A stretch of 64,000 nt of DNA from Aulosira sp. ZfuVER01. Lineage in GTDB: Bacteria > Cyanobacteriota > Cyanobacteriia > Cyanobacteriales > Nostocaceae. The position numbers were made by a program, and so were the translations under genes. Of this stretch, positions 1-64,000 are shown one piece after another. Position 1 is the first letter of the stretch, and each line of letters starts with the position of its first letter. Location of the stretch: positions 79,393-143,392 of the forward strand of contig JAVRCV020000068.1 in NCBI GenBank assembly GCA_034530615.2, read 5' to 3'. The notes under the pieces are model-generated. The model was not told the origin of the DNA, searched no databases, and saw nothing but the letters and a program-made list of their open reading frames with translations.

Positions 1-512
1 TGGTTTAAATTCTTTTTGAGGCGGTTCCCAGTCCGACATTGCACCTGGGAACCAGCCCATACAATTTGCCATACAGGCGGTGAACTAACTAACAGCGATC
101 GCCCAAAAGTTGTCATCGCCACTCGATATTTCACTGCACTGTCTAAACGATCGCTCTGGTTAAGTTGCGTAATCGTCACTAAAGCCTGATTTCGTTGCGG
201 ATAAACTATCTCTACCTTACGTGTTCCTACCTCTGATGCTGTATCATCAAAAGCACTCAAGGCGAGAGTAGCTGGATCGCTACCTTGGAGAGTAGAGTTA
301 ATACTTGCAAGCGGTATAGTTTTATAGTGGCTACGCTCTGGATAGGTTTCAACATCTTGAGATATCTGAGTTGCTGTTACCTGCTGTGCTTGACCATTTC
401 TCGTCTCAAGACTTTGTGCAGATGGCTGGTGTTCAGAGAAATAAACTCCTGCGCCAGCAGTGGCAAACAGACCTATCATCACAATCAAGAACAATTTCCA
501 CTTTACTGTCAT
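1..512 (-). CDS. Hypothetical secreted/membrane-anchored protein (3' end beyond window)
   Basis: Hand translation from ATG 512 (MTVKWKLFLIVMIGLFATAGAGVYFS...) stays open to position 1; hydrophobic N-terminus. Confidence 0.7.
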   Translation of the reverse strand, partial: MTVKWKLFLIVMIGLFATAGAGVYFSEHQPSAQSLETRNGQAQQVTATQISQDVETYPERSHYKTIPLASINSTLQGSDPATLALSAFDDTASEVGTRKVEIVYPQRNQALVTITQLNQSDRLDSAVKYRVAMTTFGRSLLVSSPPVWQIVWAGSQVQCRTGNRLKKNLN

Positions 513-813
513 AAAATTAAACAAAAATTTCAAACAAGTAAATTATTAATTTTGAATTTTAGATTGAAGCTTAACCGCCGAGCCTCTACCTTCTGGTTAT
601 CAGTAGCCTTTATTGTATGGTGGGTGATTATACGGAAAATAGAGATAAATAACAAACTCATTTGATTGCTGAACAACTTGCTGTGGACGTTGACTGTTAG
701 CTCATACTTTGCGATCGCAATTGCATCGTGAAGAACCATTGAGAATTGCTATATTATTTAGACCTTCATTTCGTCTTTAGGTTCCTTGGGCATGGGGCAT
801 TGGTGATTTGTCA

Positions 814-870
814 TTTGTCCTCCTTGTCCCCCTTGTCCTCCTTGTCCCCCTTGCCCCCTGCCTCCTGCCT
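814..870. repeat. STRR-type short tandem repeat (CCTTGTCCY, 9-bp unit)
   Basis: ttgtcctcc/ttgtccccc units in tandem upstream of pdhC. Confidence 0.8.
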
Positions 871-973
871 TTCTTGGTTAAAAATCTCCAACCTAAAACC
901 CTCGTGCCAAGATACAATTCGATCTGGTAAAAGCTGTTAAAGTCCATAAATTCATTGATTCTGAAACCACCCT

Positions 974-2275
974 ATGAGCATTTACGAAGTATTTATGCCG
1001 GCGCTGAGTTCCACCATGACCGAAGGCAAGATTGTTTCTTGGGTGAAGTCGCCAGGCGATAAAGTGGAAAAAGGCGAAACAGTGGTGGTTGTCGAGTCAG
1101 ATAAGGCAGATATGGATGTGGAATCCTTTTATGAAGGATATTTGGCTCACATCTTAGTGCAAGCTGGTGAATCTGCGGCTGTAGGAAATGCGATCGCTTT
1201 CATTGCTGAAACAGAAGCTGAAATCGAAACTGCTAAATCTGCTGCTAATTCTGGTAGCGCTGCTGCGCCTGCCACCACCTCTCCCGAACCAATTGCGGCA
1301 AGTGTTTCGGCTCCAACACCAGCTTTGGCGTCTCAAAATGGCTCAAACCACCGAGAAGGAAGGCTCGTAGTTTCACCCCGCGCTCGGAAGTTGGCAAAAG
1401 AGCTAAAAGTTGATTTGAAGACGCTTCAAGGCAGTGGCCCCTACGGTCGTATTATTGCTGAGGATGTGGAAGCAGCTGCAAATCAGGGTAAGCCCGCCGC
1501 TACCGCACCAGTTGCACCGCCACCATCTGTACCAACAACCACTCCAGTAGCACCACTATCTCGTCCAGCCGCACCCGCACCCGCCGCCGCTAGTGCTGTT
1601 CCGGGTCAGATAGCACCTTTCACTACTTTCCAGAGTGCATTAGTCCGGAACATGGTAGCTACCCTATCTGTACCTGTCTTCCGCGTGGGTTACACAATTA
1701 CCACTGATGGACTAGACAAGCTTTATAAGCAGATTAAATCCAAAGGTGTGACCATGACAGCGCTATTGGCGAAAGCTGTAGCAGTAACGCTGCAAAAACA
1801 CCCATTACTCAATGCTAGCTACTCAGAGCAAGGAATTGTCTATCATTCTGATATCAACATTTCCGTAGCTGTAGCAATGGATGATGGCGGATTGATTACA
1901 CCTGTGTTAAAAAATGCAGACTTAGTAGATATTTATTCCTTATCGCGCAGTTGGAAGTCTTTGGTAGACCGTGCGAGAGCAAAACAACTGCAACCAGACG
2001 AATACAACAGCGGCACTTTTACTGTGTCCAACTTGGGGATGTTTGGTGTAGACACATTTGATGCGATTTTACCAACCGGACAAGGTGCGATTTTAGCAAT
2101 TGGTGCATCTCGCCCGCAAGTTGTAGCAACACCTGATGGTTTGTTTGCTGTGCGTCAACAAATGCAGGTAAATATTACCGCCGATCATCGAATTATTTAC
2201 GGTGCTCATGCTGCTGCATTCTTGCAAGATTTAGCTAAATTGATTGAGACAGATGCTCAATCTTTGACACTGTAA
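974..2275 (+). CDS. pdhC: Pyruvate dehydrogenase E2 (dihydrolipoamide acetyltransferase)
   Basis: Lipoyl motif ESDKADM, E3-binding SPRARKLA/GSGPYGRI, Ala/Pro linker, catalytic DHRIIYGA. Confidence 0.97.
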   Translation: MSIYEVFMPALSSTMTEGKIVSWVKSPGDKVEKGETVVVVESDKADMDVESFYEGYLAHILVQAGESAAVGNAIAFIAETEAEIETAKSAANSGSAAAPATTSPEPIAASVSAPTPALASQNGSNHREGRLVVSPRARKLAKELKVDLKTLQGSGPYGRIIAEDVEAAANQGKPAATAPVAPPPSVPTTTPVAPLSRPAAPAPAAASAVPGQIAPFTTFQSALVRNMVATLSVPVFRVGYTITTDGLDKLYKQIKSKGVTMTALLAKAVAVTLQKHPLLNASYSEQGIVYHSDINISVAVAMDDGGLITPVLKNADLVDIYSLSRSWKSLVDRARAKQLQPDEYNSGTFTVSNLGMFGVDTFDAILPTGQGAILAIGASRPQVVATPDGLFAVRQQMQVNITADHRIIYGAHAAAFLQDLAKLIETDAQSLTL

Positions 2276-2951
2276 TCAAAATTTCTTAATCGAAGAAAGT
2301 TAAATTTTAGACTTGGAGATAAATCAACTCCAAGTCTTTCTATTTTGTTAGTTAAGTAAGTCGCTGGAGAAATTTATAGATATGTAACAAACAGTTCACC
2401 ATAAGAACGAAAGTTAAATCTTACACGTTACGTGCTGTAGTTTCACTTTCTCCTCTTGTTTAAATTCCATCAATCACAGCATAGGCAATGTATAACTCAT
2501 CCTCAAAAGTTTTCGAGGCTAGTTCATCTTTTTTAGGTGTTGCCACTCCAATACACGGCTACTCATATCGTTGTTACCGTACTAGATACATTATATGTAT
2601 TTACTTATCTTCACATAGTTTGGTTTTTTAAGTCTTTCTACTTATATAGAAGGATAGTTATTTATCATAAAAACCTATCTTTTGATAGATATAATCTAAG
2701 AGCTTTTATTATAGATTAACTTATATTAAGTCATAAGATAACAATATTAATAATTAAAAGTTAAATTTATAGCTATTAAAAACTGCTGATTAAATAATAT
2801 GAGTTAAGGGCTAATTTATTTTCAATATTTGACAATACTTATCAAAAAAATCTAGAGTCTTCTGATACTAAAACTTTCCAATCTCATGGAAATATAAAAT
2901 TTATTTGTAACTTTCCAAAAATTTATTTAGATAAATACTAATTTTTATTTT

Positions 2952-5167
2952 ATGAATAATCTTAACATAATCTTGCAATTAATTTCCCTTTTTTGGCCTT
3001 CGATATTTCTTTTAATTTTGATTATAGCTTTTACTATATATCCTTTTTATCATATAAGAACGAAAAAGATAGATTCTTATATTAGGGATATAAGAAAATT
3101 TACATTAGCTTTTATTAATAACACTATTGAATTAGCAACAATTATTATAGTTATTATTTTGTCGATAAGGCTATTGTTTAGCATATTCAATAATGAGTTT
3201 TTTTTAGATATAGTTAGAATTATAAAAAAAGACGAAATAAGTGTATTATTTAACTATATTGTAAATCTTTTACAGGTTATATGCATTATATTTTTACTGG
3301 GAACTATAGTTTTATTTTTAAGGTGGTTATCTAGTAAAGCCAAAGGTACAGTAATTCTTCCATTTGAGGATACAACAAACGAAAAATTTGGAAAAAAAGT
3401 CGGACAAGCAATTAGTGATTCTCTATCCTCCGAACTCCACCGAATTTGGCAAATTTATGTAAGTTATTCAGATATTCTTGAGCGTGAAGAAGAGTTTATA
3501 AGGCTTGAAACACAAAACCTGTTCTATCCTTCTCCAATAAGTTCTAATCAAGAACAACTTATAAATCAATTAGTTAATGTTGGAACTTTAGAGTATGGTA
3601 AGACAAAATTTTCTATAGGTGCGTTACTTTTAATATTAAAATATTTATGGCCTTTCGGTGGAGTAGAACGCTTAATTACAGGAAGTATACAAGCATTGGG
3701 TTCAAAGATTCGTTTAGTAGTTAAATTAGAATCTGGTAATGAAATAAAAATATGGGAAGTAACCCACGAAAATGTAGAGAATGGGTTATTCCCTGAAATA
3801 ATAAGAGAGCTTGCTTACAAACTTAGCCAATTTTTAATATCTAATAATCAACAAAGCTCATGGAAAGCATTTAAAAATTATACTGAAGCTATTTCTAAGT
3901 TTAATGAATATCGGACAAATAAAGACTTTTATAAATTAACGCAACAGTTTGCCGAACTAAATGAATTGTGTATAAATAACTCTTTGAAACAACTTGAAGA
4001 ATCATTAGGATATTGTTTGCAAGCTATAAATCATGACGTTTATAATCCGGATATTTCAGTTTTTATGTATTATCTTGGAGCTTCTTATATTGAAGTAGGA
4101 AAGCTTGATATTGCAAAAAAATTATTCACTTATGCTATGAAAATTGATAAAATATATATTTCTACATTGGTCTTGCAAATGTATACTTAAAACAAGAAAA
4201 ATATAATTATGCTAGCGAGTATTATGAATACGTTAAGGGGAAAGATGATAAATTACCTTATTCCTATAACGGGCTTGGAATTATATATGCCATAAAGGGA
4301 GAGTATATTAAAGCGCTTGATTATTATAATGAAGCTATAAAGCGAAAGGAAAATTTTTGGAAACCTTATCATAATAGAGCCATCCTATTATTATATCATT
4401 TTTCACACAATAATAAAGCTAGAATGATTGCAAGAATAGATATTGGGCAAGCCAAATCACATTCAAGATATAAAAATGCAGCACCTTATTCTGCACTAGG
4501 TTTAATAAATTTTCATGATGCAATTGAAAATAAATTTTCAAATAATGAAGGACAAATTGAATTAACAGAAGAAGGAAAAAAATTATTAACAGCGGCACGA
4601 TTAGAAATACAACAGGCTATAAATATTGAATATGAACCTTCTTATTATCCTGAATATTATTGGAATTTGGGCTTAATATTACTTTGGCAATGCAACTTAG
4701 AAGAAACTTATAATGCTTGGCAAAAGGCTTTCAGTTTTGCATTAAAATATAAAGAGAATGAAATTTGTAAAACTGTTTATGAATATGCTTTAAATATTTT
4801 AAATAATAAAAATACGACAGAGTCATCTAATACTTTTAATTATAAAGAATATTTGAGCAAAATTCAGACTCGTCTAAATGAAGCAGGACAATCATCTAAA
4901 ACCGGACGTATTGAAATGATGCTAGACGATCTTTACACAATTCAAGAAGCCGCAAATATTTGGAATAAAAAGCAATTATTGAACTTGGAAGAATTGGGAA
5001 AGATTATTGAAGTTTTTAAGGATAAAATTGGTAAGCATACAAAACCTCAAAATAATAACGAAGATAAATCTAAGGAGAATGATAGCAAGGTAGATAAGCT
5101 TTTAGATAAACTGTATTCAAGCTATTCTCATAAGGGGATGACAAATCAGATACAGCACACAAAATAG
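2952..5167 (+). pseudogene. Membrane-anchored TPR protein split by a frameshift near 4150-4161
   Basis: ORF 2952-4190 has N-terminal TM helices. The frame of ORF 4424-5167 is open back to about 4157 and reads as TPR repeats (YIGLANVYLKQEKY..YNGLGIIYAIKGEY). AT-rich. Confidence 0.7.
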
Positions 5168-5420
5168 AGGAGTATGATCGTTTTGAGATCACAGAATAGG
5201 TCAAGTCTTCTCAAAAAGACCTATCAAATGATAATTTAATCTCAATTCAACAAGAACTGCTTTCAAAATGTACTGGCACCCTTGCAGAAAAGATGCTCTC
5301 AATCTTAATTATGGTCGTTCGAAATAACAATGTTAATTTTACTCAGAAAATCATAACATCCTGACCAAAATAGGTATCTTTGGCGTAAATTTTCAAAGTA
5401 ATTGATAATAGGATACTTGT

Positions 5421-5789
5421 ATGGCAGACAAGGAAATTGTCAATTTTATTAGTGGACATCTAGACCTAACTCAGGCGGAATTTGATTTGCACTACCGCTT
5501 TTTGATTGATCGGGCTATCGAACAATATCAAAGTTTTGTTGTGGGAGATGCGCGAGGTGCAGATTTACTTGCACAGCAATATCTTTTTGCAAAAACAGAC
5601 GCGGTTGTTGTCTATCATATGTTCACGAGTCCTCGGAATAACGTTGGATTTTCAACTCGCGGTGGATTTGAAAGTGACGCAGAGCGAGATGCACAAATGA
5701 CACGTGATTCTCATCAAGATATTGCTTGGGTAAGACCAGGTAGAGAACGGTCTGGAACACAGGCGAATCTAGATAGAAGGTTCATATAG
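5421..5789 (+). CDS. Small SLOG/DprA-like Rossmannoid protein
   Basis: FISGH and VVGDARGAD motifs, and a terminal SGT..N, resemble the SLOG superfamily. Confidence 0.55.
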   Translation: MADKEIVNFISGHLDLTQAEFDLHYRFLIDRAIEQYQSFVVGDARGADLLAQQYLFAKTDAVVVYHMFTSPRNNVGFSTRGGFESDAERDAQMTRDSHQDIAWVRPGRERSGTQANLDRRFI

Positions 5790-5826
5790 CTTGGTAATTT
5801 CGTAAACTGCGGTTGTTTTCGGCAAA

Positions 5827-7308
5827 ATGCTCAATCAAAACCAAACACCATTAATAGACGCTTTAAAAGCTTGTGCAGCAAGCCCTCATACTCCCTTTTA
5901 CACTCCAGGACATAAACGGGGAGAGGGAATTGCTCAACCCTTAGCTGATTTACTTGGTAAAGCTGTGTTTAGCGCTGATTTAACAGAGTTAGGGGATTTA
6001 GATAATTTGTTTGCACCCCAAGGCGCGATCCGACAGGCGCAACAACTTGCGGCTGAAGCTTTTGGCGCTAAACAAACATGGTTTTTGGTCAATGGTTCTA
6101 CCTGTGGAATAGAAGCAGCTATTCTCGCTACTTGTGGCACAGGGGATAAAATTATTCTGCCGCGAAATGTGCATTCCTCTGCGATCGCCGGTTTAATTCT
6201 CTCTGGTGCTATACCAATTTTTCTCAATCCTGAATACGATCCAGTTTTAGATATTGCCCACAGTATTACACCAACTGCCGTAAAATCTGCCTTACAACAG
6301 CATCCCGATGCAAAAGCAGTGTTCGCACTGTACCCAACATATTACGGCGTTTGTGGAGATTTGGAAGCGATCGCCCAAATTACCCATAGCTACAATATCC
6401 CTTTACTCGTAGATGAAGCCCACGGCGCACACTTTGCTTTTCATCCCGAATTACCTACCCCAGCCTTAGCCTCTGGTGCAGATTTAACTGTACAATCCAT
6501 CCACAAAACTCTGGGTGCAATGACCCAAGCTTCCATGCTGCACGTTCAAGGAAACAGGATAGATTGCGATCGTGTAACTAAAGCTTTGCAATTAGTCCAG
6601 TCTACCAGCCCCAGCTATATACTTTTAGCTTCCCTGGATGCGGCACGTCAGCAAATGGCATTGCATGGCAAACAGCTCATGTCTCGTACTTTGCAACTTG
6701 CAGATGCAGCCAGAACCAGAATTAGCCAAATTTCGGGTTTATCGGTTTTAGATATTCCCCAAGTAAAATCATCTGGCTTTGTAGCTTTGGATAGAACCCG
6801 CCTCACTGTCAAGGTTTCTGGCTTAGGTCTAACAGGATTTGAGGCTGAGGAAATTTTAGATGAAAAACTTGGCGTTACGGCTGAATTCTCGTCGCTGCAA
6901 CATCTGACGTTTATTATTAGTCTCGGCAATACCCAAGCTGATATTGAGCAGTTGGTTCGGGGTTTTACTACTTTGGCTCAGATAACCCCACCGCTACCGG
7001 AAAAAAAGCAGTTCATTTTCTGGGATGATATTTTTAAGTTGGGTAATTCTGTGCAAATTTCTCCCCGTCAGGCCTTTTTTACCCCTACAGAAACTTTACC
7101 TCTAGAAGAAACGAGCGATCGCATCTGTGCAGAAATTGTTTGCCCCTATCCCCCAGGAATACCCATATTAATGCCTGGAGAATTAATTACTAAATCTGCT
7201 CTTGAATACTTGCGACACATCCAAGCAACAGGTGGATTGATTACTGGTTGCCAAGATTTGAGCCTCACAAATCTTAAAGTTCTCATAGAAGGAGACAACC
7301 TATTGTAA
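5827..7308 (+). CDS. PLP-dependent Orn/Lys/Arg decarboxylase family protein
   Basis: TPGHK, NGST, DEAHG, QSIHKT (PLP lysine), STSPSY, PYPPGIP motifs. Confidence 0.93.
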   Translation: MLNQNQTPLIDALKACAASPHTPFYTPGHKRGEGIAQPLADLLGKAVFSADLTELGDLDNLFAPQGAIRQAQQLAAEAFGAKQTWFLVNGSTCGIEAAILATCGTGDKIILPRNVHSSAIAGLILSGAIPIFLNPEYDPVLDIAHSITPTAVKSALQQHPDAKAVFALYPTYYGVCGDLEAIAQITHSYNIPLLVDEAHGAHFAFHPELPTPALASGADLTVQSIHKTLGAMTQASMLHVQGNRIDCDRVTKALQLVQSTSPSYILLASLDAARQQMALHGKQLMSRTLQLADAARTRISQISGLSVLDIPQVKSSGFVALDRTRLTVKVSGLGLTGFEAEEILDEKLGVTAEFSSLQHLTFIISLGNTQADIEQLVRGFTTLAQITPPLPEKKQFIFWDDIFKLGNSVQISPRQAFFTPTETLPLEETSDRICAEIVCPYPPGIPILMPGELITKSALEYLRHIQATGGLITGCQDLSLTNLKVLIEGDNLL

Positions 7309-7574
7309 TGAGGTTAGTAACGCTTAGTGAAATTCACAATTCACAATTTGTAATATCAATTTTAAAACAATAATGCGATAGATGAGTAAGGCACGAAGAG
7401 AAGAAGTATAGAGAGAATTTGGCGCGGCTTGACAAAGACGGAATGAGTTATGAAAATTATTTTTTAACTAACCGCAAAGTAGGCGAAGCAGAAAATTTTA
7501 CGAAATATGTAAGACTACTATATTTATCATATTGACATGAGAAATATTTCCGGAGATTATAGAAATATCTCTCG

Positions 7575-8132
7575 ATGAAAAAAGTATTAAAATTTTACTG
7601 TCCCATTAATAAGTTTACAAAAATAGATAATATGAAAATTAAAATTTTGATCTCAGTAGTTGCTATTTCACTAGTAACCACTGTTAACGGAGTAGTTTTT
7701 GCTCAAACTCCTAATAGGACAACTGCACCTGCTACAAATACTCAAGACCCAGATAAGATAAATAACATCAAGAAATTATTAGAAATAACTGGGACAAAAA
7801 CCCTCTCAAGACAAATCATCAATCAAATGCTAGTTGCTTTGAAAGGCGAATATCCTCAAGTACCGCAAAAATTTTGGGATACTTTTGTAGCAGAGCTAAA
7901 ACCAGAGGATATGACCAATGAATTTATTCCTATTTACAGCAAATATTTTACAAATGATGAGATAAAACAAATCATTGCCTTTTATCAAACACCAATAGGA
8001 CAAAAAACTCTTACGGTTCTTCCTCAGCTTTCTAGAGAATCGGCAGCTATTGGTATAAGATATGGAAAAGAAGCTGCCGCTAGAGCTATTAAGAAATTAG
8101 AAGCCGAAGGATATATTCACCGTCGTCAGTAA
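7575..8132 (+). CDS. DUF2059-like exported protein (true start may be the internal MKIKIL)
   Basis: Signal peptide; IYSKYFTNDEIKQIIAFYQTPIGQK motif. Confidence 0.75.
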   Translation: MKKVLKFYCPINKFTKIDNMKIKILISVVAISLVTTVNGVVFAQTPNRTTAPATNTQDPDKINNIKKLLEITGTKTLSRQIINQMLVALKGEYPQVPQKFWDTFVAELKPEDMTNEFIPIYSKYFTNDEIKQIIAFYQTPIGQKTLTVLPQLSRESAAIGIRYGKEAAARAIKKLEAEGYIHRRQ

Positions 8133-8136
8133 AAGT

Positions 8137-8748
8137 TTATTTAAACCTGATTTGATTTGCTTGTAGGTAAACGATTTGGTTTTTTAATCCTTGAGCTTCA
8201 GTAGCTGTTAAACCCTTCCATTGCTGCTGTGCTTGTTTTACACTAGGCACTGGTTTGAGTACGCCTGCTAGATCTAGAGTCTGTCCTTTTTTGACAACAA
8301 TTTTGTTTTCAGCAGTTCCTGCATCTAAATTGGGAGCTAAAACCACGAATACTCGTTGAGTATTACTTGAACCAACCCAAAAAGTGCGATCGCCTACTAC
8401 ACTTTGAACGTTCACATTTGTAAACTGCACTGGTCTATTTACCAGTGTCTGTTTGTTAGCATTGGTAATTAATAATACGTCCGTTATTGGTTCAGTCTGA
8501 ACAATAGTTGTCACTTGTGGGCTTGGGGTGACAACAACGGTAGTTGTTGGCTGTGGCGTAGCAGTAACGGTAACTGTTGCTTGTGGTGTAGGAACGACAA
8601 CAACATCAGGTTGCTTCGGCTCGGGAACACAAGCAGTAATTACACTACTAAATAGTGTTAAAATCGTTACTTTACCAAGCCAAGACTTTGTACTAATAAG
8701 ATTACTATAGCTTTGTATGATGTTTAAAGCGTACTTATGACTATGCAT
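8137..8748 (-). CDS. Putative lipoprotein with Pro/Thr/Val-rich linker
   Basis: Lipobox-like ITAC followed by PTPQ repeats. Confidence 0.65.
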   Translation of the reverse strand: MHSHKYALNIIQSYSNLISTKSWLGKVTILTLFSSVITACVPEPKQPDVVVVPTPQATVTVTATPQPTTTVVVTPSPQVTTIVQTEPITDVLLITNANKQTLVNRPVQFTNVNVQSVVGDRTFWVGSSNTQRVFVVLAPNLDAGTAENKIVVKKGQTLDLAGVLKPVPSVKQAQQQWKGLTATEAQGLKNQIVYLQANQIRFK

Positions 8749-8972
8749 TTTACTATTAAGATACTTAATACTAAGTTGATTTAACTATTAAGGCTTTTAG
8801 CATTTGAGACTTATAAAAATCCTAAGCCTAGATGCTCCAGGCGCAGAATAAAAGCTGGTATTACCTTAATATGCTTACTTTAAATAATAAGAAGATAATT
8901 TCGCTTCTATCTAACGGAATAATATCAAAGCAGAGACTATTCCAGTATTTTTGTGTAGTGCGATCGCGCTGC

Positions 8973-10979
8973 TCAGTTATGATGAAAATGTTTTTGTAAC
9001 ATTACCAGCCAGGCTTGAATAGCAGATTTTAATCTTGCTCTTTCAGTTTCTTTAATACCTTGAGGATCGAAGCGATCGCGGTAATGCAGTTCAACTAGCG
9101 ATGTCAAATCAGCAATTAAATCTGAGCTAGGTAATTCTTCTTCCAGTCTCTTGATCCAGTTTTTTAAAGACTCTGAAGGATGACGGCTTAAACCTAACTC
9201 TTGTAACCTTTTTTCAATTAAATAAAATTCATAATCTCTTTTATTTACATCAGATTTTGCAACTTGTTTAGTTAATATTTGTTTCGTAGATAAACGGCGA
9301 ACTTGATTCTTAGAATTAAACTTCCACAACCGCAGAAATATTAATGGCAAAATCAGCCACCATCCATATTTAAATAGATTGCTAACTAAACTAGAACGTA
9401 ACCAGCCTGAGAGTTTGAAACTAAAAAACGACCATAAATCAGAGATAAATGCTAATTTAGAAGCATTTGCATTCTCAATACTTGTCCAATCAGCAGGTGT
9501 GGTGTCAAAAGCTTGCCATCTACCATTTATATATGCCAATGTCCAAGCATGAGCATGGCGGCTACGAACTATGTATTGGTTCTCTAATTGGCTAAATTCG
9601 TGAACCGAATACCCTACAGCATAACGCGCTGGTATACCCGCCGCCCGTAAAAGCAGTGTGGTTGCAGTGGCAAAATATTCACAGTGTCCAGCGCGAGTTT
9701 TCAATAAAAATGTTGATAAAGGTGTTGACTGATTGTTTTTACCTGTAAGTTTCAAAGAATAACGAAAATTTTTAATCAAAAAGCTATCCACACGTTCTAA
9801 AATTGCTTGGGGCGATTTTCCTGTAATATCTAGTTGCCTAATAATTTGGTTTACTGCTTCTCTTTCTGATTTGGCTATTTGCAGATCGTCTTCTGTTGGT
9901 GGGCTATCCAAAGAAAGACTTTTATTAAATAAGATTCGGTAAGCGATCGCATCAGTTTTTCCCTCTACTTTCACCGTACCATATTTATTTTTCTCCATTT
10001 GGCTGACTGGTAATTCTTCAATTTCAAATGTTCCGTCAGCTAGCCTTAACAAGCCTTTACCTTGATTAAGGGTTGCAGAAATCGTAAGTTTTGAGCTATT
10101 GCCTGAGTTATTGCCTAAACGCCAACTCTTACCATTAATCTCAGGTTGTACAGGAGTAAAAGTAGAATTTGATGCCACCCAAAAAGCAGATTTATATTTA
10201 TCATAAGTTGCTTCTTTTAGCAGCCCGGGAGCAACTTTTTGACTATCAGCAGCAACTCGAAAAATAATCTCATTTGACTGTTTTAATGTTCCAATCTCAC
10301 CGATACTAGTTTGCTTTGTTGTTGAGTCTGTTAGTTGTCCAATACTGTTATTATTGCTTAACCATGCAACAACCGTATCTTCTAACTTCTGTTGTAGATG
10401 ATATACACCTATTTGTCCTATAAATCCCATAATTCCAGCAAGCAGAATGAGACTCAGCCAAATACCAGGTGAAAATCGTTGCGATCGGATATACCAAAAG
10501 GCAATACTTGTCAGTAAAAACATCCCGATATAAAAAGATATATCCCTAGTATTAGCGACTCCAGCAGATAAAATACAGAGAGCAAAATAGGGATAACCTA
10601 AACTAATAATGTAGCTGTTTGATTCTGCTTTAATGAGATTTTTTAATGATACAAAAAGTGTGCGAATATCAATACTTTCATTTACAGAGTATGTTTGAGC
10701 AGCCAGCAGGGGAAAAAATACTAATGGAAACCACTGCAACAGAGTATAAACTAAGTAAATTGAGCGTTGAGTAGTTAAAAGAGAAACAAATACAATAATC
10801 AGAATCATCAAACACAGATTAGCAATGCGTCGGAAATCATCAGGGGAGAAATCCCAACGCGAGTTAATCAAGCGATATCCTGATAAAATCGCAGCCATTG
10901 GTATGGCAAAAATCCACATTCCTGTCTGCCAACCCCAAAAGATTAAAGCAGCACTCAGGAGAAGCACTGGCGCTTTCAT
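8973..10979 (-). CDS. Transglutaminase-like membrane protein (TgpA type)
   Basis: Multiple TM helices; GHCEYFA, HAW and FDTTP catalytic-triad motifs. Confidence 0.88.
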   Translation of the reverse strand: MKAPVLLLSAALIFWGWQTGMWIFAIPMAAILSGYRLINSRWDFSPDDFRRIANLCLMILIIVFVSLLTTQRSIYLVYTLLQWFPLVFFPLLAAQTYSVNESIDIRTLFVSLKNLIKAESNSYIISLGYPYFALCILSAGVANTRDISFYIGMFLLTSIAFWYIRSQRFSPGIWLSLILLAGIMGFIGQIGVYHLQQKLEDTVVAWLSNNNSIGQLTDSTTKQTSIGEIGTLKQSNEIIFRVAADSQKVAPGLLKEATYDKYKSAFWVASNSTFTPVQPEINGKSWRLGNNSGNSSKLTISATLNQGKGLLRLADGTFEIEELPVSQMEKNKYGTVKVEGKTDAIAYRILFNKSLSLDSPPTEDDLQIAKSEREAVNQIIRQLDITGKSPQAILERVDSFLIKNFRYSLKLTGKNNQSTPLSTFLLKTRAGHCEYFATATTLLLRAAGIPARYAVGYSVHEFSQLENQYIVRSRHAHAWTLAYINGRWQAFDTTPADWTSIENANASKLAFISDLWSFFSFKLSGWLRSSLVSNLFKYGWWLILPLIFLRLWKFNSKNQVRRLSTKQILTKQVAKSDVNKRDYEFYLIEKRLQELGLSRHPSESLKNWIKRLEEELPSSDLIADLTSLVELHYRDRFDPQGIKETERARLKSAIQAWLVMLQKHFHHN

Positions 10980-12325
10980 ATATGCATTAGTTCCTCTTGT
11001 ATTTTTCCCAACTTCAAAAAGTGTAATTTTGTTATTTGATCGTTCATATAATCTGAATCAAACTTATCTAATTTACCTTCCTTATCTGTAACGATCAAAA
11101 CTAAAGTATGGATACCCATACTCTTGAGATAATTAACTAATCTTTTCCTATCTTCGTCCCAACAAAGAAATATACATATACAGCCACTCAACAAAGATAG
11201 TTTCTCCAGCACTACTGGAATAATAGAATCAAAAGATTTATCTCGACAGGCAACAACAGATGCGAGAATTTCTAGCATTTTGTCAGTATGGCTCAGTCCT
11301 CTGCCAAAGGTAAAACAATAAGCTTCATTACCAACAAACATCAAATCTAATAATGATTCTTGGGTTTGAACTTCACAAGCTAATGAAGCCGCAATTGATA
11401 TTGCTTCTTCTAAAATTTCGCTATAATTCACGCTTTGAAATGTATCTAAAATCAATGCGTGTCGAACAAAAAACTCATCTTGTTCTTCTTTGACAATTGG
11501 CTTTCCAACTTTTGCCCAGCTTTTCCAGTGAATTTTTCGCAGCGAATCTCCCAGACGATAATCGCGTAAAGACCTAAATTCCTCTGAATCACCTACAGAA
11601 GAGGCTAACGCCACACCACCAGATTGATGTTTCTTGACACCTGGAAGTTGAACTGGTGGCAGTTGATATAACTTAGGTAAAATCAATAAAGATTGGGGTA
11701 AAGAAATACTTTTACACGCTTTAAAAAGTCCAAAAGGATCGGGTCTAGCTACTGTCATACCCGTAATCCGAATAATACCTCTTTGAGTAGGTATGATTTC
11801 ACCAATAACTTCAGTTTTGCTATTTGGTACAAGGGGAGGTAAATCTATTGGTAAAGCGTTACCACATTGTTTGCGAGAAATTAACCACAGCCAACGATTG
11901 TATCCCAAAGAGCGAACAAATGAATTATGCCGAACTTTTCTATTTTCAAATGTTTCTATGAAATCCTTAAAACTTGGGCGAGGGTCAGCAAAATTTTCAA
12001 ATATTTTTAGTCCTTTTTGGATTTTGTCGCTTTTGTTATGAATTACAATTTTGTACTTCAGTTTTACACCCACAGTTGCGAATTGGGGTAGATTGCGATT
12101 AGCACTAAAATGATAGCGAAACAGCAAGCTTGAAACTACAGATATGATGAGAATAGATAGCAGAAAAGTGACTATCTGATAGTTCATGCTTTCATTACTA
12201 GAACCAGTTAAAGCGGCTGCGATCGCTATTACTGAAACAACCACGCCACTAACAGTAACTCGTCTGCTTAGTTTGCGGTGAATACCATAACTGAAATAGA
12301 AAAGACGATAGATAAAAAGTTTCAT
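10976..12325 (-). CDS. DUF58 protein
   Basis: EFRSLRDYRLGDSLRKIHWKSWAK motif; lies between moxR and the transglutaminase gene. Confidence 0.88.
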   Translation of the reverse strand: MKLFIYRLFYFSYGIHRKLSRRVTVSGVVVSVIAIAAALTGSSNESMNYQIVTFLLSILIISVVSSLLFRYHFSANRNLPQFATVGVKLKYKIVIHNKSDKIQKGLKIFENFADPRPSFKDFIETFENRKVRHNSFVRSLGYNRWLWLISRKQCGNALPIDLPPLVPNSKTEVIGEIIPTQRGIIRITGMTVARPDPFGLFKACKSISLPQSLLILPKLYQLPPVQLPGVKKHQSGGVALASSVGDSEEFRSLRDYRLGDSLRKIHWKSWAKVGKPIVKEEQDEFFVRHALILDTFQSVNYSEILEEAISIAASLACEVQTQESLLDLMFVGNEAYCFTFGRGLSHTDKMLEILASVVACRDKSFDSIIPVVLEKLSLLSGCICIFLCWDEDRKRLVNYLKSMGIHTLVLIVTDKEGKLDKFDSDYMNDQITKLHFLKLGKIQEELMHI

Positions 12326-12340
12326 CTTTCACGTTTGCTA

Positions 12341-13303
12341 TCAAACTGGAACAGGAACAGATTTGAGGATATCTTCAACAACACTGGTGGCGGTTCTACC
12401 AGAGAAACGCGCTTGCGGTTCCATAACAAGGCGATGAGCAATTACAGATACCGCAAGTTCTTGGATATGTTCTGGCGTGACAAATTCATAGCCATCAAAC
12501 AAGGCTAATGCTTGAGCAATCTTCATTAAAGCAATAGATGCTCTGGGGCTAGCTCCTAATTGCACGCCTTGGGCAGAACGAGTAGCATTGACAATATCTA
12601 CAAGGTAGGTTTTCAATTCCTGAGAAATACGAATTTGTCTGACCTGCCGTTTTAAAGTAATGATGTCCTGCAAGTCAATGCAAGGTTGAATTATATCAAT
12701 AGGGTGCTGTTGGATTTGGTCTGAAAGCAGGTTAACCTCGTCTTCCGGCGATATGTATCCCAAACTAAACTGAAGTGCAAAGCGATCCATTTGGGCTTCT
12801 GGAAGAGGATAAGTACCACGGGATTCCACTGGGTTCTGAGTGGCGATGACAAAAAACGGGTCTTTTAGTTTTCGCAAATTCCCATCAATGCTGATTTGAA
12901 ACTCTGCCATAGCTTCTAGTAGTGCAGATTGAGTACGCGGTGAAGCCCGGTTAATCTCGTCAGCCAAAACAATATGCGCGAAAATCGGGCCTTCGTGGAA
13001 ATGAAAGGTACGTTCGTTTGGGTCAAGCATCGAAATACCCAAGATATCCGAAGGCAAAAGATCTGGTGTAAATTGAATGCGCTTGAAACTTACATCTACA
13101 GAGTATGCTAGGGCTTTCGCTAAGGTGGTTTTGCCAGTTCCGGGATAATCTTCTAGGAGTACGTGTCCCCCACTAGCAAAGGCTGACAGCAATTTTCTGA
13201 TTGCTGCTGATTGCCCTTTTATAACCTTTTGAATGTTGTTAAAAATTCTTTGATAAATTTCTTTGCTGGGCAAATCATGAGGCTTCGGGTAAGAATTCTC
13301 CAT
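12341..13303 (-). CDS. moxR: MoxR family AAA+ ATPase
   Basis: PGTGKT, RIQFTPDLLPSD, DEINRA, ATQNP, YPLPEAQMDRF. Confidence 0.93.
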   Translation of the reverse strand: MENSYPKPHDLPSKEIYQRIFNNIQKVIKGQSAAIRKLLSAFASGGHVLLEDYPGTGKTTLAKALAYSVDVSFKRIQFTPDLLPSDILGISMLDPNERTFHFHEGPIFAHIVLADEINRASPRTQSALLEAMAEFQISIDGNLRKLKDPFFVIATQNPVESRGTYPLPEAQMDRFALQFSLGYISPEDEVNLLSDQIQQHPIDIIQPCIDLQDIITLKRQVRQIRISQELKTYLVDIVNATRSAQGVQLGASPRASIALMKIAQALALFDGYEFVTPEHIQELAVSVIAHRLVMEPQARFSGRTATSVVEDILKSVPVPV

Positions 13304-13457
13304 TTTCCTTCATCACACAGAATGTCATGAAGTTAATGTACCCATTTGCCCCATATAACTTTGTATTCTTCTCTGCATCATTGCAAAATGCCAGAGTCTG
13401 CGCTGAATTAGGTGAAAAAGAGCGATCGCAACCCACACAGCGATCGCTTCCCGAATA

Positions 13458-14153
13458 TCATTGCCTAGCAAAAGCTAAGTCAGATTCAATGAACTTTGCA
13501 CCTGTTAGGTTAGCCCCAGTTAAATTACAGAAGTGAAACTTTGCTCCTCTTAGATCTGCTAGCGCTAAATTTGCTCCTGTTAAATCTGCATTAGTAAGGT
13601 TAGCCTCACTTAAATTCGCCCTAGTTAGATTCGCCCCCCTCAGATTTGCTTGTTGCAAGTTTGCTTGAGTTAGGTTTACCCTGACTATCTGCGATCCTCT
13701 CAAGTTGGCTTCACTTAAATTTGCTTGGCTGAGGTCTGCTGCTGTTAAATCAGCTTGACTGAGGTCGGCTTGATTTAGTACAGCCCAACTTAACTGTGCA
13801 TGGCTCAAATTAATCTTATTCAGCTTCAATGATGTCAGCACTGCACATCTCAAGTTGGCATTAATAAAATTCCTTTCTCCAATTGCGTAACGTCGCAATA
13901 ATTCATCAGTGGTTAATCTGGCTAAAACAGCTTTTGTAGCGCCTTGATAACACCATGTAGCTTCTGTTAATTTGGCAGCAGTATTAACAGCAACCTCATC
14001 ACATTGGTCTAATATCACTCCATTACAACCATCCCATTGACCATTGAGCATTAGCGCAATTTCATTAGCAGCAACTATTGAATTAAATAGTAAAACAGAT
14101 TGTTTTTTGGAATTTAAGGAGCTAATCAAGCTAATTAATATATTATTTTTCAT
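13458..14153 (-). CDS. Pentapeptide repeat protein
   Basis: A(D/N)Lxx repeats after RRYAIGERNF. Confidence 0.9.
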   Translation of the reverse strand: MKNNILISLISSLNSKKQSVLLFNSIVAANEIALMLNGQWDGCNGVILDQCDEVAVNTAAKLTEATWCYQGATKAVLARLTTDELLRRYAIGERNFINANLRCAVLTSLKLNKINLSHAQLSWAVLNQADLSQADLTAADLSQANLSEANLRGSQIVRVNLTQANLQQANLRGANLTRANLSEANLTNADLTGANLALADLRGAKFHFCNLTGANLTGAKFIESDLAFARQ

Positions 14154-14301
14154 TTAGCTTTGGATACTAATTTGGACAATAAATACTGACACCGACCTGA
14201 TAGACAAATTGGTGCCATAGTACTATTGTATGCATTTAATTATAGAGAATTAAACTGGAGCAAAATTCACTTGTAAATTACCAAATTTTATAAGCGAATC
14301 T

Positions 14302-14691
14302 TCAGTCCAAACTTATTCTCCAGAAACCTTCAAGCGGATTAGACTGTTGCAATTGGCTGCTACTACCAACCCCATCATTGTCATACACCAACCCAACACT
14401 GAAATTTCTATTTATCGGAAATTGTCCTAGTTTACCAAAACCTACAATATTTTTGGAATCAGCGATCGCTTGCTGATTCAACTGTATAGTTGTTTGGTTG
14501 CCATCAGCAAAATAGATTGTTGCTCGTCTGTTGTGAAAGCTTACTTGAACGTTATAGATCCCACCAGTTCCATAATAATAAGCTTTTGCAGGTAGTTTTT
14601 GACCATCAATATTCTGCCCGTTGATCTCAACTGCGATCGCAGGCGTACTCAACAGCAACAAAGTAGGTAGAATTAACTCCAATAGTTTCAT
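14302..14691 (-). CDS. Hypothetical exported protein
   Basis: 129-aa ORF with signal peptide (PAIA cleavage-like site). Confidence 0.65.
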   Translation of the reverse strand: MKLLELILPTLLLLSTPAIAVEINGQNIDGQKLPAKAYYYGTGGIYNVQVSFHNRRATIYFADGNQTTIQLNQQAIADSKNIVGFGKLGQFPINRNFSVGLVYDNDGVGSSSQLQQSNPLEGFWRISLD

Positions 14692-14905
14692 AGGTGTACT
14701 AAAAAGCCCATTTTATCAACCTACTTTTAACTTTAAAACATAAATTTAATCTCTGGGGCTAATAAGCGATCGCCGCCCGAAAAAAAATTCATCATGTTTG
14801 AATGGCAAGCCGCGCTTTGCGATCGCTTATTATACTCATTTAAAAAATGTTTGCGATATATAAATTGTTTTCAAGGAACAATGTTCTCTAGTCATCTAAT
14901 GGGTA

Positions 14906-15997
14906 TTACTGGCATTCTTCTGGTGATGGTGTTTTTGGCAAAGATACAGTGGTGTTTTGTAAATTCTCTCGCAATAGCACTTTCAGTCGTTGATTATCTT
15001 CAGCAGCGATCGTTTCACCGTAGTGATGTTGCTGAAATAATTGGCAATAACGGTTTTGTTTAGCACAAATTAAACAACCGTAGGCATTATTACCATTTGC
15101 ACCGCATAGCCGATGTCCCATCACCGGGCCCAAGGAAATATTTTGCTCACTTGCAACTGTATTCAGGATGGAACGTAGCCGTGCTTCAAACTCCATTGAT
15201 AAAAACAGCTTACTTCCTGGTTTTGTACGATCCCATTGCGGCACAATTAATCCCTGTTTTAACAAACTCTCTTCAATTTCAGCTGACATAACAATGTTAG
15301 AGAGAATTACATGGTGGGTAACATTAGGCAAAAGTTTCCTTGCCAATTGCCACATTAAAGTCTCATCAAACCACTGTTCAACTAGAGGACGAAGATACCA
15401 ACAACAGGGAATGCCAAGGTTGACTAAATCTTGTAGCAGTTGTACTCGTCCCTGAATAGAGGCTTGCTCATATCCTGGTTTTAATGGTGGTAGACTAACA
15501 AAAACTGTGACTCGTAGGGAATTCGGTTGAGCTAAAGTAGCTTTGAGGCGCTCTAGAAATGATTTACCAGGGTGGACTTTGGTTGTAATGTAGACCATAT
15601 TCGCTGCTTGACGGTCAATCAGTGCATTCAAAATTGACAGTACACGTTCTCGATGCGCTGGGATAAAGGGATCGGAGTAGTCGCATAGAGAAATTGGAAA
15701 GCCATTTTGTCCCTCTGGAGTAGCAAAAATGCAGTCTAACAACCGATCGAGCAAGTCAGATGGAGCTAAAGTATTCTCAAAATTTTCTGGATGATGATGC
15801 CAGTCACGGTCTTGATGGCAGACACAATAAGCACATTCAACTGGACAACGGTTCAGGGTATTGGGTAGAAATGGATTCAGACTGAAGTATTTAACTGCAC
15901 GTTCTCGATCGGGAATTCCCAGTACAGGAAAGCCATGTAGCATATACTGACTCCCCTGTAATGAAACTTCAGACAGAGTAGATTGATAATTTGCCAT
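14906..15997 (-). CDS. Radical SAM superfamily protein
   Basis: CPVECAYC (CxxxCxxC) motif; SDPF and ITTK elements; extra C-terminal Cys cluster. Confidence 0.75.
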   Translation of the reverse strand: MANYQSTLSEVSLQGSQYMLHGFPVLGIPDRERAVKYFSLNPFLPNTLNRCPVECAYCVCHQDRDWHHHPENFENTLAPSDLLDRLLDCIFATPEGQNGFPISLCDYSDPFIPAHRERVLSILNALIDRQAANMVYITTKVHPGKSFLERLKATLAQPNSLRVTVFVSLPPLKPGYEQASIQGRVQLLQDLVNLGIPCCWYLRPLVEQWFDETLMWQLARKLLPNVTHHVILSNIVMSAEIEESLLKQGLIVPQWDRTKPGSKLFLSMEFEARLRSILNTVASEQNISLGPVMGHRLCGANGNNAYGCLICAKQNRYCQLFQQHHYGETIAAEDNQRLKVLLRENLQNTTVSLPKTPSPEECQ

Positions 15998-16216
15998 AAC
16001 CCTTTAACCATTAATCCATCTACGAAAAATCGCTTACATTAGGGTGGCTGGTGTAAATCTGGAGTGGCAATGATAGAAATACTTGAAAATCATCATTAAC
16101 TATTGCTTAAGAAATCAAAAATACTGAGGTATTATTGCTTATCCTCCAACGTAAATTCAAGTTCCAGGCTGGTAAAAATACAGCTGCCGAAAATTCAACT
16201 GTCAGGCGATCGCAAC

Positions 16217-16855
16217 TTACAAATATAAGGATTGAACAGCCAGATCCTTTAAGGTAATGGTAAAGTTACGCTGCTCTTGTGTAGCAATGAATGCGATAGT
16301 TGCCTCACACGCCACAGCAACAGTTAACATCACCAAATTTCGCGCTAGAGGATAATCACAGACATCATCATTGACATCAGAAGGAACGCGATAAACATCA
16401 TTCCAAATTACTTCTGCATAATCGGCTGCTAGTCCAACATGAAGGCAGGGAATTTTTGAACGATCGGCATAATCTTTCACTGCTTGACGTGACAAGCTGT
16501 TGTCAAAAACATCAATAATTAACTGGCTATCTTGAAGTAGTTGATCTGCATTTGCTGATGTCAACTCCTTTGTTTTGGCATCAACTTTAGTACCAATTGC
16601 TCGGTATAAATTATTTGCTAGGATTTTCGCCTTAATTGCTCCAACATCGGAACGGTAGTAAGGCTGGGTAGAAAGGTTACGTTCCTCAATGCGATCGCGA
16701 TCGATTACCGTAAGTTTATCAAAACCAGACCGAGCCAAGTTTTCTGCAATGTTAGCTCCTAACGCTCCAGCCCCACAAATGGTTATAGGATAATTCTTGA
16801 GCTTTGCCATCACAGCATTGCTGCGGTAAAGCTGTTCGTGAAAAAAAATACTCAT
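16217..16855 (-). CDS. ThiF/E1-like adenylyltransferase
   Basis: GAGALG, DRDRIEERNLSTQ, KAK, DVFDN motifs. Start placed at MSIFF, 5 nt after the upstream stop. Confidence 0.9.
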   Translation of the reverse strand: MSIFFHEQLYRSNAVMAKLKNYPITICGAGALGANIAENLARSGFDKLTVIDRDRIEERNLSTQPYYRSDVGAIKAKILANNLYRAIGTKVDAKTKELTSANADQLLQDSQLIIDVFDNSLSRQAVKDYADRSKIPCLHVGLAADYAEVIWNDVYRVPSDVNDDVCDYPLARNLVMLTVAVACEATIAFIATQEQRNFTITLKDLAVQSLYL

Positions 16856-16860
16856 TGTCC

Positions 16861-17694
16861 TTACCACTCTTGTTGTTCCATCACAGCCACTAAAGATTGC
16901 AAATCAAAATCGCGATCGCGTCCACTCAAGCAAATCCCAGAACTAATTACAGTCAAATCAGATTTAGCGATCGCACTAGTGTGGCGAACACCATCAGCCG
17001 TTCTCCAATCCACTGTCCAGTAATCACCGCGATCGTGAAATTGGCGTAATTCACCGCCACCCATTCGCAATGCTTTTCTTAGCCGTTTTTCATCCTGTTG
17101 CGGTTGTGCAAATCCCTCAATCCGCTGAGTTGCTAATTCATACAATGTCCGGATTTCTGGAGTAATCCCTTTGAACTGTAATTCCTCAGCAGGAGTCAGT
17201 TGCTTAACAGCAGATTGCAGAGTTTCCACAATTGCTGGATCGGTACGGCGATCGATTTCCTCAAACCAGCAGGATTGTCCATTCCAACGAGCGATAACTT
17301 GCTCAAAAACAACACCCTCAGTTACTAGATGTACTGCGATCGGTTTGACTACCTTCAACCGTTGACGCATATCTACTTCATTCACAGGATATGCTAACCA
17401 AGTTTGTCCTCGCAGTTGGTGTGCTAATCTCAGCCGTATTTGGGGAAAGTGTTGCAAGTATTCTGCAATTTGGGGTAAGTCTGCTTCTTCCACAACTGTT
17501 GCTGTCTTCGTATCGACTGGCTGAAAGATACCCCAACCTTCAAATTGATTATGCTTTGGCGTAAAGGTGTAAACCATCCCAGCTACTCGTGTGCGAACTC
17601 GTCCACCTTTGACACAAGGGGCGATAAATTGAGTTGCACACAACTGTGCTTCTGCACTAGCAATTTGGTTGATTAGCTTACGGATGTCAGTCAT
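16861..17694 (-). CDS. Hypothetical protein, C-terminal SGICLSG (possible E2-like Cys)
   Basis: 277-aa ORF tightly coupled to the ThiF gene; family not recognised. Confidence 0.75.
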   Translation of the reverse strand: MTDIRKLINQIASAEAQLCATQFIAPCVKGGRVRTRVAGMVYTFTPKHNQFEGWGIFQPVDTKTATVVEEADLPQIAEYLQHFPQIRLRLAHQLRGQTWLAYPVNEVDMRQRLKVVKPIAVHLVTEGVVFEQVIARWNGQSCWFEEIDRRTDPAIVETLQSAVKQLTPAEELQFKGITPEIRTLYELATQRIEGFAQPQQDEKRLRKALRMGGGELRQFHDRGDYWTVDWRTADGVRHTSAIAKSDLTVISSGICLSGRDRDFDLQSLVAVMEQQEW

Positions 17695-17765
17695 AGCTCA
17701 CGCATAGACGCAAAGAGGATGTTTATACGTCAATTCAGCAAAGTTAGAGAATTTATATAATTATT

Positions 17766-17975
17766 TCCCGCGTGCAAGTTGGTGGAGCATTGCGTGTTCT
17801 CAGTTACTAGGGGGACTCCGCTGGTGAGTTGTTACACACTCTTTCAAAGATGGCTACTTTTAAGCCCATTTTCCAGGTTCTTCGCACTCCCCGTTCACAC
17901 ACGCCCACTGTATTTGACAGTGTTACTTTTCCTCTCGTACTAGTATGTAGGCTCCAAGAGTTAGGGCACGCAGGA
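17766..17975 (-). ncRNA. Scaffold RNA A: carries sarcin-ricin-loop mimic and 23S H42-44 mimic
   Basis: Terminal stem UCCUGCGUGC/GCACGCGGGA; CCUAAC/AACUU loop; CUAGUACGAGAGGA at 17943-17930; 56-nt GTPase-centre-like segment at 17876-17821. Confidence 0.85.
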
Positions 17976-17979
17976 TATT

Positions 17980-18006
17980 TATATAATACAACATACTACA
18001 AAAAAT
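17980..18006 (-). promoter_or_regulatory. Candidate promoter/operator (TGTAGTAT + TGTATTAT) for RNA A
   Basis: Minus strand reads TTTTGTAGTATGTTGTATTATATAAAT just before RNA A; the same motif occurs at 23809-23857. Confidence 0.45.
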
Positions 18007-18178
18007 AAATACCAGAGATTAAAAGAGATATGTTGCAGTAGTGCGATCACTGCCGCTTCATATACCTACTTCATTTCGCTCATCAATATCAACTCCTTAA
18101 GTTGAGCGATCATCCGAATTAGAAAACATAACTTTATTTATGCTACAACAAGTTACATATGTATTAATGAATTAGGTT

Positions 18179-19546
18179 TTGATGATGTCTGAAAATATAT
18201 ATTTCACAAAAAAAGGTAAATTTAGCCATGAGCTAGCATTGAACGATCTCAAAGAAATCCAAACTTCAGTCCGCTCAATCGCTAGTGAAAAACCTTTGAC
18301 GATGAGTCATACAAATTCAGATGGTGTATCAGAGGTTATTGAATTGACTGAATTGCCTTTAGATATTCTTCTTAACCAGAAGCAAAAACAGGTGGTATCT
18401 AACATAGCTAAGAGTTTTGCAAAAGGGAATAGCTTTGAAGAAAATGTTTCTAGTAATTTTATTTATGAAAAGTTTCTGAAATTACTAGCAAAAGAAAATT
18501 TTTATTTAGCTGATACATTTACTGTTTCTGATTCATTATCTCTTTTTGAAAATTTGAGGGTGATAATTGAGCAAGAAATTTCAACTGTAAAGCTGAATAT
18601 TATTACTGTAATTGGGGCATCTCTTAAGAAAGGCAATATCTGTGAAATTGGCTCAATTAAGTTTATGAATCCGTCGGACTTTATTGACAAGCATAAACTT
18701 TTGTTTGAGAGTCTTGTTAATTATAATGAAGGATTGCAAACTTATCTAGAAGTTTTTCATAAATCTGACTTAGTAGCACAGGTGAGCATTAAAAATAGGG
18801 ATACTGCTACATCTAAAATGGTAACAAATGAAATAATGAAAAGAATCTACACCCTTATTAGATTAACTATCCCAAGTAGTGGGGGACGATATAACTTTTT
18901 TGGGACTCTTGGTGAAGAATATTTAGAATCTAGATTTTCTTTCTTATTTCATACTGATTCAAGCAACGAAGAAATAGTAAAATCTATATCAGTTGAACGC
19001 ACAAGTAATCGGTTTTCAGATAGTAATATAGATTTAATAGAAACTATACTTCCTCATAAACAAGTAAATCAATGGTTTACTCGTATTGAGCTAATCATTA
19101 GTAAATTTGTTAATGATAAAAAATTAACTGATTTTGAAAAAAGGATATGGACAGCCCTTTATTGGTATGGAGAATCTATGTCAGAAAGAGAATTAAATCC
19201 TTTGATAATTAAATATGCTACTTGTCTTGAAGCATTATTTAATAGTCGTGAAGGTGGAATAAGTGAACAAATTTCTGAGTTTACTGCTTATGTGGTTGGT
19301 AAAAACAAAGATGAAAGGATGAAAGTCTACAGTAATATTAAGAAACTATACAGCTTAAGATCTACTGCTGTACACGGAGGCTCTGTTGTAGGACATGTGG
19401 ATAGTAATTTTCTATCTCAGATTATGTTAATATGCGAATCTGCATTGCTTCAAATGGCATATTATTCTCAAGAGGATTACTATCAAAATTCAAAAGGATA
19501 CGAAAAATTTGTGCAATACATTCTTAGAGAATATAGGTTTATTTGA
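18179..19546 (+). CDS. HEPN-domain (ApeA-like) ribonuclease
   Basis: C-terminal CLEALF ... LYSLRSTAVHGG (RxxxxH) motif; AT-rich; antisense to its neighbours. Confidence 0.8.
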   Translation: MMMSENIYFTKKGKFSHELALNDLKEIQTSVRSIASEKPLTMSHTNSDGVSEVIELTELPLDILLNQKQKQVVSNIAKSFAKGNSFEENVSSNFIYEKFLKLLAKENFYLADTFTVSDSLSLFENLRVIIEQEISTVKLNIITVIGASLKKGNICEIGSIKFMNPSDFIDKHKLLFESLVNYNEGLQTYLEVFHKSDLVAQVSIKNRDTATSKMVTNEIMKRIYTLIRLTIPSSGGRYNFFGTLGEEYLESRFSFLFHTDSSNEEIVKSISVERTSNRFSDSNIDLIETILPHKQVNQWFTRIELIISKFVNDKKLTDFEKRIWTALYWYGESMSERELNPLIIKYATCLEALFNSREGGISEQISEFTAYVVGKNKDERMKVYSNIKKLYSLRSTAVHGGSVVGHVDSNFLSQIMLICESALLQMAYYSQEDYYQNSKGYEKFVQYILREYRFI

Positions 19547-19579
19547 ATTTAATTAATCTGATTTAAAGGTATTAGTAAA

Positions 19580-19603
19580 CAGGGATGAGATTTACTCATC
19601 CCT
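19580..19603. terminator. Hairpin between convergent HEPN and TROVE-like genes
   Basis: agggatgag-attta-ctcatccct inverted repeat. Confidence 0.6.
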
Positions 19604-19610
19604 ACTAAAT

Positions 19611-21185
<1,575 letters not shown>

Positions 21186-21301
21186 TTAATAAAGGTGTAT
21201 GTGTCTAATTCATCTTCCTTATCTTTCCTTTGCGCTCTTTGCGTCCTTTGCGGTTCGTTTAAAAAGAATCTCACGCAAAGATGGAGAGAGAAAAGATAAG
21301 A

Positions 21302-21702
<401 letters not shown>

Positions 21703-21731
21703 AGTTTACTCATAATTGATAAAGAATAAAA

Positions 21732-21861
<130 letters not shown>

Positions 21862-21866
21862 AAACT

Positions 21867-22653
<787 letters not shown>

Positions 22654-22716
22654 TGAATTCACCTCCATATATGCGATTGAGTTAAGGTATAGGATAAATA
22701 CAATTTAAATAATTGG

Positions 22717-22860
22717 AATTCCGCACAAGTTAGCAAAGCAGTTTTCACAATTGCCTTTACCATTTTGGCTACGCTCCCATATAAGGGAGCGACAGGAATC
22801 GAACCTGCATATCCTTTCACAGATAGTGTGTGTATGCTTCACAAGTTAGGGCGCGGAATT
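22717..22860 (-). ncRNA. Scaffold RNA D: circularly permuted tRNA cargo (YrlA-like topology)
   Basis: Order is T arm GCAGG-UUCGAUU-CCUGU, loop-closed acceptor CGCUCCC-UUAUAU-GGGAGCG, UA, D arm GCCAAAAUGGUAAAGGC. Confidence 0.85.
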
Positions 22861-22876
22861 AAATCTTAAATGTTTA

Positions 22877-23055
22877 CCATGCAAGTTCAAGAAGCTTTTT
22901 ACAACTACGGTCGCTCTTACCAAATATTGGCAGTGGGCACGCACGCTAAATCTGCAAGAGACTTAGAAATCATGCTTCGCTGGTTCGATCGCTCGAATTT
23001 TACTACCTTAGGGCCGTTATCAATGTGTATGTATGCTTCTTGTGTTAGGGCACGG
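22877..23055 (-). ncRNA. Scaffold RNA E: permuted 23S rRNA H67-H71 (H69) mimic cargo
   Basis: AUAACGGCCCUAAGGUAGUAAAAUUC at 23020-22995 and GGUAAGAGCGACCGUAGUUGUAA near the 3' side, inside the scaffold arms. Confidence 0.8.
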
Positions 23056-23068
23056 ATGATTAGGCGTA

Positions 23069-23284
<216 letters not shown>

Positions 23285-23339
23285 TTAAATTACGAATGGC
23301 TTTCTTAATTTTGAATTTTGAATTTTGAATTGGGATTAG

Positions 23340-23548
23340 TGGATCTGATCGGGATTGAACCGATACCCTCCCTGTGAGAGTTGCACTCACACCTCATGCG
23401 AGTTGAAAAAGCTGTGGTAACACACGCAGGAATCGCACCTGCACTTATCGTTTAAAAAGCGATCGCTCTACTATTGAGCAAGTATGTAAGCTTCTTCTGT
23501 TAGGGCACAAGTGAAATCCGGGATCTCTACCGTTAGAGCTACAGACCC
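23340..23548 (-). ncRNA. tRNA-like shell with its anticodon loop replaced by scaffold RNA F
   Basis: Acceptor GGGUCUG/CAGAUCC-A, D arm GCUC-UAACGGUA-GAGA, T arm AUCGG-UUCAAUC-CCGAU. Confidence 0.75.
23393..23511 (-). ncRNA. Scaffold RNA F: tRNA-Lys(UUU)-like cloverleaf cargo
   Basis: CUUGUGC/GCAUGAG stem, CCUAAC/AACUC; D arm GCUC-AAUAGUA-GAGC; anticodon loop UUUUUAA; T arm GCAGG-UGCGAUU-CCUGC; internal ACCA. Confidence 0.8.
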
Positions 23549-23611
23549 AAGTTTGCATGATTGCTCTGCTCTGATTGCAGTCATTGCAACTTCAATCAAA
23601 GTCAAAGCAAG

Positions 23612-23692
23612 TGGAGCCGTCGGGAATTGAACCCGACTCCTGCAACCGTCCGTTTGTTGGTTTCGGAGCAGTCGAACGCCAATCGCGGCCCC
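23612..23692 (-). ncRNA. Minimal tmRNA tRNA-like domain (no tag ORF)
   Basis: GGGGCCG..UGGCGUUCGAC 5' end; GGAGUCGGG-UUCAAUU-CCCGA-CGGCUCC-A 3' end; G3.U70; stemless D loop. Confidence 0.75.
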
Positions 23693-23807
23693 AAAAGTGG
23701 GCAGTGCCTATGAGAGTTGTTAAGCTTCACTCTCAAACAGTGGCATCTATGCAGTTGTCACAGTTATGAGAGGTTGTAGTTTTGCCTCTTGAGGAGGCTT
23801 TTTTGTT

Positions 23808-23860
23808 GATACTACATTTGTAATACAAAAGCTACATGATGTCAAGGGGATACTACAAAA
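23808..23860 (-). promoter_or_regulatory. Candidate promoter/operator of the RNA-array operon
   Basis: TTGACA at 23845-23840 flanked by two TGTAGTATC copies (23857-23849, 23816-23808); -10 assignment uncertain. Confidence 0.45.
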
Positions 23861-24054
23861 TTTTTTGAGAATGCTTGTATTCCCTGCACAGTCTAAGGTA
23901 GAGCGTGGAGATATGTACTACACTGTTCTATAGCTTGTAGACAACAAACTCTGCGCGATCGCTCAAAAAGAGCAACAACCACTGGACGAATTATTCGACT
24001 ACAAGGCGAACAAGTCGGGAAACCCGATCCCGTTTCTAGCGTTGTTATAAAAAC

Positions 24055-24264
24055 TCAATCGTCTAACAAACTCATCAATGCTTGCACTTCGTGGTCTTGC
24101 GACTCGGATAACTTATGCCGTAATTCTAATATTTGATTTTCTATGGATTGCGCCGTATAGGCCATATTAGATTTTTGTGCAATTTTTAATTGATTTTCTT
24201 TAACTCTGATTTTCCTCAGCAATTCATTGACATGAGAAATCGGCTCATAATCTTGAAAAATCAT
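24055..24264 (-). CDS. Small coiled-coil hypothetical protein
   Basis: 69-aa helical ORF with AGGGT SD-like sequence. Confidence 0.6.
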   Translation of the reverse strand: MIFQDYEPISHVNELLRKIRVKENQLKIAQKSNMAYTAQSIENQILELRHKLSESQDHEVQALMSLLDD

Positions 24265-24563
24265 ACCCTTAAACCTATAAACAATTTCAGGGGTAAAGTT
24301 AAACTTGTCGCTTATATATGTTACGTGAAATGGGTTAGTTAAATCTTCATTAGGAATTATATATATTGTTTCAAACCAATAAAACTGATTCTTATAAAAA
24401 ACTTATTGTTAAGTTGGCGATCGCCTGACTGAGCCTCGAAGGCTTACTGAGTCAGACGTCATTAATTATTGTCCTTGTTTCTCTTGTCTTCCTTGACTCT
24501 TCAAACCTGGCGACTGAAAGTAGTTTCCTGTACCTCTGTTATCTAAATTCCCAATTGCTTATA

Positions 24564-25058
24564 TCATTTAGGAATTTTACAAGCATTCAAAATTTGCGGG
24601 AAATCCTTTTTTCTTGGACAGCTAGGTATACCTAAGCGAATCATTACAGGATAAGCATTTCCGTAGGAAGGGCAAGGGTCGAGGAATAAAATAACGTTAC
24701 CTTGTTTAATAATCTTACTATTTAACAAACACTTATCTTCTACAGGGTAAGAGGGTGGAAATTTGATAATATCTTTTGTAATTTCTCCTTGGGGACCTGG
24801 CGCACCCCAAATATCAAAAATATTAACTTTATTTCCTTTTTGTATCAGTTCATACATTGCAAACCCACCACGGAAACTATTTAAGTTTATACCGGGTTGT
24901 TGTTTGTTACCTTCTGCAAAGCCCAACACCCATCCTCCAGTAAGACTGCGTTTGGTCGCTGGTTTTGCCAGAATAGATTGTGTATTTAAAACTATATTTG
25001 CAAGCAGACCTACAGTTACAGAAGCTATAAAAATAGTTTTGAAAAATTGTTTTTTCAT
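24564..25058 (-). CDS. Hypothetical exported protein
   Basis: Signal-peptide-like N-terminus; four Cys. Confidence 0.6.
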   Translation of the reverse strand: MKKQFFKTIFIASVTVGLLANIVLNTQSILAKPATKRSLTGGWVLGFAEGNKQQPGINLNSFRGGFAMYELIQKGNKVNIFDIWGAPGPQGEITKDIIKFPPSYPVEDKCLLNSKIIKQGNVILFLDPCPSYGNAYPVMIRLGIPSCPRKKDFPQILNACKIPK

Positions 25059-25347
25059 GGTTAATCTGGGAGGATTCTCCCCTTATGATTCCCCATAAAA
25101 CACCAGCGATCGCCTTTTAAGCGTGCCAATTTAGATTTTTGTTGTTACTCCGGTAAAGAAGCAAGCTATAGAACTCAACGCCACTTGATAGCAGGTGCGT
25201 GACTATCGCTTAAAACCAAGGGGCGTTTATTTTGCATTTCATAAAGTTATCTTAGTTTTCTCTTAATATCAATAACTCAATCTCTCGATGATGACTATCA
25301 ATTGATCTACTACCAATAGACTTGATTCAAAAATTAAGGAGCATTTC

Positions 25348-26607
25348 GTGACCTTATCAAGGCGTCAATTTTTTACCCTGGCAGGCGCATCGGCTACAGG
25401 GGCTGTTCTTCTATCTCCTTTGCAAGCATTCTATGCTAAACCCGCGATCGCTGCGGGTCCCTACGGTAATTTAGTGCCAGACCCATTAGGAGTATTAGAT
25501 TTACCATCTGGATTCCAGTACAAAAGATTGTCTGAAACAGGTCAAACAATGACTGATGGGTACAAGGTACCAGGTGGTCATGATGGTATGGGTGCTTTTG
25601 CCGGATCTGGTGGCAATACAATTCTCATTCGCAACCATGAACTGGATTTCTCTTCTGCCAATCCTCTAAACGCTCCCAGTAGCAGCAAATACAATACCAA
25701 TGGGAGAGGCGGTTGCACTAAATTAGTTGTTGATTCTTTCCGCAACCTGGTAGAACATAGGGGAGTCCTGGCAGGAACTGTTCGCAATTGTGCCGGTGGT
25801 CCTACACCCTCAGGTTCTTGGTTAAGCTGTGAGGAAACCTTTCAAACCAATAACGGCAAGAAGCATGGTTATGTGTTTGAAGTTCCCAGTAGCGCAACTA
25901 CTTTTGTCAACCCCGTTCCCCTAACCGCAATGGGGCGCTTTAATCACGAAGCTGCTGCTGTAGACCCCAACACAGGGTATATTTACATGACAGAAGACCA
26001 GCCAAACGGGCTTTTCTACCGCTTCATTCCCAACAACATAAACAACCTGAGTGCTGGCGGTGCGCTATACGCCTTGAGGATTGTAGGGTCGTCTGGAATC
26101 AACACAGCTACGGGTTTCCCAAAAAATACGCCTAAAGCAGTGAACTGGGTACAGATTGCCAATCCCGACCCCAGCACTGATACTGTCAGAACAGCAGGGT
26201 ATAACAGCGGTGCAGCCAGATTTTCAGGTGGGGAAGGCATCTTTTATGGCGGTGGTTATGTCTACTTCACTTGTAAGAGTGGAGGTAGTACCGCAGATGG
26301 GCAGATATGGCGTTATTCACCCACTAATAATACTGTTGAGCTTTATATCGAGCCTAACAATTCTGGTACTCTGGACAATCCAGACAATATTGTGGTTTTC
26401 CCTGGCCGGGACATCTTCCTTTGTGAAGATGGGGATGGAACGGATTACATTCTGGGTATCACTCCCAGTGGCAGTCTTTACAAGTTTGGCAAGAATGCCC
26501 TCAACTCCTCAGAGTTCGCTGGAGTTTGCTTCTCCCCCGATGGTCAGACGATGTTTGTGAATATGCAGACACCAGGAATAACCTTTGCTATCTGGGGTCC
26601 CTGGTAA
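25348..26607 (+). CDS. phoX: PhoX/DUF839 family alkaline phosphatase
   Basis: Tat signal SRRQFF; RNHE, NCAGG, WLSCEE, GRFNHEA, DNPDN, CEDG, EFAG, NMQTPG. Confidence 0.88.
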   Translation: MTLSRRQFFTLAGASATGAVLLSPLQAFYAKPAIAAGPYGNLVPDPLGVLDLPSGFQYKRLSETGQTMTDGYKVPGGHDGMGAFAGSGGNTILIRNHELDFSSANPLNAPSSSKYNTNGRGGCTKLVVDSFRNLVEHRGVLAGTVRNCAGGPTPSGSWLSCEETFQTNNGKKHGYVFEVPSSATTFVNPVPLTAMGRFNHEAAAVDPNTGYIYMTEDQPNGLFYRFIPNNINNLSAGGALYALRIVGSSGINTATGFPKNTPKAVNWVQIANPDPSTDTVRTAGYNSGAARFSGGEGIFYGGGYVYFTCKSGGSTADGQIWRYSPTNNTVELYIEPNNSGTLDNPDNIVVFPGRDIFLCEDGDGTDYILGITPSGSLYKFGKNALNSSEFAGVCFSPDGQTMFVNMQTPGITFAIWGPW

Positions 26608-26748
26608 CTCTACGTGCTGTTTTAGCTTGGTCAGAGTAGAGAGCGATCGCATACATTTTGCCCGATCGCGACTCACAATTTTCGGTGCGTTAGGATTAAT
26701 ATCCATAACGCACGCTACTAAATTCTCATTGAACAGTTTGATCTCAAA

Positions 26749-27402
26749 CTACCTGTTCTCCGAAGGTGCTGGGCGATCGCCTTCACCTGGAGGATGAGGC
26801 GGAACACCAAGTGCATCTTTTAATTGTTGTTCAGTCACACCTAGCTTTGTCGCTGCTGCTTTAAAATCAGGGCGAGGTGGACGTTGATTGCGATCGCCTT
26901 CACCTGGAGGATTAGCCGGTACACCCAGCGCATCTTTTAACTTTTGTTCAGTCACACCTAGCTTTGTCGCTGCTGCTTTAAAATCAGGGCGAGGTGGACG
27001 TTGATTGCGATCGCCTTCACCTGGAGGATTAGCCGGTACACCCAGCGCATCTTTTAACTTTTGTTCAGTCACACCTAGCTTTGTCGCTGCTGCTTTAAAA
27101 TCAGGGCGAGGTGGACGCTGACTTCTGTCACCCTGACTTGGAGGATTAGCAGGTACTCCTAGTGCATCTTTTAACTGTTGTTCAGTCACACCCAGTTTCG
27201 CCGCAGCTGCTGCAAAATCAGGATGATGTGGTCGCCGCTGTCTGTCTTGTCCATTCTCTGGTTGGTTAGGCTGTTGTGAAGCCTGGGCAATGCGATGAGA
27301 TGGATTAGCAGCATTTACCTGATTCAGGGAAATCAAACCAAATGTGCCAGTTAGAACGGAAATTGCTGTTACGACCACTGCTTTATTAATATTCATGTTC
27401 AT
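26749..27402 (-). CDS. Exported protein with about four 39-aa repeats
   Basis: Signal peptide; RPPRPDFKAAATKLGVTEQKLKDALGVPANPPGEGDRNQ repeats (117-nt unit). Confidence 0.85.
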   Translation of the reverse strand: MNMNINKAVVVTAISVLTGTFGLISLNQVNAANPSHRIAQASQQPNQPENGQDRQRRPHHPDFAAAAAKLGVTEQQLKDALGVPANPPSQGDRSQRPPRPDFKAAATKLGVTEQKLKDALGVPANPPGEGDRNQRPPRPDFKAAATKLGVTEQKLKDALGVPANPPGEGDRNQRPPRPDFKAAATKLGVTEQQLKDALGVPPHPPGEGDRPAPSENR

Positions 27403-27513
27403 CCCCCGAAAGATTTAGTTGTTGATGTTTCTGATTTAACCGACTTAAAATTACAGTTCACCTTGCTTCTGAATTACAATTTTGTAATTTTTGTGCATAG
27501 TACCCTACTCCAA

Positions 27514-29013
27514 TCACGCCATTTGAAGCCCAACATCAAAGGTTGCTGTGTAACCTTGTCCATTCTTGGCGAGCTTCAGCAACATTTGCTCGCCACCATC
27601 TTGAAAAATTCCGTCATCAGCATTCTTCTGCGATCGCTGTCCTTTGCTGGCGTAGGGTGCTTGAGCGTACACGCGATCGCTTATCGCATCATCAAAATAT
27701 AGCTGGGATGTAAACTCGTAACCCTGCCCTGAAGTCCCATCCGTGCGGACTTTAAAGTGAATATGGACAGTTCTACCTTGATACCAACCAGGGTAAATGG
27801 TTGTGAACTGCACATTTCCCTGAGCGTCGGTTACTTGATAGCCACGCAAAAACTTTTTGCCAACGGTATTAAAACTGCGGTCTGTTACGTCCGAATAAAC
27901 ACCCAGTGCGTCACAATGCCAAATATCCACGATCGCACCAAACTGCCGAATGCAGTATCGACGAGAATCATCACCTGAAAGTGCTGGGTTAATTTTTTCG
28001 GCAAACAGAAAATCTGCTTTAATCCCAACTGTGCAGGAGAGGAAGTACCTTTTCCCCTCCATACACGAAAACTCCAAGGAATTCTCCACTGACCAACAAC
28101 CAAATACACCACAACCAAATGCAAGCCTCGTTTTCCGTTGTAGACACGGATTAAATCTTTAAATTGCGGAAATTTGCCACATTTTTCTAAAGTTGTCAGG
28201 TCAATGATGACTTGCAGACAAGGTTTACGTCCTTTTGGGCAGTAGGACAAAATCTCTTCAATAATCCGAGCGCGCGTAGTACGAATTACACCACGAGTTG
28301 ACCAATGATAAATATTCAGAAATCGGCTTAATGCACTGGCAGACTTACTTTGGGAGTGTTCAGGTAAAGGATGTCCTTGTGCCTGTAGGAACAATCCCAA
28401 CATTGCTTCTAAGTTCTGTTGCTGATATCTAGATGGCATCAATGACAGCAGAGTGTAAACTAGCTTTTGGGCGTGGGCAAGAATTGAAACCATTTTTCTT
28501 GCTGTTAATTATGCTTTTCACGCCCTTTTTTCTCATATTTGTGATGTTCAGTGCAAATCCATCTACTCTTTCAAGTTAGCGTTCGTCAAAGACGTTGGCG
28601 CAGCCATCGCCTGCTCTTTAGTAATTTACGTAATCTCACCCCTTATTTAGTTATATAAATTTCTTTTGTCTACTTAAACACTTGCTCACTGCTGAAGTCA
28701 CTTTTTTACACTCTTATTTGCCTATTAGTGGTCTATTCCCAGAGGTGCAAGATCTGAGATCCGCTGGATCGGAACGGATATCTGAGCGATTGAGCTTTTC
28801 GTCTACGAAATATGGCCCTTCAGTTTGCTGTGGACTCACGACACACGCAGGTGTAGATGATACTGGGACGGCTACAATCGTCTGTGCTTGTGTGGAACTA
28901 GACTTTCTCGGAATGCATCCCACTACAAATATTGCGGTTCCGACTGCTCTAAATAAAGCAAGTGCTTTTCTTCGAGTTAAAATCCTGCCTAATTGATGAT
29001 TTTTGTTTTTCAT
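27514..29013 (-). pseudogene. Intradiol ring-cleavage dioxygenase-like gene interrupted by an IS remnant
   Basis: 5' part (Tat-like TRRKAL, TEGPYF..RSDIR) at 29013-28760; 3' part (VDIWHCDALGVYS, LRGYQ, YPGWYQGRTVHIHFKV) at about 27940-27514. Confidence 0.85.
27940..28758 (-). mobile_element. Truncated DDE insertion sequence (IS701-like)
   Basis: Transposase N-half from 28493 (SASALSRFLN, IIDLTTLEK, LVDTAFG) breaks off at about 27940; likely end CTCAGATCTTGCAC at about 28758. Confidence 0.75.
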
Positions 29014-29112
29014 GATCTCTAACTTTTAAGTATTCGTAATTAATTCTCAGATGGGAATTTAAACCTCACTTGAAACTCAACAACGTGTAGGTGTCGTGTC
29101 TTTAATTACGCA

Positions 29113-29331
29113 TTACGAATTAGGATGATGAGGTTGCGGAAGACGCTTTTGCTTTTGTGGGCAGGGTTGGCGATGCTTTACCTATGGTTTTTCATTCGGT
29201 CTTTGCTGTTGTGCAATCTGTGCGTTGCGATCGCGTGGATTAGCAGCGTTTGCTTGATTGGGTGTAACAAAACCGAATGTACCAATCACAAAAGGAATCG
29301 CTACCACAGCTAAAACTCTACGAATATTCAT
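29113..29331 (-). pseudogene. Small exported peptide gene with in-frame TAG after codon 49 (or a 49-aa CDS)
   Basis: MNIRRVLAVVAIPFVIGTFGFVTPNQANAANP.. resembles the N-terminus of the 26749-27402 protein; GAGG SD. Confidence 0.5.
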
Positions 29332-29475
29332 CACAATTAACCTCGAAAATTAATGTTGCTGACATTTATGATTAATCCACTTCAAAATGACATCTTGCCT
29401 ACTTTCTAAATTACAGTTTTGTAATTTGGGCTAAAGAGTAATCAATCTAAAATGGAACAATAGATGAAGTAATGA

Positions 29476-30165
29476 ATGCTTGTGAACGTTCTGTTTGTCG
29501 AAGATGAAGCAAAAATTGCTAACTTCGTCCGGGCTGGGCTGAAGGAGCAGGGATTTGTCGTAGACTACTGCGACAACGGTGATGATGGATATCTGCGAGC
29601 ATTAGATAACGAATATGATGCGATTATTCTGGATATCATGGTGCCGGGAAAAGATGGACTATCGATTCTCAAACAATTGCGGCGGGAAGGGCGCAATACT
29701 CCGGTGATTTTATTGACGGCTCGCAATGAACTAGACGATCGCCTGCAAGGTTTGAACTTGGGAGCTGATGATTACATTGCCAAACCGTTTTTTGTGGAAG
29801 AGTTAGCGGCTCGCATTCATGCGGTTGTGCGTCGGAGTATAGGCGATCGCCAAAATTTGCTGGCGGTTGGGCCGATTAAATTAGATCGCATCACGCGGGA
29901 AGTTACTTGCAATCAACGGGCGATAGAACTTACCAGCCGCGAGTTTAATCTGCTGGAATATCTTATGCGCTCTCCCGGACGAGTTTTTACCCGTACTCAA
30001 ATCCTAGAGCATATTTGGGGCTATGACTTTAACCCCAACACCAACGTTGTGGATGTATGTATCCAGCGAATTCGCAAAAAAATTGACCCGATTGATGAAG
30101 CTAGTTGGATTGAAAGTATTCGCGGCGTTGGCTATCGGTTTCGCAAGCCAGAATCTTCATCGTGA
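29476..30165 (+). CDS. OmpR-family response regulator
   Basis: VEDE, LDIMVP, GADDYIAKPF, winged-helix IRGVGY. Confidence 0.95.
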   Translation: MLVNVLFVEDEAKIANFVRAGLKEQGFVVDYCDNGDDGYLRALDNEYDAIILDIMVPGKDGLSILKQLRREGRNTPVILLTARNELDDRLQGLNLGADDYIAKPFFVEELAARIHAVVRRSIGDRQNLLAVGPIKLDRITREVTCNQRAIELTSREFNLLEYLMRSPGRVFTRTQILEHIWGYDFNPNTNVVDVCIQRIRKKIDPIDEASWIESIRGVGYRFRKPESSS

Positions 30166-31625
30166 AACAACTTCGTTCATTTCGGCTCCGGATTGCTCTG
30201 TTATCTGCGGCTCTAGCTGGCAGTACATTAGTCGGGTTTGGTGCAGTTTCCTGGTTTCAGATTTACAATGCCAAGATTAGCCGCCTAGATGCAGAACTGT
30301 TAAATCAGTTGATGCGGGCTAGTCGTCCACCTGAGCGAGAGCGAGACTCCGAAGGAGTCGCTCCGCGATCGCATCTCCGCCCAGAACTATTACCCAACTT
30401 CGGAACCAATACCAAAACCCCTATTGCTCTGTTGGTACTTGATGCTAACGGCACCACAGTCTATCAATCTAACTCTCTACCTGCTGATATTGAGGTGAAC
30501 AATCTGCTAGTTAAGCGTCTTCAGTTAACACCTCTGCTAGCACCACCTCCTAGAGAACGACTAAATTCACCAGTAGAGCCACCGCCTTTTCGCCCACTTC
30601 CCCCGCAATTTGTTACAGAAAAGACAGTAACAGCAACTTGGCGAATTGGAGCAACTAAATTTCCTAATAGTCAGGTTGCTCTGGCTGTGAGTTTGCAAGC
30701 CGTCAATCAAGAGATGGCTAGCATTCGTAATATCTTCCTAGTTTCTATTCCAGTCGCATTGCTACTCGTGGCTGTAGGAGCATGGTTAATTTCTGGCGGG
30801 GCGTTGCGTCCCATCGGTCAATTAACGAGTGTTATTCAACAAGTGACAGTCAAAGGGTTAGATCAGCGCATTCCCATTGGCACAACTGATGTTGAATTTG
30901 TCGAATTGATTCAGGTGTTTAACCAAATGCTGTCACGCCTGGAACGCAGTTTTACTCAAGCCTCCCGCTTCAGTGCTGATGCTGCTCACGAACTGAAAAC
31001 CCCATTGACGATTTTGCAAGGCGAACTGGAAAGAACGCTGCAACAAGTTGACCCTGGAAGTGAAGTGCAACAACGCCTCAGCAATCTGTTGGATGAAGTG
31101 CGCCGCCTGAGTGGAATTATGCGCAAACTCTTGCTGCTATCTCTAGCAGATGCAGGACAAATGAGTTTGTATTTGGTTGAGGTGGATATGTCACAGTTGC
31201 TGATGGAGATGGTAGAGGATGTGGAATTATTGGCTCCTCACTTGAGTTTACAAACTGACATTCCTGCGGGATTGAGGGTAAAGGGCGATCGCGATTTGCT
31301 CATGCAAGTTCTGCAAAATCTGTTGAGTAACGCCATCAAATACAATCTTGCCAACGGCTGGATCGAAATTCACGCTCATCAAACCCAAAAAACTCTCCAG
31401 GTGACAATCGCTAATGCATCAAAAGACATTGCAGCTAGCGATCGCGATCGCCTTTTTGACCGTTTCTATCGCGGCGATCCTGCTCGTACCCGTAAAGTAG
31501 AAGGAATCGGACTCGGACTCAGCCTCGCCCGTGAAATTGCTCGCGCCCATCGTGGCGACCTCACCCTGAATTCTACATCTGATGGTCAAACAGCATTCAC
31601 TCTTACCTTGCCGATTACTAAATAA
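30162..31625 (+). CDS. HAMP sensor histidine kinase
   Basis: Two TM helices, AAHELKTPL, NLLSNAIKY, GIGLGL; overlaps the regulator stop codon. Confidence 0.93.
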   Translation: MKQLRSFRLRIALLSAALAGSTLVGFGAVSWFQIYNAKISRLDAELLNQLMRASRPPERERDSEGVAPRSHLRPELLPNFGTNTKTPIALLVLDANGTTVYQSNSLPADIEVNNLLVKRLQLTPLLAPPPRERLNSPVEPPPFRPLPPQFVTEKTVTATWRIGATKFPNSQVALAVSLQAVNQEMASIRNIFLVSIPVALLLVAVGAWLISGGALRPIGQLTSVIQQVTVKGLDQRIPIGTTDVEFVELIQVFNQMLSRLERSFTQASRFSADAAHELKTPLTILQGELERTLQQVDPGSEVQQRLSNLLDEVRRLSGIMRKLLLLSLADAGQMSLYLVEVDMSQLLMEMVEDVELLAPHLSLQTDIPAGLRVKGDRDLLMQVLQNLLSNAIKYNLANGWIEIHAHQTQKTLQVTIANASKDIAASDRDRLFDRFYRGDPARTRKVEGIGLGLSLAREIARAHRGDLTLNSTSDGQTAFTLTLPITK

Positions 31626-31632
31626 TTACGAA

Positions 31633-34600
31633 TTACGAATTATTTTGACGAACAGGTATTTGAATCAGAAATTCAGTACCTTGATTGGGTGTGGAAACAC
31701 AATTCAACTTACCACCATGTTTTTCTGTAATGATTTGATAACTAATAGACATCCCCATTCCCGTGCCACTACCAACAGGTTTAGTTGTAAAGAATGGATT
31801 CAACATTTGTTTTTGCACCTCTAATGTCATACCGATACCATTATCTGCGATCGCAATTTCTATCCAATTAGTATCGATGGCTGAAGTACGAATGATAATT
31901 TTGTTGGGGTTTGCTTGTCTTTCCTCACAGGAGCGTGCCTTATTTTTTTCTTCTATTGCGTCAATAGCATTTGCCAAAATATTCATAAACACCTGATTTA
32001 ATTGCCCGGCATAACATTCTATTAAAGGTAATTTGCCATAGTCTTTGATAATTTCAATATTTGGGTGTTTTGCTTGTTCTCTGAGGCGATGCTGTAAAAT
32101 TAATAGTGTACTTTCGATGCCTTCGTGAATATCAACCTTTTTAAACTCGGCTTCGTCCATGCGAGAAAAAGTTCGCAGCGATAAAACAATTTCACTGATG
32201 CGCTCAGTACCCACTTTCATGGATTTGAGAGTTTTTGGTAAATCTATCTGGATGAACTCTAAATCAAGCTCATTCAACAATTTTTGAATTTCTGGCTGAT
32301 TTAAATTGTGTTGTTGATACAGGTTCATCAACTGCAATAAATTTTGGGTATATTCTTCCACATAGGTAATATTGCCATGAATGAAACTGACCGGATTATT
32401 AATTTCATGCGCTATACCTGCTACCATCTGTCCCAATGCAGACATTTTTTCACTTTGGAGCATCTGAACTTGGGTGCGATGTAATTCTTCTAAGATATTC
32501 TGCAGTTGATTGTTTTTCTCACTTAGTTCTTGGGTGCGTTCTTTAACTTTATCTTCTAGTTCCATAAAAGCTTGTTGTAAAGCTGTGTACAGACGAGCAT
32601 TTTCTAAGGATATTGCTGCTTGAGAAACTAATAAATTCAAAACTTGTACTTTATCAGTTGTAAATGCTCCTATAGTCAGGTAATTTTCTAAATATATTAT
32701 GCCGAGCAATTCACCTTGCTGCATAATTGGCATACACAACATACTCTTGGGCTTTTCTTGTTGAATATATATATCAGCACTCCAACTATTTTCTGTAGTG
32801 ATATCTTTAATAACTAATGTATCTAAAGTATTTTTGACATAGTTAATGATGCTATGAGGAACATCATTGCTATCTTTAAAAGGGACAAATTGTAAAATAC
32901 AATTTTGATTGTTTTTGAGGTTAGTAGTTGCTTCAATAACTAAATTGTTATCTCGTAATAACATCAATACAGATTTAGTAGCACCTGCACTTTCTAGAAC
33001 AATCTGCATTATCTGAAAAAGTAATTTTTCGAGTTTAATTTCACTCGATATTGCTTGGGATGCTTTGATGATTCCTGGTAAATCGAGAAATGATGAGGTA
33101 GTTATGGTAGTTGAATGAACCGTGCGTAAAGAAGTTAAGGCAATGCTTTCATTCGTTGGCAGGGAATTGTGTTCTTGTTGCAGGATGGGAGTAAGTAATT
33201 GGGAATAATGTTTTTCCAAGTCTAATACTTTGGCTAGGCTTCCCCAACGGGTATAGCAATAGTAAGCCTCCTGCATATAGGCTGCGGCAATCTTTTCTTT
33301 GCCCCATTCTAGATAGAATTTCGCAGCGAGTTCATTTGCTAATGCTTCTTCTTGGAGATATTGGTTTTGTTTGGCAAGTTGAATGGCAAGATCGTAATGT
33401 TCTGTAGCATCGGTTTTCTGAGCTAAAACTCGATACTTTTCTGCTTCCACCAAATGAAACTTATGTAAATGATTCATGGGGGCGTGATCTGCCCATTTTT
33501 TGATTTTTTTCTGGTTTGCTACTACACGTTTGAGAATTCGTTTTTTGTCTTGAGGAGAAGCTTGGCTAGCAAGTGCTAAAGCAGTCAATGAATCGTAAAA
33601 ATAGAAAATAACTGATGTGACTAAGCCGATACCTGCTTCTAAATTTTGTTGAGCTTTTTCTAGAATTTCTGCTCCATACTCTAAGTCTGTAAATAAGTAG
33701 CTTAAAATGGCCTGATTTACATAAGCAATAAATAATCCCGCTTTGTCGTTTTTGGCTTGTTGCTGTGCCTCCATACGACTGAGAGAATACAAATCGCCTT
33801 CAAGTCGAGATGCTTGGGTTGATTTGCCTAGCAAGGTAAGCACTGCTTGATAGTAAATTTTGTGAGCTTGCAGTGCTGTTTCTTGGTTAAGTTGAGTAAT
33901 TGCTTGACTATAAAACTCATACTTTTGCTCTATGTCTGCCAGATTTGTACCAGCAAAATAGCTATGCGCGCAATAGCCAAAAACTGACCAAGCTGCAAAT
34001 TCTTTATCTCCGCTATCTAATCCTGCTTGGTAGCTTTCTAATAATGGTTCTAGGGTTTCTCTAACGTGCTGTTGCCAAGGGTAGATAAAGCAGTGAACAG
34101 CGTTGACGACGCTGGCTTTAATTTCTTTTGCATCAAATTTTTCTACCAATTTGAGTGCTAATTGACCAAATTGATAGCCGGATTTAATATCACCTAAAAA
34201 ACCACAGAGAATTACTCCATACCATGTATAAATAAACGCAGATAAATTAGTGTTACCATATCTGGCAAATAAGCCAACTGCACGAAAAACTAGCAATGGT
34301 AATAGATTAGGTGCGCCATTAAAGGCAGCCGATATAGTTTTTGACAACACTTGAACCACAATGATTTTATCTGGTGCTGTCATGGTGGGTAGGGCTTCTA
34401 GAGATGCGATAGATTTACCCATTAAAGCCAGTTTAGTGTCTATTAAGCCCAGCACAATCTTTGTTGTAGTTGGCTTGTTAGGGAATTTGACACCAAATTT
34501 TTTGACCACCGTTACAGCGATTTTGACTGCTTCTACAGCTTGTCCTTGAAACATCAATGCTTGGATTTTGGTTTCATAGACTTTCGCTGTGTCTAGATGG

Positions 34601-37113
34601 GAGCGTCCGTTTTCTAGGACTACTTTGATAACTTGCTCCATCTGCGGAAAATTACCAGACAAAAATGTGGCGCGTGCTAATTCATTGGAAATCTCTAAAG
34701 CTAATGGGTATTGACTTTGCCAGCAATCTGTATTTAGGAGTTTTTGGCTGGTGTGGAGATAGTCTATGCCTGCAACATAAGCAGTAGAAGCGATCGCTTT
34801 TTTTGCAGCTTGCAAATTTAAGCGAGCCAGCTGCTCTTGTTCTAATTTATCAGTAATCAGGGGCAAGCCAAAATTTAGCTGATTGGCGATCGCAAAAATC
34901 TGCTCTTCCCGTTCAGCTGCATCAAGATTTGCCAGCAAGAGTTTACCGATTTTGAGGTGAGTATGTTGTTTTTGCTGGTCAGGAATCAAAGAATAAGCGG
35001 CTTGTTGGACGCGATCGTGAAAAAATCGATACCTGGCTATTTGGTGAGTATTAGTTGAAATTTGTTGTAAATTTGCTGGAGTGTCATGGGTCTGATAAAA
35101 CTTATAAACTTCACTAACTGGGAGAATTAAACCTTCTTGTAAAGCTTTCCATAAAGCTGTGGCTGTTGCTACTGGAGATTGTTCACAGACAATTGCTAAT
35201 GTCTCTAAATCAAATTGAGAACCAATACAAGCAGATAACTTCAAGACAGCTTGAGTTTCTAATGGCAACTTTTGCAATTGCAATGCCATAAACTCAACCA
35301 CATCATCAGTAAATGCCAAAGCTTTAATTTTCGCAATATCACAAAGCCAATATCTAGCCTCTAAATCAAACTCAATCAGCCCATCTTCCGATAATGACTT
35401 GAGAAACTGTGTACTAAAAAAAGGATTGCCTTGAGTTTTTTGATATAGCAATTCTGTGAGAGGTTTTGCCAGTGCTATAGAACAATGGAGGGTATCTGCT
35501 ACTAGTTGATTTAAATCGGTTTTCTGGAGAGCGTTAAGAGTAATATTATTAATCTTTGTACCAATTTTATGAATTTTATCTAAAGTCAGCATCAAAGGAT
35601 GAGCAGGTGTAACTTCATTATCTCGGTAAGCACCAATGAGTAACATATAAGCAGAATTAGCTTCACTCATTAATAATTGCATCAGTTTCAAAGAAGCAGA
35701 ATCTACCCACTGTAAATCATCTAGAAAAATTACCAAGGGATGCTCTTTAGTTGTAAAAATCTGAATAAATTTCTGAAATAATAAATTAAATCTATTTTCT
35801 GCGGCTGTTCCTGAAAGTTCCGATGCTGCTGGTTGTTCACCAATAATTTTCTCTAATTCAGGAATCACATCAATAATTACCTGTCCATTCTCCCCGACAG
35901 CCGCTAAAATCAGACTTTTACATTGCTGGATTTGAGTATCACTTTCACCTAATAATTGCCCCATCAAATCCCGAAAAGCTTGGACAAATGCTGAAAAAGG
36001 AATACTCTTTTGAAATTGGTCAAATTTCCCTTTGATAAAATATCCCCGTTGCCGCACAATCGGTTTATGCACTTCATTGACAACCGCAGTTTTACCAATT
36101 CCAGAGAACCCAGCAACTAGCATGATTTCGCTGTTACCATCAGCTATTCTTTCAAAGGCTTGTAGCAAGGTTTCTATCTCTTGTTCTCGACCATAAAGAT
36201 TTTCTGGAATCAATAATCTGTCGTTGATATCTCGACTACCTAAGATAAAATCTGCGATCGTGCCTGTGGTTTGCCATGCAGATAAACAAATTTCTAAATC
36301 ATGCTTTAAGCCCGCCGCACTTTGATATCTATCTTCGGCATTCTTTGCCATTAATTTCATCACAATATCTGAAAGCATCTGTGGAATTTCTTCCCTGTTC
36401 CCCGTTCCCTGTTCCCTCTTCCCCAATACCATAGGCATTTTAGCGATATGAGAATGCACTAATTCGATTGGATCGTTAGATAAAAATGGTAATTCACCTG
36501 TGAGTAATTCGTAGAAAGTCACGCCTAAACTATAAAAATCAGTGCGATAATCTATACCCCGATTCATCCTGCCAGTTTGCTCAGGAGAAATATAAGCGAG
36601 AGTGCCTTCTAAGACGTTAGGATTTTGTAGTTGTGGAGTTTCTCTAGGTAGTAGGGATGCAATGCTAAAGTCAATTAATTTAATTTGATGATTTACGGGA
36701 TTAATTAGGATATTGGCAGGTTTAATATCTTTATGAATAACTTGATGGTGATGTAGTGCCTCTAAGGTTGTGGCTATGGCAATAGCAACTATTAAGAAAT
36801 TGCTCATGGAGAATTTCTGATTTTCTATTCCCCACTCTTTGAGGGAAATACCACCAAAATCCTCCATGACAAAAGCGTAACTATTGCGGTATGCTTCTAG
36901 ACTGATTGGTTTGATGATGCCTGGTAAGTCTAAGTTTTTTGTGATGGTGTACTGGTTGCGGAATTGTACCAGTTCGCTAAAACTGGGATAAGGATTTTTC
37001 AGCAGTTTAATCACTACTGGTTGGTTGTCAATCTCTCGGTATCCGCGATAAACCAGAGTTCTAGAACCGTTGTAAAGTTCTTCGCTTACTTGATATCCGA
37101 GAATTCCAAACAT
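31633..37113 (-). CDS. Ser/Thr kinase-AAA-GAF-histidine kinase hybrid (HstK type)
   Basis: HKDIKPAN, GFSGIGKT, LDDLQW, GAF, AHEINNP, FFTTKPVG. Confidence 0.95.
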   Translation of the reverse strand: MFGILGYQVSEELYNGSRTLVYRGYREIDNQPVVIKLLKNPYPSFSELVQFRNQYTITKNLDLPGIIKPISLEAYRNSYAFVMEDFGGISLKEWGIENQKFSMSNFLIVAIAIATTLEALHHHQVIHKDIKPANILINPVNHQIKLIDFSIASLLPRETPQLQNPNVLEGTLAYISPEQTGRMNRGIDYRTDFYSLGVTFYELLTGELPFLSNDPIELVHSHIAKMPMVLGKREQGTGNREEIPQMLSDIVMKLMAKNAEDRYQSAAGLKHDLEICLSAWQTTGTIADFILGSRDINDRLLIPENLYGREQEIETLLQAFERIADGNSEIMLVAGFSGIGKTAVVNEVHKPIVRQRGYFIKGKFDQFQKSIPFSAFVQAFRDLMGQLLGESDTQIQQCKSLILAAVGENGQVIIDVIPELEKIIGEQPAASELSGTAAENRFNLLFQKFIQIFTTKEHPLVIFLDDLQWVDSASLKLMQLLMSEANSAYMLLIGAYRDNEVTPAHPLMLTLDKIHKIGTKINNITLNALQKTDLNQLVADTLHCSIALAKPLTELLYQKTQGNPFFSTQFLKSLSEDGLIEFDLEARYWLCDIAKIKALAFTDDVVEFMALQLQKLPLETQAVLKLSACIGSQFDLETLAIVCEQSPVATATALWKALQEGLILPVSEVYKFYQTHDTPANLQQISTNTHQIARYRFFHDRVQQAAYSLIPDQQKQHTHLKIGKLLLANLDAAEREEQIFAIANQLNFGLPLITDKLEQEQLARLNLQAAKKAIASTAYVAGIDYLHTSQKLLNTDCWQSQYPLALEISNELARATFLSGNFPQMEQVIKVVLENGRSHLDTAKVYETKIQALMFQGQAVEAVKIAVTVVKKFGVKFPNKPTTTKIVLGLIDTKLALMGKSIASLEALPTMTAPDKIIVVQVLSKTISAAFNGAPNLLPLLVFRAVGLFARYGNTNLSAFIYTWYGVILCGFLGDIKSGYQFGQLALKLVEKFDAKEIKASVVNAVHCFIYPWQQHVRETLEPLLESYQAGLDSGDKEFAAWSVFGYCAHSYFAGTNLADIEQKYEFYSQAITQLNQETALQAHKIYYQAVLTLLGKSTQASRLEGDLYSLSRMEAQQQAKNDKAGLFIAYVNQAILSYLFTDLEYGAEILEKAQQNLEAGIGLVTSVIFYFYDSLTALALASQASPQDKKRILKRVVANQKKIKKWADHAPMNHLHKFHLVEAEKYRVLAQKTDATEHYDLAIQLAKQNQYLQEEALANELAAKFYLEWGKEKIAAAYMQEAYYCYTRWGSLAKVLDLEKHYSQLLTPILQQEHNSLPTNESIALTSLRTVHSTTITTSSFLDLPGIIKASQAISSEIKLEKLLFQIMQIVLESAGATKSVLMLLRDNNLVIEATTNLKNNQNCILQFVPFKDSNDVPHSIINYVKNTLDTLVIKDITTENSWSADIYIQQEKPKSMLCMPIMQQGELLGIIYLENYLTIGAFTTDKVQVLNLLVSQAAISLENARLYTALQQAFMELEDKVKERTQELSEKNNQLQNILEELHRTQVQMLQSEKMSALGQMVAGIAHEINNPVSFIHGNITYVEEYTQNLLQLMNLYQQHNLNQPEIQKLLNELDLEFIQIDLPKTLKSMKVGTERISEIVLSLRTFSRMDEAEFKKVDIHEGIESTLLILQHRLREQAKHPNIEIIKDYGKLPLIECYAGQLNQVFMNILANAIDAIEEKNKARSCEERQANPNKIIIRTSAIDTNWIEIAIADNGIGMTLEVQKQMLNPFFTTKPVGSGTGMGMSISYQIITEKHGGKLNCVSTPNQGTEFLIQIPVRQNNS

Positions 37114-37343
37114 ACTGCTAAATCCTTGAGACTTTCAGATTTATTTTTCCCAGATATAGCAATCCTCAAACAACAAGAACCCAATTCGTAATTCGTAATT
37201 TGTAATTCGTAATTTAAAATACATGGATTATGAATTAATTCAAGAAGCCCATGCAAGTTTCTAAGCGACGGTAAGCCACCTACATAACTGGTTACTCAAT
37301 TCATTGATGAAAAAAGCCCCCGGATTCATTCGTGGGGTAATAA

Positions 37344-38723
37344 TTACGAATTATTTTGACGAATAGGTATTTGAATTAGAAACTCAGTACCTTGATTCGG
37401 CGTTGAAACACAATTCAACTTTCCGCCATGTTTTTCTGTAACAATTTGATAACTAATAGACATCCCCATACCAGTACCATTACCAACAGGTTTGGTGGTA
37501 AAAAATGGATTCCATATTTGTTGTTTAACTTCATCATTCATTCCTATGCCATTATCTGCGATCGCAATTTTGATCCAATTAGTATCGATGACTGAAGTAC
37601 GAATGATAATTTGGTTGATATTTCCCTGTATTTCTGCACAAGAACGTGTTTTATTTTTCTCTTCTATTGCATCAATCGCATTGGTAAAAATATTCATAAA
37701 CACCTGATTTAATTGTCCGGCATAACATTGTATTAAAGGTAATTTGCCATAGTCTTTGATAATTTCAATACTTGGATTTTGGGCTTTTTCTTTGAGGCGA
37801 TGTTGCAAAATTAATAGTGTACTTTCGATACCTGCGTGAATATCAACCTCTTTAAACTCGGCTTCGTCTATACGAGAGAAAGTTCGCAAAGATAAAACAA
37901 TTTCTCGGATGCGCTGAGTACCCACTTTCATGGATTGGAGAGTTTTTGGTAAATCTGTCTGGATGAATTCTAAATCAAGCTCATCCAACAAGTTTTGAAG
38001 TTCTGGCTGATTTAAATTGTGTTGTTGATACAAGTCAATCAACTGCAATAAATCTTGAGCATATTGTTCCACATGGATAAGATTACCGTGGATAAAATTG
38101 ACAGGGTTGTTAATTTCATGTGCGACTCCAGCAACCAATTGTCCCAAGCTCGACATTTTTTCTGATTGCAGCATTTGGATTTGGGTGCGTTTGAGTTCTT
38201 GGAGAGTGTCTTCTAAATTTTCTGCTTGTTTGCGAAGTTGGTTTTCCATTTGTTTGCGCTCGCTCATATCTCTAGCGACAACAACAACAGTATCTTCTCC
38301 CATCACAGCAATACTGGCTTCAAACCAAACTTCTCGTTCGCCAATGGGCAAGCTATATTCTATTTTCACAGTTTTTTTGGTTGCGATCGCCTGTTGAATG
38401 CAACTAAGAAAATAATCGGCAAAGCCAGAAGGTAAAACTTCATGCATAGTTTTACCCACCAGTTCCACAGGAGGTTTATATAATGAAGGTGCACTACTAG
38501 GTGCAATTTTTAAGTATCTACCCTCAGCGTTGAGAACCATAATTACATCTTCTATGGCATTGAATAATGCAAGTAATTCTGTTTGAGAATTATTGAGGGC
38601 ATCATGTTCTTGCTGAACGATGATGGCTTGATATTTCTGATTACATTCTGCTAACTGCTGCTTTAATTGAGCATTTTCCCGACGGAGGAAAGCAACTTCG
38701 TCATCTGGTACTTCTTGAGCCAA
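37344..38723 (-). CDS. PAS histidine kinase
   Basis: PAS (ELVGKTMHEVLP..ARDMSERK), AHEINNP, HATPase; TTG start with AGAGGTG SD. Confidence 0.9.
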   Translation of the reverse strand: MAQEVPDDEVAFLRRENAQLKQQLAECNQKYQAIIVQQEHDALNNSQTELLALFNAIEDVIMVLNAEGRYLKIAPSSAPSLYKPPVELVGKTMHEVLPSGFADYFLSCIQQAIATKKTVKIEYSLPIGEREVWFEASIAVMGEDTVVVVARDMSERKQMENQLRKQAENLEDTLQELKRTQIQMLQSEKMSSLGQLVAGVAHEINNPVNFIHGNLIHVEQYAQDLLQLIDLYQQHNLNQPELQNLLDELDLEFIQTDLPKTLQSMKVGTQRIREIVLSLRTFSRIDEAEFKEVDIHAGIESTLLILQHRLKEKAQNPSIEIIKDYGKLPLIQCYAGQLNQVFMNIFTNAIDAIEEKNKTRSCAEIQGNINQIIIRTSVIDTNWIKIAIADNGIGMNDEVKQQIWNPFFTTKPVGNGTGMGMSISYQIVTEKHGGKLNCVSTPNQGTEFLIQIPIRQNNS

Positions 38724-38745
38724 AATATCACCTCTTTTTGTACTG

Positions 38746-41700
38746 CTAAACAGGGATTTTAATTATAAATTCAGTACCTTGCCCTAAAAAGGAATTGCAC
38801 TCTAGCGAACCAGCGTGTTTATCTACTACAATTTGCCGCGCGGTCGCCAGTCCTAATCCCGTACCTTTGCCTACTTCTTTAGTAGTAAATAAATACTCAA
38901 ATATTTTTTGTTTAACTTCTTCATTCATCCCCTGAGCATTGTCAGCAATGCTAATTTTTACCTGGTTGTTCTCTACTGAAGTGGTAATTTTAATTTGATT
39001 GGGATTGACTTCAATTTCTGCAAATTCACACCCAGTATTTGATTCATCTAATGCATCTATTGCATTAGCAATAATATTCATGAATACTTGATTTAATTGC
39101 CCAGGAAAACACTCAATTTTTGGCAAATTACCATAATCGATAATTATTGAAATACCTGGACGTTGTTTATTAGCCTTGAGCCGATGTTTGAGAATTAAAA
39201 TTGTGCTGTCGATACCTTCGTGAATATCAAAAAGCACTTTGTAATCTTTATCTGCACGAGAGAAAGTTCGTAAACTAGTACTGATATTTTTTAATCTATC
39301 GCAAGCCAAAATCATGGAGGCAATTATCTTGGGCAGGTCTTCTAAGCTATAATCTAAGTCTATTTTTTTGGCATGGTTGAGAATTTGCTGATGGGTATGA
39401 GTTGAGCTTTCTTGATATAGCCGCAAATGTTCAATAATATCTGTCAAGATGGGTTGAGCTTGTTCGAGGCTAGCGGCAATAAAACCGAGGGGATTATTCA
39501 TTTCATGGGCTACCCCAGCAACAAGATTACCCAATGCAGACATTTTCTCATGTTGCACTAATTGCAATTGGGTTTGCTGGAGATGTTGGAGTGTTTGTTC
39601 TAGTTGGGTTGCTTGTTTTTGAGTTTCTATCAATAAATCTGTTTGTTGGAGTGCAACTCCCATTTGTGCGCCAACTTGCTGGGCAAATTGAATTTCAAAA
39701 GGTTGCCAATGGCGTGGGCGATCGCATTGATGAATGCAGAGTAAACCCCAAATTTCATCATCTTGCATAATTGGTACTACCAAGGATGCTTTAACCTGGA
39801 ATTGTGCTAGAAGTTCTCGATGACAATCTTTTACCGTATCTGAGTTGACATCGGTTATGGCACAGATGCGTCCTTGTCTATACAGGGTGGCAAAGTTTTC
39901 ACCAAAGCAATTATCTTGAACTTTCACTGCTAAGGCAGAAGAAAATTGTGGTAGTACATCCTCTGCGATAAACTCACCATATTCATAATTTGCATCTAAA
40001 TAGAACTGATAAATACCGACGCGATCGGCATTGAGAATTTGACGAATATTTTGGGTGACTGCACGAAAAATCGCATCTAAGTCTAAAGACTCGCGAATTT
40101 GAGTAACAACCTTAAATAAGGTTTTTTGTTGCTGGAGAGATTGTTGTAGCTGTTGGGCTTTTTCTTGCGATTCTTGATACAGGCGGGCATTTTCCAAAGA
40201 AATAGCGGCTTGGGCTGATAACATTTGGATAATTTCTAGGCGATCGCTATTAAATACACCACTTATTAGTTGATTTTCTAGGTAGAGAATACCTACTAAA
40301 TTTCCTTGATGAATAATTGGCATACACAATACACTCTTAGGTTGTATTCTGTAGATATATTCTCCAATTATGCCTGGAATATCTGTTTGGCAATTATCAA
40401 TGACAATGGTTTTCTGAGTATTTTTGACGTAATTGATAATATTTTTGGGAATATCTTGGCAATTATCTATTGTTTGGGCGTTAATTGTAGTTTGAATATC
40501 ATCAATAAAATTGGCTTGATGATTGATGAAAGTAATTGCCTTAACTTGCCAATTGCTTTGTGCTTCGGGGAGAATCAAGGCACATTTTTTAGCCCCAGAG
40601 TTTTCTAAAATAATGTGAGTCAGACTAGCCAGTAATTGATCTAATTCGATGGTACTGGAAATAGTTTGAGCCGCTTTCAGAGCAGAGGAAAAATTTAGGG
40701 CATCAGTAATGCTGGTGCTGTGAGTAGTGGATATTTGCGCAATAGTGGCAATGGTTTCTGAAGGATGGAAGTTGAGTCGTTGCTGTTGCAGGATGGGTTT
40801 GAGTAGTTGAGGGTAGCGTTTTTCTAGCTCGTCAGTTTTGGCTTTTGCGCCCCAGCGAGCGTAGCAGTAGTATGCTTGTTGTACATATCCTTGGGCAGCT
40901 TTTTCTTTACCCCAATTGAGGTAAAATTTACCAGCGAGTTCATTGGCGATCGCTTCTTCTTGGAGATAACCGTTGGCTTTAGCTTCGGTAATGGCGCGCT
41001 CGTAAAGTTCCAGGGCTTCCAGATATTTTCCGGCAATTCGCGATCGCTCTGCTTCGACTAGCAAATACTTATGCAAGAAGTTTTCTGCACAGCTTTCTGA
41101 CCATATTTTAAGTTGGGCTTGATTAATTTCAATCTGCTGCAAAACATGACTACGTTCTGCTTCTGGCAAACTGGGATAGTGCTTGCACATAATCAGAGAA
41201 CCGTAGTAATAGTAACCGGCAGAAGTGGTAAATCCGGCACAACCATTCAGAAATTTCCGCGCCTCTGTTAGATAGTGAATGTCCGGCTTGCAGCCCTGAA
41301 TTAGGCAAGCTCGAAACATTTGCAGAATGTAATAAGTGCCAAGGGCTGTATAAGATTTCAATGCCTCAGAACGTTCGACCCAAGCCTGCTCTGCTTTTAC
41401 CAGATCTGGTTCTGGCTCATCTAAAGATTGTGAAAGTTGGTTAACAAAGAAACGGCTAGCAGCAAGGATGCTCAGTAAAAAATCATGTTTTAATTTCTCT
41501 CCAATCAACCAATATTTATCAATGTCGAGCGCAATATCTGACAGGTTTTCACCTTGAAATAGCCGATTCAAAATATTACCGTATAAATTATATCCAGCAT
41601 GGATAATTTCTCCGGATTCCAATCCTGCTAAAAACCCTTGATAGTTGATCTCAGCCGCTCCTTGTATTGGTTTTGCCCAAACTTGAATAGCGTAACTTAA

Positions 41701-44700
41701 GATAAAGCAAGCCCTAGATTGTTGAAATTTATTATTGAGCTTATAGCTTAATTGCAGGGCAAGGTCAGCAAACTCAAGTCCGCGTTGGTACTGACCATGT
41801 ATCAGTCCAATTAGAAAACCGTAGGAAACATACGCTTTAATGGATTCAGCGGTGTTACCCTGTTCAATCGATAAACGGACAGCTCGGAATGTTGCGAAAC
41901 TGTACAGATCAAAATCAGAGACAATATAGGCGGGTGGTTGCAAAATAATCAATAATTCGATCGCGGCTCGAACTTCTGGATTCGTTACCGCAGGCAAATC
42001 CAGCAAGGTGGCGATTGAGCAATTTTTCAAGCTGTCTTCAACAATGGCAAACTCTTCTTGAGCCAATTGCCTTAAAGTATCTCGGTCGAATGTTATACCA
42101 AGACTTCGCAACCCGGCCAAACCCGCCTGGATAGATTCTACAAACTGCCCTTGCAAAGAGTACTGATCAACCCTCAGAACAGAAATTTTGGCTCGATCGA
42201 TATTTGAGTTGGCAAATTCGAGTAAGGTTGATACCGTCTCTTCTAACAACTGGAAATCTCCACTCATCAACGCGGCTTCTGCTAAATTGAAATGGAGAGC
42301 AAACGCTAGATGATACGCAGCAGTCCAAGCATCTTTGGAGAGCAAGTTTATCCCGATTTGGGAATAATTCTTTGCCGCTTCATAGGCTGTGGAAGCTTTC
42401 GCTTTTTGACCCGCAGTTAAATTGAGTTCTGCAAGCTGTTGTTTTTCGCTTTCATCTTGAAGTAAAAATTTCCCAATGTTGATTTGGTTAACGACATTAA
42501 ATATTCTGTCATCCAGTTCTGTGGTTGATAGGTTTCTTAGCAGTAGTTTGCCGATGTGGTAGTGACTTGCTTGCTTTTGGTTTTCCGGAATCAAAGAATA
42601 GGCGGCTTGTTGAATGCGATCGTGCAGAAATTTATAGATAACTTTTTCGGAATTTTCTTGAGTAATATCTTGATTATCTGACCCTAAAAAAAACTTATAA
42701 ACCTCACTTTGAGGTAAGATTAAACCGTTTTGTAAGGCAATCCATAAACAAGTAGCAGTTTCTATTTTTGATTTTTGAGATACAATTGCTAAGGTTTCTA
42801 AATCAAAAGAATTGCCTATGCAGGCAGCTAACTTTAAAATAATTTGAGTTGATTCTGGCAATTTTTGTAATTGCAATGCCATGAATTCGACTACATCATT
42901 TGTGAGCGATCGCTGATTAATTTCTGCTAAGTCACATTGCCAGTGTCTTTGCTCATAATTAAAATAAATCAGCCCATCTTGGTGTAATGCTTTAATAAAT
43001 TGTGTAGAAAAAAATGGATTACCTTGAGTTTTTTGGTAGATTAATTGTGCGAGTGGTAAGGCTAAATTTTCTGGACAAGCTAAGGTATCGGCGACTAACT
43101 GATTCAGTTTAAATTCATTCAGCGGTCTTAGATTAACTGTATTAATTTCCGCACCATTTTTTTTGATTTCATCCAATGTCAATATTAAATGATGGGCCGC
43201 AGACACTTCATTATCTCGATAGGCACCAATGAGTAGTAGATAGCCAGAATTTATCTCACCTATTAATGATTGCATCAGTTTTAATGAGGCAGAATCAATC
43301 CATTGGAGATCGTCCAAAAAAATCACTAATGGATGTTCTTGATTAGTAAATAATTTAATAAATTTTTGTAAAGCTAAATTAAATCTATTTTGTGCGGCAC
43401 TACCTGATAATTCTGGAGCAGGTGATTGTTTACTAATAATTAGTTCTAGTTCGGGAATTACTTCGACAATTATCTGAGCATTATCTGCTAATGCTTCAGT
43501 AATTTTATGTTGCCATTTTTGTAATTGTTGAGCGCTTTCTGTTAGTAATTGTCCCATTAAATCGCGGAAAGCCTGCACAAATGCCGAAAAGGGAATATTC
43601 CGGTTAAATTGGTCAAACTTGCCTTTAATAAAATAACCCCGTTGTTTAACAATGGGTTTATGGACTTCATTCACAACCGCAGTTTTGCCAATGCCAGAAA
43701 AACCCGCCACCAGCATAATTTCAGTAGCACCATTAGCAACGCGATCAAATGCTTTTAGTAGAGTTTGAACTTCATGTTCACGACCGTAGAGTTTTTCGGG
43801 AATAATAAAGCGATCGCACACATCTCGCTGGGCAATATTAAAGTGTTGAATCTGACCAGTTTCTTGAAGTTGAATTAAGCAATTTTCCAAATCATACTTC
43901 AATCCCAAAGCACTCTGATATCTGTCTTCAGCACTTTTCGCCATCAATTTCTGAATAATATCATCCAAAACTTGAGGAACTTTTTCACTGTTAACTGTTA
44001 ACTGTTGACTGTTAGCTGAAGGAGGGATTTTCGCAATATGACAATGCACCAGTTCCATCGCATCTTTTGATTGAAACGGTAATTCTCCAGTGAGTAATTC
44101 ATAGAAAGTAACACCTAAAGAATAAAAATCAGTCCGGTAATCAATCCCCCGATTCATTCTTCCTGTTTGTTCTGGAGAAATATAAGCAAGTGTCCCTTCT
44201 AAGACCTTGGAACTAATAAGTGTTTGAGTTTCCCGTGGTAACAAAGATGCAATACTAAAGTCAATTAGCTTTACTTGTTTAGTTTTGGGATTAATTAATA
44301 TATTGTTGGGTTTGATGTCTTTATGAATAATGCAATTTCGGTACAGTGTATCTAAGGTATCGCAAAGAGATATAGCAATTGGCAAAAACTCCTGTAGAGA
44401 CCCAGCATATTGCCTCTGGGGTGAGATGAAATAATCTTTGAGGGAAATTCCCCCAAAATCTTCCATCACTATTGCATAGCCATTCTGGTAAGGTTCCAGG
44501 CTATAGGTTTGGATGATTCCAGGTTGACGAAGATTTTTGGCAATGCTGTACTGATTGCGAAACTGCACCAGTTCGCTGAAACTAGGATAAGGATTTTTCA
44601 GCAGTTTAATTACTACAGGGTTGTTGTCAATCTCTCGGTATCCGCGATAAACCAGGGTTCTACAACCGTTATATAGTTCTTCGCTGAGTTGATATCCGGG

Positions 44701-44712
44701 AATTGTCAACAT
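38746..44712 (-). CDS. Ser/Thr kinase-AAA-GAF-GAF-histidine kinase hybrid (HstK type)
   Basis: HKDIKPNN, GFSGIGKT, two GAF domains, AHEMNNP. Confidence 0.95.
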   Translation of the reverse strand: MLTIPGYQLSEELYNGCRTLVYRGYREIDNNPVVIKLLKNPYPSFSELVQFRNQYSIAKNLRQPGIIQTYSLEPYQNGYAIVMEDFGGISLKDYFISPQRQYAGSLQEFLPIAISLCDTLDTLYRNCIIHKDIKPNNILINPKTKQVKLIDFSIASLLPRETQTLISSKVLEGTLAYISPEQTGRMNRGIDYRTDFYSLGVTFYELLTGELPFQSKDAMELVHCHIAKIPPSANSQQLTVNSEKVPQVLDDIIQKLMAKSAEDRYQSALGLKYDLENCLIQLQETGQIQHFNIAQRDVCDRFIIPEKLYGREHEVQTLLKAFDRVANGATEIMLVAGFSGIGKTAVVNEVHKPIVKQRGYFIKGKFDQFNRNIPFSAFVQAFRDLMGQLLTESAQQLQKWQHKITEALADNAQIIVEVIPELELIISKQSPAPELSGSAAQNRFNLALQKFIKLFTNQEHPLVIFLDDLQWIDSASLKLMQSLIGEINSGYLLLIGAYRDNEVSAAHHLILTLDEIKKNGAEINTVNLRPLNEFKLNQLVADTLACPENLALPLAQLIYQKTQGNPFFSTQFIKALHQDGLIYFNYEQRHWQCDLAEINQRSLTNDVVEFMALQLQKLPESTQIILKLAACIGNSFDLETLAIVSQKSKIETATCLWIALQNGLILPQSEVYKFFLGSDNQDITQENSEKVIYKFLHDRIQQAAYSLIPENQKQASHYHIGKLLLRNLSTTELDDRIFNVVNQINIGKFLLQDESEKQQLAELNLTAGQKAKASTAYEAAKNYSQIGINLLSKDAWTAAYHLAFALHFNLAEAALMSGDFQLLEETVSTLLEFANSNIDRAKISVLRVDQYSLQGQFVESIQAGLAGLRSLGITFDRDTLRQLAQEEFAIVEDSLKNCSIATLLDLPAVTNPEVRAAIELLIILQPPAYIVSDFDLYSFATFRAVRLSIEQGNTAESIKAYVSYGFLIGLIHGQYQRGLEFADLALQLSYKLNNKFQQSRACFILSYAIQVWAKPIQGAAEINYQGFLAGLESGEIIHAGYNLYGNILNRLFQGENLSDIALDIDKYWLIGEKLKHDFLLSILAASRFFVNQLSQSLDEPEPDLVKAEQAWVERSEALKSYTALGTYYILQMFRACLIQGCKPDIHYLTEARKFLNGCAGFTTSAGYYYYGSLIMCKHYPSLPEAERSHVLQQIEINQAQLKIWSESCAENFLHKYLLVEAERSRIAGKYLEALELYERAITEAKANGYLQEEAIANELAGKFYLNWGKEKAAQGYVQQAYYCYARWGAKAKTDELEKRYPQLLKPILQQQRLNFHPSETIATIAQISTTHSTSITDALNFSSALKAAQTISSTIELDQLLASLTHIILENSGAKKCALILPEAQSNWQVKAITFINHQANFIDDIQTTINAQTIDNCQDIPKNIINYVKNTQKTIVIDNCQTDIPGIIGEYIYRIQPKSVLCMPIIHQGNLVGILYLENQLISGVFNSDRLEIIQMLSAQAAISLENARLYQESQEKAQQLQQSLQQQKTLFKVVTQIRESLDLDAIFRAVTQNIRQILNADRVGIYQFYLDANYEYGEFIAEDVLPQFSSALAVKVQDNCFGENFATLYRQGRICAITDVNSDTVKDCHRELLAQFQVKASLVVPIMQDDEIWGLLCIHQCDRPRHWQPFEIQFAQQVGAQMGVALQQTDLLIETQKQATQLEQTLQHLQQTQLQLVQHEKMSALGNLVAGVAHEMNNPLGFIAASLEQAQPILTDIIEHLRLYQESSTHTHQQILNHAKKIDLDYSLEDLPKIIASMILACDRLKNISTSLRTFSRADKDYKVLFDIHEGIDSTILILKHRLKANKQRPGISIIIDYGNLPKIECFPGQLNQVFMNIIANAIDALDESNTGCEFAEIEVNPNQIKITTSVENNQVKISIADNAQGMNEEVKQKIFEYLFTTKEVGKGTGLGLATARQIVVDKHAGSLECNSFLGQGTEFIIKIPV

Positions 44713-44820
44713 ACCACTACATCCTTGAGACTGTCAAATTTAGTGTTCCCAGATAGAGTAATGCTCAAACAACAATATCCCCGACTTCTTAGAGAAGTGT
44801 GGGATCTGATAGTAATAAAT

Positions 44821-45488
44821 TTACACAGGAATTTCAATCAAAAATTCTGTACCCTCACCCAGAATAGAGTTGCAGGTTAATTTTCCACTGTGGGTTTCTT
44901 CAACGATTTGCCGCGCGATCGCGAGTCCTAATCCTGTGCCTTTACCCACTGCTTTGGTAGTAAATAAATTATCAAAAATCTTGTCTTTGATTTCTTCATT
45001 CATTCCTTGACCATTATCAGCAATTATTATTTTTACATAATTATTCTTCGAGACTTTATAATTTTAATTTGGTTGTTAACTGCTGTAATTCTATACAGTT
45101 TTCGCTGATTATTCGAGCCTTATGAAGCATTAATTGCATTTGCAATTATATTCATAAATGCCTGATTTAATTGTCCAGTAAAATATTCAATTTGCGGTAA
45201 ATTACCATACTCAGTTATCACCTCAATAGCTGGACGTTGTTCATTAGCTTTCAGGCGATGTCTCCTCAGATTCCAGAGAGAATAAGCCGCTTGTTGGACG
45301 CGATCGTGCAAAAATTTATATGCTACAATCTCAGAACTTTCTTGATTAATCGCTTGATTTACTTCTCCAACATAAAACTGATAAATATCATTTTGGGGTA
45401 AGATTAAACCTTCCTGCAAAGCATTCCAAAAGCAACTAGCAGTTTCTAGTTCGAGAGTATCCAGGAATGGCGATCGCCAAATCCACAC
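44821..45488 (-). pseudogene. Collapsed remnant of a third HstK-type kinase
   Basis: FLHDRVQQAAYSL fused directly to RHRLKANEQRP (HATPase start), then a separate FTTKAVGKGTGLGL fragment. Confidence 0.85.
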
Positions 45489-45661
45489 CTATATTCATAT
45501 CGACTGACTCCATTTGGATGTCTATTTCTATGAGTCAGTATGCCCATCTAATGTATAGTATGTAACGTTGCACGAATGCGATCGCCTATCCTCAACACGT
45601 AGTTTCAGCTGAAGTAGGGGTTTAAATTCTCAACTCCAGTTGTCTTCAAGTTGAATTGTTA

Positions 45662-46414
45662 TTACTGGCGTTCACATACCAAGACTGTCTCCCGTTCTCC
45701 ACAAGTGATGCGTAGTTCCTCATCAAGATAGAGAATTTCTAAACTACGTTTAGGCGATCGCTTCATGGTAAAAGAAACTTCTCCAGTTTCTAAATTCATT
45801 CCTTGGGGAGGAACTAAACCAAACATCAGCCTCAATAAAGCCGACTTCAATTTTTCTTGCCAACTTATACCTGAAGGCGGTTGTTGATTGCCAAAAACTG
45901 CTTCCCAATCTGCCATGTTTGTTGACTCTTGCGGTGCTAACGTGCCTCCGGTAAATTGTACGTGCAGCACTGTGTCGTTCAGAGGAGAACAAACTCCTCG
46001 GTTGCGAACAATACCAGCTAGCTTAGGAAACGATTCATCAATTGTCGTAAATTCCACAATGATATCGTGGCTGTGCTGTTCTCCATTTCCCAGCAGAAAG
46101 ACAGGTTGTACCACTCGCTTAATAACTACTTTTAGTCCTGTGGGTTGAAACATATTAAAAGCTATGCGACCAAGAGTGTAGGCAAAGCTACCATCTGGAA
46201 GTTGCTCCCCTCCTGGAAAATTTGAAGCACTAATCAATAACCAATTACCATCTAGTAGAGTACTGCTATGGGTGGGTGCGATTGTCGGGTTGAGAATTTG
46301 CAGATTCTCAATAGCACCAATTACGTGTTTGTCTTTAGTATTTCCACCACAAGCAGCAAGCGCCTGACGCAAATCTTGTTTTGCAGCTTCACGTTTTCTC
46401 GTATCTACTGTCAT
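45662..46414 (-). CDS. PAP/fibrillin family protein
   Basis: IENLQILNPT..LLDGNWLL and ILYLDEELRIT motifs. Confidence 0.8.
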   Translation of the reverse strand: MTVDTRKREAAKQDLRQALAACGGNTKDKHVIGAIENLQILNPTIAPTHSSTLLDGNWLLISASNFPGGEQLPDGSFAYTLGRIAFNMFQPTGLKVVIKRVVQPVFLLGNGEQHSHDIIVEFTTIDESFPKLAGIVRNRGVCSPLNDTVLHVQFTGGTLAPQESTNMADWEAVFGNQQPPSGISWQEKLKSALLRLMFGLVPPQGMNLETGEVSFTMKRSPKRSLEILYLDEELRITCGERETVLVCERQ

Positions 46415-46538
46415 AGTTTGAAATGGTCTAGTTCACCTAATGTTACTTTAGACCATCGGTTGCGGAAGGGTTTATACCAATTTACAAAAATCTTGATACA
46501 GGGTTTAGCATTACTCAACCCTCACCTGTGTATTTGTA

Positions 46539-47090
46539 TTACTCAACGATTCCCCATTCAAATTTCAAAGATTCCAGCTTGGGATTTTTCACACTTAATC
46601 TTTTACACTCTTCTAAAAATTCTTTTACCTGTTCTTCGTTGAGAGTCAATCCACCATCTTGAAGTTTATTTATGTAAGTGATGATGTCGGAAGTTGTGAG
46701 AGAAGAACTTATTTCTTCCAGTAAAATGGCATTTCGGACTTCTCTACATACTAATTCGATATCAGATGATGTAAATCGTGCACTTTTCTCAGCTATAATT
46801 TCAAAATTAATTATCTGGTCAAAATCAATTTTTGCTAGATAGTGTTTAAACAAATCTCTTCTTTCAGATTCATCTGGGGGAAAAATAGGTATTTTCCAAT
46901 CCAATCTGCCAGAACGCTTCAAGGCGCTATCAATTCTACTTAAATAATTAGTAGCAGCAATCACAATCACATCACTATTTCTCAGATCGTTAAGTTCAAT
47001 TAGCAGTTGGTTAATAGTAGCTTTTTGGTCTGTATGAGCATTGTCTTCATTACGGTTAAAGCCAATACTATCTAACTCATCTATAACAGA
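46539..47090 (-). pseudogene. AAA+ ATPase C-terminal fragment
   Basis: DELDSIG..INQLL..IAATN..DSALKRSGRLD present; Walker A and N-terminus missing. Confidence 0.75.
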
Positions 47091-47091
47091 T

Positions 47092-47159
47092 TGGAAGCAT
47101 AACTTTTCTGAAGTGGATTAGAAGCATCAGCCTTCCGTGACGGAAAAGTTATGCTTCCA
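47092..47159. mobile_element. 68-bp element bounded by perfect 17-bp inverted repeats (IS-end/MITE scar)
   Basis: tggaagcataacttttc (47092-47108) / gaaaagttatgcttcca (47143-47159). Confidence 0.6.
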
Positions 47160-47246
47160 GTGACAATCATCTTCATGGAAAAAGCCCAATTCTATGAGTC
47201 TGTGGTATTCATCCAAACTGAAGCGTTTAGCCTGAGCAATACTCAT
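47160..47246 (-). pseudogene. Uma2-family endonuclease N-terminal fragment
   Basis: MSIAQAKRFSLDEYHRLIELGFFHEDD, truncated at the inverted repeat. Confidence 0.6.
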
Positions 47247-47343
47247 ACATCTTGCTCCTCTAGGAAAAGTTGTCATAACACTTATTCTAAATTTGCCAGA
47301 ACCTTGATATGCTAAGAGCCGAGACTAGCTATATTGTCAAACC

Positions 47344-49368
47344 ATGCCTGCGCCTACTATCACTCCCAAAATCACTTCGTTTCCCCTGACCGCCGTAGTC
47401 GGGCAAGAAGCGATTAAACTAGCTTTACTATTAGCTGCTGTCGATCCGGGATTGGGTGGAGTAGCGATCGCAGGTCGTCGCGGTACGGCAAAATCTGTGA
47501 TGGCACGTGCAATCCACGCCCTGCTACCACCTATTGAAGTTGTTCAAGGCTCCATTAGCAACTGCGACCCCAGTCAACCTCAAGATTGGGACGATCTACT
47601 TTTAGCAGAATACGCAGATAAAGATATTCAAGATGTCCCTACCGCAATCATCCCTGCACCTTTTGTACAAATTCCACTAGGTGTGACAGAAGATAGACTC
47701 CTCGGTTCTGTGGATGTGGAAAAATCGGTAAAGCAAGGAGATACTATATTTCAGCCGGGGTTACTCGCCACAGCCAACCGGGGTGTCTTGTATGTCGATG
47801 AAATCAACTTATTAGACGACCAAATTAGCAATCAACTACTGACAGTATTATCTGAAGGACGCAACCAAATTGAACGGGAAGGCATAAGTTTTCAGCATCA
47901 GTGTAAATCGCTGTTTATTGCTACCTATAACCCAGAAGAGGGGGCATTAAGGGAGCATTTGCTAGATAGAATTGCGATCGCACTCTCAGCAGACGGAGTC
48001 CTGGGCTTAGATCAAAGAGTACAAGCAGTAGAGCAAGCGATCGCTTATTCTGTGTCTCCCCAAGAATTTCTGCAACAATACAACGAAGACTTAGACGCGC
48101 TCAAAACTCAAATTATCTTGGCGCGGGAATGGTTGAAAGATGTCACTATTACCCACGATCAAATTGCCTATTTAGTCAATGAAGCAATTCGTGGGGGAGT
48201 TCAAGGACACCGCGCCGAGTTATTTGCTGTGCGCGTCGCCAAAGCTGCTGCTGCATTGGAAGGACGCAACACCGTCAATGCAGAAGACTTGCGCCGTGCT
48301 GTAGAATTGGTGATTGTCCCACGGGCGACAGTTGTGCAGACACCACCAGAAGAACAAGCACCACCGCCACCTCCACCCCCACCACCAGAAAATCAAGACG
48401 AATCTGAACAAGAGGAACAGGAAGAGGAACAAGAACAAGAGGAACAAGAACAACAAGAACCACCCAGCATTCCCGAAGAATTTATCTTCGATCCGGAAGG
48501 GGTGATACTTGATGAAAGTGTGCTTTATTTTGCCCAAATGGCTAAAAGGCAAGGAAAATCTGGCAGTCGTAGCATCATCTTCTCGGAAGACCGGGGACGC
48601 TACATTAAGCCAATGTTGCCTAAAGGCAAGGTGAGACGAATAGCCGTAGATGCCACATTGAGGGCAGCGGCTCCGTATCAAAAAGCACGCAGAGAAAGAC
48701 ACCCCGATCGCAAAGTGATAGTTGAACAAGGAGACATTCGCGCCAAGCGTTTAGTACGCAAAGCTGGGGCGTTGGTAGTATTTGTAGTAGATGCTTCTGG
48801 TTCTATGGCCCTCAATCGGATGCAGTCAGCTAAAGGTGCAGTGATGCAACTTTTAACCGAAGCATATCAAAACCGCGACCAAGTGGCGTTGATTCCTTTC
48901 CGTGGCGAACATGCAGAGGTATTATTACCCCCGACACGTTCCATTGCTTTAGCACGTAACCGTTTGGAAAGGCTGCCTTGTGGTGGTGGTTCGCCATTAG
49001 CGCATGGTTTAACCCAAGCTGTGCGCGTTGGGTTAAATGCTCAAATGAGTGGAGATATTGGGCAAGTAGTAGTTGTAGCGATCACCGATGGGCGGGGTAA
49101 TATTCCCTTAGCGCGTTCTTTAGGTGAACAGCTAGAACCAGGAGAAAAACCAGATATCAAAAGCGAATTGTTAGAAATTGCTGCCAGAATTCGCGCTTTG
49201 GGTATGCAACTATTAGTAATTGATACTGAGAGTAAATTTGTTTCTACTGGCTTTGCTAAAGAATTAGCACAAACCGCCGGAGGTAAGTATTATCATTTAC
49301 CAAAAGCGACCGATAAAGCTATTGCGGCTATGACTAAAGGTGCGATCGCTGATTTAAAATCTCGATAA
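47344..49368 (+). CDS. chlD: Magnesium chelatase subunit D
   Basis: AAA module, poly-Pro/acidic linker, vWA DASGSM. Confidence 0.97.
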
Positions 49369-49401
49369 TAAGTCAAGAGTCAATAATCTTTAGACTTTTG
49401 A

Positions 49402-50187
49402 TTATGACCCGGTTGCTACAGCTTGTGGTTGCAAATAGCAAATTAGATCTTGAATGCCCTTTTGCAGATATCGCGTTACCGTCATCGGACTGGTGCCAAT
49501 ATTTTTAGCAGCATCTTTACGTGAAAGTTCTTTTAAAAATACTAATTCAACTGCCATCCGGGGCTTTTCTTCTAATAAACTAATTGCCCCTTGGAGTTGT
49601 TGACGTTCTTCTTCTTGTTGCTGAAGACTACTAGAACGAGGACAAGGAAGGGCTTCACCCAAAGTTATTTGGCAATCAACATAGTGAACTGCGGTAGCAT
49701 CTAAACTTAAAGGCATCCGATTTTGTGCAGCTAACTTGGTTTCTTGCCATTCTTGTACAGATACTTGAAGCTGCTTGGCAATTTCCGAATCTTTAGGAGG
49801 ACGACCTAAAGCAATTGCTAATTCTTTGCGAACCTTTTGTCCCTCATTATATAGTTCTTGCCAACGCCGGGGAATTTTTAATAAAGTACTGCGATCGCGC
49901 AGAAAATGCAGCATCTCACCACGAATATATGGTACAGCAAAGGAACTAAACGCATATCCTTGGCTGGGATCAAAGCGCTCAATTGCCCTAATTAAGCCAA
50001 AATAACCAATTTGTTCTAAATCTTCATAAGGTTCATTACATTGATGGCTAAATTTATGTGCCATCTTCCGCACTAAACCAGTATGTAGCTGTACAAGTTG
50101 ATTACGTAGTTTAATAGAGGGATTCTGGTGGTATAAGTGCAATAACTCTATACCATCTATTCGCACAGAGGACTCACTTGCTGCCAT
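49402..50187 (-). CDS. sigJ: Group 3 (SigF/SigB-type) sigma factor, probably SigJ
   Basis: EDLEQIG..AIERFDP..FSSFAVPYIRGEMLHFLRD. Start placed at MAASES. The SigJ vs SigF call is from recollection. Confidence 0.75.
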   Translation of the reverse strand: MAASESSVRIDGIELLHLYHQNPSIKLRNQLVQLHTGLVRKMAHKFSHQCNEPYEDLEQIGYFGLIRAIERFDPSQGYAFSSFAVPYIRGEMLHFLRDRSTLLKIPRRWQELYNEGQKVRKELAIALGRPPKDSEIAKQLQVSVQEWQETKLAAQNRMPLSLDATAVHYVDCQITLGEALPCPRSSSLQQQEEERQQLQGAISLLEEKPRMAVELVFLKELSRKDAAKNIGTSPMTVTRYLQKGIQDLICYLQPQAVATGS

Positions 50188-50731
50188 ATAAAAATTCCTT
50201 TGTTGTAACTCCTTTTCCTGAAAAAATGGAGTTGCGTATAGTGTCATCAAAGCTGTCATTATTTTCCTTAGACCGCGCTGAATAAACCATCGTCGTTATA
50301 CTGAACTTATCAGGGTCTCAAGTCTATGATTCAGTATTTTCACGCATGATTTTTGATAAATACGCCGATTTTTTTATAATTATCTGTCGTGGATTAATTT
50401 TATTTTCTAGATAACTCTTGCGGTGAATCATCGTCTTTATTTACTGCAACAAAACTCAACTATTTCTGCTTTCTGAATTTACTCAGTGAAGTCTCTCTAG
50501 TGTTACCATTCTCTTTTGCCAGAAAAACCCAAGAATATGCTGTCAGTACGAAGGATACTGTGGAGTCTTTAGCTTTTGAAGACTACGATTGTTTAGAAAG
50601 AAACCATTTTTATGATTTGGCAACCATACTGACAAACATAATTTCTCTAGTTTGACTTACTGGTTACTAACCACAAATATTGGTAAAAATGGGAGTAGAT
50701 AGAACGTTTATCAGCGAAACACGTTTTAAAG

Positions 50732-51460
50732 ATGAGCAATACCAGCAATTTTCGTGACGCTATTCGTGAGGCTAAAACTCAAGCCCTAGTAGGCCCAAAT
50801 GTAATTGCCAATGCCCTTCCCTATGTTGGTGGCGGTCTTGTGCTGACCGCATTGGGAACCTACGGAGGTTTGGGAGTTATCCGTACTAACCCCGGATTGT
50901 TTTTCCCCACCTTCATTGGTGCGGTCATCCTGGAGTTAATTCTGTTTTTTGTGGCCCAAAATGTTGCTGAAAAAGGCAATAAGGGTCTAGCACTTCCCCT
51001 ACTAGCTACCTACAGCCTCTTATCTGGATATACTCTCAGTGGCTTAGTGTTTGTCGCCTTGAGAACCCAAGGTGTAGGTATTCAAGGCATTGGTTTGGCG
51101 GCCCTTGGTTGTGGTGTTACTTTTATCGTCGCCCGTCAAATTGGTTCCAATCTTTCTGAACAAGACGGGATGGCTTTAACCAAAACCATCTCTCTCGGCA
51201 TCATTGCCTTGGTGGTGGTTTGTCTGACTCAATTTGTGTTTGCCTTGTTTGGTGTCTATACACCAACTTGGCTAGAAATCGCCATTTCTGGTTTGGGAGT
51301 ATTTCTGTTTGCTGGGGCATCTGTGGTTGATTTCTACATCTTGCCACGTACTTATCGCAACGATCAGTACTTGCCTGCGGCTTTGTCTATGTACCTCACC
51401 TACATCAACCTGTTTATCTTTATCTTGCGGTTGCTAATTGCCTTGAATGGCCGTGACTAA
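50732..51460 (+). CDS. Bax inhibitor-1/YccA family membrane protein
   Basis: About seven TM helices; AALSMYLTYINLFIFILRL. Confidence 0.9.
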   Translation: MSNTSNFRDAIREAKTQALVGPNVIANALPYVGGGLVLTALGTYGGLGVIRTNPGLFFPTFIGAVILELILFFVAQNVAEKGNKGLALPLLATYSLLSGYTLSGLVFVALRTQGVGIQGIGLAALGCGVTFIVARQIGSNLSEQDGMALTKTISLGIIALVVVCLTQFVFALFGVYTPTWLEIAISGLGVFLFAGASVVDFYILPRTYRNDQYLPAALSMYLTYINLFIFILRLLIALNGRD

Positions 51461-51633
51461 GAATCTTTAGTTACTAGAGAAAAGTAAAGTTTGATAAATT
51501 ATCACCGTGGTTGTTGAGGTTCAACCACGGTTTTTTAATTGGATGAGATATGAATTTGTGTAATACAATATGTAGTAATCCCAATTTGAAAAAAGAATGC
51601 GACAGATACACAGCCCCAAACCATTGTCCTGTC

Positions 51634-51773
51634 TGAATTCTTAATTTTGAATTTTGCGAAAAGTTGCGTGCGGTGAGTCCATTCCTGAAGGTGGGTTTCC
51701 CGCCGTAGGGAACTGGCGAACCCGAAGGGGGGTTCCCCCCGTTGAGCAAACTTTTCAAGACGAATTTTGAATT
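51634..51773. repeat. Nested palindromic dispersed repeat within AATTTTG heptamers
   Basis: gaaaagttgc..gcaaacttttc arms with GC-rich hairpins inside. Confidence 0.55.
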
Positions 51774-51806
51774 GGTATAAGTTGTTAGCTGTAAGTGAGC
51801 AACAAT

Positions 51807-52914
51807 ATGCTGGAAGTCCCCAATATCAAACGCGAAGTAGAAAGGTTATCAAATATCCTAAGCAAAGCTGAGGATTGTCTTTGACCTGGGAGAAATAATT
51901 ACCAGAATTAAAGAATTAGAACAAATAATTTCTCAATCTACTTTTTGGGAAAATAGCTTTAATGCTTATCCAGCAGTAAGAGAGATTGAATCTCGCAACG
52001 CCAAAAAGACACAATATCAGCGATCGCATTCACTTATAGAAGATATCAAAGCTGCTTTAGAACTGTTGGAGTTCTCACCTGATAAGCAATTAATGTATGA
52101 AGTGCAAACTAACCTAATCCAGCTTCAAAAAGAACTCAAAACACTAGAAATACAACAGTTACTAGTTGACTCCTACGACCAAAAGAGCGCATTTCTTACT
52201 ATTACTGCTGGGGTTGGCGGAATACATGCCGAAGATTGGACTTCGACTTTATTTAGGATGTAGCATCTTTGGGCAAATAGCCACGATTACCGAGTACGTC
52301 TACTCGAATATTCTTACGGAGATTCAGCTGCAATTAAATCTGCCACGCTAGAAATTACAGGTCTTTACGCCTACGGCTGCCTAAAATCAGAACAAGGAAG
52401 CCATGTAAGAATAGTCAGGATTTCTCCTCAAAATGGTAATGGTAAGCGGCTCACTTGCGTTGCAAGTGTAGAAGTTAGCCCTGTTTTAGATAAATCAATG
52501 GATTTGGAAATTCCAGAGAAGGATTTAGAAATAACTAAGTGGCGTTGGAATTATGACAATCTTAAAAGTTCCGCAATATGGGTGCGAGTGCTTCATATTC
52601 CTACCGGAATCACTGTGGATTCTAGTGAGGAACGTAATCAGATGCAAAACCAAGAGAAAGCCTTAGCTATTCTCAAAAGTAAGCTATGGGCTTTAATGCA
52701 ATCCCAAGGTGTTCAAGATGTTGCCGAAATTCAATCCGCCAAAATAAAATTTCTATCCGAAAAGCCCATCCGCGAATACATTTTGTATCCGTACACCAAG
52801 GTGAAAGATTTGCGTACCAATGTGGAAACAACATCTGCAACGGCGGTTTTGAATGGCGACATTGATTTGTTTATCAAAGCTTATTTGCAAAAGCAATATC
52901 AAATCCTGGAGTGA
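51807..52914 (+). pseudogene. Divergent RF2 (prfB) paralog lacking GGQ, with CTT-TGA frameshift site and one in-frame TAG
   Basis: ATG 51807, CTTTGAC at 51879-51885, +1 frame colinear with RF2, TAG at 52261-52263, same frame continues to 52914. Confidence 0.8.
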
Positions 52915-53087
52915 GCAAATAGACTTTTGTTTCTTACTTGGTGGTATTGCTGGATAGTTCCAGTAATTTTAGCAACTTATACAAATGCAATGCGAGAACT
53001 GGCTCAACTACAGCTAAAATCAAAAAGGCAAATAGAATTTAGGGCAAATTCTTAACAATTAGAAGCCCTCTATCTTTAGTAAACACT

Positions 53088-54210
53088 ATGGATGTTTTAG
53101 AACTCAAACGCGAAATCGAAACGTTGTCTTATCGCCTGGGTAAAACCCAGGACTATCTTTGACGTACCTGCACTGAATGCCAAAATTCACGACTTAGAAC
53201 AAATTTCCGCCCAGCCAGAATTTTGGAACGATCAAACCACAGCCCAAGAAACGCTGCAAGAACTCAACGACCTGAAAGCCCACCTCCAGCAGTATCATCA
53301 GTGGCAAAATAATCTGGAAGATACCAAGGCTGTGGTTGAGTTGTTGGAGTTAGAAACTGACGAATCGCTGTTGCAAGAAGCGGAATCTACCATTACCAAA
53401 CTCAATCAAGAACTCGATCAGTGGGAGTTACAACAATTACTTTCCGGCCCCTACGATGATAAGGGGGCAGTACTGACAATTAACGCTGGTGCTGGTGGTA
53501 CGGATGCTCAAGACTGGGCGTTTATGCTGATGCGAATGTATACTCGTTGGGCAGAAGCTCACGGTTATAAAGTAACTTTGGCAGAAGAGTCAGAAGGTGA
53601 TGAAGCCGGCATTAAATCGGCTACCTTAGAAATTACTGGACGCTATGCTTATGGGTATTTGCGATCGGAAACAGGCACGCATCGCTTAGTGCGAATTTCA
53701 CCATTTAACGCCAATGGTAAACGCCAAACCAGTTTTGCTGGGGTGGAAGTAATGCCACAAATAGATAGTTCCGTGCAGCTGGACATTCCCGACAAGGATT
53801 TAGAAATTACTACATCCCGTGCCGGTGGTAAAGGTGGACAGAACGTCAACAAAGTAGAAACAGCAGTGCGAGTTGTTCACCTTCCCACTGGTCTGGCTGT
53901 GCGCTGTACAGAAGAGCGATCGCAACTGCAAAATAAAGAGAAAGCACTCACCCGACTCAAAGCTAAGTTATTGGTGATTGCGCGAGAACAACGCGCCCAA
54001 GAAATTGCCGAAATTCGCGGCGATATGGTGGAAGCTTCTTGGGGGAACCAAATCCGTAACTATGTGTTTCACCCATACCAAATGGTCAAAGATTTGCGTA
54101 CTAATACAGAAACTACTGCCATTACCGATGTCATGAACGGCGACCTTGACGCTTTTATCCAAGCCTATCTGCGACAAGAAAACCAATTGGTAGAAAGTAC
54201 TCCGGCTTAA
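53088..54210 (+). CDS. prfB: Peptide chain release factor 2 with programmed +1 frameshift
   Basis: ATG 53088, TAT CTT TGA C at 53154-53163; SPF and GGQ motifs. Confidence 0.97.
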
Positions 54211-54438
54211 TTGGGAACAAACAGCAGGTGATTAGGGACTAGGAATGGGGGACAAAAGGGACGCGGAAACGTGGGGAAATTATAAATGACCCTTGACCCT
54301 TGAACGCCAGTTGATTTAACGGAGAGAACCTCCGCACGTGACTGGCTCCCCTTGACCAATAACAAATAAGCAAAATGACAGTTTTACGCTAGGTTAACTG
54401 TTACATTTATATATAAAAGAGTTTGTTATCAAATCATC

Positions 54439-54594
54439 ATGAGCAACTCTCCGTCACCGGAAACTCAACCTAGTTACGTAAAACTTGCCATGCGCAATAT
54501 GGTGCGCAAAGGTGGTACTTCCATAAAACATTTTGTGCTTACCACCATAGGACTTTTAGCTGTCTTCGTTGGTCTTGCTTACCTAACTCGCTAA
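54439..54594 (+). CDS. DUF3285-like small membrane protein (51 aa)
   Basis: PSYVKLAMRNMVRKGGTSIKHFVLT..LAYLTR, upstream of ybeY. Confidence 0.85.
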   Translation: MSNSPSPETQPSYVKLAMRNMVRKGGTSIKHFVLTTIGLLAVFVGLAYLTR

Positions 54595-54636
54595 TCGTTA
54601 ACCCAAACCCCGAGTTACAAGGAGACTTTGTAGCTA

Positions 54637-55164
54637 GTGCAAGTTGAACTAGATGTACAAGATTATTTTTATGAATCGTCCCCAGAAAAAACTGAAGATT
54701 TTGGGGCTAATGATGACCGGATAGCTGGTGAAACATGGGAACACTGGTTTAATTGCTGGTTAGAAATACTTCATCCATATCTTCCATCAGCGCCAGGTTA
54801 CGAAATCGGGCTGCGGTTGACAGATGATACAGAAATTCAGTCGTTAAATGCCCAGTATCGTCACCAAGATAAACCTACAGACGTTTTAGCCTTTGCTGCC
54901 TTAGAGGTAGACAGTCCTCAAAGTGAGGAAATGTTTGCCTCTATGCCTTTATATTTAGGGGATATTGTAGTATCAGTAGATACTGCCCAGCGCCAAGCCC
55001 AACAGCAGGAGCATAGTTTGCAAACCGAACTAGCCTGGCTAGTCGCTCACGGTCTACTGCACTTATTAGGCTGGGATCATCCTGATGAAGAAAGTTTAGT
55101 AAGAATGTTAAAGCAGCAAGTAATATTGCTGAGAGAAATAGGTATTGCTCTTGACATAGAGTAA
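54637..55164 (+). CDS. ybeY: rRNA maturation RNase YbeY
   Basis: LNAQYRHQDKPTDVLAF, LGDIVVS, HGLLHLLGWDH. Confidence 0.96.
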   Translation: MQVELDVQDYFYESSPEKTEDFGANDDRIAGETWEHWFNCWLEILHPYLPSAPGYEIGLRLTDDTEIQSLNAQYRHQDKPTDVLAFAALEVDSPQSEEMFASMPLYLGDIVVSVDTAQRQAQQQEHSLQTELAWLVAHGLLHLLGWDHPDEESLVRMLKQQVILLREIGIALDIE

Positions 55165-55271
55165 CCACTATTATTTATCTCTGTTCTCCAAGAACATCTC
55201 AATAAAATTGCTTAAAACTTAATTACGCCATTAAAATCGGCGAATATTCCAACTTTACCTACTTCGACTCT

Positions 55272-55748
55272 ATGATCTTTAAGCCTATGTCTCAACAAGT
55301 TTCTCCGCCACCAACGTCAAACCGCTTACCAACACTTGTGACTAAAGAACGGGAATTTTCCTGGCAAGTCGCCACTAATTTATTGATTAGTTTTAAGTAT
55401 GCCTGGGCTGGAATTAGTTATAGTTTTAAAACGCAACGCAATTTTCGCATTCATGTAGGTGTTGGCGCTGTGGCGATCGCCTCCAGCATTGTTCTACATT
55501 TATCAGCTGTGGAAATAGCGGTAATTGGGATTACTAGCGGTTTAGTTTTGGCTTTAGAGTTACTAAATACAGCCCTGGAGTCACTGGTTGATTTAACAGT
55601 CAAGCAGACGTATCACGAACTGGCGAAAATTGCTAAAGATTGTGCGGCTGGTGCTGTACTGGTTTCGGCTTTAGTCGCTGTTCTGGTAGCCGGGATGCTC
55701 ATACTCCCACCTCTGGCAACTTTAATTATGTCGGCTTTCTCTGTGTGA
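55272..55748 (+). CDS. dgkA: Diacylglycerol/undecaprenol kinase
   Basis: QRNFRIH, ELLNTALESLVD, AKIAKDCAAGAVL. Confidence 0.93.
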   Translation: MIFKPMSQQVSPPPTSNRLPTLVTKEREFSWQVATNLLISFKYAWAGISYSFKTQRNFRIHVGVGAVAIASSIVLHLSAVEIAVIGITSGLVLALELLNTALESLVDLTVKQTYHELAKIAKDCAAGAVLVSALVAVLVAGMLILPPLATLIMSAFSV

Positions 55749-55844
55749 CCTTTTTATCCCATAATTGATGACGGTTACAGCAATTTAAATCTGGTGCCAA
55801 ATAAACAAAATAATAATCAGTAATCTAACCAGGAGTTATCAGCT

Positions 55845-56444
55845 GTGATTATAGTCATCGATAATTACGATAGTTTTACTTATAATTTAGTGCAGTATCT
55901 AGGAGAACTAGCGGCAGAGTTCCCTGTAGCGTCAGATATTAAAGTTTTTCGCAACGATAAAATATCTGTAGAGGAAATTCGGGCTTTAAATCCTGAGCTT
56001 GTAGTTATTTCTCCTGGGCCTGGCCGTCCAGAAGATGCCGGTATTAGCCTAGATTTAATTGAGCGGTTAGGTTCTAACGTGCCGATTTTGGGCGTATGTT
56101 TAGGACATCAAAGCATTGGTCAGGTATTCGGTGGTAAAATCGTTTCTGCTCCTGAATTGATGCATGGCAAAACTTCTCAGGTATCACACACTGGGGTGGG
56201 AGTTTTCCGAGGATTAGAAAATCCTCTCACTGCAACCAGATATCACAGTCTGGTGATTGACCGCGAAACTTGCCCCGATGTGTTGGAAATAACTGCTTGG
56301 GTGGAGGATGGTACTATTATGGGAGTACGACACAGGAACTATCCGCACATTCAAGGCGTCCAGTTTCACCCAGAGAGTGTTTTAACATCTTCAGGCAAGC
56401 AATTGCTGCGAAACTTTCTGGAAGAATTACAGTCGAGAGAGTAA
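55845..56444 (+). CDS. trpG: Anthranilate/aminodeoxychorismate synthase glutamine amidotransferase
   Basis: [29 protein letters not shown]. Confidence 0.95.
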
Positions 56445-56447
56445 TTA

Positions 56448-57215
56448 ATGAAACGACGACAATTGATGGGCTATGCTGGGGCGGGTTTGGCAACAGCTTT
56501 CCTGACAAACTTAGGTTCTGCATTTCCATCTGACGCGCAATCTAGCGGTTTATCAGTTCAGTGGTTGGGTCATACTTGCTTTTTGTTGACGGGTAGCGGC
56601 GTGAAAATTCTCGTCAATCCATTTCGACCTGTTGGCTGTACGGCGGGGTATCGTCCCCCGAAAGTTGCGGCAGATTTAGTAATGATTAGCAGTCAATTGC
56701 TAGATGAAGGTGCAGTAGATGGACTCCCAGGAAAACCAAAACTCATCTATGAGCCTGGAGTTTATGAGTTCCAAGGCATTAAGTTCCAAGGAATTGCTAT
56801 AGACCACGATCGCAAAGGTGGTAAGCAGTTTGGTGTCAATACGGCTTGGAGTTGGAAGCAAGGCGGAATTAATATCCTGCACTTGGGAGGCGCTGCTGCA
56901 CCCATTTCCGTTGAACAAAAAATTCTTATGGGGCGTCCCGATGTAGGATTTATTCCAGTTGGGGGTAGTGCAAAAGCATATAATGCCCAAGAAGCCAAGC
57001 AAGCGGTGGAAATTTTAAATCCCAAGCTGGTAATTCCTACTCACTATCGTACACAGGCGGCTGATGCTGCTAAGTGTGAAATTTCTCCAGTAGATGACTT
57101 TCTCAACTTGATGCAGGGTATAACAGTACGTCGTAGCAATAGCGATAGTATTAGTATTAGCCCTGGTAATCTACCAGAAAATAGCGTAATTCAGACTTTG
57201 AGTTACAAATTTTGA
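56448..57215 (+). CDS. Metallo-beta-lactamase-fold protein with Tat-like signal
   Basis: KRRQL, WLGHTCF, IPTHY; metal ligands degenerate. Confidence 0.85.
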   Translation: MKRRQLMGYAGAGLATAFLTNLGSAFPSDAQSSGLSVQWLGHTCFLLTGSGVKILVNPFRPVGCTAGYRPPKVAADLVMISSQLLDEGAVDGLPGKPKLIYEPGVYEFQGIKFQGIAIDHDRKGGKQFGVNTAWSWKQGGINILHLGGAAAPISVEQKILMGRPDVGFIPVGGSAKAYNAQEAKQAVEILNPKLVIPTHYRTQAADAAKCEISPVDDFLNLMQGITVRRSNSDSISISPGNLPENSVIQTLSYKF

Positions 57216-57483
57216 TGCACATCAGCAAAAAAAGAACCACAGTTAAACACAGATAGTTTATCTGCGTGCATCTGTGGTTTCATCTCAAAAACACCATATC
57301 ACTCTGAGATGAGATATTAATGTGACGGTAGAATTACCTTGAACTTCTAGTGTGTTCCGGAGTGAAACTTTTTATTTAAAGGCTATTGAGTAGAAGTAGA
57401 AAAACATTGAGGCTCAACTCTACCCAATTTAGCTACCATAGCCTAGCGAGTCTTTGTGCGATCGCGAATCAACCAACTATTTT

Positions 57484-58806
57484 CTAGAAAGTCATCCACT
57501 TTTTCAAAGGCACACCATCCGGGCCTAGTATGGGATTACCATCTTCTCCTACTTGTACAGGGGAAAGCTTATCTGCGTCTGCAACAGGAGTTCTGGTTAC
57601 TGTTGTACCATCTGCATTTGTTGTCCAAATCTCATCCGCACCTGTGCCGTAATCGCGCCAGTAGATATCGGTTCTACCATCATTATTGAAATCGCCAAAT
57701 GTTGCTTGCGCAGTTGTTGAACTGGGTGCGAGGAAAGTCTGAGTAACAATACTTCCGCCATCCATTAGCCATGTGGTGTTTTCACCAGTGGCCTGATTGC
57801 GCCAGAAAATATCAGTCTTACCATCGCCATTGAAATCAGCAATGCTAGATGTCCAGTTTGAGTCAAGTGTAGTTAGAGATGCTTCGGTGAAGAAGACGTT
57901 ATTTGGTATGAGAGAATTTGTTAGCCAAACTTTGTTCTCACCTGTTGTCGTGTTCCGCCACAAGAAGTCAGAACGCATATCACCGTTAAAATCGCCAACG
58001 GTAAAATTCCAGCTTGGGTCTTGTGATTGCAGAGAACTCGCATTGACTTGCGTACCATTCATGAACCAAGCGACGTTTTCACCAGTGGTACCGCGCCAGA
58101 AAACATCTGTTATGCCATTACCGTCGAAATCCACCATAGTAGGACTCCAACTTGGATCGACAGTGTCTAGCATGGTTCCGCTTTTAATTACTTGGCCTGG
58201 GTTGCTACCATCTACCAGCCAAATAGCATTTTGACCTGTTTGAGTGTTACGCCAGAAGATATCAGTTTTGCGATCGCCATCGAAATCCCCAATCAGCGGC
58301 GTCCAAGATGAGTCTAGGGTATCTAAAGGAATCAGACTGGCAACGTTTGTGCCATCCATGAGCACAATGGTATTTTGACCTGTTACCTGATTGCGTAACA
58401 AGAAGTCAGTCTTGTTATCGCCGTTGAAATCCCCAATTTTGTAAACTGTTGATGCTAGATCGATTTTTCCCAAAGAACCTTTAGCAGCAACGGTTGTTCC
58501 ATCCATCAACCAAACCTGAGTTTCACCAGTTTGCGCATCAACCCAGATTTTATCTGTTTTGCCATCGCCGTTGAAATCAGGCACAATCGCTGCACTAGTT
58601 AAGTAAGGATTGGGATTAGGATTTGCTCCTCCAAATAGAGATTTTGCGGATACTGAATTTGTAGCAGTATTTGGGATTTCACTTGTTAGTTCTTGTGCTG
58701 AACTGCTATGGCTATAAAACGAATTAGAAGCTTGATCAAAAGGAGATGGAACTTGTAAAGATGCAGCTGACAAGCTGCTCTTTGTATCCAATGTTTTATC
58801 AGACAT
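57484..58806 (-). CDS. FG-GAP/VCBS repeat protein
   Basis: Repeated GDFNGDGKTDIFWRN..TGEN..WLMDG units. Confidence 0.92.
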   Translation of the reverse strand: MSDKTLDTKSSLSAASLQVPSPFDQASNSFYSHSSSAQELTSEIPNTATNSVSAKSLFGGANPNPNPYLTSAAIVPDFNGDGKTDKIWVDAQTGETQVWLMDGTTVAAKGSLGKIDLASTVYKIGDFNGDNKTDFLLRNQVTGQNTIVLMDGTNVASLIPLDTLDSSWTPLIGDFDGDRKTDIFWRNTQTGQNAIWLVDGSNPGQVIKSGTMLDTVDPSWSPTMVDFDGNGITDVFWRGTTGENVAWFMNGTQVNASSLQSQDPSWNFTVGDFNGDMRSDFLWRNTTTGENKVWLTNSLIPNNVFFTEASLTTLDSNWTSSIADFNGDGKTDIFWRNQATGENTTWLMDGGSIVTQTFLAPSSTTAQATFGDFNNDGRTDIYWRDYGTGADEIWTTNADGTTVTRTPVADADKLSPVQVGEDGNPILGPDGVPLKKWMTF

Positions 58807-59439
58807 GGTGTGTTTTTATGGCTGGTTGTTATAAAGGTTGTAGCTTTTTTGGATAAATAATTTCTGTTCTTAAATAACATTTATTAGCCATTAAATATTT
58901 TTTTATGATTATTTATTTTTGCTTAAGGTCAGCATCTACAAACATTTATGCTTATTCTTGTAGTTGATTCGTCAAATATTATCAAGCTCATTATAAGCAA
59001 TTAGAAAAAACATTTTGCTTATGTCATGTTTTATGGATACAGCAACAAAGTCAGGCATTAACATAAAAACAGATTTGGTAATGCTACATATAAAACTTTG
59101 TCCACAATCGCAAACATGATATTTAAATCATGATATTTAATGCAAATACTTTTAGATGATTTAGCAGCATCAACAAATTTTGAAGACGAACAAAATATTT
59201 TGTTGCTATATGATACAATTCGGATTTATGAAAATTTTAATAAATGATAAATTTCTGTTTTGAAAAGATGATGCCGAAAGTCTGCTATAATTACCTATAG
59301 CAATCACTACTTACTAGTAAAATCAAAAAATATTGCTTGAGATACTAGAAATTAGCAACTACTTATAATAAGTGTAATATCTGCAATCTGTATTGTTCAA
59401 ACGTTAAGATATCAGCATAATTTGAGATATAAAGTAGCT

Positions 59440-60747
59440 ATGCAAGCAGAATATCAAAAGCGTCGTCAGCAGTTGATGTCAAAACTTGGTAATGGTACTG
59501 CCATTTTTCGGAGTGCGCCAATGGCGGTAATGCACAACGATGTTGAATACACTTATCGCCAAGACAGTGATTTCTTCTATCTGACTGGTTTTAACGAACC
59601 GCAAGCAGTGGCGGTTTTAGCACCCCATCACCAAGAACATCAGTTTGTGCTGTTTGTCCAACCCAAAGATCGCGAGAAGGAAGTGTGGACTGGCTATCGC
59701 TGTGGGGTAGATGCAGCCAAAGAAATTTATGGTGCAGATGAAGCTTACCCCATCAGCGAACTAGATGAAAAATTGCCTCAGTATTTGGAAAAAGCCGATC
59801 GCATCTACTATCATCTAGGACGCGATCGCACTTTTAATGACACAGTTCTCAAACATTATCAAAGTCTGCTGCGGACTTATCCCAAGCGGGGTACAGGGCC
59901 AATTGCGATAGAAGATACAGGCGCAATTCTGGGCAGCATGAGATTGGTAAAAAGTGAAGCTGAGTTGGAATTGATGCGTCAAGCAGCTGCGATCGCCACA
60001 GAAGCCCACAATTATGCACTCCAAGTCACCGCACCTGGACGTTATGAATATGAAATCCAGGCAGAAATAGAACATATTTTCCGGCTGCGGGGTGCGATGG
60101 GGCCCGCCTATCCGTCAATTGTGGCTTCTGGTGTGAATGCCTGCGTATTACACTATATTGAGAACGATCGCCAAATGGAGGATGGAGAATTACTGTTGAT
60201 TGATGCAGGTTGTGCATACAGCTATTACAACTCAGATATTACGCGGACATTTCCTGTAGGTGGGAAGTTTACGCCAGAACAAAAGATATTGTATGAGATT
60301 GTTTTAGAAGCCCAGAAACAAGCGATCGCGCAAGTTCAACCTGGTAATCCCTTCAACTTAGTTCACGATACAGCAGTGCGCGTCCTTACAGAAGGCTTAG
60401 TTGAAGTTGGTATCCTCAAGGGCGAAGTTGACAAATTAATTGAGGAAGAAAAATATAAGCCCTACTATATGCACCGTACCAGTCATTGGTTAGGCTTAGA
60501 TGTTCATGATGTCGGTGTTTATCAGCACGGTGAAAACCCGCAGATTTTACAGCCAGGGCAAATACTGACAGTAGAACCCGGACTTTATATTGTGCCAGAT
60601 ACTAAACTCGCAGAAGACCAACCCCAAACCGATCCGCGCTGGGTGGGGATTGGGATTCGCATTGAAGATGATGTGTTAGTAACCAGTACGGGACATGAAG
60701 TGTTAACGGCTGGAGTTCCCAAAGCAGTGGATGAAGTGGAAAGATAA
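59440..60747 (+). CDS. pepP: Xaa-Pro aminopeptidase
   Basis: YRQDSDFFYLTG, DAGC, SDITRT, HWLGLDVHD, EPGLY, RIEDD. Confidence 0.96.
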   Translation: MQAEYQKRRQQLMSKLGNGTAIFRSAPMAVMHNDVEYTYRQDSDFFYLTGFNEPQAVAVLAPHHQEHQFVLFVQPKDREKEVWTGYRCGVDAAKEIYGADEAYPISELDEKLPQYLEKADRIYYHLGRDRTFNDTVLKHYQSLLRTYPKRGTGPIAIEDTGAILGSMRLVKSEAELELMRQAAAIATEAHNYALQVTAPGRYEYEIQAEIEHIFRLRGAMGPAYPSIVASGVNACVLHYIENDRQMEDGELLLIDAGCAYSYYNSDITRTFPVGGKFTPEQKILYEIVLEAQKQAIAQVQPGNPFNLVHDTAVRVLTEGLVEVGILKGEVDKLIEEEKYKPYYMHRTSHWLGLDVHDVGVYQHGENPQILQPGQILTVEPGLYIVPDTKLAEDQPQTDPRWVGIGIRIEDDVLVTSTGHEVLTAGVPKAVDEVER

Positions 60748-60884
60748 CTTTATTGAGAAAGCGATCGCTACAATTAATTGATTATGCCTTCGCCGCCAAC
60801 CTGCCAGAGAATGAATGATGCTGTGAGTTAATCAATATGATGGGTTGAAATACTCAACAGAGAAACCTTTGTTTTACCGTTTTC

Positions 60885-61112
60885 TCTCGCCCTGCAATAA
60901 ATTGCGGGCTAATAGCTCAAGTACGCTAAAACGCACTGAAAATATTAGAGATATCGCATCTGCTGGGTTATAATCCCCACCCAATTCGCCCACAGCATCT
61001 TGAATTACAAGCCTAATAGCTCAACTAAAGTCTACTGAAGTGAACTCAGGTGCATATTCTAGTCCACTTGAGTGGACTTACGCTATTAGACCTACACTTC
61101 AGTGTAGGGCGG
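60885..61112. repeat. Cluster of short palindromic (REP-like) intergenic repeats
   Basis: ccctgcaataaattgcggg, agtccacttgagtggact, cctacacttcagtgtagg; ctaatagctcaa occurs twice. Confidence 0.55.
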
Positions 61113-61433
61113 GATATCGGTAAGCACGATACTATTCCTCTGGTTCCAGCAATTCCCAAATCAGGAAGGCTAACTCAATCGCAACACCACAACCAGGGAC
61201 AAATAAATCAGCAATTAAAGGAATCAAAAATAACACAATTGCCATCAGCTTCTTAGCTTTCATTTACTTAACCTCAAACGCTGAAGCAAAGGTAGATTTG
61301 GGGTAGTAAATAGAAGCAAAAGCAGGTGTTTTTTGGCTGTAATGCGTGAATCCGCCGAGGTTTGAGTTTGGGGATGCTAGATTAAGTTTGGGGAATCCCT
61401 AAACTTTGTTGCAAATTTGGGCAAGAATAACCG

Positions 61434-64000
61434 ATGGCGCGTGTTAGCTATGGTGATGAAGTCGAAGCGCGGGTAAGAAAACTTTTAGAAAGGTTTTTGG
61501 CTTATGTAAATGACGAGTTAGAAGACAGTGAACTGTATAAAATTGCCCTCAACTGGGAAACTCCGCAGCAAGTAATAGTAAGAACACAGCTAAGAGTTCT
61601 GGCAGAACTTAGCGGTTTAAGCAAAGAACAAGTCCGAGAAGCATTAAATGCACTCAAAGATTTTGTAGAAATTCGCGAAGATTTGCGCGAACACAAGCGA
61701 GGTTCAGAAGATTGGCACTTTCGGCTGAAGCTTTGGCATGATAAAAGCGACAAACACGGGAATTTGCAAAAATTTCATGCAGAATGGCAACGCCGACGAG
61801 AAGAATTACCTGGTGTGCAGCGTGGAAAAGGTAAAAAAACTCAACCCACGCCTACCCGTTACGAAAATATTCCCTGGAGTGGGGTAACAAAGTTTGTTGG
61901 AAGAGAAACGGAATTACAAAACCTCCATCAGCTGTTGCAGAAAAATCAGCAGGTAGCGATCGCAGCTATTGCGGGGATGGGTGGAGTCGGGAAAACAGAA
62001 CTAGCACTGCAATATGCGAATTTGCACCGCGTCACTTATCAAGGCGGAATTTGCTGGTTGTCTGCATTACAGGATGTGGGGGTGCAATTGGTGCAGTTTG
62101 CTGTTACTAAACTGCAATTGAACATCTCAGATAATTTAGATTTAATTGGGAGAGTGCAACACTGTCTAGAAAAATGGCATCAGGGTGAAGTTTTACTGGT
62201 AATTGATAACGTCACTAACTATCGAGAGGAAGTTAGGTGTTATTTAGAGTCTGTTCCTTCTCGGTTTAAGCAGTTAATTACCACCCGAGAAAAATTACAG
62301 CCGCCAATAGTGCGATTAGATTTAGATGTGCTGACACCACTAGCGGCAATGCAGTTATTAAAATCTATTATTGGTAGGGAACGACTGCGGCGTGAGGCGT
62401 TAGTTGCGAGAAAACTTTGTAAGTGGCTGGGATATTTACCCTTGGGTTTGGAATTAGTCGGGCGTTATTTGTTAGGTGATGAGGAATTATCCCTAGCAGA
62501 AATGCTGCAAGACTTAGAAAATGAGCGTTTAAAGCATGAGGCTTTAGAACAAGTTCCCCAAGAAATGACTGCTAAGTTGGGTGTCGCTGCTGCTTTTGAG
62601 TTAAGCTGGCGACGGTTGCGAGAAAATGCTCAACGTTTAGGCTGTCTTATGAGTTTATTTGCCCTAGCTCCGATTCCTTGGGAGTTGGTGGAGCATATAA
62701 CAATAAATAATGCGGCTCAAGATTGGAAAAAAGCTAGACGAGATTTGTTACAGTTACACTTACTTCAGTCCAAAGGTGAGGGAATCTATCAACTACATCC
62801 CCTGCTGCGGGATTTTTTCCAAGATAAGCTTACAGGTTTAGAAAAGACAGAGGAATTTAAGCGAAGTTTTTGCGGGGTAATGGTAGCAGTTGCTAAAAAT
62901 ATTCCTGACACTCCCACAATTCAGCAAATTCAGGATGTCGCCCCCGCCATACCTCATATAGCTGAAGTAGCAAACAATCTCATTCGGTATGTTAGCGATG
63001 ATGATTTAATTTGGGCTTTTGTTGGCAACGCTTTTTTTTATAAGGGTCAAGGATTGTATGATAAAGCAGCACCTTGGTATGAGCGGTGTCTAGTAGCTAC
63101 TAAAAAGCGATTGGGAAAAGAACATCCATCTGTTGCGGCTAGCCTCAACAACCTCGCAGGACTCTACCGTTCCCAAGGTAAATACAGTGAAGCCGAACCT
63201 CTGTACATCGAAGCTTTGGCACTGACGCGTAAACTGCTGGGCGAAGAACATTCAAATGTCGCAACTAGCCTCAACAACCTCGCCTTACTCTACCAATCCC
63301 AAGGCAGATACAGCGAAGCCGAACCTCTGTACATCGAAGCTTTGGCACTGACGCGTAAACTGCTGGGCGAAGAACATTCAAATGTCGCAACTAGCCTCAA
63401 CAACCTCGCAGAACTCTACAAATTCCAAGGCAGATACAGCGAAGCCGAACCTTTGCACATCGAAGCTTTGGCACTGAAGCGTAAATTGCTGGGCGAAGAA
63501 CATCCCCATATCGCACAAAGCCTCAACAACCTCGCAGTACTCTACTACCATCAAGGCAAATACAGCGAAGCCGAACCTTTGCACATCGAAGCTTTGGCAC
63601 TGAAGCGTAAATTGCTGGGCGAAGAACATCCCGATGTCGCAGCTAGCCTCAACAACCTCGCAGCACTCTACAAATCCCAAGGCAGATACAGCGAAGCCGA
63701 ACCTTTGTACATCCAAGCTTTGTCACTGACGCGTAAACTGTTGGGTGAAGAACATTCAAATATCGCAGCTAGCCTCAACAATCTCGCAGGACTCTACCGT
63801 TCCCAAGGCAGATACAGCGAAGCCGAACCTTTGTACATCCAAGCTTTGGCACTGTGGCGTAAACTCCTGGGCGAAGAACATTCAAATGTCGCAACTAGCC
63901 TCAACAACCTCGCAGGACTTTACGAATCCCAAGGAAAATACAGCCAAGCCGAACCTTTGTACATCCAAGCTTTGGCACTGTGGCGTAAACTCCTGGGCGA
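61434..64000 (+). CDS. NB-ARC (STAND) NTPase with 42-aa TPR repeats (runs off window)
   Basis: ATG 61434; GMGGVGKT, LLVIDNV, GYLPLGL; 126-nt repeats ATSLNNLA.LY.SQGRYSEAEPLYIEAL. Confidence 0.92.
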   Translation, partial: MARVSYGDEVEARVRKLLERFLAYVNDELEDSELYKIALNWETPQQVIVRTQLRVLAELSGLSKEQVREALNALKDFVEIREDLREHKRGSEDWHFRLKLWHDKSDKHGNLQKFHAEWQRRREELPGVQRGKGKKTQPTPTRYENIPWSGVTKFVGRETELQNLHQLLQKNQQVAIAAIAGMGGVGKTELALQYANLHRVTYQGGICWLSALQDVGVQLVQFAVTKLQLNISDNLDLIGRVQHCLEKWHQGEVLLVIDNVTNYREEVRCYLESVPSRFKQLITTREKLQPPIVRLDLDVLTPLAAMQLLKSIIGRERLRREALVARKLCKWLGYLPLGLELVGRYLLGDEELSLAEMLQDLENERLKHEALEQVPQEMTAKLGVAAAFELSWRRLRENAQRLGCLMSLFALAPIPWELVEHITINNAAQDWKKARRDLLQLHLLQSKGEGIYQLHPLLRDFFQDKLTGLEKTEEFKRSFCGVMVAVAKNIPDTPTIQQIQDVAPAIPHIAEVANNLIRYVSDDDLIWAFVGNAFFYKGQGLYDKAAPWYERCLVATKKRLGKEHPSVAASLNNLAGLYRSQGKYSEAEPLYIEALALTRKLLGEEHSNVATSLNNLALLYQSQGRYSEAEPLYIEALALTRKLLGEEHSNVATSLNNLAELYKFQGRYSEAEPLHIEALALKRKLLGEEHPHIAQSLNNLAVLYYHQGKYSEAEPLHIEALALKRKLLGEEHPDVAASLNNLAALYKSQGRYSEAEPLYIQALSLTRKLLGEEHSNIAASLNNLAGLYRSQGRYSEAEPLYIQALALWRKLLGEEHSNVATSLNNLAGLYESQGKYSQAEPLYIQALALWRKLLG

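Follow-up and report, generated by a model that had tools for sequence, protein, structure and literature searches.

A tmRNA-derived RNA reduced to its tRNA-like domain, predicted from conserved genes in cyanobacterial tRNA arrays

tmRNA is usually taken to need two halves, one tRNA-like and one mRNA-like, and its tRNA-like domain (TLD) and SmpB together mimic a whole tRNA. Natural tmRNAs without the mRNA-like domain are described from jakobid mitochondria (PMC3590771, on Jacob et al., 2004), and the jakobid form is the tag-region-less one mentioned in the available text of the 2025 tmRNA database paper (PMC11915505). Engineered TLD fragments, in which a tetraloop links 25 residues from the 5′ end to 34 from the 3′ end, have been crystallised together with SmpB, and a TLD fragment plus SmpB is reported to support mRNA-free polyalanine synthesis in vitro (both in PMC3929946, the latter citing Shimizu and Ueda, 2006). 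Full-length tmRNA genes have been reported within the tRNA arrays of mycobacteria and mycobacteriophages (PMC5966550). The trn operon of Nostoc sp. PCC 7120, a cyanobacterial tRNA array, is reported to be induced by translational stress; its array tRNAs are polysome-associated, 23 of 26 were detected and aminoacylated, and 3 of 26 were not seen on Northern blots (PMC8421152). The trn promoter has been mapped; direct repeats of 9 nt cover its −10 box and start site, and more repeats lie upstream (PMC8421152), and the operon is reported to be repressed by TrcR, which protects TGTAGTAT, overlapping the −10 box TAGTAT (PMC10272220).

The window that we analysed, a 64,000-nt stretch of the Aulosira sp. 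ZfuVER01 genome, carries on its minus strand a predicted mini-tmRNA gene of 81 nt (positions 23692 to 23612, from G1 to the discriminator A) that consists of a tRNA-like domain only, as judged by its sequence, by Rfam and by our own covariance model R1. The acceptor stem has seven base pairs: its 5′ strand GGGGCCG (RNA positions 1–7, window 23686–23692) pairs with CGGCUCC (RNA 74–80, window 23613–23619), which gives a G3:U70 pair (the U70 equivalent being RNA position 78), and the 3′ part of the domain ends with RNA position 81 (window 23612), an A equivalent to A73. The next region (RNA 8–21, window 23672–23685) aligns with the tmRNA consensus GG...UUCGAC as a stemless D-loop analogue: the D stem is absent, the GG and UUCGA are kept, and the end is UUCGAC. 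Where tmRNA has helix 2, the tag ORF and the pseudoknots, there is instead a 32-nt central hairpin (RNA 22–53, window 23640–23671) of seven pairs, arranged as 4 + 3 around a small internal loop and topped by a 15-nt, A/C-rich loop (window 23649–23663) that homologue comparison shows to be almost invariant. At the base of this hairpin, G20 and A21 lie opposite G54 and A55 (GA/GA); a linker of 3 nt leads to the T stem, and the T arm (RNA 57–73, window 23620–23636), recognised from sequence and covariation, has a 5-bp stem and the 7-nt loop UUCAAUU.

An earlier, sequence-only reading of this DNA had listed the GGGGCCG start, the stemless D loop running to UUCGAC, the short linker, the T arm, G3:U70 and A73 as tmRNA signatures, and had proposed that a short arm replaces the tag ORF and pseudoknots. 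All of these are present in the minus-strand sequence, the arm being the hairpin at RNA 22–53. It had also remarked that CCA is not encoded, and the discriminator A is indeed followed by CUU. This absence is nothing special: the host’s own ssrA does not encode CCA either, and 9 of 39 distinct homologues of the element do.

Among Rfam families, tmRNA (RF00023) is the best match, with 43.8 bits over 23609–23692 on the minus strand, from the first to the last position of the model (E 2.5e-15 in a 4-kb scan, 1.2e-15 over the whole genome). The match deletes 316 of the 374 model positions, in place of which 24 nt stand between the two strands of helix 2. When Rfam was run with E-value thresholds, tmRNA was the member of the tRNA clan retained for the element. 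The default scan, with curated thresholds, matched only a tRNA-Leu and a tRNA-Lys in the window and nothing at the element, whose 43.8 bits lie below the curated (gathering) cut-off of 47 bits for RF00023; ARAGORN called no tRNA, tmRNA or tag there and found in the window only the tRNA-Leu (21760–21834) and the tRNA-Lys (23415–23488). In this ARAGORN/Rfam scan, which had been proposed as a check, tmRNA is the best Rfam family, at a sub-threshold score, and ARAGORN makes no call. Homologues fall on both sides of the same cut-off, with 54.2 bits for L070 and 39.7, 38.5 and 31.9 bits for L178, L063 and L183, and for the element and all four of these homologues the tmRNA model outscores the tRNA model. 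Against the 43.8 bits of the element, the tmRNA model gives true tRNA-Ala genes from this genome 24.0 and 16.5 bits. The recognisable tmRNA features comprise the acceptor stem with G3:U70 and A73, the stemless D-loop, the GA/GA start of helix 2 and the T arm; absent are a resume codon, a tag frame, a stop codon, pseudoknots PK1–PK4 and a score at the 47-bit gathering threshold. With tmRNA the best clan member in the window and in 4/4 homologues, and with the alanine identity kept, the proposed identity as the tRNA-like domain of a tmRNA is well borne out.

Two alternatives had been named from the start, a degenerate tRNA-Ala and one piece of a split tmRNA, and both are disfavoured. The element is not a tRNA-Ala, because it has no anticodon arm; it also has no D stem and no ARAGORN call, and the tmRNA model scores higher than the tRNA model. 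Nor is it a piece of a split or permuted tmRNA, since the 81-nt unit carries its two acceptor strands unbroken and in ordinary 5′-to-3′ order, and a one-piece ssrA is present elsewhere in the genome; the two-piece tmRNA model RF04321 gives 20.1 bits and covers the 3′ half of the element only. We also considered a Y RNA of the YrlA type, which is ruled out by ends that form a tRNA-type acceptor stem with a discriminator and by the lack of any YrlA match at the element. Separate from it, at 22753–22809, the window contains a weak YrlA-like match (23.1 bits, against a cut-off of 69).

The genome that we searched comprises 8.03 Mb in 83 contigs. A separate, full ssrA, the first thing to look for according to the sequence-only reading, was found by genome scan on contig C37 as a one-piece gene (128.9 bits) with the tag ANNIVSFARKPALAVA*, and the genome has one smpB (220.8 bits). 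The TLD of this ssrA is unlike the element in sequence, and the four tRNA-Ala genes of the genome all lie away from the element. Five further element-bearing genomes each have one full ssrA (118.6–131.7 bits) and one smpB, giving a single smpB in 6/6 genomes checked and in none of these a dedicated second SmpB.

To place the element in a family, we collected homologues in three ways. BLAST with a 121-nt query found matches in 19 of 61 genomes (the present one plus 60 relatives), the match in G049 being no more than the 3′ part of an ordinary full tmRNA; the 18 genomes left are the present one, 14 of the 14 others of the genus, and three from other genera of the family. The exact 16-nt loop pattern, searched in a collection of species genomes, occurs in at least 120 stretches, at least 33 of which are TLD-like by inspection, the rest being chance matches. 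Among the titled matches listed, the TLD-like ones are all cyanobacterial (Nostoc, Scytonema, Calothrix, Aetokthonos, Mojavia, Lyngbya and Myxacorys), with further titled cyanobacterial TLD-like records, again among the matches listed, from Leptolyngbyaceae, Oculatellaceae, Pseudanabaenaceae and Chroococcales. The same pattern gave five matches in IMG/VR, none of them a TLD by R1, and a phage origin was set aside. Covariance model R1, built from 35 distinct sequences, scores the window element at 112.4 bits, and over 151 genomes of the phylum it gave strong matches (at least 73 bits) in three: the present genome, G097 and G132, the last with two copies. R1 matches of 27–35 bits in 15 further genomes were discarded, as 11 of 11 inspected proved to be 3′ parts of canonical tmRNA or ordinary tRNAs. 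By these searches, the element is patchy across the phylum and fixed in the genus.

Folded as a single sequence, the element reaches −33.3 kcal/mol (z −2.12), a modest excess in that 4 of 200 shuffles were equally good, so that support for the structure comes mainly from covariation among homologues. We aligned 49 copies (39 distinct, from several cyanobacterial families) to the model. In this alignment, which is fitted to the model and so favours the structure, standard pairs fill 98.6% of the 739 pair cells of the 39 distinct sequences (shuffles: 87.6%), both partners vary at 9 of 19 pairs (76 cells), and the covariation score is 0.323 versus 0.114 for shuffled alignments, with 0 of 500 reaching 0.323 and slid partners giving at most 0.117; compensatory acceptor variants are also plain in an unfitted MAFFT alignment. 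All three helices contribute: both-side changes occur at 4/7 pairs of the acceptor stem, 2/7 of the central hairpin and 3/5 of the T stem, with 99.6%, 97.8% and 98.5% of cells paired, respectively. The third acceptor pair is G:U in 38 of 39 distinct homologues (the exception, L041, has a 5′ deletion), the discriminator is A in 39 of 39, and this alanine identity set is retained across five different acceptor-stem sequences. The GA/GA arrangement at the hairpin base is present in 27 of the 39 and missing from 12. Sequence conservation of this kind clearly points to purifying selection, and we take the element to be, as far as sequences can tell, a real, selected, tmRNA-derived RNA that consists of a TLD only.

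Some copies do look decayed. Degenerate second copies (L029, L031 and L032) retain the hairpin but have lost the acceptor stem and the T arm, and five copies (L036, L101, L147, L089 and L154) have insertions of 22–46 nt in the T loop, which should disturb a working T loop unless the insertions are removed. Such copies, like the sub-threshold Rfam score in the window, would suit a decaying remnant, be it of a tRNA-Ala, of an ssrA copy with an internal deletion or of a split tmRNA. Given the covariation and near-perfect pairing over 39 distinct sequences from several families, the contiguous acceptor strands, the missing anticodon arm, and a complete one-piece ssrA with a different TLD sequence in the same host, we consider a remnant extremely improbable.

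The genomic setting of the homologues ties the element to tRNA arrays. A BLAST search of plasmids placed it on pCC7120delta of Nostoc sp. PCC 7120 (L183, 3494–3577; R1 99.6 bits), between tRNA-Glu(UUC) and tRNA-Tyr in an array of 24 ARAGORN tRNA genes downstream of an HNH endonuclease gene; this array is the published trn operon. The element also lies inside tandem arrays in G132 (two copies, with 22 and 34 tRNA genes), G023 (16) and G097 (23), with spacers around it as short as 3–4 nt, and element-bearing arrays include a normal tRNA-Ala(UGC) as well. Among the matches listed, 21 pattern-found loci have flanking sequence: 7 hold 17–28 tRNA genes, 3 hold 6–9 (these lie on short contigs, and the counts cover the sequence stretch at hand) and 11 hold 0–2. 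The window is of the last type, with only two tRNA genes within 2 kb of the element where a long array would have some 20 or more. The element is nevertheless kept in all 14 other genomes of the genus despite the loss of most array tRNAs, and the cassette in the window is a reduced derivative of a long array. On this evidence the element is a conserved member of the horizontally spread long tRNA arrays of cyanobacteria (the trn operon), and with this membership a working, stress-induced rescue RNA becomes no less probable than a passive mimic. Arrays can also lack it: the present genome has its own full array of 28 tRNA genes on contig C32, in PCC 7120 gene order, and the single element copy of the genome is elsewhere; at the Glu(UUC)/Tyr junction of that array, the corresponding slot, there is an unrelated 91-nt spacer without any R1 match of at least 25 bits, even with filters off.

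The element had been placed at the head of the array, which is true of this window and of the genus, whereas in other lineages it is internal to arrays of 16–34 tRNA genes. Here it is the first gene behind a putative promoter/operator region (23857–23809, minus strand) that we delimited by exact motif matches and by alignment to the PCC 7120 trn promoter. In order of transcription, this region contains an upstream copy of TGTAGTAT (23857–23850), TTGACA (23845–23840), TGTATTAC (23827–23820, from a motif search) and a second copy of TGTAGTAT (23816–23809), both copies being predicted TrcR sites. A leader of about 115 nt (23808–23693) runs from the promoter region to G1, and its last bases, gcactgcc, match how the tRNA just before the element ends in PCC 7120, so that the leader may be the remnant of a preceding array tRNA. 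A simple sigma-70 scan upstream of the element found no promoter. In 24 of the 37 loci with enough upstream sequence, the 400 nt before the element include an exact TGTAGTAT, and the loci without it are mostly array-internal copies. From these sequence comparisons, the promoter of the element appears to be homologous to the mapped trn promoter and to carry operator repeats of the TrcR type.

RNA libraries give a faint hint that the element is expressed, a search of sequencing runs having yielded small-share matches only. Contigs from four RNA-library runs (three studies), in which DNA carry-over is possible, cover the element or the copies of relatives. One such contig, 102 nt long, is identical over 23618–23696, the contigs being of a kind that gives no RNA ends, strand or CCA, and two others, of 455–655 nt, extend from the element into the next module, again with DNA carry-over possible. 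The spacers as short as 3–4 nt among tRNA genes and the CCA encoded in some copies fit processing of the tRNA type. Such processing could even be the whole point: as a tRNA-shaped punctuation mark, the element would be cut by RNase P and RNase Z and shape the 5′ end of the operon transcript, in keeping with its place as the first structured piece behind the promoter in reduced cassettes. Any tRNA-like shape would suffice for this, without alanine identity, the particular D-loop or conservation of the 15-nt loop, and in full arrays the flanking tRNAs already supply processing sites; we think this explanation very unlikely.

The reading that we prefer, and judge somewhat probable, is that the element is a stress-induced, alanine-charged TLD that works with the host’s SmpB and EF-Tu on stalled ribosomes and leads to tag-free release. 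Impaired translation would set off its transcription from the array promoter that TrcR represses; RNase P and a 3′ nuclease would then excise it in the same manner as the tRNAs beside it, with CCA added where it is not encoded. AlaRS would then recognise G3:U70 and A73 and charge it with alanine, and the charged element, with the single SmpB of the host and EF-Tu, would enter ribosomes whose A site is empty and take over the nascent chain. Since the element has no reading frame, the release that follows would be tag-free, and might involve drop-off plus peptidyl-tRNA hydrolase or a factor of the release type, or might come once more alanines have been added. Processing, charging, binding of SmpB and EF-Tu, and action on the ribosome are all steps that we infer for the element. 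A more elaborate version, which seems to us unlikely, makes it a horizontally mobile, stress-induced, tag-less tmRNA that, with SmpB and EF-Tu of the host, adds one or several C-terminal alanines without a template, as a backup that tRNA arrays provide when the full tmRNA is limiting or damaged, with the loop recruiting a partner. In this version the element would be what alanine tailing is elsewhere, in a bacterial form derived from tmRNA.

The same tmRNA-like structure and covariation would be expected equally of a competitor or decoy, which would bind SmpB (and perhaps AlaRS and EF-Tu) unproductively and so titrate them away from tmRNA during stress, or would serve as bait or sensor for nucleases and toxins directed at tmRNA or tRNA-Ala. 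Titration is conceivable because there is a single smpB in 6/6 genomes, and the window cassette contains other translation look-alikes (tRNA-like and 23S-like pieces, an L7/L12 paralogue and a TROVE-like protein). In most lineages, however, the neighbours of the element are not mimics but ordinary tRNAs, reported for PCC 7120 to be aminoacylated and polysome-associated (PMC8421152), and that G3:U70 and A73 are so strictly kept speaks for charging being important, whereas an RNA that only soaked up SmpB could do without it. A decoy is in our view unlikely.

The cassette just mentioned lies downstream of the element (23488–16217, minus strand) and has the same gene order in two relatives from the genus, G003 and G013. 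It begins with a tRNA-Lys-like gene (23488–23415), followed by orf69 (23278–23069), orf239 (22586–21867), a tRNA-Leu-like gene (21834–21760), an L7/L12 paralogue (21694–21302), a TROVE-like vWA protein (21179–19611), an rRNA-like module (about 18032–17701), orf277 (17694–16861) and a ThiF/E1-like protein (16867–16217), all on the minus strand; both tRNA-like genes were found by ARAGORN and Rfam. The rRNA-like module was recognised by BLAST, its pieces resembling 23S rRNA, though an Rfam scan of window positions 16000–20500 gave no match at E up to 1. AlphaFold 2 models orf69, which has an invariant C-terminal ...VYG, with a pLDDT of 84, and weak Foldseek matches to beta-grasp/ubiquitin-like folds (E about 0.02) faintly suggest that it may be ubiquitin-like. 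orf69 and ThiF accompany the element even in the distant G132, at 81–83% identity, which fits horizontal spread. For orf277 we found 763 representatives at E up to 0.001 and no Pfam family; its model (pLDDT 93.6) contains tandem OB-like barrels, with Z scores of 5–5.7 to OB folds of the S17, IF1 and RNase II type. The C-terminal part of orf277 also matches an unrelated protein at Z 7.2.

The most striking conservation is in the loop of the central hairpin: of 16 distinct sequences that came from the BLAST or covariance-model searches and not from the loop pattern, 15 share an identical loop 17-mer including the closing pair, and the sixteenth has a single A-to-G change. A simple rescue model needs no invariant loop, so an additional or different partner for the loop is likely. 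Pairing with rRNA does not provide one, as RNAduplex energies of the 17-nt loop stretch against the rRNAs of G003 (−10.4 kcal/mol for 16S and −12.3 for 23S) are weaker than those of most shuffled loops, 96% (16S) and 77% (23S) of 300 shuffles binding at least as well. For a complementary RNA acting in trans, the genome offers, besides the element’s own antisense, two sites of 13–14 nt where about 1.2 would be expected by chance, and both are inside ordinary coding frames; this candidate, too, was rejected. Our guess is that the invariant loop is bound by a specific protein partner.

A loop that stays invariant while the stems vary would also be natural if the element were a non-ribosomal alanine donor, or an adaptor bound through its loop in an RNP, for an array-linked protein such as orf69 with ThiF, orf277 or the TROVE-like protein. 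The company that orf69 and ThiF keep with the element as far away as G132, and the tandem OB-like barrels modelled for orf277, agree with this. We recognised no aminoacyl-tRNA-using enzyme family in the cassette, however, and the fold similarities are weak. PCC 7120 has four annotated proteins within 3.5 kb of its element, and orf69, ThiF, orf277 and the TROVE-like protein are not among them; in G023 all of these are absent within 13 kb downstream, yet the element is intact in both genomes. A mere donor, moreover, would need no D-loop features specific to tmRNA. We regard this role as quite unlikely.

The element travels with a mobile tRNA array induced by antibiotics and stress. It raises the questions of whether ribosome rescue is separable from tagging in vivo, whether the template-free alanine addition seen in vitro with TLD and SmpB also takes place in cells, and what ‘cryptic’ tRNA arrays contribute beyond spare tRNAs. 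Tag-free rescue is directly testable, because the element is present in the tractable Nostoc/Anabaena PCC 7120, for which published work covers the operon with its inducers and repressor as well as a deletion strain. In the full texts on reduced tmRNAs and cyanobacterial tRNA arrays that we searched, the element is not described: the word ‘tmRNA’ is absent from PMC8421152 and PMC10272220, and ‘tRNA-like’ and ‘ssrA’ are absent from PMC8421152. It may have been counted as a pseudogene among the ‘26 tRNA genes and pseudogenes’ of PCC 7120. Since ARAGORN misses it and the Rfam threshold catches only some copies, gene counts of arrays and tmRNA censuses probably omit it.

Set beside known RNAs, the element shares with tRNA-Ala the alanine identity elements and the T arm but not the D stem or the anticodon arm. 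Like YrlA and other bacterial Y RNAs, it is a small tRNA-like noncoding RNA near a gene for a TROVE-type protein; the ends of Y RNAs, though, are described as forming the Ro-binding stem, with a tRNA-like part that has no aminoacylatable end (PMC4201824), whereas the ends of the element form an acceptor stem. With bacterial tmRNA (RF00023) it has in common G3:U70 and A73, the stemless D-loop with GG and UUCGAC, the GA/GA base of helix 2 and the T arm, and it differs in having no tag frame, resume or stop codon or pseudoknots, and in being an extra gene, in a tRNA array, beside a complete ssrA. The tmRNA genes in the arrays of mycobacteria and their phages are likewise ribosome-rescue RNA genes travelling in a mobile tRNA array, but these are complete and found by standard tools (PMC5966550), unlike the TLD-only element that ARAGORN misses. 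The engineered TLD fragments are of nearly the same design; they are laboratory constructs closed by a UUCG tetraloop (PMC3929946), and the element is a natural gene whose seven-pair hairpin carries an invariant loop of 15 nt. For natural forms that are TLD-only, the sole descriptions that we found concern jakobid mitochondria; these tmRNAs resemble the element in consisting of an alanine-accepting tRNA-like part alone, with G:U as third pair and an A discriminator, and are reported to be the organelle’s only tmRNA, mostly in two pieces and the product of reductive evolution (PMC3590771). The element, by contrast, is in one piece, belongs to free-living bacteria that keep an intact ssrA, and appears to be mobile and stress-regulated, with a conserved hairpin loop of its own.

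Along the minus strand of the window, inserts of differing kinds are bracketed by a recurring scaffold, with 5′ GUGCCCUAAC...UACAUAC on one side and 3′ GUGUG...CAGCUUUUUCAACUUGCA on the other; copies lie at about 21725–21860, 22690–23060, 23330–23560 and 17700–18032 (all minus strand). The inserts comprise tRNA-Lys-like and tRNA-Leu-like genes, each with one acceptor pair mismatched, rRNA-like pieces, and a permuted T-arm/D-arm module that weakly matches YrlA (22753–22809, 23.1 bits). On either side of the tRNA-Lys module stand tRNA-like halves, the 5′ one beginning at ~23544 and the 3′ one ending at ~23334; they include a G3:U70 pair.

Judged by sequence, three short minus-strand pieces resemble functional sites of 23S rRNA. 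The longest (17821–17865, 45 nt) is 80% identical to positions 1083–1127 of the 23S rRNA of the genus relative G003, which we take to be the L11/GTPase-associated region; its counterpart in G003 scores 51.4 bits on the Rfam LSU model (positions 1093–1148). The second (17930–17942) is identical at 13 of 13 nucleotides to 23S positions 2578–2590, presumably the sarcin-ricin loop motif, and the third (22995–23020, 26 nt) is 88% identical to positions 1840–1865, which we assume to represent the helix 69 region. Because a further exact TGTAGTAT, the type of site associated with TrcR (the repressor of the trn operon in PCC 7120), is found directly upstream of the rRNA-like module (17993–18000, minus strand), the sequence suggests a second stress-regulated promoter within the cassette.

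Among the proteins encoded on the minus strand is an extra L7/L12 paralogue (21302–21694; TIGR00855, 105.4 bits) with both the N- and C-terminal L12 domains of Pfam. A TROVE-like protein of 522 aa (19611–21179, minus strand) has a vWA domain at its C-terminal end, and over residues 71–440 it weakly matches two chains of known structure, 9l5y and 9kop, labelled "TROVE domain-containing protein" (E 1e-4). Three further minus-strand genes could together encode a module for ubiquitin-like conjugation or for adenylation that is tied to tRNA arrays: orf69 (23069–23278), a small protein with a predicted beta-grasp fold and an invariant C-terminal ...RPEAVYG; orf277 (16861–17694), which models as tandem OB-like barrels and belongs to a large family (763 representatives) that has no Pfam model; and an E1-like ThiF (16217–16867), which overlaps orf277 by 7 nt and scores as high as 60 bits against E1-E2 models of PADLOC.

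Two ORFs within the cassette, one of 455 aa (18179–19546, plus strand) and one of 363 aa (14906–15997, minus strand), gave no tblastn match in the searched stretch of either genus relative (G003 or G013), and no convincing family match was found for either; they look like lineage-specific insertions. Separately, the leader of the minus-strand cassette contains, on the plus strand, a hairpin that resembles a terminator and leads into a run of T residues (23784–23798), at which no plus-strand gene obviously ends.

In several Nostoc-type genomes, the T loop of the mini-tmRNA is interrupted at one identical place by insertions of 22–46 nt (loci L036, L101, L147, L089 and L154). These share a GGGAAGGCAAAGCCUAC-like core and are probably copies of a small dispersed repeat. 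The source genome of the window also carries, on contig C32 (about 178950–181570, minus strand; 2454–5070 of locus L186), a complete long array of 28 tRNA genes that lacks the mini-tmRNA: its Glu(UUC)/Tyr junction is filled by an unrelated 91-nt spacer, and its gene order is that of PCC 7120.
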